NCBI RefSeq assembly: GCF_000315625.1
Contig: NW_005434635.1
Coordinates: 508,824 to 572,823 of the forward strand
Length of the DNA: 64,000 nucleotides
Source: Guillardia theta CCMP2712
Taxonomy: Eukaryota; Protista; Cryptophyta
Direction of reading: 5' to 3'
Within the stretch, counting starts at the first letter, position 1; every line of letters starts with the position of its first letter. The position numbers were made by a program, and so were the translations under genes. Positions 1 through 64,000 of the stretch are shown piece by piece. A model generated the notes under the pieces. The model searched no databases. It was not told where the DNA came from and was given only the letters and a program-made list of their open reading frames with translations.

Positions 1-3000
1 GACATGAGAGAAAGCTCTTTGGCCATGAAAGATTGCTAAAATCTGCAGCAGCAGGGTGAGGAAGGAGGAGAAGCGAAGCACGAAGAGACCATGGCGGAGG
101 TGAGTGATGCGAAAGCATTGCTTGTCTCTCATGGTTGAAAGCACTTCTTGTCTCACACATGAGTTCCAGGAATCCGAAACAAACAATCCAAATCAGGAGA
201 ATCCGGTATGAGAGCGTTCAATGCTTTCTCCTGTTGCAAGTAAAGATAATCCGAGTAACATAACGCCTCAGTCTGGCAATGCCCACATGGAGAACGAGGA
301 TAGACAAAAATATCTGCAACGTCTGGAGCGAAAGGTATTGTTGTCATCTGCTGGGTATTCCTTGTAATCGTAGTCCTCTAGATCCAACTGGAGTGCGAGC
401 GAACGAAGGCGAGAGCTGAGAGGTTTGGGGTAGAATATATAGAACCGAAAGTGGTGAGAACATATATTTCCTGCCTTTTGCTCTCCTGGTGCAACCTGGA
501 TAAATTTGACGGTTAGTCAGGAAACTATTCTGAGCCTTCCCGAGCTGTTTTGGTACAAAAGATTGAAGAATCCAGAGCAGGATTACGAGCCGGGTGCACT
601 TTAATTCAATTTTTTGCTTTCCACTTGCATGCAGTTTGCATTCCTCAACGATGATATTTTTCCAACCTTGCTTCACTGACCATAAGCGCAGAGCTGATCA
701 AGAATCGCAAGAAGCTGGAGGAGATGGACAACAATCCGCCAGAGATGCCGAGTGAAGCGCCGGTCGTGGGTGAAGCTCTGGACCCCGACTACGAAATCAG
801 AGACCGGGAGTATACCGAGAAGCTGCTGGAAAAGGTCGCTCCTTGCACTGCTGACGTCATCATAGCTCACGTCATTCTTGCAGGTCGCACAAGCGTATCG
901 AAGTGCGCGAGCTCGAGCAGGTGGGACAGGCAAGGGCTCGTCACGTCCCCTGACTTGATAGCAGAGCGATTCAACATCCCCTTCACGGAGCCTCGCCTCG
1001 ATGTGATCCTGACAAAGACGGAATTCCGCAAGTGAGTCATAACCTATATAGCTCTGCTGTCTCATTCTCTCCAGGTACATGTCTGCAACGGGAGGTCGCA
1101 ACCCTCTGGCAGCGGAGGCCGCGCCGGTGAGGGTTGAAGGGATGGACGAGAGCGGCTGATGTTTCCAAGGTTGCTGGTATCGACACGCTAACGGATGAGG
1201 AGAAGGCGCGACAGAAGGCTCGTGCGGAGAGGTCAGTCAGGGCAAGGCAGCGTTCTCCTCGTCTTCACCTCTCTCATGGTTTCTTCCTTCTATCCTATCG
1301 ATCACTTGCTCATTCTCCGTCGTCGTGCTCGCCCTGGTCCCGACGGCCTACAGATGATGGAAACTTTTCTTCAGGTTCAAGGCGTTGGCAGAGGCCGAGG
1401 GCCTGCCCTTCGAGGATCCGATATCGAAGGAGGAAGAAGCCGGTAGGGTGTCTGAGGGAGCGTTGAAATCTCGTGATGGAGCTGAAACACTTGACGCTGA
1501 TAGAGCAAAGGAAGAAAGAGATAGAGACGAGAGCCGCAAAGTTTGGCATCGAGCTGAATGCTTTTCCTGTGAGTCAAGTTCTGGAGCGGACTGTTGGCTC
1601 ACGTTACGCAGTATGGTGAAGACCTCGGTGTTGAGTTTTGCTGTCCTCGAAGAGACCCGAAGCCGGAGGAGGAAGAGTTTGAAGGTTGGGAGGAGGGGAG
1701 GAGGAGGAGGGATGAAATGAGATTGCTTTCAGTCCTCAAGGACACGCTGCATTGCTATGGGGTCGATCGTCTGAGTACCGATGAGATCATGAAGGTAGCT
1801 CCTCTCGCTCCTCCTCCATGGGCATGACACTACTTTCAAGTACTTCAGAGATTTCTCTCCCTCCTACGTCCTCTGGCTGGATGACAGGCACTCTTGACCT
1901 GTTAGAGACGTTGTTGCCGTTGACGACTGTGTGCTGGGGCGCAGCTCGGGAAATATTGTGTTCGGAGACGAGAACAACGCTCGCAGAGCTTTCTACACGT
2001 TGGGTCAAGAGATTCGGTTGCCTGCTCCGAAACCGGCGGTAGAGGAAGGGATGGAGGGAGAAGCAGCTGCTGAACCTGGTCTCCTCCTCCTCCTCCTCCT
2101 CCTCCGCCTCCTCATCTCCCCCCCCCCCCCCATGATGTTCTCTGTCGCTGGCGTGCCCCGACTACTGAGGGAGTTTTNNNNNNNNNNNNNNNNNNNNNNN
2201 NNNNNNNNNNNNNNNNNNNNNNNNNNNNNNNNNNNNNNNNNNNNNNNNNNNNNNNNNNNNNNNNNNNNNNNNNNNNNCCCCCCCCCCCCCCCCCCACTCC
2301 CCATCTATTCCCCCCGTTTGAAATTTCTCACTTCCTGCACTCAGTCCCAGCACCCAAGGTAGAGACATCAGTTGACAAATTTTGGCGTCGGGGACCCAAC
2401 TATGAGAAGGTGAGAGGCAAGAATCAGGAGGAGAACAACAAAACGGGTCAAGCTCACAACAAAAATGTGAACAAAGAAAACGACAGGAAGAGGGATGAAG
2501 GAGGAGGAGGAGGAGGAGGAGGAGGGGAAGGGGAAGGGGAAGGGGAGGGAAGCGATACATGAAACAGAGCTCGCAGCAACTAGTCAGCAGGTCTGACTCA
2601 CTTTCTCTCTCAGAACGGGATCACCTACCCAGTTCTCATCCGCCAAGCGACTTCCCTTGACAAGTCATCCCCAGCTCGCTCCCACCTCAGTTGACGCTCG
2701 TCTGACAGGAAGGATGGAAAGGCGCAGAAGTCCAAACGCCTCTGGCTGAAGAGACGCGGGGCGATGCCTCCTCCTCCTCGTCCTTCTCCTGAGCAACAGC
2801 AGATTCCTTCAGAGCCTGTCAGCCTCTCCGCTCCTCCTTCTGTCTCCTTGCAAGACCTCCCTCCCTCTCCCCTCCCACTGGCCTCTCCCTCCCTCTCCTG
2901 CTCTCCCTGCCCGATCTCTCGCGAGCAAGTGAGTCTTCCTCAGGCTCCTGTGATTGACCTGCGCGACACGCTGGGAAAGATCCGCGAGAGGAAGTCGAAG

Positions 3001-3350
3001 AGGCAGGCGGCTCGATCGCATCCCTACAAGAAAGGTGGGGAAGGGAGGAGGAACCAGCTGCTCCTGACGACTTGCTGGCAGAGGACGAGGAGAAAGAGGT
3101 GCATATGATGGACTCCGAGGAGGTCAGCAGCTACGTTCCCCATCCTCCCTGACGCAGCGACTGCAGGCTGACCGGATCATGAACGCTGCTGCGGGAGACG
3201 AGGGGGGAGACGAGAACGTCAAGGACGCGGGGGAGGAGGAGGAGCTCGACGACGAGGTCTGTTGCTGGTCCTGCTGTCCTCTGCGAGCTGAGAAATCGTC
3301 AGGTGGTGATGAAGGAGGCGGAAGCACTGATCGAGAGCATGAACGAGTAG
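1..3350 (+). CDS. NCBP3: Nuclear cap-binding protein subunit 3-like (DUF2414), multi-exon, 5' end probably outside the window, spans an assembly gap
   Basis: Spliced exons give LKDTLHCYGVDRLSTDEIMK|YFRDFSPSYVLWLDDS|SGNIVFGDENNARRAF, which matches the NCBP3 RRM-like core. Three RAERF-type motifs lie upstream. The last exon is VVMKEAEALIESMNE* (TAG ends at 3350). Confidence 0.8.
2178..2277. other. Assembly gap (100 N)
   Basis: Run of N followed by poly-C. Equivalent gaps are at 4903-5002, 26860-26959, 32214-32313 and 35892-35991. Confidence 0.99.
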
Positions 3351-3598
3351 AGCCAGCTCAGCTGCTGCTGAGCGACACTCGTGATGTTGGAGTTTTAATA
3401 CAAATGGTCCACATCACTTGCAGGGCCTGTCGCTCAGACTAGACTAGGGGAGGAGGAGACGGAGAAGAGACGAGGACAAGGAAAGAGGAGCAGGGAGAGG
3501 AGGAAGCAGAGAGAGTGGGCGAGTGGACGGGAAGAAAAGAGAAGAGGGCGTGGGCGAGGACGAAGAGGAGGAGGAGGAGGAGGAGGAGGAGGAGGAAT

Positions 3599-6500
3599 TC
3601 ATTGAATGGTGGAGGTCATGAGGCTGCGGGAGGGTCAGGGGGAGCAGAAAAGAAGGTTGTCACCTTTTCTTTTGACTGATGGTCAAGATTTGTTCGCGTA
3701 GAGTTCGATGTCTCTCCTTCAGCTGCTCCAGATGATCCTGCGTCGTCATCAGCCTCACTCGATCCTCTCTCTCCTTCCCCTCCTTCCCCTCCTGCTTTCC
3801 TTACCTGCATCGAGACGATCTCCTTCTTCCTCCTGTCAAAGTCTCGCAGCAGCTCGTTGTTCCCGATCAGACCTGCGGGAGCATCACGACGACACTTTCC
3901 CAGCTGAGCCTGACCAGCTTCTCCTCTCAGCTTCTGGTTCTCGCTCCTCAAGTTGTCGCGGTCATGCTTCGCCTTCGTCAGCGCGTCCCTGCCGCGGGTC
4001 ATTGCCAGCCGCAGCCTCCACCTCCTGTCCACCTGTGGGTCGACAGGTCGGCCTCCAGCTCTGCGAGCTCCACCTTGAGAAGCTGGTTCTCAGCTTGAAC
4101 GAACTGAAGTTTCTCCTTGAGGTGCGTCAAGACTTGGACGGTCGTTGTTGTCTTCTTGCGCAGCTTCAGCAGCTCCTCGTTCCTCTCCTCGATCTTCTCG
4201 TTCAGCGTTTGGTTCTCGATCTTCAGCTGGGCAGGGTGTCAACTCTCGCCTTCTCCCCTCCCAGCAGCCACCTGCTCGAAGTCGATGAGGTGGAGCTCGT
4301 TGGAAAGCTCCTCCTTCCTCTTCAGGTTCCCCTCCAACTTTCTCAGCTGGTTTCTCAGGTGGATGTTCTTCAGCCGGACTTTTTCCAGCTCTCGGTCCTT
4401 CTCATCCCCCTGCAGCTGGGCGTGACTGACAGCCGAGGTCTCCCCAACTATCTCCCACCTGTTCTTCCAGCTGGTTCAGCAGCTTGAGAGGAACGGGCCT
4501 CCCTCCAGAGCTTCCGACGCTCTTTGCGACCTCTCGTTTCGTCTGCTTGAACTGCTCTTTGAGGTCTTGAACCTGCACGCACTCCCTTCAGGATCCACCC
4601 GAGACACACAGGAGCTCCTCCTGCACCTGCTGCCCCTGCCCTGCCCTGCCCTGCCCTGCCCTGCCCTGCCCTGCCCTGCCCTTCCCTTCCCCTCCCCTCC
4701 TCAAGGCTTCCAAGATACTTGCTCTCCTCTCCTCTACCCTTCCCTCTCCTCTCTCACCTTCTCCTGCTTCTGCTCCAATCTTGTCTTCATGTCCAGCACC
4801 GCGTGATCATAATTTAGCTGCACCTTGTCCAGCTCTGCCTTGTTGTCTGCGACCTGAGACGAGCAACGACTCAGCTCCACTTCTTTCACCTCCTCTACCC
4901 CCNNNNNNNNNNNNNNNNNNNNNNNNNNNNNNNNNNNNNNNNNNNNNNNNNNNNNNNNNNNNNNNNNNNNNNNNNNNNNNNNNNNNNNNNNNNNNNNNNN
5001 NNTTGGAGGACGGACAAGCTATTCTACACCACCATCTCTTCCTCCTCCCTTCTCCCCCCCCTCCCTCCCACCACTACCTCCTCCTCCATCTCCTCCTTCT
5101 CTTCCTCCTTATAGTCAGCAGGAGTAGCATCATTCTCACCCCTCCTCGCCCCTACCCCGCGCATTCTCTTGCTCCTCCGAACCAACACCTCTTCTTCATA
5201 CAGACCTGTCTCAGCGCCTGGAAATATCTGTGCTCGACATCCGCAGAGGAGGCATCAGGATTCTCTTCGGACATGCTAACTTGCATGCTGTCCTCTGCTC
5301 TCTTCGCTGCAAAGTGCGCGGCCTGTCTTCCAGCTCACACGCTTCACCCCTCCTCCTCCTCCTCCTCCTCCTCCCTCCTCCTTCCTCCTCCTCCTCCTCC
5401 TCCTTCTAACCAATTTCTTCTGCAGCTCGGCGTTCTTGTGCAACAATTCTTCCCTTAGCTTCTGGGCAGCTGAAAACTTCTTTCCTATCTCCAACCTCTC
5501 CTGCGCTCTGATCGTCAACGAGACAGCAGACGAGCAGGAGGGAACAGAACCTTGATGCGTTGCTCCCTCGCTTCCTGTTCCAACCGCATCCTCTCTTCTC
5601 TGGCCTTCATCTCAGCCATCTGAGGAGAAAGTCAGGAGGGGAGGCCCAGGAACTCGCAGCAGCCGTACCCTCAACATCTCCTCCTCGTCGTAACTCTCAG
5701 AGAAAGTCGATTTCGACTCTCCGAACTCTTCTTGGCGCGAGGTCAGCGTCGCTTCCTTCATGTCCTCGAGCTCCACGTGACTGTCCTCCGTGCCCATACT
5801 GATCTGACTCATCGTCACCTGCTCCCCCGTCACTCTCCCTTCACCACAGCACAAGCTCAGCACGTCTCTCTGCGAGTCCGCGAACGGATCTTCCTCCCCC
5901 ATCATGATGCGCTTGACCCGCGACCTCGACATGCTCCCTCTCGCCTACCACAGCACCAGCATCAGCACAAGTCACCGCACTAGCCTCGAGCTCACCAAGC
6001 TCTGAATCTTCACGACCGCATGGTCCACGTCGAGTTGGCTCACTCCCTCCGCCACCGAGAACGAGCCATCGAGGTGCGTCTCCATCAGCGCAGAGTCACG
6101 CAGAGCAGCCTCATCTCCCGCAGCCAGCTCGTCTTCCGTGCCCTCCATGTGCGACTCCTCCTGTGAACCCTCCATCTGCGCTGAGTCTTGCAGGTCCCCA
6201 CTCTCCTCCAAGCCCTCGCCGCCTTCCTCCTGCTCCAGGGACGCATCTCCTTCCATCGATTCTGACATTCGAAATGTTACACGTTTTGAGACGACAGCGC
6301 CGATTAGAAGTACCTCCTCCTCCCTCCTCGCGAGATGACTCAATGTTTGAAAGATCTTGTTCCATTGCCCCTTCCCCACCGTCAGCAGCCCCTTCCTCTG
6401 CCATCCCACTCTCTTCCCCTCCTTCCCCTCCTTCCCCTCCTTCCCCGGTCTCAGCATCTTCTCCAGGAGTGTTGTCCCCTTCTACAGGAACCTCTTGGCC

Positions 6501-6886
6501 CTCGTCTGGCAGGCCTATCACAACACTCAAAACAACGAATGGGAATCACAACAAAGGCATGATGAATGCAAACTCGTCTCAAGTTGTACGAGAGGCGATG
6601 CAGCATCAACATCAACAAAGAAGAAACTGATGACGAGCATAGACAGACCTGCCTCTCCCTCCTCGTCTGCATTCTTCACATCCCCCGCTTCTTCGCCTCC
6701 CCCAACGTCGTCGGGTTCCCCTTGGGGATCAACCGAGAGATCTCCGGCTCCATTGCCCTCCTCTTGCACCTCCTCCTCCGCTCCAGCCTCTTCTTCTGCC
6801 TCTGCTCCACCTTCCTCTATCTTCGCTTCCTCTTCCTCCGCCATCGCCGCTTCCCCTTCTGTCATCGTCGGTTCCTCCTCCGCCAT
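3599..6886 (-). CDS. CCDC96: Coiled-coil domain-containing protein 96 / CFAP184 (DUF4201), cilia/basal-body protein with an acidic N-terminus and an IQ motif
   Basis: Spliced minus-strand exons give LHLIDFEQ|LKIENQTLNEKIEERNEELLKLRKKTTTTVQVLTHLKEKLQFV and LIGNNELLRDFDRRK, the DUF4201 signature. The N-terminus is MAEEEPTMTEGE and the predicted end is KKSLMTSTIQ*. Confidence 0.9.
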
Positions 6887-7421
6887 ACCAGCCGTTGGAC
6901 CTTGATTGAGAAGTGCCTTCATCCCCACTCAAACCCTTCAAAACTCATCCCCCTCATTCCACCGCTCACTTTTAGAGTGCCACGGAACGAGCAGGTGAAC
7001 GAGAGTCTAGTACCGGTGTCTTACCCCCCTGCGTTCAAGGTTCACTACTGATGGTGTCGTCGGAGCAACGGGGCTGTGTGCAGGCTGGGCTTCAGGTTTC
7101 AGGTTTAGATTCTTAGCTGCATGCTCGTAGCTAGTGACCAGGCTGGGCCGCGGGCGTTACTCAGTGTCACAAGTTCCCGGGCCGAACTTTGACTATTCTT
7201 GATTGAGACCGGCCACGGCGCTTCAAATAACCGTTTTGCAACCGGCGGTCAAATCCATCAGCACTTGCCAGCTTCAGTGAAGCGGCGCCATGCCGTACTC
7301 CAAGTACAGTGGGACGGTAAGGCAGCGGAGGAGGGAGAGCGGAGGAGGAAGGGGGGGGTGGGAGGAGAGGCCCTTAGACCTAGGACCCTGACGAGAGGAG
7401 GGGAGGGGGGACAAGGAGAAA

Positions 7422-10377
7422 ATGGGAGGTAGGACTGGGCAGTTTGTGACCTTGTTGAAGCTTCAAGGAGGAAGTCTGTTCACAGAGGGCCCCGGGGCAC
7501 CAGTCGTTCATATCGCAACATACAAGGATGGAGGAGTTGGGGACTTCGAATCTCCTGCGGTCAGAAAGATTGTGGGAGCCTCGACTGGAGGCGAAGTGCA
7601 TGATCAGTTCAAGAACTACACTCTGCAAGAGTGGTTCTACGAGAAAGCTGTCAGAGCTAAAGACATCGAAGATAGAAAATCGTCAAAACAGAACGTCAAC
7701 CGAACAAGATTGGTGGATGCTACGAAAGACCTTGTGAGTGCGCTGGTCCTTCCACAGACAAGGCTCACAGTCTTGTGCAGATCAAGTCGGGGGCATCGGA
7801 GGTGACGCAAACGATAGGAGCTATCCCCGACCATATCGGATCATGGCTTGGCGGCGTCTCGAGCATCATCGAAGAGATTGCAGCTGCCGGCCAGAAGAAG
7901 TCAGTGCTGAACGAAGAGCAACTCCAAACATTGCGGCTCACCAGACAATACGCAACTAAAGGGGTGGAGGCTTTGATGGAGGGAGAGACGGCGCTGGAGA
8001 TTGCGAGAAACAAGCAGCGCGACTCACAGATGGTTCAGCAGAAGATCAACAAGATGAAGCTGACCAAGCACGAGAGGTCCTTTGACTTGAGGCTGCCTCG
8101 AGCGACACTCACGTCTCACGATGTGCAGCGAAAACAACGAAGCAGGCTCAAAGCTCTCGAAGCTCCCGTCCTCGCTCACCGTTCATGTTCATGGAGCCAA
8201 GAACTTGCCGAAGATGGACGCATTCCTGGGAAAGGTGACTTGAAGCTTCTCCCCGACAGCATCATCACTAATGGTATCTATGTAGGTAGATCCCTTTGTT
8301 GAGGTCACGGTTATAGACAGCCCTGAATCGCGAAATCTCCCGCAAAAAGATCGAGTAAGAGATATCTCTTTCAAAACTTGTCTCGCGTTCTCTGATGACT
8401 TTCTGTCGCAGACGAGTGTCTTGTATTCCAACTTCAATCCAGAATGGAATGGTTTGCAGCTCTCTTTTACTCTGTTCTAGAAGTGATTGTGAGGTCGCGG
8501 CAGAATCGTTCGACTTCACCATTCAATCCAATTTGAAGGGCGAGAAGAGGCCAGAGGTAAGTGTGGTTACATTGTCGATTTCAACTCATCAGAAGTCATT
8601 CAACAAGATTGTTATCGTCGACGTTTATGAAGCAGAAACGAAGAAGTTAGCTGTTGATATCTCTTTATCACTTTGATTCAAACTGTTCAGGAGTGACAAA
8701 GGCATTTTTGACAAGTCAGGCGGTTATCGCTCTTCTTTGCCGCTTGCAGTGTTTGAAGGCTTGATGCAACTCAGGGAATGCCGAGAACATCCTGATTGGA
8801 AGAGTTTACATCCCCTTGTCGAGCTTTGTGAGGGCAAAGAAGGTGTAGCTGCCTTTGCAAGTGATCTCCAATATTTGCTGACCGCGCTATCCCCGGCTGC
8901 AGGAGAAATGTCTGTTCAGTCTTGAGGTACTGGCGCTGGCAGTCAAGAGGCGGCGGAGAGAGATTGATCGCTCTCTGTGCAGGACTTGAAGAGAGGAGCT
9001 GAGAGTGAGCGAGTGATTTACAAAGGCAGCCTGACTCGATCCTTCGACCTCAGAAATGCGGAGAATGGAGAAGTGAGACGAAGCATGAGCTTCTTTGCAA
9101 GTGACGTGACCTCTGTCTGCTGTCAGGTCGTCTTCGGCTATTGGTACAACGGCAGCCCGAGCTCTATCAGAGTCTCTCTTTTCTTCATCGATGGTTCACT
9201 GTCGGACAAGGACAAACTTCCATCGCAGATCCCCATGGTTGAGATGCCTTCCTGACGACTCGTCTCGATCAAGACTGACGATCGGATCAAGGAAATGCCC
9301 GACAGAGAGTTCCTGGAGCCCAAGGCCCGACCTCCTCCCACCTGGCAGGACCATCCTGTCATTCTCGAGCAGCTGAAGGCCAAACTCAAGGCAGGTCAGC
9401 TGGTCTCTTTGCCGCTCCTCTCATCCTCCTTCAGACCCAGATGATGGAGAAGAGCGCTCCTCCTCTCCGCAAGTTTTTTGTGAGGAATAGCTCCGAGCAA
9501 GACAGCATTTACGTCACTCTCATCAGATACGGGATGACAAATTTCTCCTACGAGGTCTCTTGTTTCTTCTCGCCCCCCCTCCCCCCCCTCTCTCCCCCCC
9601 CTCTCTCCCTCTCCCTCTCCCTCTCCCTCTCCCTCTCCCTCTCCCTCTCCCTCTCCCTCTCCCTCTCCTTCATTCACTCTGTTTCTCATCCCTTTCTTTA
9701 CTGCCGGACCAGCTCGAAAATGCTGGGCTGTCAGAAGTCGAACCGCTCTTCCGCGAGAAGGAGCTAAATAGCATGTACGACCTGCTCATGCGGTTTCCTC
9801 CTGCCCCGACGGAGAAGGAGAGGGACGACATCTACGTGCTCGGGTCCTCCTCGCCTCCTCTCGCTCCCTCCCTCCTCATGTCTTCCCTCCAGTCTCGAGA
9901 AGGCCAGCCTCCTCCGCAAGCTCCGAGATTTCCGTCTCCGAGCCATTCAGCTGGTCTTGAGCTGCCGTGAGGGGCAGGGGGGTGAAGCAGCTGCCGCAGG
10001 TGACCAAGAGCTCGACGATCCATCGCGAGCTAGACATCAGGGAGAGAATGGGAGTGACTTACATCTTCTCCTCCGGCTCCACCTTGCAGGTCCAGGATGC
10101 CATCCATCAACACCCCTCACTCTCCTCCTCTTCCTCTCTTATCTCCCCTTCGCTGTCTTTTCGTCTCTCTCCCTGTCTCTTCCTCCTCCCGCTCGCACAG
10201 GTTGCTGATACCTCGTTCTTACCTTCTCTTTCCTATCCTTCAGGATCTTCTCGACAAGATCCCGGACAACTGTGCTTTGAAGGCAAATCATGATGCACCT
10301 TTCACGTATCGCTGACCCTTTTCCTTCCTCCTCCCAGATGCCGGACAGGCTCAAGGCAAACAAGGGTGAGAAAGCAA

Positions 10378-10415
<38 letters not shown>

Positions 10416-10734
10416 CGTCATTCCTTCCTCCTCCTTCTCCTCCTCCTCCTGCTTGTTTTTCAGTCTTGTCCTCGTCCTCGTCCTCGTCCTCGTCCTGCTT
10501 CTCTTTCCTTCCTTGTCCTCCTCCATCTCATCTTCGCTTGTAGACTCTCCAGCCCCTCCGTTCATCGGGAAAGACGCGGATGCCGGGGAGCGAGGGCTCA
10601 CGCTAGAGCAATGCGGTTCCTCTTGTTCTGTGTGTGCCATGGAGTCGGCTGACCGAGAGCGTCTAGGCATCGAGCATGGTGACCTCATCGCGTTTTACAA
10701 GGCAGCCAACCAGAGGAGGGGATCAGGAGATTGA
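7422..10734 (+). CDS. C2-domain protein with a probable SAM-like domain, multi-exon
   Basis: Spliced exons give LTVHVHGAKNLPKMDAFLGK|VDPFVEVTV...|TSVLYSNFNPEWN|ESFDFTI (C2 domain). A later exon reads LENAGLSEVEPLFREKELNSMYDLL (SAM-like). 3' exon structure is uncertain. Confidence 0.65.
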
Positions 10735-10909
10735 CTCTCGTCCCGCAGGTCTTGCGGAGCTCGTGAAGATCCGTCAGTCTGCTTTCCCTCTCTACCTCCT
10801 CCATCTCCCTCCCTCCCCTCCCCCACCTCCTCGTCAACTCCGCCTGCTCTCCCTCTTGTATGTTCCTCCTCGTCCTTCCTCCATGACAAGACACATGTAA
10901 AGCTTCGTC

Positions 10910-13483
10910 TCAACCCTCAAATAGTGCCTGCGGACATTTTCTTCTCTCCTCCTCCCGCGCCAGATGCTCGAGTGTCTCCATCGAGATCGTTGTGTTGAAC
11001 TCTCCAAACTCTCGAATCTCCGCCTGTACCCAACTCTACAAGCCAGTGAGAAGGAGGAGGCGTTCGTGGTGGTGGAGGAAGGAAGGGAGGGGAGGAGCAT
11101 GGCACATACCTCAGTCGCTCCCTTCCTCGTCGCCTGGATGTTAAGCAGCATGTCGTTCCAGTTGGTTGAGAGAGCATCGAGGTAGAGCCGATTGACCGAA
11201 CAGGAGGGCTCCAACCTCCAGCTCCTCTTCAGCTCCTCTGCCAGGTCTCGCCGCAGGAAGATCGCGTTCTGAGTGAAGCAGACGAGCTCGTACCCCAGCT
11301 GCTCCCCCAGCTGCTGGAAGACTTTGAGCGACTGCTGCAGATTGTGCGACGAGGCTTCGACGTCAAGCTTGCTGCTCAAGTCGGGGCGGATGAAGCCGTT
11401 GGTCTCGACTATGATGAGGGAGGGACGGAACTCGGGCTGGTGCTCAAGGGAGAGCAGCAGCTCGTAGTCCAGCCCGTCCACGTCGATAGAGAGGATGTCA
11501 ACCTTCCCGTCCTCCGCGAGCTCCTCCGCCAGGTGGAGGATTGAGTTGTTTCCCTTCGCCTCCACCATGGCGTTCTTGAGGGCAACTCGAGGGAGATTGC
11601 GGTAGTTGCGCTGAAGCGCTCGAAACTTTGTTTCATCCGCCTCGATCATGATCCCGCTCCATCCTTTCTCGAACCAATAGCGGCAGTTGCTAGCGAAGAT
11701 CCCGTCCCAGGCCCCGAACTCGAAGCAGGACCCCTCCTTCACCCCCAGCGCCTCCATGATGAACTCTGTGATCCCGTCCTCCCCGGCTTCTGAGTACACG
11801 TTTCTCCGGTACCTGAGGAGAGAGGAAGGGTGCAGACGTCGATTGCCACTAGCCAACGCGCTCTCGAACAGTTTGAGGCGGCTTGTGCGGTAGATGTTGA
11901 AGTTGGGAGGGCAGTCGTCCGCCAGGTAGCCGTTAGGGGTGTGGAATGACATCATCGATCGAGGAGCACAGCCGATGGTCATCCCAGATGCGTTGTAGTC
12001 CATCAGAATGTTGGCATAGAGATCACTTTCATACGACATGAATGCAAACAGCAACTTGCTGCCTTCATCGGTCGTATCAACTGACTCTTCATACATCTTG
12101 CTCCACATGTCCCCGTTGAGGATCGAAATTCTCTGAGTGCCGACCAAGAATCCATGGTATCCAACGCCTGGGAGGGAAGAGACAAGAAAAAGTCATGAAA
12201 TCTTTGACCTCATCTCATGCTTAGAACCTGCTAGGCGATCCACCAGCGTCTTCAGCTCGGGTTTTTCCCTGAGAGAGAATGAGAAAACACTTGCAGCCCC
12301 TCTTACACTTCACCGTCCGGCATGGAGTGAGATCAGGAGAACCTGACAAGGAGATCAGCTGCTGCATCTATCTCAGTCTTCTCATGAACCGGCTTGATGG
12401 CTGGAAGCCATGACATGTCGTCGGGCTCAAACATTTCCTGGAAATTGACCTCGTCGCCCTCAACATCAATGATGAACAACTTCCCATCGTCATGATCACT
12501 CAACAGAAGTTGTTTCAGCTGAGTAGAAAAGAATCAGTCCAACAAGAACGTTCTCCCTGATCTCACCTGAGAGATGTCTTGCAGGGCCCTAAAACCAATC
12601 GGGTTGGAGGCAACTGGGCACATCAAACCTGTATGAGGCTCACATGACAGGCACATCTTGAGCAGGAGGAAAGAGCGTACAGACAGTGTGATAGCTGAGA
12701 GCAGGAAGAGAAAACTTCGAGTGAGCTTGAGAGAGATCTGAGCCTTCACTCCGTATCATCCAGACGAGCGGGTCGAGATCCGAACTGAAGGTCAGCAACT
12801 TTTGCAGAATGTTGCGAGGCAGATTTCTATCAAGAAACTCTTCAGTCATGTCCTGAAAATAAGTGACAGTCTCCAATGGCCCAGGAAATGCTGGACGTAC
12901 GATCATATCAACGAGAGGACGAGCGGAAGAAGGAGACGGTACCTTGACTTCCTACAAGACCTCGGCAGTCGTTGGAGAGCATATTGGATTCCCAGTCGTG
13001 GATAGAGACGCAAACGTTCTGAAAGCCCATCTCTATGCCTATCAAGGTGAAAGCGAACCTCGACTCGATCGGTTTGCCCGTCATGTCACAATCCTGCATT
13101 GGAGTCAAATCGACTCTCCTCTGTGAGTATCAACAGCGCTACCTGAAGATCATAGACGATGCCTGGGCAGAGGAAGAGCTTGCTATCGAGGAACTCGACC
13201 ATCATGTAGCCATCACTTGGAACCACGAAGTTCTTCAGCTCCACGACCACGTCCGATGCCAGTGACCCTCCCTGTATCACCTCAACAAAATCCTGCGCAG
13301 ATGTCACAACTTCCAGCGTCGTTCATGGGAAACTCTCACCCTGGTTGAAGGTCGGAGAAGCCTGATGCTTCGCTCCACTGCTCCTCCTCCTCCTTCTCCG
13401 TCTCCTCCTGCTCCTCCCGCTCCTCCTGCTCCCATCGCCAGCAACACCGTGATTCCCAACAGCCAACGCGCCATTGGTCCCAT
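10910..13483 (-). CDS. Secreted/Golgi FkbM-family (Methyltransf_21-like) SAM-dependent methyltransferase with an N-terminal beta-sandwich domain
   Basis: Signal peptide MARWLLGITVLLAMGAG. The C-terminal exon contains YSEAGEDG...CFEFGAWDGIFASN...GWSGIMIEAD...DILSIDVDGLDY...PSLIIVETN. Confidence 0.75.
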
Positions 13484-13924
13484 CGCCTGACCACCGGCTT
13501 TACCCCACCCCCTCATTGACTAGCCACCACCCCTTCAGATGAGGTTGCAGTCCTGGATCCAGTCCCCCCGACAAGTTGCCTCATACTCTGGGGCAGGAAT
13601 GGCAGAACGAGGGTGAAGAGCGCGAGACAGGAGAGGTGGGGGAGGGGGAGGAGAAGGAGGAGGAAGAGAAGGAGGAGAAGGAGGGGGATCAGAAGGAGGA
13701 GGAAGAGGTTGACGTGACGTTGAGGATGATGACTGGAGGAAGGAAAGAAGAGGAAGGACTGCAAAGAAGATGATGAGTTAAGGGAGCAGGTATAATCTGG
13801 CATCTAAAGAAGCGTGTTTGAGGATGTGGAAGAGGAGGAGTCCAATGACCTTCATCATCCCAGAGATGAAATCTTCGGAGCTCCTTCATTCCAGTCCAAA
13901 TCGATGACAAAAAGCGACACAGTG

Positions 13925-15773
13925 ATGGCTGGTAGTTCTTGTTTGTATATCGCTTTATGCAATGCACTCATCGCTGCCGTGTGCTGTGACTCCCCGTCAG
14001 GTGAAGACTGTGTTGTAAGTTGCTTGCTGTAAAGAGAACTACTTTGCAGTCACGATATCGAGGCCGAAGCAAACAGAAAGACTCAATTCCAAGAAAGTAG
14101 ATTTCGAGGTGAATGTGGCAGGGCTGCAGTTACCATCAGGTGAGTAGGCTGCTACTCGTGTGCATGTAAGGTCTGATCATATCGACCCGCAGATGGCATG
14201 GCCCAGCTTTACATCAATGACGTGCTTGCCCTCAACATCACGCAGAACCGAGTTGTAGTTGCTGCCCCGTTGGAGAGTGGTTTCCACAAGGTGGCTGCTG
14301 CTGTCAAGTTTCCTTCCGATGAAGTTGAGACGACAGGCTCACGCTGTTCTCAACGACACATCTGGAAACTTGATCTCAAGAAGTCAAGACATCCATTTCC
14401 TCGTCGACGTCTCTGATGTGATAGAATCGACAGCAGAACGTTTGTTTGCAGCATCATCGTCCATCTACGTTGACATCTGTTCTCAACTGAAGGAATCTCC
14501 TTTCTGCCCAAGGAACCGGGAAGGGTGTCAGTGATCATCGCGTCGCACGATCGGTCAGAGTCTTGAAGTTTGTCATAGGATTGACGTTGTCTGTAGGTTT
14601 GAAATGCTAATGGACAGCATTGAATCCGTCAGGAGGCAAACTTACGAAGATTGGGAGATTATTGTGGTGAGCAGGAGATTGCAAACTATTACAGCACGCA
14701 GGTCTGACCAACCAGAGCAGGTCAACGACGCGTCCACAGACCCTCGTTACTACACCTTGATAGAAGACGTTACGATGATTCATCGTAGATTGTCAAAGTT
14801 TCTCTTGGAACGTTGGCTGAAGACTTTGTCAGTCCCTTACAACATTGGGAGGCCCGGACTTGTTCGCAATGTGGGGATTTCAGCAGCCTCCGGTAGCCAT
14901 GAAGCTTTTTCCACCATCAGTGCGCTCATGAGCTGTTGCAGGAGAGTACGTAGCCTTTCTGGACGATGATGATGTTTGGTTGCCCAACAAGCTACAGCGG
15001 CAGGTAGGAGGGAAGATGATGGGCAGCTTCGATGGGTAGCTGACGGACCTCAGCTGGAGGTGATGGAGCAGCGGGGAGTCAACATGTCATGCTCGGATGC
15101 TGTAAGATGTCTCAGGTATCGATGACGCATGACCTTGTGAAGTTGGCGGGGAACGGATCGTTCGTACAAGGCAAGGAGTACCAGAGGTGTCCGGACTCGC
15201 TCGCTGCCGTCAGCTCACTCGTAGCTCAGGTGGCTGCGGGATGCGCATGGCCCTTACGCAGTGAGGATGGTAATGGAGGGGGCAAGACACTTCGGTTAGA
15301 CCCTCGGCTCCTCAACTTCTCTGACGGGGGAGCAGGAGAGATGTACGACATGGAGAGGGCAGTTCGAGAAGGCCATTGTTTCCATGTGGAGCACTGCCTC
15401 CCAGGCAAGAGTCCGCCCTGCTGTCTTACCATGGAGCTGATAGGGGGGCAGATGTGTGGGATTGGTATCTGCTGGTGAGAGCTAACTTTGTGATCACGAC
15501 ATCGGTGAGGCTGGGGATGTACCCATACCTCATCTCACTTTTTGCTGGAGTTCCTGGCCAAGCGCGACCTCTTGTTTGCAGCAGGTCCTTTCAACAACAA
15601 GACGCTAGGTAAGAATAGACTATAGCCCTGCCGCAGGTGACAGGCCGCCAGGGGAGGATCATGATCTATGGAAGAATTGCTTGCGGCTCTCGAGGCTGGC
15701 GTTCGTACGGGAGCCTCTGGTCTACTGGAGGATCGACAGCCCCGACAAGCTCACTCAGAGCTGGAAAGATTAG
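13925..15773 (+). CDS. Glycosyltransferase family 2 (GT-A fold) with signal peptide and N-terminal beta-sandwich domain
   Basis: Spliced exons give [10 protein letters not shown]|[23 protein letters not shown]|VNDASTD...RNVGISAAS|[21 protein letters not shown]...GEDHDLW. TAG ends at 15773. Confidence 0.85.
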
Positions 15774-15975
15774 CCCGACTCCCGGTTATTGACGGTTACT
15801 CAGTAGTATTTCCGAACTCGGTAGTTCCGGTCAAACTGGCCCGGCGCGGGCCCGGCGACATGATCCGAACTTCGATGGAGAGAGTGACGTTGGAGGCGAG
15901 CACGGAGTGAGGGGGTGGTATACAAGTGCTTAAGGGGGGTGGGGTCATGTGAAAGGTACAGGTGTACTCAAAGCA

Positions 15976-16344
15976 ATGGCGCGGGTGCAGGAAGTGACGG
16001 GCAGCGCGACTGAGGAGGCGATGGCACGTGTGATGGAGTGGGTAGGAGGCAAGGATATCGGGAGAATGGCAGCCTGCTCTACGTCGATGAGAGAGCACGC
16101 GAGCAGAGAAGAGCTATGGCAGACTCTGTGTCGAAGAGACTTCGGTATCCTCCATCCAGCCGACAGATGCGGATGGCGAGACACGTACAAGACGGGCTGC
16201 TCAGACTCAATCCTTTACTTTAACGGTCATCCGGACTATGTAGAATATATTGGATGGAGAAACGTAGAAGTCGTTGACGACATGAAGAAGTTTAGCGCCG
16301 ACGAAGTGAACTCTCTCCGGCGTATGCATGAGATTCGAACATGA
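15976..16344 (+). CDS. Small single-exon F-box-like protein (122 aa)
   Basis: EEAMARVMEWVGGKDIGRMAACSTSMREHASREELWQTLCRRDF...WRDTYK fits the F-box and its following helix pattern. Confidence 0.65.
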   Translation: MARVQEVTGSATEEAMARVMEWVGGKDIGRMAACSTSMREHASREELWQTLCRRDFGILHPADRCGWRDTYKTGCSDSILYFNGHPDYVEYIGWRNVEVVDDMKKFSADEVNSLRRMHEIRT

Positions 16345-16467
16345 ATCTACTCCTGTCTTCTTCCTTGTTGCTGCATGCATTGTCATCCCATGCGCATGTA
16401 TTAAAGCCTTGACTGTCTTTGACCATTCCTGCTCCTCATTGGTTGCCATGCTTGTCGTCGACGCTCT

Positions 16468-18109
16468 TCAAGTCGACTCTACTCCTCCCTTCTCTTTGTG
16501 AGCCCCTTCATGACTGTCTCCATCATCACCCTGACTTGAGTGAGAATGGGGATCAGCAGAAATGTGACTTCACCTTTCCTCCTTGAACAGGCAGAGAAAC
16601 AGAGTCAGATCCCTCCTGCTCAGCAAGTCAACCCCGCTTGTATCGCGACCATGAATAACCTCGGTGCCCTCAGCGTCCAACATGATGGAACGCATGCGAT
16701 CCTCAAGAGTCTTCAACGCACGAGCCCTGCAGCTTGTCTGTCAGGCATGATCTCGAGCATGACGTCCTTTCAGTGGACGCACTGTAGGCGTTCATTGTGT
16801 TTCTTACCTCCTCCTCTCTGCGTCAGCTACGTTTGACCCAGGAAGCGGAGGAGCTGGGACGTTGACAGGTGGAGCTCCTGCAGCCATCGCACCATCCCAA
16901 GCACCTCTGAGAACTCCTGCGAGCAGCAAACTTGAGCTGGGAGGAAGTGACAAGGGCAAAAGACCTGGCGGCAACGCCTGTCGGAGCTCCGACGATCGTG
17001 CTGGGATATCGTCGAGCATTGACTGTACGCTCTTTCCACAGACCATCTTGAAGGCTGAGGAGGAAACGACTTGCATCAAAGGGCTGCCAGTGCATCAAGT
17101 ATAAGTGGTAGGGCTTCAAATTTTCAAGAGCTTCACCGTAGAGCGACCGGGAAAAACATGATGAAGGCCATATGATCGCTCATATCGCCTCTCATGCCAT
17201 CGATGGTGCGCTGAAGGAATCGCAGATACAACCAACCGAAATATGTCCCACAACAGCATTGCAGAAAAACCTGCTCGGAACCATCAAGGTGCTAGAGCTA
17301 GCGGAAGAGGAAATGCTCACCGGTGCCAACTCAAGTATAGAAAGGATGGCGGAGAAGCAGATCAAGACACCTTGGGTCAGCTTATCAGCTTCCTTGCATC
17401 GCAACGGTATCAAGGAGTTGCCTGGGATATCTTTGGCACAAAAATTCATGAATGGCTGTCCAAAGAGGATGATGGGTTCCTACGAGACATGGGTCAGTGA
17501 CGTCATCGTGCACTCGCTTTCACTCACCTCAGGAAGTTTCTGCTTGATAGTCACGATGAGTGCAGCGATGATTCCGATTCCGCCAGAGATAGGCATTTCA
17601 AGGAATTTGTAGTTGAATGAAGCCATGTAGTACACGATTTGTGAGATGAACACACTCAGCCCAACACACAGGTTCGAAAAAAAAATATATTTGACGAACT
17701 CAGCTGAACCCCAGGAGGGCACGAGCCAACGACCCATGATGAGGAAAGTGAGCGCGAGCAAGATAGCCTAAGCAGAAGTGAGAGTGAGAACTCAAAGAGA
17801 GGAAAGCAAATAGAGCATCACCAGAACGATGTTCGTATTGAAGAATCCAGCGGTGAACACATTCCAAATGTAAGAGTGTGCACCATACGTGTTAGTGGCT
17901 TTGATAGCGAGTATACTTTCAAGCGAGGGAACAAGTTGAGCCAACACGTATAGAAGCAGAGTCAAACCAGCAAAAAACTGAAAGCAAAGAGTGTTATTAA
18001 AGGAGAAGATTGCAATTCAGAACGGCCTTACTTTTGAAACGGAGGGAGCACTGAGCAATGCGGAGTACACCTCAGCTGAAGTGGCAGGCACTATGGGTGA
18101 ATGGTCCAT
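16468..18109 (-). CDS. TMEM115: Transmembrane protein 115 (DUF1751, rhomboid-like Golgi protein)
   Basis: Exons give IWNVFTAGFF, GRWLVPSWGSAEFVKY, GWLYLRFLQRTIDGMRGDMSDHMAFIMFFP, DAERRR and RALKTLEDRM. The stop position is approximate. Confidence 0.88.
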
Positions 18110-18299
18110 CTTAAGACACCACGCCTACTTCAGTGGCTAGCTGCTGTTGAGACAAGACTTGAGCTGCAATCAGCAGCTGAGCTTCACAGTGATGCCAATA
18201 TCAAAGATGGTCTGATGATCAATTCACGGTGGTTGTTGGTAAACCTGCGAAAGAGCCAAGAAATGTTAGCAATTCAATCATTCCAACACCCGTTCGTCC

Positions 18300-19188
18300 A
18301 TGAAGATCTGCACCACATACTACACATGCTCTAAATGCAGCTGTCAGCAATATAAGCTCCGGGTATGGGACCGGACTCAGCGGACCCACCCATGTCGAAT
18401 CCTTTGTTCTAACTGTGTCGATCGCAAACAAACTTGGATTCTCGTCATCGAGTCCTCCTGCTTTGATCTTGGTCTTCACTACACGTCTTTGATCTTGGTC
18501 TTCACTACACGTCTTTGATCTCGGTCTTCACTACACGTCTTTGATCTTGGTCTTCACTACACGTCTTTGATCTCGGTCTTCACTACACGTCTTTGATCTT
18601 GGTCTTCACTACACGTCATTGATCTTGGTCGTCACTACACGTCATTGATCTTGGTCTTCACTACACGTCTTTGATCTTGGTCTTCACTACACGTCTTGGT
18701 CTCGCTGCTCGTCTTCCTTCTATTCGCACTCTCCCTCCATTCTCCCCTCCCTCAAGCCCTTCAGTCCCCGCGCCCTGGAAAGTTGCCGCATCGTCTGTCG
18801 GTCCGTTGGATACAGTTACATTCCACAACGTATGCGTAACCGTATTTGATCCTGAAGCAGGTGGAGGCGGCGATGGGCGAGCAACCAGGTTGTGGAAGAG
18901 GAGGAGGAGGAGGAGGAGGAGGAAGAGGAGGAGTATGAGGATGTGGTTAGAGCAACGTGATGGAGGGAAGTACATCGACGGTTAACGAGCAGCCAAAAAC
19001 GATGCACTGAGAGCTGATTGTGATGGAAGAAAGGCGAGCAACGAACTTCAGGGTGTTGGACTTCGCAAGACGCAGGATGATGCTATGAGATTAGAGGAGA
19101 CCAGCTGCTGATATTCCGAAAATCACGGTACAGGCAAGATCGACAAGGTTAAGGTGAAGAAGATCGAGCAGACTGTTCAACACGAGTA
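18300..19188 (+). CDS. Possible small Cys-rich (CxxC...CxxC) hypothetical protein whose first intron holds the 26-bp minisatellite
   Basis: MKICTTYYTCSKCSC...RILCSNC ORF, divergent from TMEM115. Downstream exon structure is ambiguous. Confidence 0.25.
18461..18694. repeat. Minisatellite, 9 x 26 bp (CTTTGATCTTGGTCTTCACTACACGT)
   Basis: Direct head-to-tail copies start at 18461 with period 26 and carry few substitutions. There are no spacers. Confidence 0.95.
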
Positions 19189-19247
19189 GGCGGTGATACT
19201 AGAGTCGTGTCGGAGAGCAGAGGAGGTTTCAAAGTGTAGTAGAAAAG

Positions 19248-22200
19248 ATGCTGCCAAGCATGGGCAGGCCCTCGAAGAAGGGTTCCAAGTTCAGAGGAAA
19301 GCGATCTTCAAGGTAATTTACATATTCGGAAGGCTTTCTCTCTTCCTATCTCTTGTTGTGACTTGCGCACACAGGTTGTACGTGCGGTTCGCTGTCTTCC
19401 TGCTCGTTCTGGCTTCACCATGGGCTTTCCTTCACTTTCGTCACGGTCGTCCATCGAACTCAGGTGGAGGAGCAGGAGATGTGAAAGGTCAGCCCAGCAA
19501 GCAAGCTCTCCTCCTCCAGCACAGCAACACCACCTGGGCTGAGAAAGGATTGACGTCTCACCGAACATCTGAATGGATCACCCGGACTGTGCGAGACACT
19601 TTGAGCAGCATCAAAGGTTGGTCAGAGGCTTGTCTCCTCTTTCTTCATGCATGTGCAGGTTTCCATGTGAACTCAGACGATCAAGAATCAGAGTGGAATG
19701 CTGGAGAAATTTCCTTCCATGTTGCCAGCAACAACTGCGATTCGGTCTGCCAGTCTGCAGGGAAGGTTTGTGCTCGAGACTGGTTTGTCTTCTTGGATAG
19801 GTCGCAGCAGCTCACATGTGAATCTTCACGCCTTCCTGATGGATGTCTACTTTGTTCAGGTGTGACATTGCCAAGAAAGTTTTCCCCGAGGGCACATGCA
19901 GCTTTGCTTTCTATCCAGGTTCGCAGCACTTATCAATTGAAGCTCTTGTGACGTACCTTATTGCGCAGACATGCCATTCTATGATAAGACCACAAAAGAG
20001 ATCTTTGTCAGCAAAGACACCAAGCTTGACCCCCCGACGTGCGATGCTGCTCCCTTGGGCGGTCGAAGTGCAGAGCGATTGTGTCCTTGTGTTCCAACGT
20101 CCCATGCGAGAGCGGCAGCAGAAGTCAAGGCAGAGAAGAATGTCTTGGAAATTATGAAAAAGATCATCACTGAACAGGTTGAGCCCTGACTGAAGATCTG
20201 AAAGACAAGTGTAGCCGCTGATTTTTCCTGTCAGAACGCCCAAGAAAGGTTGGAGCGGTCACGAGGGGTCACCAATGGCATTGAGCTCGATGTTTACGGC
20301 AAACAAGTAAGAGCTGTTGCGCTTCAGTGACAAGTGAGTTTTTTCGCGTCAGGTCTCCTCGTCCTTGCTCAATGATCTTCAGTACGGAAGGTGGGAGGAG
20401 GAGGAAGAGACGGAGGGGAGAGGGAGAGGAAGAGGGAGGAGGTGCAAGAAGCTTATGGGGAGTTTTCACGTGACAGGGTCTCGTTTCTCAAGAGTAAGAT
20501 GGGAGACACGTGTGAAATGACTTGCAAGGCCTCGTCTCTTAAGTGCTCCAGTCGCTGGTCACTTTCCCCTCATGCCCGGATGGAGATCTGAACGTGCTGG
20601 GACCGCAGGTTCCGGTACCTCAACAAATGTGAGGTCCTCCTGGCCGCATGGCCGCAGAAAAGCAATGGAGAATACTTCAAGAACTGCGGCAACCAGTGAT
20701 GCTGATGGTTCTACAGGAATTTAGCAACTGATGCTTGTCGACAGGTTCTACGGTCACGACCTGCCCGGCCTCCAGGAGGAGATGCAGCTTCTGCTCCTCA
20801 ACAATGACATCAACGGGTTCCCGACGAATTGTGGAGGACGAGGAGACCGTACGTCGAGGATTTGCCCTTGCAGCTACAAGTAGGAGGAGGGGAGAGTGAC
20901 GGGGGGAGGGAGGGTCATGACTTGGTTCGATCAGATACCCCAACACCAAGTCGACCTATCACACAGTTTTCAATGTCCAGAGCAAGCAATATTTTGAGTG
21001 GCAGTCCAGATACAACGTCTTCTGGCACAAGCAGGTTCCCTGCCTATTCTTTCCCCTAGTTTGGAATCACTTCCTACTCCTTTTCTCCTCTCCCCTCCCC
21101 TCCACGCACATGCCAGAGACCTGGCTTGTCCTTCTTGTCCTCTCCTCCTCCCCCTCACCTATCTTCTGCTAACATTTCACCAGGTTGGACAACCCGGAAA
21201 GATCACCCGCCTGCTCTCCATGGGTGGCGCTTGGCCAACAGATGGGAATCCACATCCTGTAGGCGATCATCTTATGAAGGAGGTCAGCCAGAGCATTCTT
21301 GTCGTCTTCCTCCCTCTTCCTCCTCCTCCTCCTCCTCCTCCTCCTCCTCTCCCTTTTCCTTCTCCTGTTTCTCCTCCTCCTATGCAATCTCTTCCTCATC
21401 TCGTTCTTCTTGGTTTTCACCATGTTCTTCATTGATGCTCAATCTATCAGGTCCCAACGCACATCGCTCCTCAGTACGACTACAGGATAGACAGTTACGT
21501 TGCTTATAACAAGCCTCTTTCCATCACTCACTGGCTGCAGACAACAGAGGTTGACTCTCCTCGTCCTCGTCCTCCTCCACCTCCTGCTCCACCTCCTCCA
21601 AACTCTCTGCCTCTCTTGTTCTCCTCCTCCCATGTTGAAACTTCTCTTGATGCTTTCTTTCTCCGTTGGGTCTCATATTTGTGCATCTCTTCTCCTCTTT
21701 GCCTTCGATTTGTTCACACAGACAGCAGGTGAAAGAAGACATCATCATAATAATCGACCCAGATTGCGCCTATATTAACAAAATGGACATTCAAGTTGAT
21801 GAGGGAGCTCCGGTTTCCACTCAGGTGAAGAAACTTTGACGATTGTTACGGTGGATATCAGCATTTGCTTATGGTCATTCTCATTTCATCTTGTTTGCAC
21901 CTCTACACTCCTCACCTTATCTCTTCCCTTTACTTGTGGTCCTTGCTTTCTTGTTTTCATTCGTATCTTGTAGGGATATTACAGCTTCAAAGACGAGAAC
22001 AGCATCGAGATGCAGATCGCGAAACATTATTGCAAGGTAAGGAAGGAGCGAGCGAAGGCGAGGGAGGGGCGAGCGGCGAGGGACGAAGGGAGCGAAGGGG
22101 AGGAAGGGGGCGTATCGATTCAGTGATCGAGATACGGGAAGAGGAGCAGGCGGTGGTGGAATAGGAAGGACGGAAGTGGAGGATTTCACGGTGATGAGAA

Positions 22201-23646
22201 GGGGGAAGGAGGAGGAGGAGGAGGAGGAGGAGGAAGAGGAGAAGGAGGAGGAGAAGGAGAGGGTAAAAGGGGAGAAGGAGATCAGGAGCAGGGAGGAGAA
22301 GAAGTTGAGATTTTGTGCAGGGCATCTGCAAACATTATGATCCGATCGCTGTTCCTGTTGTTATCCACAAGAACGACCTTGCAAGATTGGCTCCCCTGTG
22401 GCTCACTTACACAGAAGCAATCAGAAAGGACAGGCATGTCTTCCTTCTGCTCATCCTCCTCCTTCTCCTCCTCCTCGCTTCTTCTTCCTTCACTGCTCCC
22501 TCCACCTCGAGCGCCTCTTCCCTTCTCCTGCCTCTCTCCTCCCCTCCTCCTCTCCTCCTCTCCTCCTCTCCTCCTCTCCTCCTCCCCTTCTTGTGCATTC
22601 TCTGTCAACTCGATGTCCCTTGCTCTCACTTGAAGGGGAGCAGGGAGGGGCCCAACAAGTGGCCGATAGAGTGGAACGACAATCGTTTCACCGTCAACCG
22701 CATCGAGTGGGTTGCTGAGATGTTCGGCTACGTCCTCGCCGCTGCTCACCTGGACCTCCGTCACGAGATTATGGACCTCCAGCTCGTTCCCTCCGTGCAC
22801 AAGTGATCTCCTCCGCCGCCGCCGCCTCCTCCTCCTCCTCCGCCGCCGCCGCCTCCTCCTCCTCACTTCTCCTCCTCCTCCTCCTCACTTGTCCTCATCA
22901 CGTCTCCTCCTCCTCCTCCTCACGTCTCCTCCTCGTCCTCCTCACGTCTCCTCGTCCTCCTCCTCCTTGTTTCCTCTCCTCTCCTCATCTTCCAACCTCA
23001 TCCTCCGTCCTCCTCGACCGTGATGCTCACCCTCCTCCTCCTGTCAACTCCGTTGATCTCTCTCCTCTCCTCTGATCCATCAACAGGAAGCTCACCCCGG
23101 GCGTTCCTTTCCTTCACTTCCACGTGAGGATCGAGACGGCCGATCATCAGACGTGGAGCAAGGGCGTCGACCATGCGGGGCAGAAGTTTCCTTGGCCGGT
23201 CCGCTGCCCTTCCCAGCTGCCTTCCAGCTGACCTGCTTCAGGTGGCGGAGGGTACGGATGAAGTGACCACGCGGCTATTGCACGCACTGCACGATGCGTA
23301 CGAAGCGGTGAGAGGAGGGAGGCAGTGGAAGAGGGAGGGAGGGAAGGGAATGAGGGAAGGGGAGGGAGCAGGGGAGGAGGGGGAGCAGGGGGAGGAGGAA
23401 GGGGAATGAGGGGGGGGGGAAGGGGAAGGGAAGGAGGGGTTGACAGGAGGAGACATGTTATGACATTCGGGCGCAACAGCTTGGGGAGACGAAGAGGATG
23501 AAGGAGAACAAGTGGGACAACTACTTCAGCGAGTGGGCGAATCCTTCCAACGAGGTCGAACGAAGGCGTCTCCTCTCCCTCCACTCCGTCTCCTCCTCCC
23601 TTCCCTCCAACTTCACTATTCTTTGAGTGTTCGTGCCCAAGGTGTA
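19248..23646 (+). CDS. Type II membrane glycosyltransferase, GT96 (peptidyl-serine alpha-galactosyltransferase)/HPAT-like, with two N-terminal Cys-rich MGAT5-C-terminal-like modules
   Basis: Basic tail followed by TM (LYVRFAVFLLVLASPWAFLHF). Catalytic exons give YHTVFNVQSKQYFEWQ, VGQPGKITRLLS, YVAYNKPLSITHWL, IIIDPDC, PVVIHKNDLARLAPLW and WVAEMFGYVLAAAHLDLRH. The 3' end is approximate. Confidence 0.8.
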
Positions 23647-23710
23647 AACTTGATGTGCATTTATTCCCTCCTCCACCAGCTGCACTAGTTAGCTGAGGAG
23701 CAGCTCGGGT

Positions 23711-24942
23711 TCAGCCGGAGCTGCCGATCTTGAAGCGACCTGACTTATCCTCGATCGGCTCCCCTTCCGCATTCAGCGCGAGAGGAGCGATCCTCAGGTT
23801 GATAGTCTTGTCCTGCTTCCCCATGCCCTCCACTCTTCCTCCTCTCTTCCCGTCCTTCTCCTCCACCTCGGATGAAGCAGCTTGAGAGAAGATTTCGCCC
23901 TGTAGGAGCATCAGGGGCATGCCGCTCCCTCCCACCCTCCTCCTCCTCCTCCTCCTCCTCCTCCTACCGTCACAAAAGCGTTTGCATGCTCAAGGTCCAT
24001 AATGTCCTCGTACAAGACTGTTTCAGCTGAGGCCTGCGGGTCCCATCAGCTCTTCCTCCTCCTCCTCCTCCTCCTCACCAGCTGGTATTGCTCCGGTGAC
24101 GTCTGCCCCTTCCCCTTGGCGAAGATTCCGTTCCTATCCTGCTCGCTCACCGTCATCTCCATCACCTCCTAGCAGCGGGTGGGGACCAGGACGGAGACGG
24201 TGCCGTTCAAGTAGTGGATCCTCCACCTGACGTGCTTGAGCCACATGCTTTCCTCCTGCCCGTTGTTGATCTGAACATCCAGGCAGAAGCGAAACATTTT
24301 CCTCTTCCCCACGTCCAGGGCCATCTGAACTCAGGCGAGTGAGGGAGGGAGAGAGAGGAAACGATCGGGGTTACTTCTTCGAGGAAGTAGCTCGTCACCC
24401 CAACGATGACCTGCGGGAAACTATCATCCCCCTTCTCCTCCATTCTCCTCCTCCACCACCATCCTCCTCTTCCTTACCCCCCGACTCTCTCGTTCCTTCC
24501 TCCCCCCCCCCCCTCCCCTCTTCCTTCCTCCTCAATCCTCCCCTTCCCCCCTCGCAACCTTGTCTGTAATCCACACGCTCGTCAAGGGAACCATGTTACC
24601 GCCAGCAATCTTTCCGCAGGGCACCTGCAGGCGGGAGAGAAAATGAGGAGAGCACGGGAGGAGAGAAAGACAAGAAGCCCAGGCGGACAACATGAAGAAT
24701 GTTGAGGAGAAAGGAGATAGAGGAAAAGGCAAGGAGGAAACAATGAGCAAATAATGTCATTCAACTACCTTGACAATCTCGTTTTCCTGGGATAATGCAA
24801 GTCTGCCGACAAATGCATTGAACATGATGGGATTACTCTGGAACAATCGCATCAAACGGAGAAAACATCACCATCACCAACACCAACACCAACACCATAT
24901 GACAATTATCGTCTTGTCATCGTCGTCGTCGTCGTCGTCGTC

Positions 24943-25001
<59 letters not shown>

Positions 25002-26480
25002 GTTCTTCATTATGCAATCATTACAGGTTCAACGCCAGTCTCATGCCGAATGACTTGAAACCTGAGAAATCGTCACTCTCTGACTTCTTCACTACGGAAC
25101 TTCGTCAGCAGACTCACTGGAACGATCCGTACATCGAGCCTTGTCTTGTCTGTTGGGTCATAAGAGATTTGCCGTCAGTCCACAGCAAACTCCTTGTCGT
25201 CAATTACGAGGATCGGAGTTCGGCTCTCGTACTTGAAAACTTTCCCCGGTGACAACTTGGGTGTCAGACCGCGCGCCCCTATCAAGGGCGTCAAGTACAA
25301 GGAGGAGGAGGAGGAGGAGGAGGAGGAGGAGGAGGAGGAGGAGGAGGAGGAGGAGGAGGAGGAGGAGGAGGAGGAGGAGGAGGAGGAGCTGGTGGTTGAT
25401 CTACAGGAGCAGCAAAAAGGAAAATGTTCAGGAGGGACGGGAGCAGGAGCAGGAGGGAGGAGGGAGGCGAGGAGCAGGAGGGAGGAGGGAGGCGAGGAGC
25501 AGGAGGGAGGAGGGAGGCGAGGAGCAGGAGGGAGGAGGGAGGCGAGGAGCAGGAGGGAGGAGGGAGAGAGGAAAGAGGACCTGGCCCTTTGACTTCTGTT
25601 GTCTTGCCATTCGAATCAACAAACACCCAATGCCTGCAGATCACATCAGCCCAAGCTTCTCCTCTTCACTGCAAGTTCCTCGACAGAAGCTGAACCCTCT
25701 GGCTTCCCACGTTCTTGAACTCGATGCTGCGAGTCGGGTCAGGAGCAGTGGGAGGGGAGCAGGAGGAGGGACCGATAGATCCACCAGTGCTCGTCGTCGA
25801 AGAAACCATGATAGAAGCTCTCTGCAAAGATTCGGATGCCGTTGGTTGTGACGGAGCTGTACGCCTACGAGCGAGTGAGAGGAGCGAGGAAGACGCGGCA
25901 GGCTCACTGGAATCTCGTCCTCGCACTTGAGCACCTTCTCCTCCATCCCGTCGAACTCGCTCGCCTGTCTCACTTCGTCCGGCTGTGTCTGCCTGCTCCG
26001 GTCCGAGACAACCACCACCGACGCTGAGGCTGAGCAAGGTAGATGAGCAGCAGTAAGCAGGAAGAGGTAAGTCAATTGAGCAGGAGGAGGCAGGAAGAGG
26101 TAGACCAACTGAGCAGCAGCAGGCAGGCACAGCGGTCTTACAAGGAACCATCATACGCATCAACAGCCTCCTGCAGAGCCCCAGCACGTCGCTCCCCTTG
26201 TCCGTTGACCTTGCCATGCGTCAAACCTTCGTCTCCCTTCCCCTTCCCTCACTTCATGATGTGGGTCGTCACAGCAAATAACGCGACCAGAACCGCCAGC
26301 TGCAGTGCGTCCTTCATCGCCATGCTGCTCCTCTCAGTCCGGTCCTCGCACGGACAAGCCTCCTCGTCGTTTTTCTTGGTCGACGTCTCTTCCTGCTCGT
26401 TCCGGGTCGCCAGGGATCTTCTTGCCGCGTGGGTCTCGCTGGTTCGTTTCCTGCGCTTCTTCCTCTTCCTCAACTTCTCC
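23711..26480 (-). CDS. Protein with two tandem ApaG (DUF525) domains and an N-terminal hydrophobic segment
   Basis: Domain 1: TTNGIRIFAESFY...WWIYR|IEFKNVGSQRVQLLSR|HWVFVDSNGKTTEVKGP|GARGLTPKLSPGKVFKYES...GSMYGSF. Domain 2: ITDK|VIVGVTSYFLEE...VQINNGQEESMWLKHVRWRIHYLNG...INLRIAPLAL. The start is uncertain (26323 or further upstream). Confidence 0.75.
24917..25000. repeat. (TCG)n/(TCA)n trinucleotide microsatellite within an intron
   Basis: Directly visible. Confidence 0.9.
25301..25565. repeat. (GAG)n microsatellite (~29 units) followed by a 25-bp purine-rich tandem repeat (~4.5 copies), intronic
   Basis: (GAG)n at 25301-25388. The unit AGGAGGGAGGAGGGAGGCGAGGAGC repeats from 25451. Confidence 0.9.
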
Positions 26481-27223
26481 TCCCTAGTCGCTCGACCTCT
26501 AACACTTCTCGTGCTCTTTCAAGTGCTGCATCCCTGGCCTCCCCTTCTAAATCCCTCATCTCATCGCGTCCTCGTTCCCTGCTCGTGTCATCCCGTCTCG
26601 TCTCCTCTCCTCTCCTCTCCTCTCCTCTCCTCTCCTCTCCTCTCCTCTCCTCTCCTCTCTTCTCCTCACCTTCTCACGCTCCTCTACTCTCCTCGCTCCT
26701 CGCTCCTCGGTCACCTCGTATTTCAGCTCCCCCCTGCCATGCTTGTATCTGGCATTTTTCCTGCCTCGATTCGGGGTAAGAGTCTTGTCCTAATTACACG
26801 CCTTCTGCCCCCCTGAGCTGTTACCCAGCGCAATGTCCGATGCCGACGACCTGCAGCGANNNNNNNNNNNNNNNNNNNNNNNNNNNNNNNNNNNNNNNNN
26901 NNNNNNNNNNNNNNNNNNNNNNNNNNNNNNNNNNNNNNNNNNNNNNNNNNNNNNNNNNNTTCAGTAGCTTTGATCCCATTCTTCATCGCTTGTAATCATC
27001 GGGTATTCCCTCCTCTATTGATATCATAACAATAATAAGCCGCCTCCACTCGATGTCAGAATTTCTTTCACTTCCTAGGGCCCCCCCCCGATTGAACTAG
27101 TACTAGCTCTCAATCTGCCTCAGCCCCGTCGGAACGCTACGAGGCCGGAAGACCACCCCCGCAGGGACCACGAGATAAGAAGATGGAGGAGGAGGAGGAG
27201 GAGGAGGAGGAGGAGGTGGAGAT

Positions 27224-28165
27224 GTGATGAAGGCGAGGCTCAGTGACAACGTCTTCGTCCTCGCGGTGATCAAAGAGGGTTATCCTCAAGGAGGAGGGCA
27301 GTACGTTCATGGGTCCACGAACTACGAGGGAGAACTGGTGCGAGGGAGAATGCATGGGAAGGGAGTGCTGACGATGGAGGGGATGAAGCAAGATGGTCAC
27401 TTCGCTGAAGGAAACTTTGAGGAGGGAACTTGTGCCATGCAGCAGGGCTGGACTTACATCGGAAAGACGTTGGACAGCCGTTGGGATGGGGAAGGGCTGC
27501 AGATGAAGCATCAGGACGGAGAGGAGTACGAGGGAGATGTAAAGGGAGGAGCCTTCCATGGTGTTGGGCTGTTGACTTGCGGAGACGGGAGGAAGTTCAG
27601 AGGCGTGTTTGACAGGGGGTCCAAGAGTGGACCAGGGCGAATGGTCCTTGCAACGGGGGAGAACGTGCAGGCGAACTTCGACAAGGAGAGGATGACGGGG
27701 GATCGCACCATCAGCTTTCTCAACGGAAGCACCATGAGGTTCTCGGAGAGCTACCAGGACGACAAGTCGGACGTGCTTTACGCCTTCGCCAACGGGCTGG
27801 TCGTGCAAGGGTTTTCAGAGTCTGGCCGCCTCAATGGTACCTGCAGCGTGAACAGGGAGAGCGAAGCGACAGGACCCGAGCTCCCGTCCTTCGAGTTCCG
27901 CGGGGAGATGAAGGCTGGAGCTGTGCACGGGCCGGGCATGCTGAGCTTCGGGAAGCTGAGGTATGAGGGGAAGTGGGCTGGAGGGACCGCGCATGGTGAG
28001 GGAACCTTGTTCGAGGTGGGGGCTCACAGCAAGACGGCGATCCCTCTGCGAGTGACCTCGTACACGTTCGGAGCGCGAAATGATGCTCATGTGCCGCCCG
28101 CTGACCCTCATGGCGGTGATGCGAGTGAGGATGAAATGATCCCCTTTGAGGACCGAACGTCATAG
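27224..28165 (+). CDS. MORN-repeat protein, single exon
   Basis: Repeated YEGxxxxGxxHGxG motifs: [42 protein letters not shown]. Confidence 0.85.
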
Positions 28166-28267
28166 TGTAAAATACAACATTATCATTACAAGCTCTCGCT
28201 ACACACATTATCATTACAAGCTCCCGCTCACACAAGTTGATTCGACTTCTTCAGTGAGCACCTGGCT

Positions 28268-30572
28268 TCAGTGGTCGTCGAACCTGCTCTTCAAGATGTC
28301 CATGAATGACAAGTTTTCTTTCTCGCGGGTAAAGGAGTTGTCCCGCGACTTGCGGCGGGTCGGGATCGAAGAATCTCTCACGAGCTTTCGGTGCTTCACT
28401 GCTTCTTCAGGGATCAGATCGGACGAGGAGGATTCTTCCAAGCTGCAAAACTCTCACGAAGAGAAGGAGCGAGAGGGCCAACAAGCAAGAGCGAGCGAGG
28501 AAAGAGGGAGGGATGGAAGGAGGGAGGGAGGGAGGGAGGGATGGATGGATGGATGGATGGATGGATGGATGGATGGATGGATGGAGGGAGGGAGGGAGGG
28601 AGGGAGGGAGGGAGGGAGGGCACTGGAATTACCTCGAGGACAACAGACTGTCAATGGTCTGTAGAGCTTCCGACGGAGATCGTTTGACAGTGCTGACATA
28701 CTGATTGGCCCGTTGCTGCAATGAGTCATAAGTCAAATAATCCCTTGCAGTCTGTTCAGATGAATGCAGATCAGCAGGTTGCTTGTTCACATTGTCTTTG
28801 GAAGGCTTCAGGTTGTTTTCAGCCCATTCTTCTATTCTGCTTTTCTTGGTTTTCTTCTCATTGTTCCTGAAACTTTTGTTCTCCTCACTCGCCATCGTTC
28901 TCATCTGGTGCTGTGGCCTCATCATTTGCGGTTCAAGCAAGTGATCCTTTGGCCGAGGGACCTCCATGGACTTGCGCTTCTTGGTGCTCCTCTTCTCCTC
29001 ATCGTTCTTGACGCCTGTCCGATTGCCTCCATCACCTCCTGATATTCTTGCGCCGTGTGCGTCAGCCCCAGCACCTTTCTCGTCCACCCTCCGATCTGCC
29101 TTCGGCTCTGTCGTGCAAGTCGGAGATTGTATGGATACATGTCGTGTCATGGTTGCCAGCTCAAGGAATTTTTGATCCTGCTCCATGTCAATGGGCTCGA
29201 ACTCGTCTTCGTCAAAACCAGACGCTGTGATACTCAATCGCTTTCTGTTCTGCTTCTCCTCGCTGATGAAGGTCTTGAGGACTGGCTCTATGGCTTCTTG
29301 CTGTTTGTTCTGGAGGACTCGCTCTGTGGCTTCTTGCTGTTTGTTCTTGATAGTTATCGATCCCTCGAGCAAGCGAGCAAGCAGACAATTCTGTAGCTTG
29401 CCGATGCTGATACAGTTAGAAAGCTCATTCGTGGGAGCTTCCAGCCTCTGGGTGCCTCCAACTGAACTATCTGCATCCTTCTTCTCTTTGCTCGCTGCGG
29501 CATTCTGTGACTTCACCTCAATCGAAAAAGTTTTGCGAGAGGATGAGCTTGCTTTGGCTGGTGGGAGGCGATCTCTGCAGACGCGGACGAGGAGAGGGAT
29601 TGTGCTTCTGTGCTTGCTCAGGACTGAGAGGTGCACTAACGTCCCTGTCGGCCCGCGCAACTTTGCTAGAACCGCATCCAAGGACAGGCTGTCCGTCAGC
29701 TCCCCGTCCACCGCAAGAATCACGTCGCCTGGTCGTAGAGTCTTCTGGGCTGGCCCTCCATGCGCGACTTCAACCACTACCGTGGCTCCTCGCACTCGCT
29801 GCAGACGCACTCCTATCCCCGCCTCGTGTCGCATTGCCTTTCTCTCCTCCTTGCTGGACCCTGACGGCCTTTTGTGCCGCTGCGCTTGCTTGGGCTTGGG
29901 AGGAGGGGGAGTTCCAGCATCTGCATGCTGGATTGTCGTTTCTGCCGGTTCCGACATGGTCTGCGGGGCCTTGTCGACATTTGGTTTCCAGTTCAGCTCG
30001 ACTTCCTGTGAGGGGAAGGCTTGAGCTGCAGATTGTGACTGACGTTGCTGAGGTAATTCGCGTCGCTCTTTGTGAACGTCAGAAGCATCCACTTGCTCAT
30101 TCTCCTTCTCTTCAAATGATTTCTCAGTGTCAGTCTCAGCTTCTTGCTCGTTCTTGTCTTCATGTGAAGCTTGTCCATTCCCTCTCTCATTTTGATTGTG
30201 CACCTGCTGAGAACATTCTGACTGATCACAAGGAATCTTCTCGTCAGCTTTATCTGAACCTGTCTTGCTGCTTTCTTCAAGAGAAGTAGACAGTCCAGAT
30301 GAAACCGAATCGATCAATGTCTGAATGAAGTTCTGTCCTCCATTGCTGTGATCTAGTGTGCTAGTTTCATACAGAGCTTCTGTCTTCCGTCTTTCTTGCT
30401 GCTTCTTCACAAATTCTTCCCAGAAAGCAATTCCTTGTTCCACCATGAGATTGTGGGTGGAAGAGAAGATTAGGCCAGCAACAGGGGAGTGCATCTCCTG
30501 ATAAGGCTTGTTCTCAACAACACAAGACGAGAATGAAGTCTCCTGACTCGGCTCGGCTTCTATACTGGACAT
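28268..30572 (-). CDS. Largely disordered protein with one PDZ domain
   Basis: [66 protein letters not shown] lies in a 1.9-kb exon. A short terminal exon follows a (GGAT)n/(GGAG)n intron. Confidence 0.8.
28510..28620. repeat. (GGAG)n-(GGAT)n-(GGAG)n tetranucleotide microsatellite
   Basis: Directly visible, inside the PDZ gene intron. Confidence 0.9.
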
Positions 30573-31197
30573 CTTAACTTCAACGACAAGAGCGTGGAGG
30601 ACTGTCCTATCTGCTAACAACAAACAGTCAGTCAGTCAAGGAATGTTTCTTGTGCCCTCTCGTTGTATGTCTCATGTCTGTCTTCCTCAATCCATCCTTC
30701 CTCCTCTTGCTTCTTCCTTCCTCAGCTATCGTACTACGGTCGCTCGCTCTCCTTGTCTCCTTCAAGTGACTCAGTCCTTGCCTCGCCCGGCTCCGCCATA
30801 CCAATAAAAGCTCAACGGTAGAAACTTGTCGGGGAATCTTTACTCAAAGTCGGGGAAGTTGTACTCAAACTCAGAAGTAAACATTTGGATCCGGATCGGA
30901 CTCGGACTCCGGGACTCGGCCCGCCCGGTGTCCGGAGGACCGGGCGGGCCGGGTCCGATCCGAGTCACTGAGTGGCAGCGTGCCGCTGTGCATCACGACT
31001 GAGTTGTCCTCAGTCTATTCAAAGTTTCGGCTCACAATTCAAATTTGAAGATAGACTATCGAAATTATGGAACAAATCCCTGAACGTGCAGGGCAAGTGG
31101 GGTGACAGACGTGATGCGGACGGGAGAGCAAGGGAGGAGGAAACAAACTGAACCTGAAGCTTCATCCTTGTTCATGGCCGTTGAATGATTCCATAAG

Positions 31198-31992
31198 TTG
31201 CTTCCACGAAAGATAACAGAAGGCTACGGCGGAATACGGGGAGGAGACGAAGATCCCATGGAGGACCACGAACTTCAGGTCGTGGAAGTTGGTTCTGGAG
31301 CGGCAATGGATGCTCAAGAAGCACTAGACATCACGTTTCACAAGAAGAAGATGCACATCTCGCTTCTTCTCACAGAGAATGGACTGGCACCCTTGTTTGA
31401 TGGAGCAGCCTGGGCAGGAACTAGATTGTGGGAAGCCGCCATCGCGGCGATTAAATTCATGTCATCCAAATATGCACAACAATTGGGCAGTGGGGCGAAG
31501 TTGTTGGAGCTGGGATGCGGTACTGGGGTGCCTGGCATGTGCTGCAGGATTCTGGGAGGAGAAGTACTGCTCACCGAACAACCTCAGCTGATACCTCTTT
31601 TGGATGAAAACCTGCAGAGGAACTTCTCGGGTGATGCTCATATCCGCGCAGAACCATTCTCTTGGGGAGAAGAGTGCGCGAAAAGTATTCGGGCAGAGCA
31701 TGGAAGCTTTCGTTTTGTCTTGGCGTGCGACTGCATCTTTGCGCCATTGTACGGAGATTCTTGGAGGTTGCTGGCCGATTCGCTTCATGTTCTCCTCCAA
31801 GCAGAGGAAGCGAGGCCTGAGGGAGGGCTGGAGCCTCCGATAGGAATTCTTGCGATGCAGCGACGAAATGGCGACCAGGTTGACACGTTCTTCGAGTACT
31901 TGAGGAGCCTCAACGACCAATGGGTTGTGAATCTTGTGTATGAGAACAAGCCCATCGAAATCTACGAAGTTTTTCTGGCGAGCAACGACTAG
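31198..31992 (+). CDS. Seven-beta-strand protein-lysine methyltransferase, family 16 (METTL21/EFM-like)
   Basis: GTRLWEAA, LLELGCGTGVPG, VLLTEQ, FSWG and VLACDCIF (DxxY/F motif). The true start may be in an upstream exon near 31067. Confidence 0.85.
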   Translation: MLPRKITEGYGGIRGGDEDPMEDHELQVVEVGSGAAMDAQEALDITFHKKKMHISLLLTENGLAPLFDGAAWAGTRLWEAAIAAIKFMSSKYAQQLGSGAKLLELGCGTGVPGMCCRILGGEVLLTEQPQLIPLLDENLQRNFSGDAHIRAEPFSWGEECAKSIRAEHGSFRFVLACDCIFAPLYGDSWRLLADSLHVLLQAEEARPEGGLEPPIGILAMQRRNGDQVDTFFEYLRSLNDQWVVNLVYENKPIEIYEVFLASND

Positions 31993-32415
31993 GGATCAAG
32001 GGTACAAAGTAGCGAGCAAGGAGAGCATGACAAGAGGGTTATTGCTGTAAAAGTAAACTTTGAGTTGCTGTGAGCAGAAGGAACCTGCTTGCAAGTTCTG
32101 CCATTGATCTGATTTCATCGTTCAACAAGCTAGCCTCAGAGCGAGAGAATATGGGAGCACAAAGACAGCAAGACAGCTCCTTCGTGGCCCTGTGCCTGCT
32201 CCCTCCCCTCAACNNNNNNNNNNNNNNNNNNNNNNNNNNNNNNNNNNNNNNNNNNNNNNNNNNNNNNNNNNNNNNNNNNNNNNNNNNNNNNNNNNNNNNN
32301 NNNNNNNNNNNNNTCTCTCTCCTCTTCCTTCCTCTCTCTCCTCCACTACCCCCCCCCCCCCCCCCCGTCTCTCTCCCTCCCTCCGGCCCCCTCTATGTAG
32401 ATTCGTACAGCATCG

Positions 32416-35400
32416 ATGAGGCATTCACCGCTCGTTGCTTGCTACCTAGCATGGCTCAGCTACTGGTTTTGTCATGCGGAGCCTCTCAGGTTAGGAGGAG
32501 GAATCACTCTTGAGCTTCAGGAGGGCTGCGAAAGCGGCTGGGCTTGTCTTGTGCGGCGAGGACGGCAGGAGGTGAAAGTTGATGTGCTTGCGGCATATAA
32601 CGACTGGGTCATGGAGATCGCGATGCCCAAGGAGATCCACATGGTCGGCTTACGGATGAGTGTCGTGGGAGATAAGAAAGGCTTCATGCGGTACCGTAGA
32701 AACTCTGAGATCCATGCTGCTGCAAGACAGACAGAAGGACGCGAGTCATGGTTCACGTTCGTTCTGCCTGGACCTCCAGCTGATGATTATCGCCTGACCG
32801 TTGAGATCGACATCAGCAGGCAGCACCATGCCATTGAAACTACCTTGTACACTCACTCCATCAGATTCGTTGATCTTGACCACCGCAAACTGAAAGTCGG
32901 AGAAATCTTCGACAGTCTTACCATCATTCCAGATGAGAATGCTACAAGTCACGGCAACGAAATCCAATGTAAACTTCTCAGTGCCGATGAGAAAGAATTG
33001 ATTCTCATCTTTTCTCTTCCACAAGCTGAGCAACAAGTAAATCAGCTTTACTCGTTTTCCTCAGACGTTTTCCATGGGCACAAACTTGTTCTGTCAGTTC
33101 AAGTGAGCTCTATTTTGACGTTACAGGACGATTCACATTGCTTTATGAGCTTAAATATAGGCAGACTGACTGGAGGAACTTACAAGCTGAATTCAAGTTT
33201 GAGTCAAGAAAAGTTTCGAGCTTTTGCAAGTAATTCCTTTTCGGTACCGATTGAAAGTTTGCGAGTCGAAGATGATCAGAAGAACGCATTGCTTGCATCG
33301 GATCGAAGACGTTCTGGCAGTACGCACAAACCTCTATCAGGACAAGATGAGAAAATATTTCTCATCAACGCCAATGCGCGAGGCTTGATAGACATCTTCA
33401 GAAATCTTGACTCACGAAAGAGTTCTCTCCTTCTACAAAATGAAAGGATACTAGCATTTCATGTTAGCCAAAACATGTCATCAGAACTTTTTGCATTCCA
33501 AGAATTTCATTCTGTTGGCGGTCTTCCGTGGCTCATGCTGAAATTTCAAGTTCATCAAGTATGCAAGAATCGATCCCAGGAGTTGCTGCAAAGTCTTTGT
33601 TCAGCATGTTCTGTTCACTATCGCATGGGTGATGGTGATGTATTGGAGAGATCTGTTCTCGAAAAGAAGCTGGATGTAGTCTCGTCCATTTTCGACAATG
33701 GTACATGTGGGCTGGAGTTGAAGGGTCTAATCGAATCAAACACTCGGTGGTCATTCGGGGTACGTTGTCGACCGTCAAGTGTCATTTCTGTTCGGCACTT
33801 TGAGTGGAAAGTGGTGGATGTGCAAAGTCTGGATATTCACATGCAAGGCTATAAAAGGCATGAAGAGGGCGACAACTTCAAGGAAGAGATGGAAGGACTG
33901 ATGCCTGGGAAGTATGCCTTGCGGGTTGACGTCAGAGCTGTCCTTGCGTTGACGCCAGATGAGTCCATTGATCTCAATGTTACCTTGCAAGATCAGCTCA
34001 CGGCCTACAGATCGGACAACTGCGTCAACATACCTCTCACTTCAGATGGCCTGATATTGGGAGAAGAAGTTTGTAAGACGATTCGAACGCAAGATTCGAC
34101 GAGGAATGAATGCGAGAATGTCACGTTTGTCACTTCCGCAACGATCGATAGATTGCCAACTCTCCTGAACCTCCTGGCCCACTGGTCGCGTCCAGTCTCA
34201 GTTGCAATCTATGCGCGTACCCACGAAGAGGAGAGGCAAATCAGCCTATTTGTAAGGAAATATGTGCTCCCCTGGTGCTCCAAGAAGCATCAAAGCATCT
34301 CAATCTGCATGCTCACCGCTTGCATCGATGAGAGTAGACCTCCTTTCATCCTTCCGTTTCCTGTCAACAGACTCCGACGTCTCGCCACCTCCATAGCCAA
34401 GACGGACCTTGTCATCTACGCCGACATTGACTTGCTCCCATCGGCAGACCTTGGAAGCATCATCATGGAGAAGTTCCTTTCGAGGCAGGTGCAAGGATGG
34501 AAAGACGTGCTGGTGATCCCATCCTTTCGAAGCAGCGACGAGTCATGGCCCTCTCCTGCAAGCATACTAGGGAGTGACAACGACGTCTGGATAGAAGCCG
34601 AACCGATCAAGACTGATTCTTTGCTGGAGAGGTTTCTCAACGAGACCGTTACGATCCCAGGACTGAAGGAGCTTGAGTTGCCAAGAGGCGACTTGTGGTT
34701 TCATTCGTCGGTGTTTCATGCTCCGACAGACTATGCCCGATGGTTCAACGCGAAAAGTCTTTACGAGGTCGACTACGTATTAGGGTACGAGCCTTACGTT
34801 GTGCTCAACCGAAGCGACTGGCACGGACAGCATGGCTGGGGGCTGTGGGACGAAGCCTTTGACACATGGGGATGGGACAAGGCTTCCTTCACGTTCGAGG
34901 TGGCACATCTCGGGTACAGCTTCCTCGTCAGCAATCGCGGGGCCTTGCTTCACGCCTCCTTGTCGCAGTATGACTTCCCTGACCTCCCGCACTTCTCCTC
35001 CACAAGCCGCAGGACGCGAGCGGATGGTTGGGGCCCTCCCGACACTGTAGGTCGACGACGCTTCTTGGAGCTCGTGCAGAGGGAGCAATCTCGGCGCTTG
35101 TCCTGGATGATCAAGTCTTGCCTGGTGTCATCGTTCCTGGTCGACTGCGACAAGTCTGACCTGTCAAACCGCGTCGAAGTTCGTGTGCTCAGCAAGCACA
35201 GGAACGGCAGCCTTGGTTTCATCAAGAGCTGGAGCCTCGCCGGACTCACCCACCATGTTGGGTATCTCTTCCAGCTAGAAATCCTGGAGGCGGAAGAGGA
35301 GCAAGAGTTTTTGATTCAGCGACAGTTTGTGTGGGATGCATGGAGCAGGCAGCAAAAGGTCCTTGAGATCCACGTGGAGGAAGACAGACAGAACGCTACT

Positions 35401-35493
35401 GCCATCAGAGCTGTCCTCAAAGACCTGCACGCCTCCCAGCTGCTCGGCTATCACTCCATTTTGTACTCGTTCGAACATGTCATGGTTCCCTGA
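32416..35493 (+). CDS. Secreted/Golgi glycosyltransferase family 49 (LARGE/B4GAT1-like glucuronyltransferase domain) with a long N-terminal extension, single exon, 1025 aa
   Basis: VTFVTSATIDRLPTLLNLLAHWSRPVSVAIY, FPVNRLR, YADIDLLPS, HAPTDYARW, YEPYVVL and WDEAFDTWGWDK. The N-terminus is a signal peptide. Confidence 0.88.
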   Translation: MRHSPLVACYLAWLSYWFCHAEPLRLGGGITLELQEGCESGWACLVRRGRQEVKVDVLAAYNDWVMEIAMPKEIHMVGLRMSVVGDKKGFMRYRRNSEIHAAARQTEGRESWFTFVLPGPPADDYRLTVEIDISRQHHAIETTLYTHSIRFVDLDHRKLKVGEIFDSLTIIPDENATSHGNEIQCKLLSADEKELILIFSLPQAEQQVNQLYSFSSDVFHGHKLVLSVQVSSILTLQDDSHCFMSLNIGRLTGGTYKLNSSLSQEKFRAFASNSFSVPIESLRVEDDQKNALLASDRRRSGSTHKPLSGQDEKIFLINANARGLIDIFRNLDSRKSSLLLQNERILAFHVSQNMSSELFAFQEFHSVGGLPWLMLKFQVHQVCKNRSQELLQSLCSACSVHYRMGDGDVLERSVLEKKLDVVSSIFDNGTCGLELKGLIESNTRWSFGVRCRPSSVISVRHFEWKVVDVQSLDIHMQGYKRHEEGDNFKEEMEGLMPGKYALRVDVRAVLALTPDESIDLNVTLQDQLTAYRSDNCVNIPLTSDGLILGEEVCKTIRTQDSTRNECENVTFVTSATIDRLPTLLNLLAHWSRPVSVAIYARTHEEERQISLFVRKYVLPWCSKKHQSISICMLTACIDESRPPFILPFPVNRLRRLATSIAKTDLVIYADIDLLPSADLGSIIMEKFLSRQVQGWKDVLVIPSFRSSDESWPSPASILGSDNDVWIEAEPIKTDSLLERFLNETVTIPGLKELELPRGDLWFHSSVFHAPTDYARWFNAKSLYEVDYVLGYEPYVVLNRSDWHGQHGWGLWDEAFDTWGWDKASFTFEVAHLGYSFLVSNRGALLHASLSQYDFPDLPHFSSTSRRTRADGWGPPDTVGRRRFLELVQREQSRRLSWMIKSCLVSSFLVDCDKSDLSNRVEVRVLSKHRNGSLGFIKSWSLAGLTHHVGYLFQLEILEAEEEQEFLIQRQFVWDAWSRQQKVLEIHVEEDRQNATAIRAVLKDLHASQLLGYHSILYSFEHVMVP

Positions 35494-35993
35494 GAGTTTG
35501 GCAGGCGACACCCAAGTTGTTTCTTTCCGCTCTTTATGGCACAACATCTTCATTAGGATCCTTTATTGTTTGCAGACATCCTGTACACTTCTTTCAACTA
35601 CATAGATTTACTCACACAAAGCTGTAACTAGTTCACACAAAACCTGATGTTAAATACACAGCACGAAAGTATGAATAAAACGATGAAACTTTGATAAGAT
35701 GAATGAAAATGATTACAGGCTTACTTAGCGACACATCAGGCTCATCAGCGATAGATATGCAACTTCTTTCAGTGATTCAAAATGATAGTTGTGTATCCTC
35801 AACTCCCCCGCGCTGGATGCTATTCACTCTACCGAGACTTCCCTGGTCTCAAAATCGATGAACTTTCAATCCTCTGACCTCGTCAACATGTNNNNNNNNN
35901 NNNNNNNNNNNNNNNNNNNNNNNNNNNNNNNNNNNNNNNNNNNNNNNNNNNNNNNNNNNNNNNNNNNNNNNNNNNNNNNNNNNNNNNNNNNAC

Positions 35994-36253
35994 GCTCCAG
36001 CCAGCTCCAGCCAGCTCCAGCCAGCTCAGCCAGCTCCAGCCAGCTCCAGCCAGCTCCAGCCAGCTCCAGCCAGCTCAGCCAGCTCCAGCCAGCTCCAGCC
36101 AGCTCCAGCCAGCTCAGCCAGCTCCAGCCAGCTCAGCCAGCTCAGCCAGCTCCAGCCAGCTCCAGCCAGCTCCAGCCAGCTCCAGCCAGCTCCAGCCAGC
36201 TCCAGCCAGCTCCAGCCAGCTCCAGCCAGCTCCAGCCAGCTCCAGCCAGCTCC
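35994..36253. repeat. 10-bp tandem repeat (CCAGCCAGCT)n with 9-bp variants, adjacent to an assembly gap
   Basis: Directly visible. The true length is unknown because the array runs into the N gap. Confidence 0.95.
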
Positions 36254-37148
36254 TTCCTCGCTCGCATTAAGCGGGAGGCACTGCATGCAAGATGGACGGT
36301 GAACGCATGCCCGCAGCTGTCAACTCGTTTCTGACATGCAACAGAAGCTAAATCCGATCTCCTCCAAGTCCTGTCGAGACTCGAAGCGCACTGGGTGGTG
36401 CTGGAAGCAGGTTTTCTCGAGCACTCAGCATCTGCTTCTCATGCCATGTTGTAGAACTGGTCGAAATCAACAAAGACATTTTGTTTTGTGAGCAATGCTT
36501 GCAAAAGTATGGGTGAGAGTCAAACAGCAAAGTATGTAGCGTTGTGAATGATTTCTGTCCTTCCTCCAGAGAGCATTTCTCTTTCCCATTGCATCATCTG
36601 AAGGTGCTTTTTTTGTTTGTTGTGATGGTGGTGAGCTTGGATGGCATTGAATTGAGGTTGGCAGGAATTGAAAAAAAGTAAGAAGCACAAGATGAAAGAA
36701 ATCATTCGCACGATGGAAGCATTCAATTCAAATTTGGTCGGAGGAAGGAGACTCGTCAAACTACTCGAAAGAGAGATGGCAAGCTCTTTTATTCAGACAC
36801 TCTCATTCTAATCTTCAATTTTTTTCTTTTTAGCCAATTGCGGGCACAGGAACTTCATTCCGGAATGCCCCAAGCTGATTGGAGGCAAGAACCTCCATCT
36901 ATCTGCCGGATCATCAAAAATTCTTGTCAAAAAACTGTTGTGTGTGTTTGTGTTGTTGCTGTTGAATTGAATTAAAGTGTAGTCATTCTCATGCACGCGT
37001 CATGTGAAGATTCGAAGCAAGTGAAGGAGTCTTGTTACATGAGGTCTTAACGTTCTGAAAGCTTTGAAGCTGGCAACAAATATGAAGATTAGAGGCTTCA
37101 CGTTGTAAATCTAATGGTGTATTGATGTGAACAAGATCATTCATGTAG

Positions 37149-37997
37149 TTATGCTTCAACAAGTTGCCCAGCTACTGATTGCAGACTGCGGTCGATGTTA
37201 GCACTTTCGAAGTAGGCAGCACAAGCTCACCAAACTGCCTCATAAAATCTTGAAGCTCAGGGACAGCCTTAGCAGATAGAACCTGGCATATCATTTTAAC
37301 TTCATTTCACGTGTATCATGGAACAAATCTAAGAATGCGGCAAACAAGGTTTCCTACATACCGGGAACTTGTAGGTGATGATTGCATAGATCCACTCTCC
37401 TGTTGTTCCACGTTTGGCCTGAATGTCCAGTGATGAGCATGTCGAAGGTACGTCATGCTGCAGATTACCCTAGCAAAGCAGAAGCCCTCTCCATCCCGAG
37501 GATCAACCGAGTGGGTACGGCCATAGATCAGCCCGTCATCTTCGTAGAATCTGCAGTAACATGATTCAGAGAATGCATATGGAGACTGTATATTATATCT
37601 CGTTACCGATGAACTTCGTAATTCTTCCCATCGATGTTGAATCCATTGCCAAACGTGGTGTCTTTGTCATTGAAGGCAGTCAAATAACCCTGCCACCGCA
37701 TCATTTATGAATCGACTTGTTCAGAGTTGAAGTTCACCTTCAAATCCTGAATCGAGATAGATCCTTCCATTGAGAGAACCTTTCCGTTCGAGTCAAAGAC
37801 CGCCTGAAAACAAAGTCTTAGTTTCTGGGTGGTTGCTGAGTGAAAAGAAAATGCGACAATGAAGCACAAGAAGAAATGATAGAACGACAGAATAGTCAAG
37901 AACTAAGTGCACAAGATAGTGAAGGAGGAGGATGTTTCTTCCAGCATTGGCATACCCGGCGCGTCCATTCTGTCTTCTCCTTCAGCGCACGCTCCAT
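37149..37997 (-). CDS. Profilin-like protein, multi-exon
   Basis: Spliced: AVFDSNGKVLSMEGSISIQDLK|GYLTAFNDKDTTFGNGFNIDGKNYEVHR|FYEDDGLIYGR...GEGFCFAR|...YAIITYKFP|VLSAKAVPELQDF. Size and the G..GxxY...IYG pattern fit the profilin fold. Confidence 0.6.
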
Positions 37998-38332
37998 GCT
38001 TCCCTCGCAGCCCTGTGTGGCTTGCAGCCTGCTTGACCTGTGCTGTACTCACAAAACCTGTCCCTCATCCCCGCGCATGTCGGGACTCGGAGTCGGCGGC
38101 CGGGCCACTCGCGCGCGCGGCGCCGGGCCCGGGCCCTGACGGTACGGTCGCCACCACTCAGAACTTGACCGGTGACCGGCGGGCAGCAGGTCTGCCGCCG
38201 TCAGGCCGCTGACTCCCGAGCGTGGCGGCAAGTCAGCGGCAGGGGCTCTCGCCGGACGGGATGAGAAGTAACGGTCGGACAGACTGCATAAGACCTTTAC
38301 AATGATTAAACGTTTATACTTTTGGCGCTTGC

Positions 38333-39635
38333 TCACTTCCTCTCAGCTTGGAAGTTGACATTCAACAACAGAAGTTTCATGGCTTTTGCGATGTTGATAG
38401 AAGGAGAAACCAACTGCGATGAATGTGACTTTGAGGAGTTGTAGCCTGACAAAGAAGAGGTTCGCACCAACAAGTATATCAGTGATGGATCAGCGTATAC
38501 CGCCACGTCAGAGATCCTGAAATCTTATCAATCTAAAAGGAACCTTCCATTCTTCCATACCTTCCCAACCAAAAGGGAAATTGAATGCCAGAAATCCGCC
38601 CGATTACTCTGAACATCGTTGCGAGGAGAGCGATTCCAACAGCGCTCAGCACCTGATACTTGATTCAAAATCCAAAATAAAGCAATCAAGCAAAAATATC
38701 TCGGTTCACCTCGTTCAACACGACAGATTGCGGATTCATGATGAAAGTGAACATGTCGTCAATAGAAACAAGGAGTGACACAAGACCAATCAAGATGTTC
38801 CTGTACAAAAAGGATAATGTCAGGAAATGATACACTATACATGCAAATGTATGCTTCTTAGCTGGTTGCTCATTTTTGCTTACATCTGGAATAGGTATGG
38901 CAGCAGAAGAATCTTGGGCGAAAGGAGACATTTGCATGCGAATATGAAAGTCCCAACGAATGAATGCAGGTTTAACAAAGTTGTCTTCTCAGTGGTCTGA
39001 ACACTTGAATCACCAGAAACAACAGGACACGTAATTAAGATCTTCTAACCAGGAACGAGAAGAAATGGTTTCGAAAGGCAAAACTTGCAAGTACTGTCGA
39101 TCGTGGACATAGGATCATGCCCAACTCTGTCCACAAGGATTCGAAGTAATGATCCTGCCTCCACGTCCACCACTGATAGACAATCATTGCACAGCTTAAA
39201 CTTAGTCTTTAAACACACCTGTATCAATTTGCTTTGCGGCGCTTGACGGTCCTCCACGTTTGCGATGTTCCCCGGAAGCGATGAAATCGCAGTTTGGTTC
39301 TCAAAGTTCAATCTTGAAGAGACGTCATCCAGGTTTGGTTCGGAAGATGTCAAGTTTGCGCTGGAGGAATTATCGCGGCCACCTCTCAATCGATGCATGG
39401 AAAGCCAACTGCAATGAGAGGACATCTGGGTTGTTGAAGACGCACCAGGCCTTCCCGACAAGCCCACACCACAAGAAATGAGTAGCTTACAACTTGTCGA
39501 TCTGACAGCTGTTGCTGGTCTCACGTGAATGGCGATGGTAAAGGGGATCTCAGTACACCATGCTAGCATGAAGCAAACCACTCCCAGCTCTCCCATCCCT
39601 CGACCCAAGGCAAGGTGCACCATAGATCGCACCAT
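38333..39635 (-). CDS. Hypothetical membrane protein with signal-peptide + RLRGG presequence
   Basis: Hydrophobic segment, then a Ser/Thr-rich stretch, then HRLRGG. Downstream exons are hydrophobic (NILIGLVSLLVSIDD, VLSAVGIALLATMFR). Confidence 0.5.
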
Positions 39636-39753
39636 AGAGCTCGAATTATTGCATCCAAGGCCAGCAGACCGGGCCCGGCCCCGGCGGCCGCGGGCCCGGT
39701 CTGATCCCAGCATCCCGGAGAGTACTGAGCTCTCGGAGTAGTAGCTGCTGGGC

Positions 39754-39960
39754 TAGAACTTTCTGAGAATTTCCTGGAACCGTCTCCACCTACAGCAGCA
39801 GAATTTTAGAACTTTCTGAGTTGGATCTGCAAGAACTCATACCGATTTCTACGAACTTTTGGGGCTGATCCAGAGCTTCTTATAGAACTTTTGGTCAATT
39901 AATGCGAACTTTAGATGTAACTCGAGAACTTCTCTCAGAACTTTGGGGGATTTTTAGAAT
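39754..39960 (+). promoter_or_regulatory. Cluster of GAACTT(T)/nGAAnnTTCn motifs (heat-shock-element-like) upstream of the FKBP-TPR gene
   Basis: AGAACTTTCT occurs twice and further GAACTT copies occur within ~200 bp of a divergent intergenic region. Confidence 0.35.
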
Positions 39961-40179
39961 CGGGGAAGGAGCGGGAGAGTGATGGAAAACGAAGTCATGC
40001 TAGACCTGACAGTAGTATTGACAAGAGAGATCCAGTAGTGAGGAGAAAGCACAGAGCTACGAAAGCGTCGGAGATCTTTGTTAAAGTAACTAGAAAGATA
40101 GGGCCTGCAATGAAGAAGAAGCGCTTATTGCAAGAAGGAAAATGAAGTCATTGGAGTCTAACCTCTTCTTTAATAGACA

Positions 40180-42484
40180 ATGCCTGCAGACATGTCCGAT
40201 GATGAGATTCCATCTGACGGATCCTCTTCTCCGATGCCCATCTCACCTCGTGAAGCTAAGGTGACAAGTCATAGATGGTTTGCGGAGTGATGCTGACTTG
40301 GCGACAGGGAATGGAAAAGACTATCATTACTGAGGGGAGTGGCTGGGAAAAGCCTAAAGATGGCTATGAAGTTTTCGTGAGCATGAAGGGAAAGTTTAGT
40401 CGGGTGTTGGAAGATGGTTCAGAAGAGGACGAGGTTTTGTTCGATCAGACGGAAGGCGATGAAACAAGAAAGTACGTCCTTGGTTCCAACGTTCCTTGCA
40501 AAGGGCTTGAGGCGGCAATGTTGCAAATGAAGAAGGGAGAAAAGGTCATTCCAGGTCTGTTCCAAGTTCAGGATCGCTCACATTTTCTCCTCAGGCACTT
40601 GTTAAGTTGCAACCAGAAGCTGCATTTGGAGACGAAGGTCTTCCTGACAAGAGTGTTCCTCCGAAAGCTCGTGTCACGTATGAGGTCGAACTCAAAAGTT
40701 GGCACAAGGTCGAAGAAGTGAAGAAGACACATGGAGCTGTCAAGGTCTTGTACCTCGAGGAAGGGCAAGGGTACGAAAGGCCCAAGGCGCATGACATCGT
40801 CTTCATCAAATATAAAGCCAGGCTTGAGGATGGATACGAAATCGGAACTCAGGCTATGGACACGGAAGAGTCGACACGTATCTGTGTAGAGGACTTGCAG
40901 CCTGCAGGGCTCCGGCTTGCCGTCCAGGAATTGAAGAGAGGAAGCAAGGCAGTTGTCACCGCCAAGCCATCATATGCGTGGGGTTCGGAGGGAAGGTGAA
41001 AAGGAATGGAGCGGGAAGTAGTGAATTTGACAACTTTATGCAGCAAAGATCCTGCAGTTCCACCCGACGCAACGATTTTGTTTGATGTCGAGCTGAGCGA
41101 TTTCCACACGGTGGAAGATGTCTGCAAGGACGGAGGAATCCAGGTGGAACTGTTCAACAAGCCCAGCTCGGTAAAGTGATTCGAACTGCCTGTACACATT
41201 CTCATGCAACAGTCAGGCATGGAAGAAACCGAAGATCGGTTCGACTTGTGTGATCTCCTTCTCCGCAGCCGTTGAAGGAGGAGACGCTTGGGACTCTCGT
41301 GAGTTCGCCTCGGGTCAGGGTCTCAAGGTCAACCTTGGAGAGCTGAATTCCGAGCACGAATGTAAGAAGTGGTTGCACGACTAGTCAAGTGATTTGACAC
41401 CATGTCACAAGGGCTCACCGATGGCTTTGAAAGAGCTCTCGAGCATCTGGTTGCAGGTCAAGAGGCATTTGTGAAGATCAAGGTTCAAGATTCTCTCTCA
41501 AAAAGATCGTATTTTTTGACTATCTGTTGTCTACTCCAGGCCAAATACGCCTTTGGTGACCAAGGCTATGGCGACAAGGTGAAGGCTGGCAGCACGATCG
41601 AGTGTGTCAATATGTTTTCGTCTCTGCTTGTTACTGAATACTTCAAATTGTAGATACAAAGTGACGTTGGACGAGCTCATTGAAGGAAAGAGCACATATT
41701 CGATGTCTTCATTGGAAAAACACGAGTTCGTGAACAAGTATAAAGAAGTTGGCAACCATTACTTCAAGCAAAATCAGGTTCTTCCAGCTTATTGTAACGA
41801 GGGTCTCCTGTCTTGTGACATGCTGTCGTAGAATACACGAGCTCTCCGCTTGTACAAGGCTGCAATGGAACCTGTGGAGTATCCTGATTCCGGTCAAGAT
41901 GACGAGGAAAAGAAGGTGAGAAGTTGTGAAGGCACATGGCTGTGACAAGTTCCATGAGATTGTAAACCGCTTTTTCAGGCCGCCAAACAGCTCAAATCTG
42001 CATGTTTGCTCAACATGGCAGCCTGTAATGATAAACTAGAGGCGTGGTCTGAAGTAGTGTCTACCTGTAACAAAGTGAGCTCCTTTCTGCTGTTTTTCAC
42101 CATCATGTGATGGTCGTTTTCCAGGTTCTCGAGATGGCAGACAATCCCAAAGCCAGATTCCGTCGTGCAAAAGCTTACATGCATCTGGGAAGATTGGAGG
42201 TGAGATAGAGAAATGCGCCAACGCTTCGTTGCTGAAGATAATTCTCAGGAGGCGAAAGATGAATTCGTCAAACTGTCAGAGCAGAACCCCGAAGACAAGG
42301 TATGCCAGTTGCACGTGTCGTCCTGCTCTGATAGATGTCCGCAGGCTGTTCAGCAGCTCCTTGCCACCACCAGAAAGAGACAGAAGGAGCAAGATGCCAA
42401 GGTAACCATCTTGCTTCTTCACTTTCTCTTGACTAATTCGCCTGATGAAAGGCAAAGTCGGTCTTCACCAAGATGTTTGGGTGA
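40180..42484 (+). CDS. Multi-domain FKBP-type peptidyl-prolyl isomerase with C-terminal TPRs (ROF1/FKBP62/FKBP52-like Hsp90 co-chaperone)
   Basis: Three FKBP-like domains (KTIITEGSGWEKPKDG, PEAAFGDEG...VPPKARVTYEVEL, VPPDATILFDVEL, AKYAFGDQG). TPR region: KEVGNHYFK, CLLNMAAC, KARFRRAKAY. Ends VFTKMFG*. Confidence 0.9.
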
Positions 42485-42579
42485 TCCGTCAAGAATTCAT
42501 GTTGGGGCAGTCAGAACCCTTTCTTTTTGTAAATTGATATGAGTAAAACAAATATCGAATGATGAAAGTCTTCGAGTCG

Positions 42580-44022
42580 TTAGTCAGTCCACCCCGCTGA
42601 AGCTTTGCCAGCCTTCCCAACAATCACAACTTTGTCGATCCAAAATTCACCAATAACCCGACACTGAGAAGGATGATCTGAGGTCAACGAATTCAAATCT
42701 TTCAATATTGGTGTTTCAATTTTCGGCTCAATCGGCGGGAAAACTTCAGCTTCTTCAATTGTCCGTCTGAAAACTAACACGGAAGTAGTTGTGCTGTTTG
42801 CCTGGATCGCATTTGCTCGGTTGGCATTGTAGTCATATGATTCGATTTTGGTTTTCGAGATGAAGTTTGATGAGTTGCACGACTTGCCATTGTCTATCCT
42901 TTTTATCAATTTGTATGGATACAAATCCATAACTTCGTTTATCCATGTTTCAAGAACCTGCAACAAGTTACTTGACTTCTGAAAGACTTCAATTCTAAAG
43001 GGACCTTATCCGTCCATTCAACGTGGTTTATGCTCAATTCTTCACTGTTCGGTAGCTCGGGAGATACACATATCATACAAATGACCTAGATAATGAAGTA
43101 TTACATCATTATTTTAGGGAAAAGCAAATACATGTGGCGGTTTAATTTCACCGAAAACAGAACGAGAAAGCTGAGGAATAGATTCGGGACTTGTTTCTTC
43201 CAACACATTCAATATTGTTGCAACTTGATATCCCCTTAATACGTGTTCAGCTTGTCTCACGTCCCCAAGACAAAGGAGAACCTTCATCGGGTCAACTGCA
43301 ATAGATGTAGTCAGAAGCTTGATCAGAGATGGAATGATCTCACTTCTTGGTGAGATCACAGCTTTGAAAGGCACCGCACGATGAAAGCAATCATAAACTG
43401 CATCAAGAGCATCTTTGCGGCGATCGACACACATGAATCTGTTGATTTGAGGTGATTTGCTATTTGCTCGCATTATGAACCTTCCAGAGCCACAACCCAC
43501 ATCCAATACACTGTGAGCGTCCAGGTCATTCAACTGCTCACATACAGCGTTGTATGAAAACGTGATTAACTTGAGCAATTCTTTCCTATCATTGAAAGCT
43601 ATATCTTCATCAAAAGCGTCTCGCTCCCAGAATGGCTTTCTTTCTTCCATCAAAGCAGCATTTCGGGCTCTCTCTTTGAAATCTGCGAAGGTATCCACAC
43701 ATTTTTGTGCGACCATGTCACTGTTCTCCTTCTTCACTTTAGTTTTCATGTTACTCTGACTCTTGTCAAGCAAATTGAAATCTTGCCCAAAGTTCTCTCC
43801 TCCTGTAAAATGGGCCCATGTCTGGATGTTCGATTTCTTTTTCTTTGGTTTTGCAGGTTTGAGTCTTTCTCCTTTTCCTCCTCGCAGTCTTATAGTAAGC
43901 CAGGGATAGAAGGCGCGAATCTCTAATTGTGTGGATGACAGTGAGAAGCCGCGGATGTTTGTTGTTGCTTCTGTCATGGCCCATGCCATGCACACAATCA
44001 CAAGCACGTTGGTCGGACTCAT
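42580..44022 (-). CDS. HEN1: Divergent HEN1-like (small-RNA 3'-terminal 2'-O-methyltransferase fold) protein with signal peptide + RLRGG presequence, 3 exons
   Basis: VLDVGCGSG, FMCVD, LCLGDV...LRGYQVATILNVLEE...SVFGEIKP|...PNSEE...NHVEWTDK|VLETWINEVMDLYPY follows the HEN1 motif order DxGCG...GfD.itc.EvIEH...vfg.l.P...TPNxEfN...HkFEWtr.eF..W. Confidence 0.7.
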
Positions 44023-45191
44023 AGCAGAGGTTATGAAGTTGGTAGAGAGACAGGAAGAGAGAGGAGGAGGCTGTGAAGTCCTCTCCTATCCATGCGAATC
44101 AACATGGCGGCACGAGCATGACAGCATCGAGATGCTAGGGGAATCAGGCAAATCCGACAAGCCGTCACGATGCGACCATCCCTCACTGCATGGCGTCTTC
44201 AGCGGGCCCTCCTCAGGTATGAGTGGTCACATATCTAAAATTCACAACGGAAATGTAACGGACCCGTTTTGGCTCTTATCCTGCCTAATAGAACCAAGGA
44301 CCCCCTACCTCCCTTTTGTACCTACCACCCCGTAGTTTGACCACCGCAAGGCGCAGTGACCAGGCAGAACCCTCTTAAACAATACATTTGTACCTTTTAT
44401 AAGTACCGGTCTGTGTCAAATAATGTACCCCCACCCCTATTTTTTACTACCCTAACGGGCTACACCCTCACTTTGTCTGCCCCTTTTGCTCTCATCCTGT
44501 CTTTCCCCTCCTCCCCCTCCTTCCCTGCTCCTTACCAGCTTCAGCTTCTCTGCCGCTCTCCTTCCTGTCTGCTGATCCCGCTTCCTTGTGCTCATGTCGC
44601 ACAAAACTCTTCACAGAAACTCAACCCGTCATTCTCCTTCATGTCTTCTTTCTAGCCATGCCATTATTGCATTCTCTGTCCTTCTTTACTGGAAAATTCA
44701 CAGCCTTGTTGTTCTGAACCACTGAAGTTCTGTACCTTGATCAGCGTTGTTTTCCCACTCTCAGTCATCTTTTGTAAAGCATATAAACTTTTCTATCTCA
44801 CCAGATTTTCTCTTAGTTTTCTGACTCGTTATGACCAGGGAGGGCAACTCTGCGGTTTGTCCACGTGGGTCCCAGCTCTGGAGAAACTACTTGTAATACA
44901 CTTTGTGATCGTCGGAATATCTTGCAGCTCTGTTGACCTCGAGCAGACAGCATGATTTGCGGGTTCAATTCGACCTTGTGCGTTGGCGAACAAAACACGT
45001 CGTGAACTCATGAAATCAGAGCCCGAAGGGCATTCCGTTCAGCGTTGGTTGACATATTCGCCAACCTTGTTTTTGATCGAGAGGAATGTTAGGTCGTAGT
45101 GAAAGTGGTACCACGATGTCAGTAGAATTCCTTCCTCTTTGCTCCCTCTGACCTGTTTGGCAGCTCGAATGCATCGGAAGCTGCAGCTAGT

Positions 45192-46688
45192 GTGAAGAAG
45201 GAAATCACTCACCCGAATGATGACAGTGAAGAAGAACTTGAAATTCAAAGCAATTACAGTCCATTCGAGTACGAGGATGATGGAGAAGAAACAGATGTGA
45301 GCGATGTGTCTGCTGGCCCATCGCGATCATATACCAAGAGCTGCTCACGGATCAATGACTGCATTCGTGAAGTTCGTGGATGTCTGTCCCTCAAAGACAG
45401 CCATCAAGGGGTGCAGGAGCAGTTAGAGCACGTGCACTTGCAGAATCAAGAGCGATCAAAGCAGCAGAGCCTGCATTGTGCGATGCAGCAACGGGAGATC
45501 AAGCAGGAGCAGGAGCAACGACATTCCCCCCAGGCAATAATTGATCAGCCTGCTCGAGCCTCGACTCAAGCTCAAGCTCAAGCTCAAGCTCAAGCCCAAT
45601 TCATTGCAGCACAAGTGATGGATCCCCAGGCTCACATGCTAGTACACCAGGTGGTGGATACTCCAGCTCACATCATAAGGCCGCAGCCAGTGGATGCTCG
45701 CGCTCATATCATAAGGCCACAGCCAGTAGATGCTCGCGCGCATTTGATTCGACCGCAACCCTTAGATGCTCGAACAAACATAATCCGACCGCAGCCTGTC
45801 GGTCCGCGTTCTCAATTTGTCCGACCTGTAATGGTAGACGCACTTCATCTAGGTACGGAGGGTCGAATCCAAACTTTGGACGCTTTGAATCTCGGCATAG
45901 ATGCCCCTTTTGTTGTGGATGGATTGAATTACGCTTTGTTACGAAGGGAGATGGAAAATCGGTTCGGTGGTTTTGAAGGACACGAACATGCCTTCAGCTT
46001 GTTGGCAGTCAAGAAGGAAGAGAATGCTGACCAAGACGAAGACGACATGAAGGAAGACAATAATGAGGACGGTTCTTTAGGGGGAAAGCGTATTCTCAAT
46101 GCTGATCAAGAGGTTTCTGTCAAAAGAGCAAGAAACGCACAACAATTATGGATGAATTTGTCTGAAATTGTTTATCCTATCCTCAAGGTATGCTGTACGT
46201 GATCGTTTTGTTGCCTTTATTCTGTTTCAGGAGAAATCGAGAGGACATCCGCTTGAAGCTGTCATCAGCAAGGAAATGGAGAAGCTAAAAAATGCCAAGA
46301 ATCTGAAGCGGGTTCTTTTCGCATTCCTATACATCTGCTTGATAGAAGAAATGGTAATGATCGAATATGAAGAAGACAGTCAGGTATAGTCTCGGGCTTT
46401 CTGCATTTCGTTGACGTGAAATTGTTGCAGGCTTTCGCTGGAATCAAAGTGCTACAAGTCGTACCGGTTCACAGTGACAAGTTTTACAGGAGATTGGTGA
46501 TGTTGAAGTTTGGCATCTGGGTGGAGAATCCTGAGCAATCCATTGGCATCTTGCCGCTGACACCGGGACAAAAGAATGCTCTTCACAGCATCTTTCGGAC
46601 GGTCAACTTAATACCCAATGTGACTGGAGCGTGGGATCAATGTTTCCGAGGGGACGGATACTTCATGCATTTCGCCGCAAAGACTTGA
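45192..46688 (+). CDS. Hypothetical protein: acidic/Gln-rich N-terminus, 12-aa tandem repeats and a globular C-terminal domain of unknown family
   Basis: A 336-aa ORF splices to EKSRGHPLE... and AFAGIKVLQ...FMHFAAKT*. The start is uncertain and upstream exons are likely. Confidence 0.55.
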
Positions 46689-47197
46689 ACGAGTTTTTTG
46701 GGCTTCTGATCGGGATGATGTATCAAAGGAGTTGTGTAAGATTCGTGTAGGCATTTTCAGTATAGCTAAGATGTTGATAAGTTAGTGAACATGCTGTAAC
46801 CGTGCTTCTGATTTGTTGATGTCCGAGGCCGGTGACACGTGAATAGCACTCTGGGACTTGACTTGCCGCGGCCATAAAATGGCCGGTCGAATGCCCGGGG
46901 GCTTGACAAGCTCGCCTCAAGGTTTTCACACATGATCATACCGAGGCAGCATACTTTGCTATTGATTCTATGCATCAAAGACAAAAAGGCAGAAGAAAAG
47001 TTTGTCTTGTCCCCGAGGCATGTCCCCGCTATCGTCCCCGCTCTCTTTGTTTCGCCCCTCCTTGCTCGTCCCCTATTAAGCTCAGCCTCTCGTATCCACA
47101 ACTCTTATCTCCTCTCCCCCTCTCCTCCTCCCCTTCTCCTTCTCCCCTGATCTTCCCGTGTCGTCGTCTGGCCTTGTCTTTCTCTTTGTAGCGGACT

Positions 47198-49950
47198 ATG
47201 AAGATCACGATCTTCTCCATGAAGACATGTCCCCACTGTGCTCGCGCAAAGCAAGCGCTGCAGGAAAGCTTTCCGCCTGGTCGATCTCCTGGCTTGACTC
47301 GATTGATCTGAAACAGGCACATGGATATGAATACCACGACATCTCACTCTCGGACTACCCGGAGAAGCGTACAGGTACACCGACACAATGGTTCTATGCC
47401 ATCCTTCCTTGATCCTCGCCGCAGATATGCTGTCGCTTGCTGACCGACTCACGGTCCCTCAGATATTCGTCAACACAGTGCATGTGATAGCTGACTTGAG
47501 CATGCAAGAAACTTGACGTACATGGGGCAGATCGGAGGTGCGTCTGAGTTGATCGAGCTGCTTGAGAAAGGCAAATTCGAGAAGATCGTCAAGGTTGTCT
47601 CACTAGCCCAGGGGCCTGCCACTTACACTTATTTTGTCTTGCTACAAGGACGTCGAGCATGAAGAGGACCCCATTGATCCTAGGCAAGACCTTCAAGTCG
47701 GCAACAACCTTGCTTACTTCCATGCAAAAGGTTGCACAGCCCGGACTATCCACCAAAGCCAGAAGAGAAGGTTTTCAATCTCCTGAAGTCTCTGTGCGCA
47801 TGAACGACTGATCATGGCGTACAGCCTGCTGAGCTTGAGGAGGAGCTTTTATGCGCAGGCAGCGAGTGCCTCAAGTATGAGGATGTCGTGGTCGAACTGA
47901 GGAAGTGAGTCGTTTGCCGATGTCAATGCCCTTTCTCCCCTTGCTGAACTTGCCATGTAGCGGCCTTCGCATATCCGATCGGACTTATCACGGATTTGTA
48001 CTGATATTCTCAATCACATTGCAGCATCTGATGATTTCGAAGGTGTACAAGAAATGCTTCCTTGGAAGCGAGGCAGTATCTTTCCTGCAAACAAGGTTTT
48101 CGCTCAAATCAAGAGATGAGGCCTTGCAAGTCTGCAATACTTGAGAAACGGGTGTGGTCTCAAATGTGCTTGATAGGTTGGCAACAGCTTTCTGGACAGC
48201 AATGTTTTCCATCACGTGTGCAGAGATCATCCATTGAAAGATGAAGGTTTGTATTATCGGCTTCAGGTCTACCGATTTCAGAGCTCTTTCTCAACTGAAT
48301 TTCAGTTTCAAGGCTGACTGTGCACCTGAAATTCTCAATAATATTCGTGTTTGGAACAATCGTGTTGATGATCCTTTCATAACAATTAGAGAATGCAAGA
48401 AGAAAGTGAATGATTATGATTTTGTCGCGAATTGGTTGACAATGCTTGTAGTTCTCTGCTCTCCAGTCCAAGTATACCAACTCGGAGGGACTTATCGATT
48501 ATGCAGCTATTTCCAAGGACTCTGAATTCTGGGTATTGGCGATCCAATTCCATAGTGGAAGGTGTAATAGATGAACAGAAATTCGCTGAGTCGACATGCG
48601 AGTTTCAAAAGTTGGACATCACCTCTATGAATACTTCTCAAAGTATTATTGTTGCATCTTTTATTTCAAATTCTTTCCCTGTGGTGAAGTGATTTTCGAT
48701 GAAGAAAAGGCCTTTTTCATCAATCTCTATAACCTCATGGTGCTCCACGCGTTTGCTCAGGTATTGAACCATAATGGCGTGCAAAATGCGTGACTATGCT
48801 TTCAAGGTCGGTATACCCCAGACATCGTTTAGGAGAATGTCATTCTTTGATACCGTCGGTAAGCTAACTAATGATGATCACTTCCTTCGATCATTCAAGA
48901 CATGAGGAAGTTTGCAGGTTATTCGATTGGAGGTCATTTCTTCAGTCTCAAGTTCCAATCCCTTTGAAGCTTTGTTAGTATTCTCATCTTAGACCTCAGT
49001 GACATCGAGAACGGCATTCTTCGCGGCAACAAGAAAGCTCCTTTTCACCTGTGAAGTTAGCTAGATCTATGCACGACGTCCTAATTTGAAGTTCAGCTCT
49101 AAACCATTTGCCAAAAGTGATCCAAGATTCAACTTTGCACTTTCGGTGAGAGTCTAGAGCTCCAAAATTGGAAGAATGTTTGAGACGCGAATCAAGTCTT
49201 GCGAGAAGAGGATCCATTTTGCGCTCAATTGTGGTGCAAAATCTTGTCCACCGATCAAGGTAGTTTGTGCTTGACGTATGAGACTTATTCATTCTTTTGC
49301 TTTAGAACTTTTCAAGTGAATCAGTGGAGGAAGAGCTGAGTAAAATTTTCCGATGTCATGAAGGCATTCTGATACGAAAATGCAGGAGTTGTTGCCATGG
49401 CCTTCCTGGAAATGGAGGAAAATCTGAAAGTAGACAAAGACTCGGTAGTGAAAATCTGATTTGAATTTTGTTTATTTACGAGTCTCATGTCAGAAAACCG
49501 TGTATCTGACCAAGATTCTATCCTGGTAGGGAGATTCCTGCCTTGCGAGTCTTGCTTATGTGTCATCCATAGGTACAGGACTGACTTTGGCAGCTCGGAT
49601 AAGGAGGTGTTAAGGTCTATCTTACCATGGGTTCGAGGTGATCATCATTTCGATCCATGAAACTCTCTTTCCCATTAACTATCAAGGGTTTATCTGACAG
49701 GCTCAACCAAAGAGGATTTGCAGACCCTAATGGATACCACAAATTTCAAGATCAAATACTTCACGTGATGTTGATTTGTCCATGATCATTGTTGCATGAC
49801 GTCGTACTCCAGATATGATTGGAATACTAATGCGAGCAACTTCGTCGCGTACAATCCTCAAGAATTGAAGGTTACTTGTGATGTTAGATCGTTGCATGTC
49901 GCTAATGCAAAAGATAACAGGACAAAGTTTCGGAATGCACCATTGCTTGA
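47198..49950 (+). CDS. Glutaredoxin + DEP + DUF547 domain protein with C-terminal CaaX
   Basis: Grx: CPHC, TVPQIF, IGG. DEP: YKKCFLGSEAVSFL, VFHHV. DUF547: AFFINLYNLMVLH, DIENGILRGN, RIHFALNCGAKSCPPI, YDWNTN. Ends ECTIA*. Confidence 0.9.
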
Positions 49951-50514
49951 GACAGGGTGAAATTCGCTCGGTCGATTATAGTATGATTCTGGCAATGAAA
50001 GCTTCAAGTGTCATGGCATAAGGGGCACGCTTGCTCTTTGCTTTCTTGACGGGATCACTTCGTGTGTCAACACTGGATCGAAAGATACTTGTAGGAAGTT
50101 TTCCTAACATTTTGTTATAGAGTATATTAATCACTGGGTACTACCGTTCACTTCTCGAGTCAGATCTACCAACCAACCTATCCCTTATTCCCTCTTTACT
50201 GGTGCCCTACCCTTCTTCCCTACCCCCTTCCGCTACCCTCACACAACCCCACCTCTTCCCTTCGTCCTCGTTCCACCACACACCACCCTGCACTGCAAAC
50301 TAGGAGCTGTCACATCCCTGCGCGTTGCCTCCCTCACATCAAGGGCTATCACAACATGGATGCGCTCTAGAAGAGCCTTCTTCTCCTCTCCGTCTCCTCT
50401 ATTGCTGCCATCCATCTCACTCCTCTAGCTCTAGCTCCCCCGTCCTATTTCACGACTTAAAATCAAGCACAGCTGTGCCAGGATAGGACCCAATCGCTCT
50501 TCCGGCCCTTGATC

Positions 50515-52565
50515 ATGGATTTGTTATCGGACTTCTTCCCTATCATGCATAAGGAAAGTGGCTATTTCCTTGCGATAGACAACGTGTCTACAAGAATTGG
50601 AGGGGAAATGCCACTATGTCTTAGTCCGACAACACGATCTTGGAGATCCTTTGAAGCTAAGAGCGAAAAAGGAATCATGTGGAAGTTTGTCGCAAACAAA
50701 TTTGTTCCATCCAATTGCGAATCTCTTGTTTTAACCGCAAAGTATATCAAAGATCCGAAAGATACTTTAAGCGTGAGTTCAATGCGCTTGCAACACTCGA
50801 TGTCATTTTCTCTTCAGGTGGGGAAAAAAGTTTGGGATCTGAGTGTCTGTGGCTTTGGGGGCTCAGTTCATGATGATGTGGAGCAGAGATGGATCGTCAG
50901 GGCTGATGGGACAATCAGAATGTTTGGAAACGACAAGTTGTGCTTAGGCAAAGGAGGTAGTCTGCCAAACGGCAGCACAGGATGCCTCGTCAACGTTCTG
51001 GAGTACGACAAGGCGCAACATTCAGAGCTCATTTGGATGATTGGATTTTCCAACGATATTTCTGTCTCGATGGAAGATCGATATCTGGGCTGCCTGCTGG
51101 GTTTAACAGTGGGAGATGCGCTTGGCTTCGCGCATGAAGGGTGGACATCGAATGAGATTGAATTAGTGTAATGTTGCTTCCCTTCTGCTTGATTGAACGT
51201 GACTGATCGTATCTATTGCCACTTGATCAGGTATCCCTCTGGTGTAAGAGATCTTTATGGTCGAAAGAATATCAAGAATGAAGAACATGAGATGGAACCT
51301 GGCAGTTACACGAATAGGTCTACATTCGCTTTGGCAGTTGCCACAAGTCTCATCGTAATTGATGATGCTCATGCATCAATTTGATGCTCTCTGAATTCTC
51401 TGGACAGGAAATGAGAGATAGTGTACCTGGGCATATCAGTCAAAGATGTGCCGAATTTTATGCGGTTTGCATAGCGCATAAACTTCATATGGATTGAAAA
51501 TCAACCAGGTGAAGGTGATTCAGGGACATGGCCGCCTCTTTGGTACAGACGGGGAAAGTTTGACCCAATACATTCGAGACAGATCTGGACGGTCTGCGAA
51601 TATTGTGCTGGCATTCTACGATGACAAGCTTTGAATGCAAAAGATGTCAAGTTGCCGAGAGCGATGAGTTTGACCCTAGAAGAGTGACCACAGATGGATC
51701 AAGTTCAGTATATCGGTGAGAGACTTATAGAGAAAGAGAAACAAGGACGAAAGTCACTTTGAATTTCAGAGTTCCGTCTGTCGGATTGGCGTGGAGAAGT
51801 CTTTCGGACAGTGAATTGAGGTAATGAATCAAATTTCGATGAGAACTACCATGCTTGATTTAGACTGGACAGGGATAAGGTTCTGAAAAGCGTGATCTCC
51901 TCAGATGGAGACTATGATGTAAGCTTAAAGATCTGATTTCTTGCAGCCTGTTGACCATTCAAAAGGCAGCTTTCATGGTTGCAAAAGCCATTGCCCTCAT
52001 AGCAGACGGTCCAGGACCATCCCAGTTCGATATCAGGAAGTTTTTGTCGCAATTGGCTAGAAGCATGCAAAACGTCGTCAAAAAGCCATTTTCTCGATCA
52101 AGAAAGCTTTCTTCGAATGTCCACTCTGGATTTCAAACCGTTGAGGAAGCAGAAAACCGTATCTCGGATGCTCCAACTACCTGGTATGTAGATTGCATTT
52201 ACAAGATACTGCACCTCTTGGATCTGGCGGAGGATATGTCGTACACAGAGCTGAGGGAGAAGGAAGAATCTGCTGGATTAAGACACTCTTCGGCAATCCC
52301 TTTTGCTTGCAGAGCGATCGACACAGTTCCAACGGCTCTGTGGAATTTTGCGATTCGATGGGGAACTCCACGCGAATGCCTGATATGGGCAACGCATGCT
52401 GGTGGAGACACCACAACATCCGTCAGCATCTTGGGAGCTTTTCTTGGCGCCCTGCATGGACCCTCTTGGATAAGTAAGTCTTGGTTTGAGACGCTGAACA
52501 ACGGCATACATGGCAGAGACTACATTATTGAAACTGCGTTGCAGTTGTTCACAGTTTATCATTAG
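50515..52565 (+). CDS. Ricin-B-lectin-like domain fused to an ADP-ribosylglycohydrolase (ARH/DraG) domain with degenerate metal-binding motifs
   Basis: Ricin-like: EQRWIVRADGTIRMFGNDKLCL. ARH: DRYLGCLLGLTVGDALG, PGSYTNR, AIDTVPTALW, GGDTTTSVSILGAFLGALHG. Confidence 0.78.
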
Positions 52566-52839
52566 TTTTTTGTACATGCTTTCACTCAAAAAGATACTTA
52601 AAAATGAGAGAAATCGATTGTTTGTTTTGGATGGAAAGGAAACGGAAAGGATTAACTTTCATGAAGACAAATTAGCTAACATCGGGAAGAACCTACATTG
52701 CAAAAGAAAGAAAACAAAAAGAATGTACACATCCAGGTCTGCTATTGCTTGCGCGAGAAGCCGAGATACCTGAAAAAGGAAATTAGGAAAAATTGAGTTA
52801 ATACATTGAATTCTAATCAGATTTATATTTCCCTCAGAT

Positions 52840-55800
52840 ACATCTTATCATCACAACAATCAGTAGAACGAAAGTTAGATTATTGATTAAGATTCTCATC
52901 AGAGGGGAAGATGAAGCAGATCGCTTAGAATACAACAAGGATACATACAATACCTGATAAATGAAGATTCACCTATACTGTACAAATATTCCAACAAGAC
53001 AATCTGGATTAAAATCCGGTATCCAGTGTCTCAACTCCTTTTGTACAATTGCACTTGATCCAACCGTCACAGCAAGAATCTCTTGCAAGCAAACATTACA
53101 CGAAACTCGCTGATGAATGATACATGATTGAATAGTCAACGATCTGAGTTGGACAAGGGCCAAGCGGTCAGATTTTTCGAGCGCTTGACGAAGGGACAAA
53201 TGATCTTTGCTTGCCGGAATTTTGCTCTCAACCAGCATTACAACTGGACGAAGGATAGGAAAGATGTACTTGTTGTAGTAAGACAAGGGTATCACATCCA
53301 CGCATGTTAAGTCTTTGGGAAAGAAAGCAGCAGGACCTGAGCTGCATGCTTGAAAGACAGACAACTCGCAATGCCCAATTTCAGCGAGGCTTGGCAATTT
53401 GATTTGTGCATCTAAATTGATCGAGAGCTTGCAGTGTGCTATGCATCGGCTGGCATCACTAGTTTGACCACAATTTGGGTGCTTGGATTGCCTTTCAAAG
53501 AGTGCTTTGCAGCGGCTGTCTTCTTCAAAAAAATCGCTCCGCCTTGACGTATAAACATCCACTTCCAAGGCTGGCACAGCACACGGAAAGCTTGTGTAAT
53601 CTCGCTGCTTTCTTTTTAACTTGACACTTTTGCACTTGCTATGCAATCAATTTCAGCACAGAAAGTAAAGAAATGTATCTTCGTTACCTTTCTTTATCTT
53701 GCGGCGAGCTTGCAGCGCTACCATGATCCGGGAGGGGAGGCGAGGAAGCGCAATTTCTTGACATGCAAAGAAGAAGTTCAAATAAGAAGGAAGGGGGCAG
53801 TCCAAATGAAGTACTCCTCCCTGATTGTTATTCATCATCGTCTTCTCTCATTGTCTTCTCTCATGATCTTGTCTTTGTCTACCTGCTGACTGCCATCTTT
53901 TATTCGCACGTGTCCTTGAGCTTCCTCTGCTAGAATTCAAATAAGCTAAAGATCTCTCAGAAATGAAATAAGCTAAAGAGTTTAGAGACTCAAGCTGGGT
54001 TTGACTTTTTTTTGTTTCTTTTTGGACTTGAAAAATCCCAGTACAACATTATCTTTGCTATATTTTTTTCCATTTTCCATCAGCCCTGGGTCCATAAACT
54101 ATATCATTACCATTCGGCCAGACATAGAGAGTTCATGGCCCTGCAAGCACAAACCACCGAAGTCAACAATATGCATTAGGTAGGGTAATTCAAACTTGAC
54201 GTCAGATATGGAGAAACGTGGGGTAGTCCCAGGGCACAACCAGGGTGGGTGGAGGGTATGACATTAGCAAGGGTAGGGTCCTCATTGTATTTTAATGACG
54301 GATGTTGCTCTGAAGCGAAAAGGAATGACGACTCGTTTGCGTTGAATCGGACAAGGGAGTGAAAAGATGACTCGGATGATAAACAGAACTGCAGAATATT
54401 TTCCGAATTGTGAAATTACATGATATTGCCTGAATTGCTGATACTGAACGTGGCAGGAAGAAAGCAGATTGTAGCACAGCAACGACCTAAATGAGCATGA
54501 AGAAAGATCCTTCATCAGTTTTTGATAGCCTACTGGATCTTGCGTCAAAGTCAACGTTGGTGACTGCAGATCAAAACGGAAAAATCTACTTGGGAACGTC
54601 TGAAAATCACCTTGAAAGCAAAGCACTTGTACACGTGAATGGATATAATACAAGACCAAGGAAGATCCATTCAAAAAGGATACCGGAAAATCAAACTTCA
54701 CCTGTTCCTGAAGGTAAAGTTGCTGAATGATCTATGTATGAATATTTTTTTGTAAAATTTTCTTTTTCAAGTTTCTGAGAATGTTCCGAGGAATTCGGAT
54801 CAAGAGGTTTTCTGTCACTTTATGTTGGTATTCTATATACCTGATTAAGCTGTGTAAAAGGGGTATATGAAGAACGGATCCTCTCAAGAGAGAAAGAACA
54901 AAATAGGTATATTGTCTAATTGTTCGTGTCAAAGTTGTGACATGCGGTGGTAGCGGTCAAAACCTCTGGTTGCCAGCCATTTTTCGATTGGGGTGATGAA
55001 AATGACGCCGATCGAAAACCTGGCTCTGCGGTGCTGCTTGTTCCCACTCTACCGGTCTTCGAGGTAGGAAGCACTGATCAATTTGTAACTGAAAGTAAGG
55101 ACAAGCCGTCATCTGTTCTTGTCCTCTGACTCGCACGGCTTTTCAGACTTGCAGTCAGACGAGGTCGTCACTCTTTGACATCGATCCAATTTTCCCGGCA
55201 TTTCCGGGTGTATTTTTCTAGGTCTGTCAGATTTATGCTGTACTAAATCACGAACAGTAAAGCATGAGATCATATTTGCAACAATTGACATTGACATTTG
55301 CTAGATACATTTATTTTCATTTGAAATTGAACAATTTTTCACATTCCTCACTATTCATGTCCTCGAAGGCTGCATTGATTTTTTGGGGTTAAACAATCAC
55401 TAATAGAATGGATTTCTCATATTGCTCACCTTTCTTTTTGGCCTCCTCCAACTCGCGAGAGAACATTTCCTAAGTCGTCTATCATCAGGAGCTTCGAATT
55501 AAAACAGAAACATACTTTCACTCGTTGCTCTCCAACTTCTTGGAATGGCATATCGGAACTCTTTTCTTTGCAACTTGAGCTGTCCTTGCTGGCTTTTGAA
55601 CTCAATTCCTGATCTTCATCACGATCGTTGATTTTCTCCCTTGCCATCGAATAACTTCACAACTAGTAAGTATCTTGGCTAAAATTGCCAACTTACTTTC
55701 GCTTGCGAGATCCCGCTTGAATTTGCCCATGTCTATCCGAGAGAGGCTGGTAAGGATCACTTCCATTGAACGATAAATCGAACGGCGGATTGCTTGCCGA

Positions 55801-57396
55801 CCTCAATCCCATATCAGAGATTACGTCAAACTGTAAATTTCAATTTAGTGCTAATGTAAACGGATTTGAACATGTGGACGCGCAAAGAGTCGGGGAGGCG
55901 ACAGAAGTTTTCAATTCACCTGAGAAGATTGGTCTGAATCGTTGTCACTATCACTGAGATCATCATAGCGATATGCGAACTGGTCATATATATTCCTAGA
56001 CTGTCGCAAAATCAACGCAGAACTACAATCGATGTCAAACCTTTGGAATGTCTCTCAGTGAGGCTGGAGGCAACGAGTCAAGACACAATGCTTCCATTAG
56101 AAAGTCGCAAACGTTCGTCCTTGTGAAACATCAATCATGATATGAAGAAGTTCTCCTCTGTTGAAGTGTGCAAACCAGTTTCGATCTCTTGCGAGGTGGA
56201 GGGGTGTCGCCCGATTCTAACGAATCGAAAATTACTCCAGTTCTAGAACAATCCACCCGAAACGTCAGACCGGTCCCTCCGATGAAAGACTCGCATTCAC
56301 GGAGTGGAGCCACTTCAATACATCCAGCTGATTGAAAGTGAACCTTAATGAATTTCATTCTCTTTCCACAGCAGACCTGCCCATCATCCGCCGCATAGTG
56401 AACAGCCCTTCCCCCAAATGCATCGCAGGTTTCAAGTAGCTATCAGCGGCAAAAAACCTTATCAGCTTCTCTTCTCAAGTCAATTCCAACTTGTATTCTT
56501 ACATTTGGGTCAAAGTTGAACAAAATCCTGCAAATTGGAGTAAAACCTGATGAAGCTGCATTGAGAAAACATTAGATTGCTTTGATCATTTCAAATAAAG
56601 AATTCCTGCTATGTGAAAGGCATTCATATCACCAGGCCCTGTTTGGCTTGCATTTGATCCATGGTCTGAACTTATCGTTAAAGGGAAATACTTTTGAATG
56701 CATTGTTCACAATTCGCTGACCTAGCAAGACACGGACGCTCACAGACTTTCCACTCTTTGCTGCGAACTATCAAATAATGTAAATACTTCCTGCTACACG
56801 CAAACGGCTTGCATACCATTAGTGGAGTTATAGGCCTTAGCTTAGTCAATACGTGAGGAAGATGCTCCCGGTAATTTCGTAGGGAGCTAAGTCACGTAGT
56901 TGGCACGCTCACTGTGTTTCCCCAAATTGACTGACCTTCGTAGTCGTGGAATATCTTCATCTATGGAATGCTGCACCACTTCTCGAAACCTTTTTCAAAG
57001 GTGTGAATCTCATCTTGTTCTCTTCTATAACGCTCACATCTCGTCGGAAGGCGTCGTAGCTAGATCATTTTCATCCTCTTCCTCATCGTTTTCAACTTGT
57101 TGATACATATTCAAGAGGTCATCATCCTCGATTTCATCTGAATTGCATTCCTGTAGCATTTCTTTCCAATGCTCTTCTTTTAATTGATTCATGGATAATT
57201 TTGTTCTTGCCTCTCTTTCACTTTTCTCGTAAAGATTATCCCCCCCCCCGCGCAATTCCAAGCAAAGACCTGAAACCCTTGGGGAAGTATTGGGGAGAGG
57301 AGGCGAGGAGGAGCTCATCAGGAGAGCCGGGGAGTTTGCTTGAGATCGTCCGGCTGCTCGCAACACAAGAAGGAGCAGTAGCAACTTTATCGCCAT
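52840..57396 (-). CDS. Ankyrin-repeat protein with signal peptide + LELRGG presequence; the long AT-rich downstream exons may belong to this gene or to a second one
   Basis: MAIKLLLLLLVLRAAG signal. Ankyrin motifs: TPLM|FAAKSG, NAFHIA|ASSG, RAVHYAADDG. Exons below ~56300 are not resolved. Confidence 0.5.
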
Positions 57397-57499
57397 TGCG
57401 CCCGGTCAATCCTCCATGGTGGGATACAAGATTCAGGGTGGGTCCACTGTGGGGATTTGGGAGGGTAGGGGTGACATAGCAGGAAGTAGGGTCCATGCC

Positions 57500-58897
57500 A
57501 TGTCGGGCACAAAGCGAGCGACGATTAAGGATCTCATGGCACAAGGCGCGAGGAGAACGGGAGAGGAACGGGGGAGGACGGCAGAGGATGGGCAAGTGAG
57601 GATGGCAGAGACTGCCGGACATGAGCTGGCAGGGAGCGGTGAAGCTCAGGACAAGACAAGGGATGGCAACACAGCAGTCAGGATGGCAAAGGAGAAGGTT
57701 ACGATGCTCTGCCCGGAAGAAATTCCTGCCAACACTCGTTATTCGGTACACCGCTGCTGATATTTGAATGCTGAATGAGTCTATACCCAGGTTGCTTTAA
57801 AGCACCTCGCACAATCCGATGGTTTTGCAAGATCTACCATCCCTTGCTCTAATTCTGCCTGCAGACAGTGTGGCTAAGTTATCGTTTCAAGAACTTGGCG
57901 ATGAAGGATGCAGACATTTCTACAAAATTTTATCTGCATCCCAACGGTATTCTTGCAAGCATATACCTAGGGTATTTGTGACATAGTTTCACGAAGCGTT
58001 TGGGAATTTGTGGACATTAGCTGCAACAACATTGGGACGTTCGGTACCAGATGGATTTCTCGAAGGTTCCAAACATTTGGATGGCAGCCGGCTGAATCAT
58101 TTTGCAACAGCCTAGCATCGGGAAGCATTCGAAACCTTGACATCAGTGCGAATGCTGTGGGGCTTCCTCTCACAGTGAAGGTGATCTAATTGACTTTTCC
58201 CACCAGATCGGAGATGAAGGATGTAAGATACTTGCCGAGGCTTTGGTAGGAAACAGAACATTGCGCAATCTTGATCTTCACGGTACCCTGCCGTTTGATT
58301 GAGTGGCGGCTGCGAGTGTGACATGACAATTGAAAAGCCTGTAACATTAGGAGCCCGGGTGCTATTAGCCTTGCTCAAGGTGAGATATTCGTCTCACTGC
58401 AAAGTCCTTAATTGACAATGTCGCCACATTGCAGCACTTTTTCAGAATGAAATGCTTCAATACTTGAATCTTCGGTATGATGACCTACTTCAAAGAAAGA
58501 CGAGCAAAGATGATTCCTTTTTGAAGAGCGAACTATGTCTGCGATGAAGGGGCATCTGTGTTAGCCAGACTTGTCAGAGCGAATACTTCGTTACGGTGAT
58601 TCATAATTCGTGTTTGTACAGAGATGCAGATGTTTCTGATTTATCAGTGTGCAGAGTTGTTGTATGGGCTGGCAATGACATTACACGAAAGGGCCAAGTG
58701 ATTTGAATTTTGATGCAACGACATGAATTGTAACCAATGAATAGGCCGAGCTAGAAGAAGCACGAGCGTCCAACGGAAGGTGAATGTTACAGAGTCTCTC
58801 CGCTTGCGGTGTAACACTCAATCACAGAATATCCTTTGAACCATCACACCCTCAAAGCGACAAGACCTTGGAGGATGTAGGGTGCAGGGTTTGTTGA
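57500..58897 (+). CDS. RNI-like leucine-rich-repeat protein
   Basis: VDISCNNIG, LDISAN, IGDEGCKILAEAL, NIRSPGAISLAQ|AL, NYVCDEGASVLARLVRAN. Confidence 0.75.
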
Positions 58898-58905
58898 ACT
58901 CGCAA

Positions 58906-60676
58906 CTACCAGCCTCTGCACGGCTTGTAGATATCAATCACCTGTCCCAACAGCAATAAGAGAACCTTCTATAAACCGTCTACAAGTGGCACAGGCTCAC
59001 CATGTCGTTCTCTACAATGTAATAAAGCGGATGGCACGCAGCTGTGAGACCTGTTTGATTCGTGAGGCGCGTTGAGGGGAAAGAAATTTTACAGGAATGG
59101 TTGGGAACAATCTTGAGCAAAGAACCTCTTGGGTAATCATCCATGTTGTAAGGTGCTCGCTTCCCTGTGGAAGTCTTCTTGGTCTGGGTTTAAACATAAA
59201 TCAGCCGCTTCTCGAAGATTATCGGCTTGTACCATGACTTTCCCGCATTCCTGCGATAAGCTTTGAAGGACAAGATCGCAGCCTTCAACAAATCCGAAGT
59301 GATCGTCTTGCGGAGCCAGATCTTTCGACATGGCGAGAGATCTATAAAATATCTATTTTCAATCCCATGTGTTAAGACAAAAGTAATTTACCCCGCGTCA
59401 CAAAGCATGTGACCCGAACTTTCGTAATGCCCGATAACGCGTGTCAAGACTCGAACCTTCCAACCAGACCTCAGCTTGCAATGAATAGAAAGTTAAGAGG
59501 AGCACCGCAACGTCTGCCTCCTTGCAAGCTCCGGCTTGCACCTGTTGGCGATCAAAGAACACCTTAGCAAAAAGTCAAAAATCCTGCTGGAAAGCATCGA
59601 ATTTAACACATAGTTTCCGGGATGGATTTCTGTGACACCAGGGAATTGATTTGAACTTCCACAAGAAGGGGTGCTACCTTCATGAAGAGCATTTTCAGCA
59701 CGCACATAACTTAAAAGAGCTGCTATACCAATAGAAACTATTTGGCAATCGAGGCCTTTCTCAATCAAGAAATCAGCAAAAGACCTCGCCATCTTGCATT
59801 CTTCTAAACAAATGTTCTGTGCCTCTGCTCTGTACACAAGGTTACTTTTTGAGTAAACCAAGATTCATCGCACGTGTCTTGAGCCTGATAGCCATGACCA
59901 GAGTGACTGTAGATACCTCGAAAAGTTATGTTTTTCTCTCCTGATATCTTTTGCGCGAGCTCCTATGAAAAGTCAGCGATTCTAGACTGAATGAAAAGGT
60001 CACGCACCAAACCAGTTGCCCTGTTCAACCTGATGTCAACCCCAGCTCTATGATATCCGGTGTCGATCTTCAAGAAGCATCCAAAATGCGCATTTTCTTG
60101 ATCCTCTATAAAGTTTTTGAGCTCATCAACCTGAACCTCAGAGTCTACGATTAAAGAGATCTTGCATCCAGTACTTTGGGAAATCTAAGAGCTTGAATTC
60201 AAAAGGCAGACTAAACGAACAAAACTAGCCTGGTACAATGGAAAGAGCTTGATGGAGGTGATCTGAGGCAAAATGTCAATCATGTTACAACTCACCGGCA
60301 TGCAAAAGACCGGAATTCCGTAGGTGATATCACTAAACCCGTTGGAAGCAAAGAAACTGACTTCTGCCAATGTTGAGCAAACGATTCCATTTGACAAATC
60401 TCCATCAACTTGCAGTTTTGCGATTTCCATTGTCTTATGAGTTTTTACATTTGGCCGAAGCTTTACACTTCAATTGAAAAGTGTCAGGAATGGTCGAGCT
60501 CAACGTTATATGAAGATATCTTGGTATACTTACTTGCCTGCTTTGGCTTTAGCAATCATGTTTTCACAATTTCTCTTGACGACATCAATGTCGACAATGA
60601 AAGCAGGTGTGACGAGATCTGACAGCTTGCAAGGTAATTTTGTTCTCATCGCATTCCAAGTCAAGTATGGTTCCAT
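58906..60676 (-). CDS. DSD1: D-serine dehydratase / D-threonine aldolase family (fold-type III PLP enzyme)
   Basis: LVTPAFIVD, LRPNVKTHKT (PLP Lys), LKIDTGYHRAGV, GIYSHSGHGY, G|STPS, EIHPGNYV|FFD, IVPNHS|C, PCRGW*. Upstream exons up to ~61007 are possible. Confidence 0.88.
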
Positions 60677-60847
60677 ATCTGCAAATTAGAATCAATGTGC
60701 TTCGGCGATCTTGGTCTGATGCTAGCATAGAGGTGGAAGCCACATTATTGCTGCCTCCTGCTTTCCTGGCTCCTGGCAACTCTCGTGCTCGTGCTCGTGC
60801 TCGTGCTTCTGAACATGCTGCTCAGTGCTGCAGATGCACCTCGTACA

Positions 60848-60922
60848 TCTCCTGTTCCTGTTCCTGTTCCTGCTCCTGTTCCTGTTCCTGTTCCTGTTCC
60901 TGTCCCTGCTCCTGCTCCTGTC

Positions 60923-60976
<54 letters not shown>
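60848..60976. repeat. Hexanucleotide tandem repeat (CTCCTG/TTCCTG)n
   Basis: Directly visible; preceded by (CTCGTG)4 near 60782. Confidence 0.9.
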
Positions 60977-61324
60977 TCTCACAAGTTCCTTTGTCGGGAT
61001 CCGTCATTGCGTCCTCAAACTGTGACCCCACCCCAAGGCATTTCTCTAATAAAAAGAAGGGATTCCGGGGGTAGAGGGGTTATATGTGTAGATAGGACGA
61101 TCGTTGAGTTTTTCAGGCAATGAGATGCCCGGGAGTAGGTCAAGCAGTCGATTGCGAGCTCATGGAGAGATGAAGCAGCTGGTTTCTTGTTGAAATGACT
61201 GCACATAACATGCTGGGCTCATGTCATTGTTCGCTTGTCCCCGCACATCTTGAACTTCGCGACTAGCATGTCTGATAGTTGTTGCTTGTTCTGGGTGCAG
61301 ACCATCGAACGAGAGTGAGGCTAC

Positions 61325-64000
61325 ATGCAACCATTCTCTTCATGTTGTCTTCTCGTTATTCATATCAGCATTGTCAGTGGCTTCATCTACCCTCTTCATC
61401 CTCATGCAACAGATCAAAATCTCTGGCGAAAAGATAATTACTATCCTATCACTGAAGTCATCAAGCAGAAGTATTTGGATGTCGAGCGAAGATGGTCTTC
61501 CTCGGTACCCACTGTTGATGACACAGTCTCGTCGCCTCCTGTTAGCACTCCCTTCGATCGAGGACCCTACGCTGAACGACGTGACTATGCACTGAATCTG
61601 CAGCCTGGCGCTCCTTTGTTCCATCCTCCAGATTCTCCTCCTGGCTCAATACCTGCCGACGGCCTGCGCGGGGGGAATTTTTGCGATGAAGGAGCTCTTG
61701 ATAGTGAGTGTGTGATATCCAGACCTTTGAGCTTTCCGGGGAATTACACGATAAGTGGGATGGGAGTGACGCCATTTGTAAGGACAACCACGACTCACTG
61801 TGATTCATTGGACTGCTCATGTGCCATAGACCTGGTCGAATTCCTTCCTTCAAAATCTGATCTCATATGGGCATCGATTACCGTGGAGATGGAGGAAGGA
61901 TCAGCCTTCGTGACCAGCAAGCTCAAGTCAACGAAGATCGATGGTCATCTGCTCCAGGGCGAGTGTGAGACTCGAGTTTTATGTAAAGGTCAGGAGAGAA
62001 CCAACATTTCAGACAAGAGCGCCTGCTTTCCCGGTTGTGGAACCTTCTACGAATGTCTTCATCAAGTGGACATTACGAATTTTGCGAAGGATGGGAGAAT
62101 ACATCTAGACTTCACTTCCAATGAGCATGAATTCTTTGGGCATCGATGTGGTGGACATATTCTGAATGTAAGGGTTACGGTTACTGGAGAGTACCAGTCA
62201 ATGGGAAGTTTGCGCCTCGCTCGTGGAGGAGGATTGTTTTGTGAAACGAAGAATTGTTCGTTATCTTTCCACAGTCTCCGCAAGCTTACCCTGGACGATG
62301 GATCAAGGATCTTCTCAGATAAGCTAAACTTCACTGTTAATTCAATGGAAATTGCAGGGCATGTAGCAGCAAACAGCTTAGAAATTACTTCTGGGGCTTT
62401 GGAATTGTCTCTTTCTGGTAGACTCTCTCACGTGGAGCCCAACCTTTTCTCCTCATGTCAGATTGACATACATCCGAAATTTGTCGAAACAAAATATTCG
62501 TCAGAACTTCCTGTGGGATGCAACATAAGTTGTTTTCCTTGTTCATGTTTGGAGATTTACGGTTATTTACATTTCTCTTTCATCTTCGTAAGAGGCATCT
62601 CCCTCTTTATCGGGGCAGAGGGTCATATCTCTGCGGATGCTCTCGGTCATTTTGGAGGTGAAGGTCAGGGAGCGGGGTCCAGTTCTGACAGCGGTGGTGG
62701 CGGAGGAGGTTTTGGAGGCCGCGGGAGTGGAGGATGTGCCCTTGGGTCTGGGGATGGAGGCAGTGGATATGGCGAAGCCGTAGCTCCGAATATGCTGGGA
62801 GTCTGTATCACTCTCGAAGACTGCCAGGCAGATTTTGGCTCACAAATAGGTAGCGGAGGCGGACATGGGATGGTGGAAGGCGGGCGAGGCGGTGGTGCGA
62901 TAAGAATCTTGACTAGCACTGAGGTTCGCATCATTGGACGTTTGAGTGCAAACGGGGAAGATAGTGCTTGCTATCTCAAAGAGGTGACCAGGGGTATCTT
63001 CTTGTCCCAAGCCGGTGGAGGAGCAGGGAGTGGAGGATCGATTTGGATCTCCTCTGCCCGCTTGCTTGGGTCTGGTGTAGTCAGCACAAATGGCGGTTCT
63101 GCAAATCGTTCATGCGACACTGTGAAGGTGGTGACGTCAGGAGGAGGTGGAGGAGGTGGAAGGATTGCGATCGATTATGTCACGTTAGACATGGACCTCT
63201 TGCTTCATGCGCATGGAGGGACTTCCTTATGTGCAAGTGGAGGTGCAGGAACTGTGTTTGACTCCAATAGGATGGTTTATTTTCTTGACAACGGTGAAAT
63301 ATATAAGGTATCGTCAAATTTGGCATCTTCGTTTGCGTTCCTTCAGGATCAACCGACAACTCAAGTAGCTTTGACTCCGTGGCCTCAATGGGAGGAGAGA
63401 GGTACTAATCATTTGAATATTGCTATATCCTTTTGATTTGTTGTATGCAGCAAACGTCTATCGTCAAATTGTGTGTTGCTTGAACTCTACAAGAGTTCAT
63501 TATCCGGTCAATGGATGCAATCCTGCTGTTGTGGAGCAGGTTTACGTTCAGAATAGTGCTTTTGCTGAATTTCCCAAAAGCAGCTTATCTGTTCTTGTTG
63601 TCCAAAATAGTGCTTCAGTCGTTGCTACTAACTCCTCTGCAATGCTCACAGTCTCTTCTAAGATTGTACTGAGAAATGGACTGATCGGTTGTCTTGGTTG
63701 CTCCACAAGTTCGCTCGATGTTTTAAGGAATTCATGTGATGAAATTTGTCCGAATTGGAAGATTGTGTGCGATGGACATATTGTGATGGATGGCTACAGC
63801 AAGATGATTGGAAACAATATTAGCATTCTTGTGCAACAAAACATGTTTATACTGCAAGGAGCTATGCTATATCCCAGCTCTTGGAATATTTTCTCGTCGA
63901 TTGAAATTGATTGCTCCAGTTTAGTACTCAATGGTACAATACACTTTTCCATCATTCAATTGAACGTTACCAATATCAGCATCCTCGAAGCTGGGTTGAT
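61325..64000 (+). CDS. Large secreted glycine-rich repeat protein (GGGxGGxG / GSGGSI / GGGGRIA type, seen in plants and algae), truncated by the window end
   Basis: Signal peptide, a Cys-rich N-terminal half, then ISADALG...GGGGGFGGRG...GSGGG...GGGAIRI...LSANG...GSGGSIWI...GGGGGRIAI...GGAGTVF. Coding continues to the window edge. Confidence 0.75.

Follow-up and report, generated by a model that had tools for sequence, protein, structure and literature searches.

A HEN1-family methyltransferase of the cryptophyte Guillardia theta with a putative periplastid import leader and an altered metal site

Two settings have been described for HEN1 enzymes: small-RNA pathways with Argonaute/Piwi, and the repair of RNA in bacteria. 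A gene found in a 64,000-nucleotide stretch of the Guillardia theta genome (the window, to which all positions below refer) raises the question of whether an enzyme of this family could work in a third one, since its predicted product begins with a leader of the kind found on proteins of the endosymbiont compartment and carries unusual residues where HEN1 enzymes bind their metal. The preliminary description of the locus presented it as a HEN1 paralog sent into the endosymbiont. Here, we asked what the protein is, whether it may still be an enzyme and where it might act. On balance, we lean towards the reading that it is the sole detectable HEN1-family enzyme of G. theta, that it would be imported into the periplastid compartment and that it would methylate RNA 3' ends.

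The gene is expressed, spliced and maintained by purifying selection. It lies on the minus strand, as do all features described here, at positions 44022..42580, and its 4 exons and 3 introns (48, 46 and 47 nt) give a 433-aa protein. Exon 1 (43344..44022; aa 1-226 plus 1 nt) contains the leader, the basic stretch, the WAHF block, a linker and the first part of the methyltransferase domain, with motifs I and II. It is followed by exon 2 (43132..43295), exon 3 (43005..43085; 27 aa) and exon 4 (42580..42957; 125 aa and the stop codon at 42582-42580), the last of which contributes the domain's last strands, a variable insert and a conserved C-terminus (..VIVGKAGKASAGW..). The boundaries of exons 1 to 3 and of the introns (43343-43296, 43131-43086 and 43004-42958, each GT..AG) come from transcript contigs; all 3 introns are spliced out in a 100%-identical contig (L002) and in contigs from 3 runs belonging to 3 studies. 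Since intron 1 is in frame, the genomic sequence reads through it as a 302-aa ORF. The NHVEW motif discussed below lies in a frame different from that of this ORF, and splicing alone connects the two. A frameshift or pseudogene as the cause of the frame changes was ruled out, the changes being the three spliced introns. In comparison to Hanusia phi, dN/dS is ~0.10 for the core and 0.07 for aa 46-87 (the LRGG/WAHF module), with values of 0.37-0.39 in the spacer and linker. The 5' UTR extends over 44023..44198, with contig 5' ends at 44156, 44186, 44187 and 44198, and several out-of-frame upstream ATGs are present within it; no cover by transcript contigs was found between 44225 and 44455. Raw RNA reads from run X20 numbered 11 only, too few to call the start site or the strand.

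Plain Pfam scans of the protein gave merely sub-threshold motif-I matches to generic methyltransferase families, and a phmmer search of the PDB with exon 1 alone gave no significant match. The NCBIfam model bacter_Hen1 (TIGR04074), on the other hand, matched with an E-value of 3.3e-10, the next families following at 3.5e-4 or weaker; its positions 218-321 and 338-397 (of 462) are covered, which is the methyltransferase part only. When a two-sequence profile (A1) was compared with the PDB, it retrieved HEN1 chains only (5e-7 to 1.4e-5; next match 0.55), and among 1.84 billion representatives a profile search produced 94 matches. All nine remote relatives tested were Hen1 proteins (TIGR04074 E 1e-37 to 1e-180), and the two that were compared with the PDB both matched 4xcx, 5wy0 and 3jwg at 1e-34 to 1e-53. 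Identity in the remote matches is only ~20%; judged by the E-values with which the profiles match HEN1 proteins and chains, the resemblance is not due to chance.

The structural comparison points the same way. For an AF2 model with a core pLDDT >90, built on an input alignment consisting mostly of HEN1 rows, Foldseek ranks 1-11 were all HEN1 (1e-13 to 2e-10; next 3e-8), and in VIA-align the HEN1 structures took the top 7 places by Z (21.2-22.9), other methyltransferases reaching 17.4 or less. The ESM Atlas features agree with this, and the neighbours of the Atlas's own, independent single-sequence model were all HEN1. Thus, the assignment of the protein to the HEN1 family, with a predicted HEN1 fold, is well supported by profiles and models alike, and the HEN1 fold proposed in the preliminary description stands, since HEN1 and no other class I family gave the best structural match. 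UniRef100_A0A6U5YTB8 already bears the automatic name "Small RNA 2'-O-methyltransferase"; the family assignment thus has a precedent, and the gain would lie in the compartment, the context and the active-site variation. What is new is the single-copy status in a genome with no detected Piwi domain, the conserved metal-site changes, the leader type and the N-terminal subfamily module.

For the catalytic motifs, the protein was aligned with HEN1 proteins (85 sequences in the alignment), and the HEN1 motif order is kept. SAM motif I, VLDVGCGSG (43509-43483; aa 172-180), has an intact DxGCGxG, and motif II, CVD (43423..43431; aa 198-200), an intact (G/C)VD; the acidic residue of HEN1 GVD contacts the SAM ribose, and CVD may do so by analogy (bioRxiv 10.1101/2023.05.22.541725). 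The metal site is altered. NVLEE (43209-43195; aa 256-260) aligns at the HEN1 metal motif EVIEH and NHVEW (43028-43014; aa 301-305) at DHxFEW. The TTPN position reads VSPE and is preceded by a 3-residue insertion, while the RHxDHxFEW position reads SINH-VEW in a loop 8 residues shorter, where the single His is one residue nearer EW than in HEN1, MAFFT and HMMER differing on its placement. For FxPPLxxQR no counterpart was found in this alignment N-terminal to motif I, the aligned stretch being ..LITFS... The canonical Glu/Glu/His/His ligands, which are E796/E799/H800/H860 in AtHEN1, are thus represented by Asn/Glu/Glu and a shifted His, and the FxPP motif has a reported importance for HEN1 substrate binding (bioRxiv 10.1101/2023.05.22.541725). 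Hanusia phi shares both the ligand and the FxPP changes; the two species have an identical NVLEETSPESIP stretch, and motifs I and II are perfect in both. Throughout the subfamily the metal motif has the form [D/N]VxEET. The rewired ligands and the missing FxPP of the preliminary description are therefore real, and the motifs that it quoted, together with its leader, RLRGG and Lys-rich stretch, were all located where it had placed them.

The N-terminal part of the protein shows a conservation of its own. A variable spacer ends in RLRGG (43876..43890; aa 45-49), of which LRGG is invariant in 8 of 8 subfamily members. It is followed by the Lys-rich stretch KGERLKPAKPKKKK (43834..43875; aa 50-63), which is of basic character throughout the subfamily, and by the conserved block NIQTWAHFTGGENFGQDFNLLDK (43762..43830; aa 65-87; WxHFxGGxxFG), in which W69, H71, F72, G75, F78 and G79 are invariant. 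These three elements together make up the most conserved part of the small subfamily, whose members beyond G. theta and Hanusia phi come from marine metagenomes only. The metagenomic relatives are GC-rich, and one of them is placed on a 16.6-kb Tara contig (L027), where the sole taxon name among neighbouring genes is that of a mis-binned 'Promethearchaeia' MAG. A search of the genome for a second copy of the N-terminal module (aa 43-97) found none. In the first AF2 model residues 19-107 had pLDDT <50, and the docking of the WxHF block on the domain, modelled by AF2 with the 8-sequence subfamily alignment, reached a pLDDT of 46.5 and gave no usable answer.

With an invariant LRGG/WxHF module at the N-terminus, the subfamily has its strongest conservation outside the catalytic site, and this raises the question of whether the protein is an enzyme at all. 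It could be a pseudoenzyme with a HEN1 fold and perhaps SAM binding, which does not methylate and which serves as a periplastid RNA 3'-end binder or sensor, or as a scaffold, through its N-terminal module. NVLEE in place of EVIEH, the shifted His, the absent FxPP and the shortened RH..DH loop would all agree with this, and some metagenomic relatives go further: P0096 and P0025 have no fourth His, and P0004 and P0022 have a degenerate motif I. With two of the four canonical ligands exchanged and the fourth displaced in the G. theta protein, these losses suggest that what the subfamily conserves may be a function other than catalysis. However, the perfect motifs I and II, the identical NVLEETSPESIP stretch and the low core dN/dS of the G. 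theta and Hanusia proteins speak against a dead enzyme, each of the residues Asn, Glu and Glu makes a good ligand for Mg or Mn, and motif I varies in canonical animal-type relatives too (GCSEG in P0005). We regard a pseudoenzyme as unlikely and still lean towards an active RNA 3'-end methyltransferase.

Comparison with the known HEN1 systems indicates which features could set this protein apart. Its best structural match is animal HENMT1 (PDB 4xcx, 5wy0; Z 22.9, rmsd 3.2 A over 206 residues in VIA-align), likewise a stand-alone HEN1-type class I domain with motifs I, II and the (F/V)EWT helix in the same order. HENMT1 has no signal peptide, whereas the G. theta protein has a 140-residue N-terminal extension with the leader and the WxHF block, and Pfam gave no HENMT1_C match in the latter. 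The metal site of HENMT1 consists of E132/E135/H136/H181 and is accompanied by FxPP (bioRxiv 10.1101/2023.05.22.541725), unlike the N-x-x-E-E, the shifted His and the missing FxPP of G. theta. The best sequence-profile matches are to bacterial Hen1 (TIGR04074; PDB 3jwg, 3jwh, 3jwi, 3jwj; Z 21-22.6), which has an N-terminal Hen1_L and a Pnkp partner, while Hen1_L was not found in the G. theta protein by Pfam. In Pnkp-Hen1 RNA repair, the bacterial enzyme is independent of Argonaute and marks the repaired RNA end. Plant HEN1 (Arabidopsis, PDB 3htx; Z 22.1) has the same fold in its C-terminal methyltransferase domain. The plant enzymes possess two dsRBDs, a La-motif domain and a PPIase-like domain and measure miRNA duplexes; none of these domains was detected by Pfam in the G. 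theta protein.

HENMT1 acts on Piwi-bound RNAs, and the question of a partner leads to the genomic context. Exon-wise six-frame searches of the 87-Mb draft assembly detected no second HEN1, and the gene thus appears as the only copy detected of a HEN1 homologue in the G. theta genome. The term "HEN1 paralog" has to be given up, since no canonical copy was detected of which the gene would be a paralogue. In exon-wise six-frame searches of the draft assembly, the Piwi profile PF02171 had no match even at E 10, in contrast to the Piwi-dependent setting of HENMT1. One weak PAZ-like domain (E 1e-4) was found in an 883-aa ORF, which we do not regard as a canonical Argonaute, since it lacks Piwi, ends in an acidic region of low complexity and carries no LRGG leader. 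Our literature search returned no paper joining HEN1 with Guillardia, nor LRGG with the periplastid, and a 2019 survey of nucleomorph small RNAs leaves HEN1, Argonaute and Dicer unmentioned (PMC6461891).

The lack of a detectable Piwi partner would also suit an active methyltransferase with another substrate, be it a different molecule with a hydroxyl group or a site within an RNA chain, made accessible by the rebuilt metal site and the loss of FxPP. The changed residues are those which position the terminal ribose in HEN1 (bioRxiv 10.1101/2023.05.22.541725). Nevertheless, all detectable relatives are HEN1 enzymes, the (F/V)EWT helix and the overall pocket architecture are kept, and nothing points to any specific alternative, which makes such a change of substrate quite unlikely in comparison to methylation of RNA 3' ends.

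Where, then, would the protein act? Its N-terminus (43966..44022; aa 1-19), as read from the sequence, is signal-peptide-like, with a hydrophobic core VLVIVCMAWAM followed by TEA, and hydrophobic N-termini are found in Hanusia phi and the metagenomic relatives as well. The predicted cut, ..AMTEA / TTNIRGF.., leaves no aromatic residue at +1; the criterion for periplastid targeting is a signal peptide and, after it, a transit-peptide-like spacer whose +1 residue is not aromatic (PMC5443833). Among other G. theta proteins, the sole H2A locus with an N-terminal extension (L024) has a signal peptide and further on LSLRLRGG, and the starch synthase loci L030 and L031 have ..NLRGG and ..SLRGG right before the catalytic domain. 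The product of starch synthase sits in the periplastid space. The LRGG box was present in 3 positive loci and in 0/10 LHC-domain frames (9 plastid LHC loci), a small sample in which the leader exon was seen at no more than a minority of the LHC loci. Nucleomorph histone H2A has been placed in the nucleomorph by antibody (Onuma et al. 2017, PMC5443833). The HEN1-type protein would share with such nucleus-encoded periplastid and nucleomorph proteins of cryptophytes the signal peptide, the non-aromatic +1 spacer and the LRGG box before the mature part; the mature parts, in contrast, are unrelated, and localisation by antibody concerns H2A only. Since this leader type is common to the immunolocalised H2A and two starch synthases, it fits delivery into the endosymbiont compartment, in line with the preliminary description.

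Two other readings of the leader have to be considered. The protein could enter the general secretory pathway and the ER and never cross the periplastid membrane; the signal-peptide-like N-terminus is the only part that can be read with some confidence, and the meaning given to RLRGG comes from few loci. We consider this very unlikely, since the leader type is that of the antibody-localised H2A and the starch synthases, and the ER lumen offers an RNA methyltransferase no obvious substrate. The protein could also be an ordinary cytosolic or nuclear HEN1 whose true start lies downstream of the leader, for which one might invoke the upstream ATGs of the 5' UTR and the in-frame Met12 and Met16. 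The present data contradict this and leave it hardly any probability: contigs of four assemblies begin 134-176 nt upstream of ATG 44022, so that the leader is transcribed, all relatives have kept a hydrophobic N-terminus and the LRGG, and dN/dS is 0.07 in the LRGG/basic/WAHF part.

Returning to periplastid import as the preferred reading, we infer the periplastid or nucleomorph localisation, the activity and the substrate from sequence and from analogy to the proteins above. The protein would enter the ER lumen co-translationally, cross the periplastid membrane and be retained in the periplastid compartment, and the leader would be removed at or near RLRGG. In the periplastid compartment or the nucleomorph, it would bind SAM and a divalent metal in its carboxylate-rich site and methylate the 3'-terminal ribose 2'-OH of an RNA, probably one other than an Argonaute/Piwi-bound small RNA. 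The basic stretch, then exposed, and the WxHFxGGxxFG block might provide RNA binding, partner binding or sub-compartment sorting. Since the nucleomorph pore is extremely reduced (PMC6411479), a role of the Lys-rich stretch as an NLS into the nucleomorph is speculation.

With a leader of the type seen on proteins of the relict endosymbiont compartment, RNA-end methylation may occur there. A sole HEN1-type protein, no detectable Piwi and a periplastid-type leader would together point to RNA 3'-end methylation in the relict endosymbiont cytoplasm. Tentatively, and with considerable doubt, one may extend this to the proposal that in cryptophytes, and in some uncultured marine relatives, the only HEN1-type enzyme goes to the remnant cytoplasm or nucleus of the endosymbiont. 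Its metal site, rebuilt and rich in carboxylates, would there serve to 2'-O-methyl-cap the 3' ends of endosymbiont RNA (nucleomorph transcripts, tRNAs or imported RNAs) with no need of Argonaute/Piwi. The RNA biology of nucleomorphs is poorly known. If endosymbiont RNA is indeed capped in this way, the host would control, through a gene of its own, how stable RNA is or how it is repaired in a compartment that bears a nucleomorph. For the HEN1 family, the conserved N-x-x-E-E variant also offers a natural test of how much of Glu/Glu/His/His HEN1 catalysis requires.

The HEN1-like gene, which occupies 44022..42580 on the minus strand, is one spliced gene that comprises both a 302-aa ORF (44022..43114) and a 128-aa ORF (42966..42580). 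One transcript contig (L002, 2869 nt), assembled in a JGI culture metatranscriptome, differs from the window by a single mismatch and by the absence of three short segments. The same three segments, with GT..AG borders on the minus strand, are also missing from contigs of three runs, each from a different study. According to these contigs, exon 1 (44022-43344) is followed by intron 1 (43343-43296, 48 nt), exon 2 (43295-43132), intron 2 (43131-43086, 46 nt), exon 3 (43085-43005), intron 3 (43004-42958, 47 nt) and exon 4 (42957-42580), with the stop codon at 42582-42580. Since intron 1 is in frame, the 302-aa ORF runs through it. The product of 433 aa is identical to the database entry P0122, extends five residues beyond the N-terminus of the second entry (P0001), and has a twin in UniRef100_A0A6U5YTB8 (taxon Guillardia theta), which confirms the window as nuclear DNA of this cryptophyte. 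Searches used the exons one by one, with P0001, P0122 and the cDNA contig L002 supplying the spliced protein. All motifs quoted in the preliminary description were found in the sequence; NHVEW lies in exon 3, in a frame unlike that of exon 1, and it is part of the protein because the documented splicing joins exon 3.

The transcripts also span the leader. Contigs of four assemblies begin 134-176 nt upstream of the ATG at 44022, as expected for a transcript start upstream of the leader, and contradict a start downstream of it. Upstream of this ATG there is no in-frame start codon. About six upstream ATGs, none of them in frame, lie in the 5' UTR under the transcript contigs (44023-44198, minus strand), a feature that is unusual in mRNAs translated with high efficiency. 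The adjacent plus-strand gene (40925-42542), with five introns of 44-54 nt (41602-41653, 41484-41537, 41363-41411, 41172-41215 and 40996-41041), converges on the HEN1-like gene, and L002 fuses the two because their 3' ends overlap enough. Upstream of the HEN1-like gene, a plus-strand ORF (45192-46202) carries a (QA)n run as well as a ~13-aa unit (..HIIRPQPVDARA..) that occurs five or six times in tandem. An assembly gap (N run) lies at about 32100-32210 within a minus-strand reading frame.

The product belongs to the HEN1 family, as had been proposed from its motifs, and four mutually independent lines of evidence agree on this. Exon 1 matched the NCBIfam bacterial Hen1 model best (E 3.3e-10), all other methyltransferase families being at 3.5e-4 or weaker. 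A profile (A1) built from the orthologous G. theta and Hanusia phi proteins (66% identity) gave 94 matches at E up to 1e-3 among 1.84 billion representative proteins. All nine remote matches scanned were Hen1 (TIGR04074, E 1e-37 to 1e-180), and two of them, compared with the PDB, gave E 1e-34 to 1e-53 for human HENMT1 and bacterial Hen1, and E 1e-25 to 1e-30 for plant HEN1. Searched against all PDB sequences, A1 itself found HEN1 chains only (3jwi, 3jwg, 3jwh, 3jwj, 5wy0 and 4xcx; 5e-7 to 1.4e-5), with the next match at 0.55. The AlphaFold2 model (mean pLDDT 69, core mostly >90) was built from an alignment of mostly HEN1 rows and may lean toward HEN1 for that reason; with it, the 11 best Foldseek matches were HEN1 structures (1e-13 to 2e-10; next family 3e-8). 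VIA-align likewise placed HEN1 structures in the best seven positions (Z 21.2-22.9, rmsd 2.9-3.6 A over 186-210 residues), against a maximum of Z 17.4 for other class I enzymes. A single-sequence ESM Atlas model and feature search returned HEN1 clusters only (score 0.95, 204 of 256 features shared). The UniRef label already reads 'Small RNA 2'-O-methyltransferase', so the family call is correct but not novel.

The suggestion that the gene is a paralog was not supported. In the 87-Mb G. theta assembly, three queries (the protein, a bacterial Hen1 profile and the HENMT1 domain of animal type) found no second HEN1, only generic motif-I matches; this locus is the sole HEN1 detected there, and no canonical copy of which it could be a paralogue was found. 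The Piwi profile PF02171, also run exon by exon, gave no match even at E 10, and G. theta may lack canonical Argonaute/Piwi proteins. Judged from such exon-by-exon searches of a draft genome, the absence of both a second HEN1 and Piwi is likely. The PAZ profile gave a single weak match (26.9 bits, E 1e-4, under the Pfam cut-off), at aa 378-486 of an 883-aa single-exon ORF (plus strand, G000:C54:418957-421605, equivalent to L019:370-3018). This ORF has an acidic low-complexity C-terminus and neither a Piwi domain nor an LRGG leader; its closest ESM Atlas feature look-alikes are Argonaute N-terminal halves (score 0.79), which is merely a lead.

The protein begins with a short hydrophobic core, TEA, a Ser/Thr/Arg-rich spacer and RLRGG; the spacer starts with Thr and not with an aromatic residue. 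We compared this leader type with those of G. theta proteins of known location, namely H2A, starch synthases and LHC proteins. An antibody against the single nucleus-encoded H2A with an N-terminal extension gave a signal in the nucleomorph (Onuma et al. 2017, PMC5443833). The assembly has six H2A loci, and only one is extended (L024, contig C4), with a signal peptide, spacer, LSLRLRGG and histone tail; we infer that it is the gene of Onuma et al. Cryptophyte starch is established to lie in the periplastid space (cell diagram in PMC5443833), and an LRGG box is present at two of the three top-ranking starch synthase loci: ..TLNLRGG in the same ORF as signal peptide and catalytic domain in one, and ..RMSLRGG 15 residues ahead of the KxGGL domain start in the other (L030 on C33 and L031 on C59). 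An LRGG box beside the mature domain was found in none of 10 LHC-domain reading frames (nine loci, plastid thylakoid proteins), and the sole frame with a visible leader has Phe directly behind the predicted signal-peptide cut. In this small sample, grouping with periplastid/nucleomorph residents rather than stromal or thylakoid proteins is supported by leader sequence, and to that extent the comparison favours the proposed targeting to the endosymbiont compartment. Two further LRGG-ending spacers occur in the window, ..LCLELRGG at 57255 (gene 57396-57034, minus strand) and ..SMHRLRGG at 39389 (39713-39045, minus strand).

A few more proteins share this architecture and form a small subfamily with the G. 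theta protein; gathered by library search and word search, they are Hanusia phi P0003 (EukProt name) and six clusters found only in marine metagenomes (P0004, P0022, P0025, P0037, P0096 and P0097). P0096 is encoded on gene-dense, apparently intron-poor eukaryotic Tara Oceans contigs of up to 16.6 kb, with E2F, SNF5 and MazG genes among its neighbours. One Tara Oceans contig (L027, 16605 nt), from a GC-rich, gene-dense marine eukaryote that only metagenomes have revealed, carries an apparently intron-less LRLRGG/WxHF/HEN1-like gene (8840-10159); a 'Promethearchaeia archaeon' MAG at NCBI (e.g., MGB1607384.1) contains fragments of this organism, apparently through a binning error. In all eight sequences compared, the invariant positions are LRGG, a pair of basic residues and six columns of a WxHFxGGxxFG block (W69, H71, F72, G75, F78 and G79). 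This N-terminal module is disordered in the AlphaFold2 model and has no second copy in the G. theta genome. The basic stretch behind LRGG is specific to the HEN1-like family and is missing from the starch synthases; it may direct sorting to the nucleomorph or act as an RNA-binding arm. We do not label it an NLS, because the nucleomorph pore complex is reported to be cut down to Nup98 and Rae1 (PMC6411479).

The active site was compared with canonical HEN1 in an alignment with 81 HEN1 proteins and by HMMER alignment to crystal structures. Motifs I (VLDVGCGSG) and II (CVD) are both intact. The metal ligands of HEN1 are E796, E799, H800 and H860 in Arabidopsis and E132, E135, H136 and H181 in human, and FxPP is important in substrate binding (bioRxiv 10.1101/2023.05.22.541725). 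In G. theta, however, EVIEH reads NVLEE (first Glu replaced by Asn, second Glu kept, His replaced by Glu), VSPE stands in place of TTPN behind an insertion of three residues, RHxDHxFEW reads SINH-VEW in a segment eight residues shorter, and FxPPLxxQR has no counterpart in the alignment. The sole His of SINH-VEW lies one residue nearer EW than the HEN1 ligand; its equivalence is uncertain, since MAFFT aligns it to the DH histidine and HMMER to the RH histidine. The metal motif of the subfamily is [D/N]-V-x-E-E-T.

Decay as the source of the altered motifs was rejected: NVLEETSPESIP and NHVEWTDKVL are identical between G. theta and Hanusia phi, and a Nei-Gojobori comparison of their cDNAs gives a dN/dS of about 0.10 in the core (163 codons), 0.37-0.39 in the spacer and linker and 0.07, the gene's lowest, in the LRGG/WxHF module, these ratios being rough as dS is close to saturation. 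The protein could still be a pseudoenzyme, a reading kept alive by its metagenomic relatives: the NHVEW histidine is absent from those of full length, and motif I is degenerate in two partial ones. However, Asn, Glu and Glu are each competent as Mg or Mn ligands, and for this reason we consider an active enzyme more likely than a pseudoenzyme.

The gene is expressed, spliced and selectively constrained, and its product combines a HEN1 fold and SAM motifs with an altered metal site. The protein would most likely be imported via the ER lumen and then across the periplastid membrane, and its leader would be cut off at or close to RLRGG. As an active enzyme, it would then carry out SAM-dependent, metal-assisted 2'-O-methylation of RNA 3' ends, with no involvement of an Argonaute/Piwi partner, in the periplastid cytosol or the nucleomorph.
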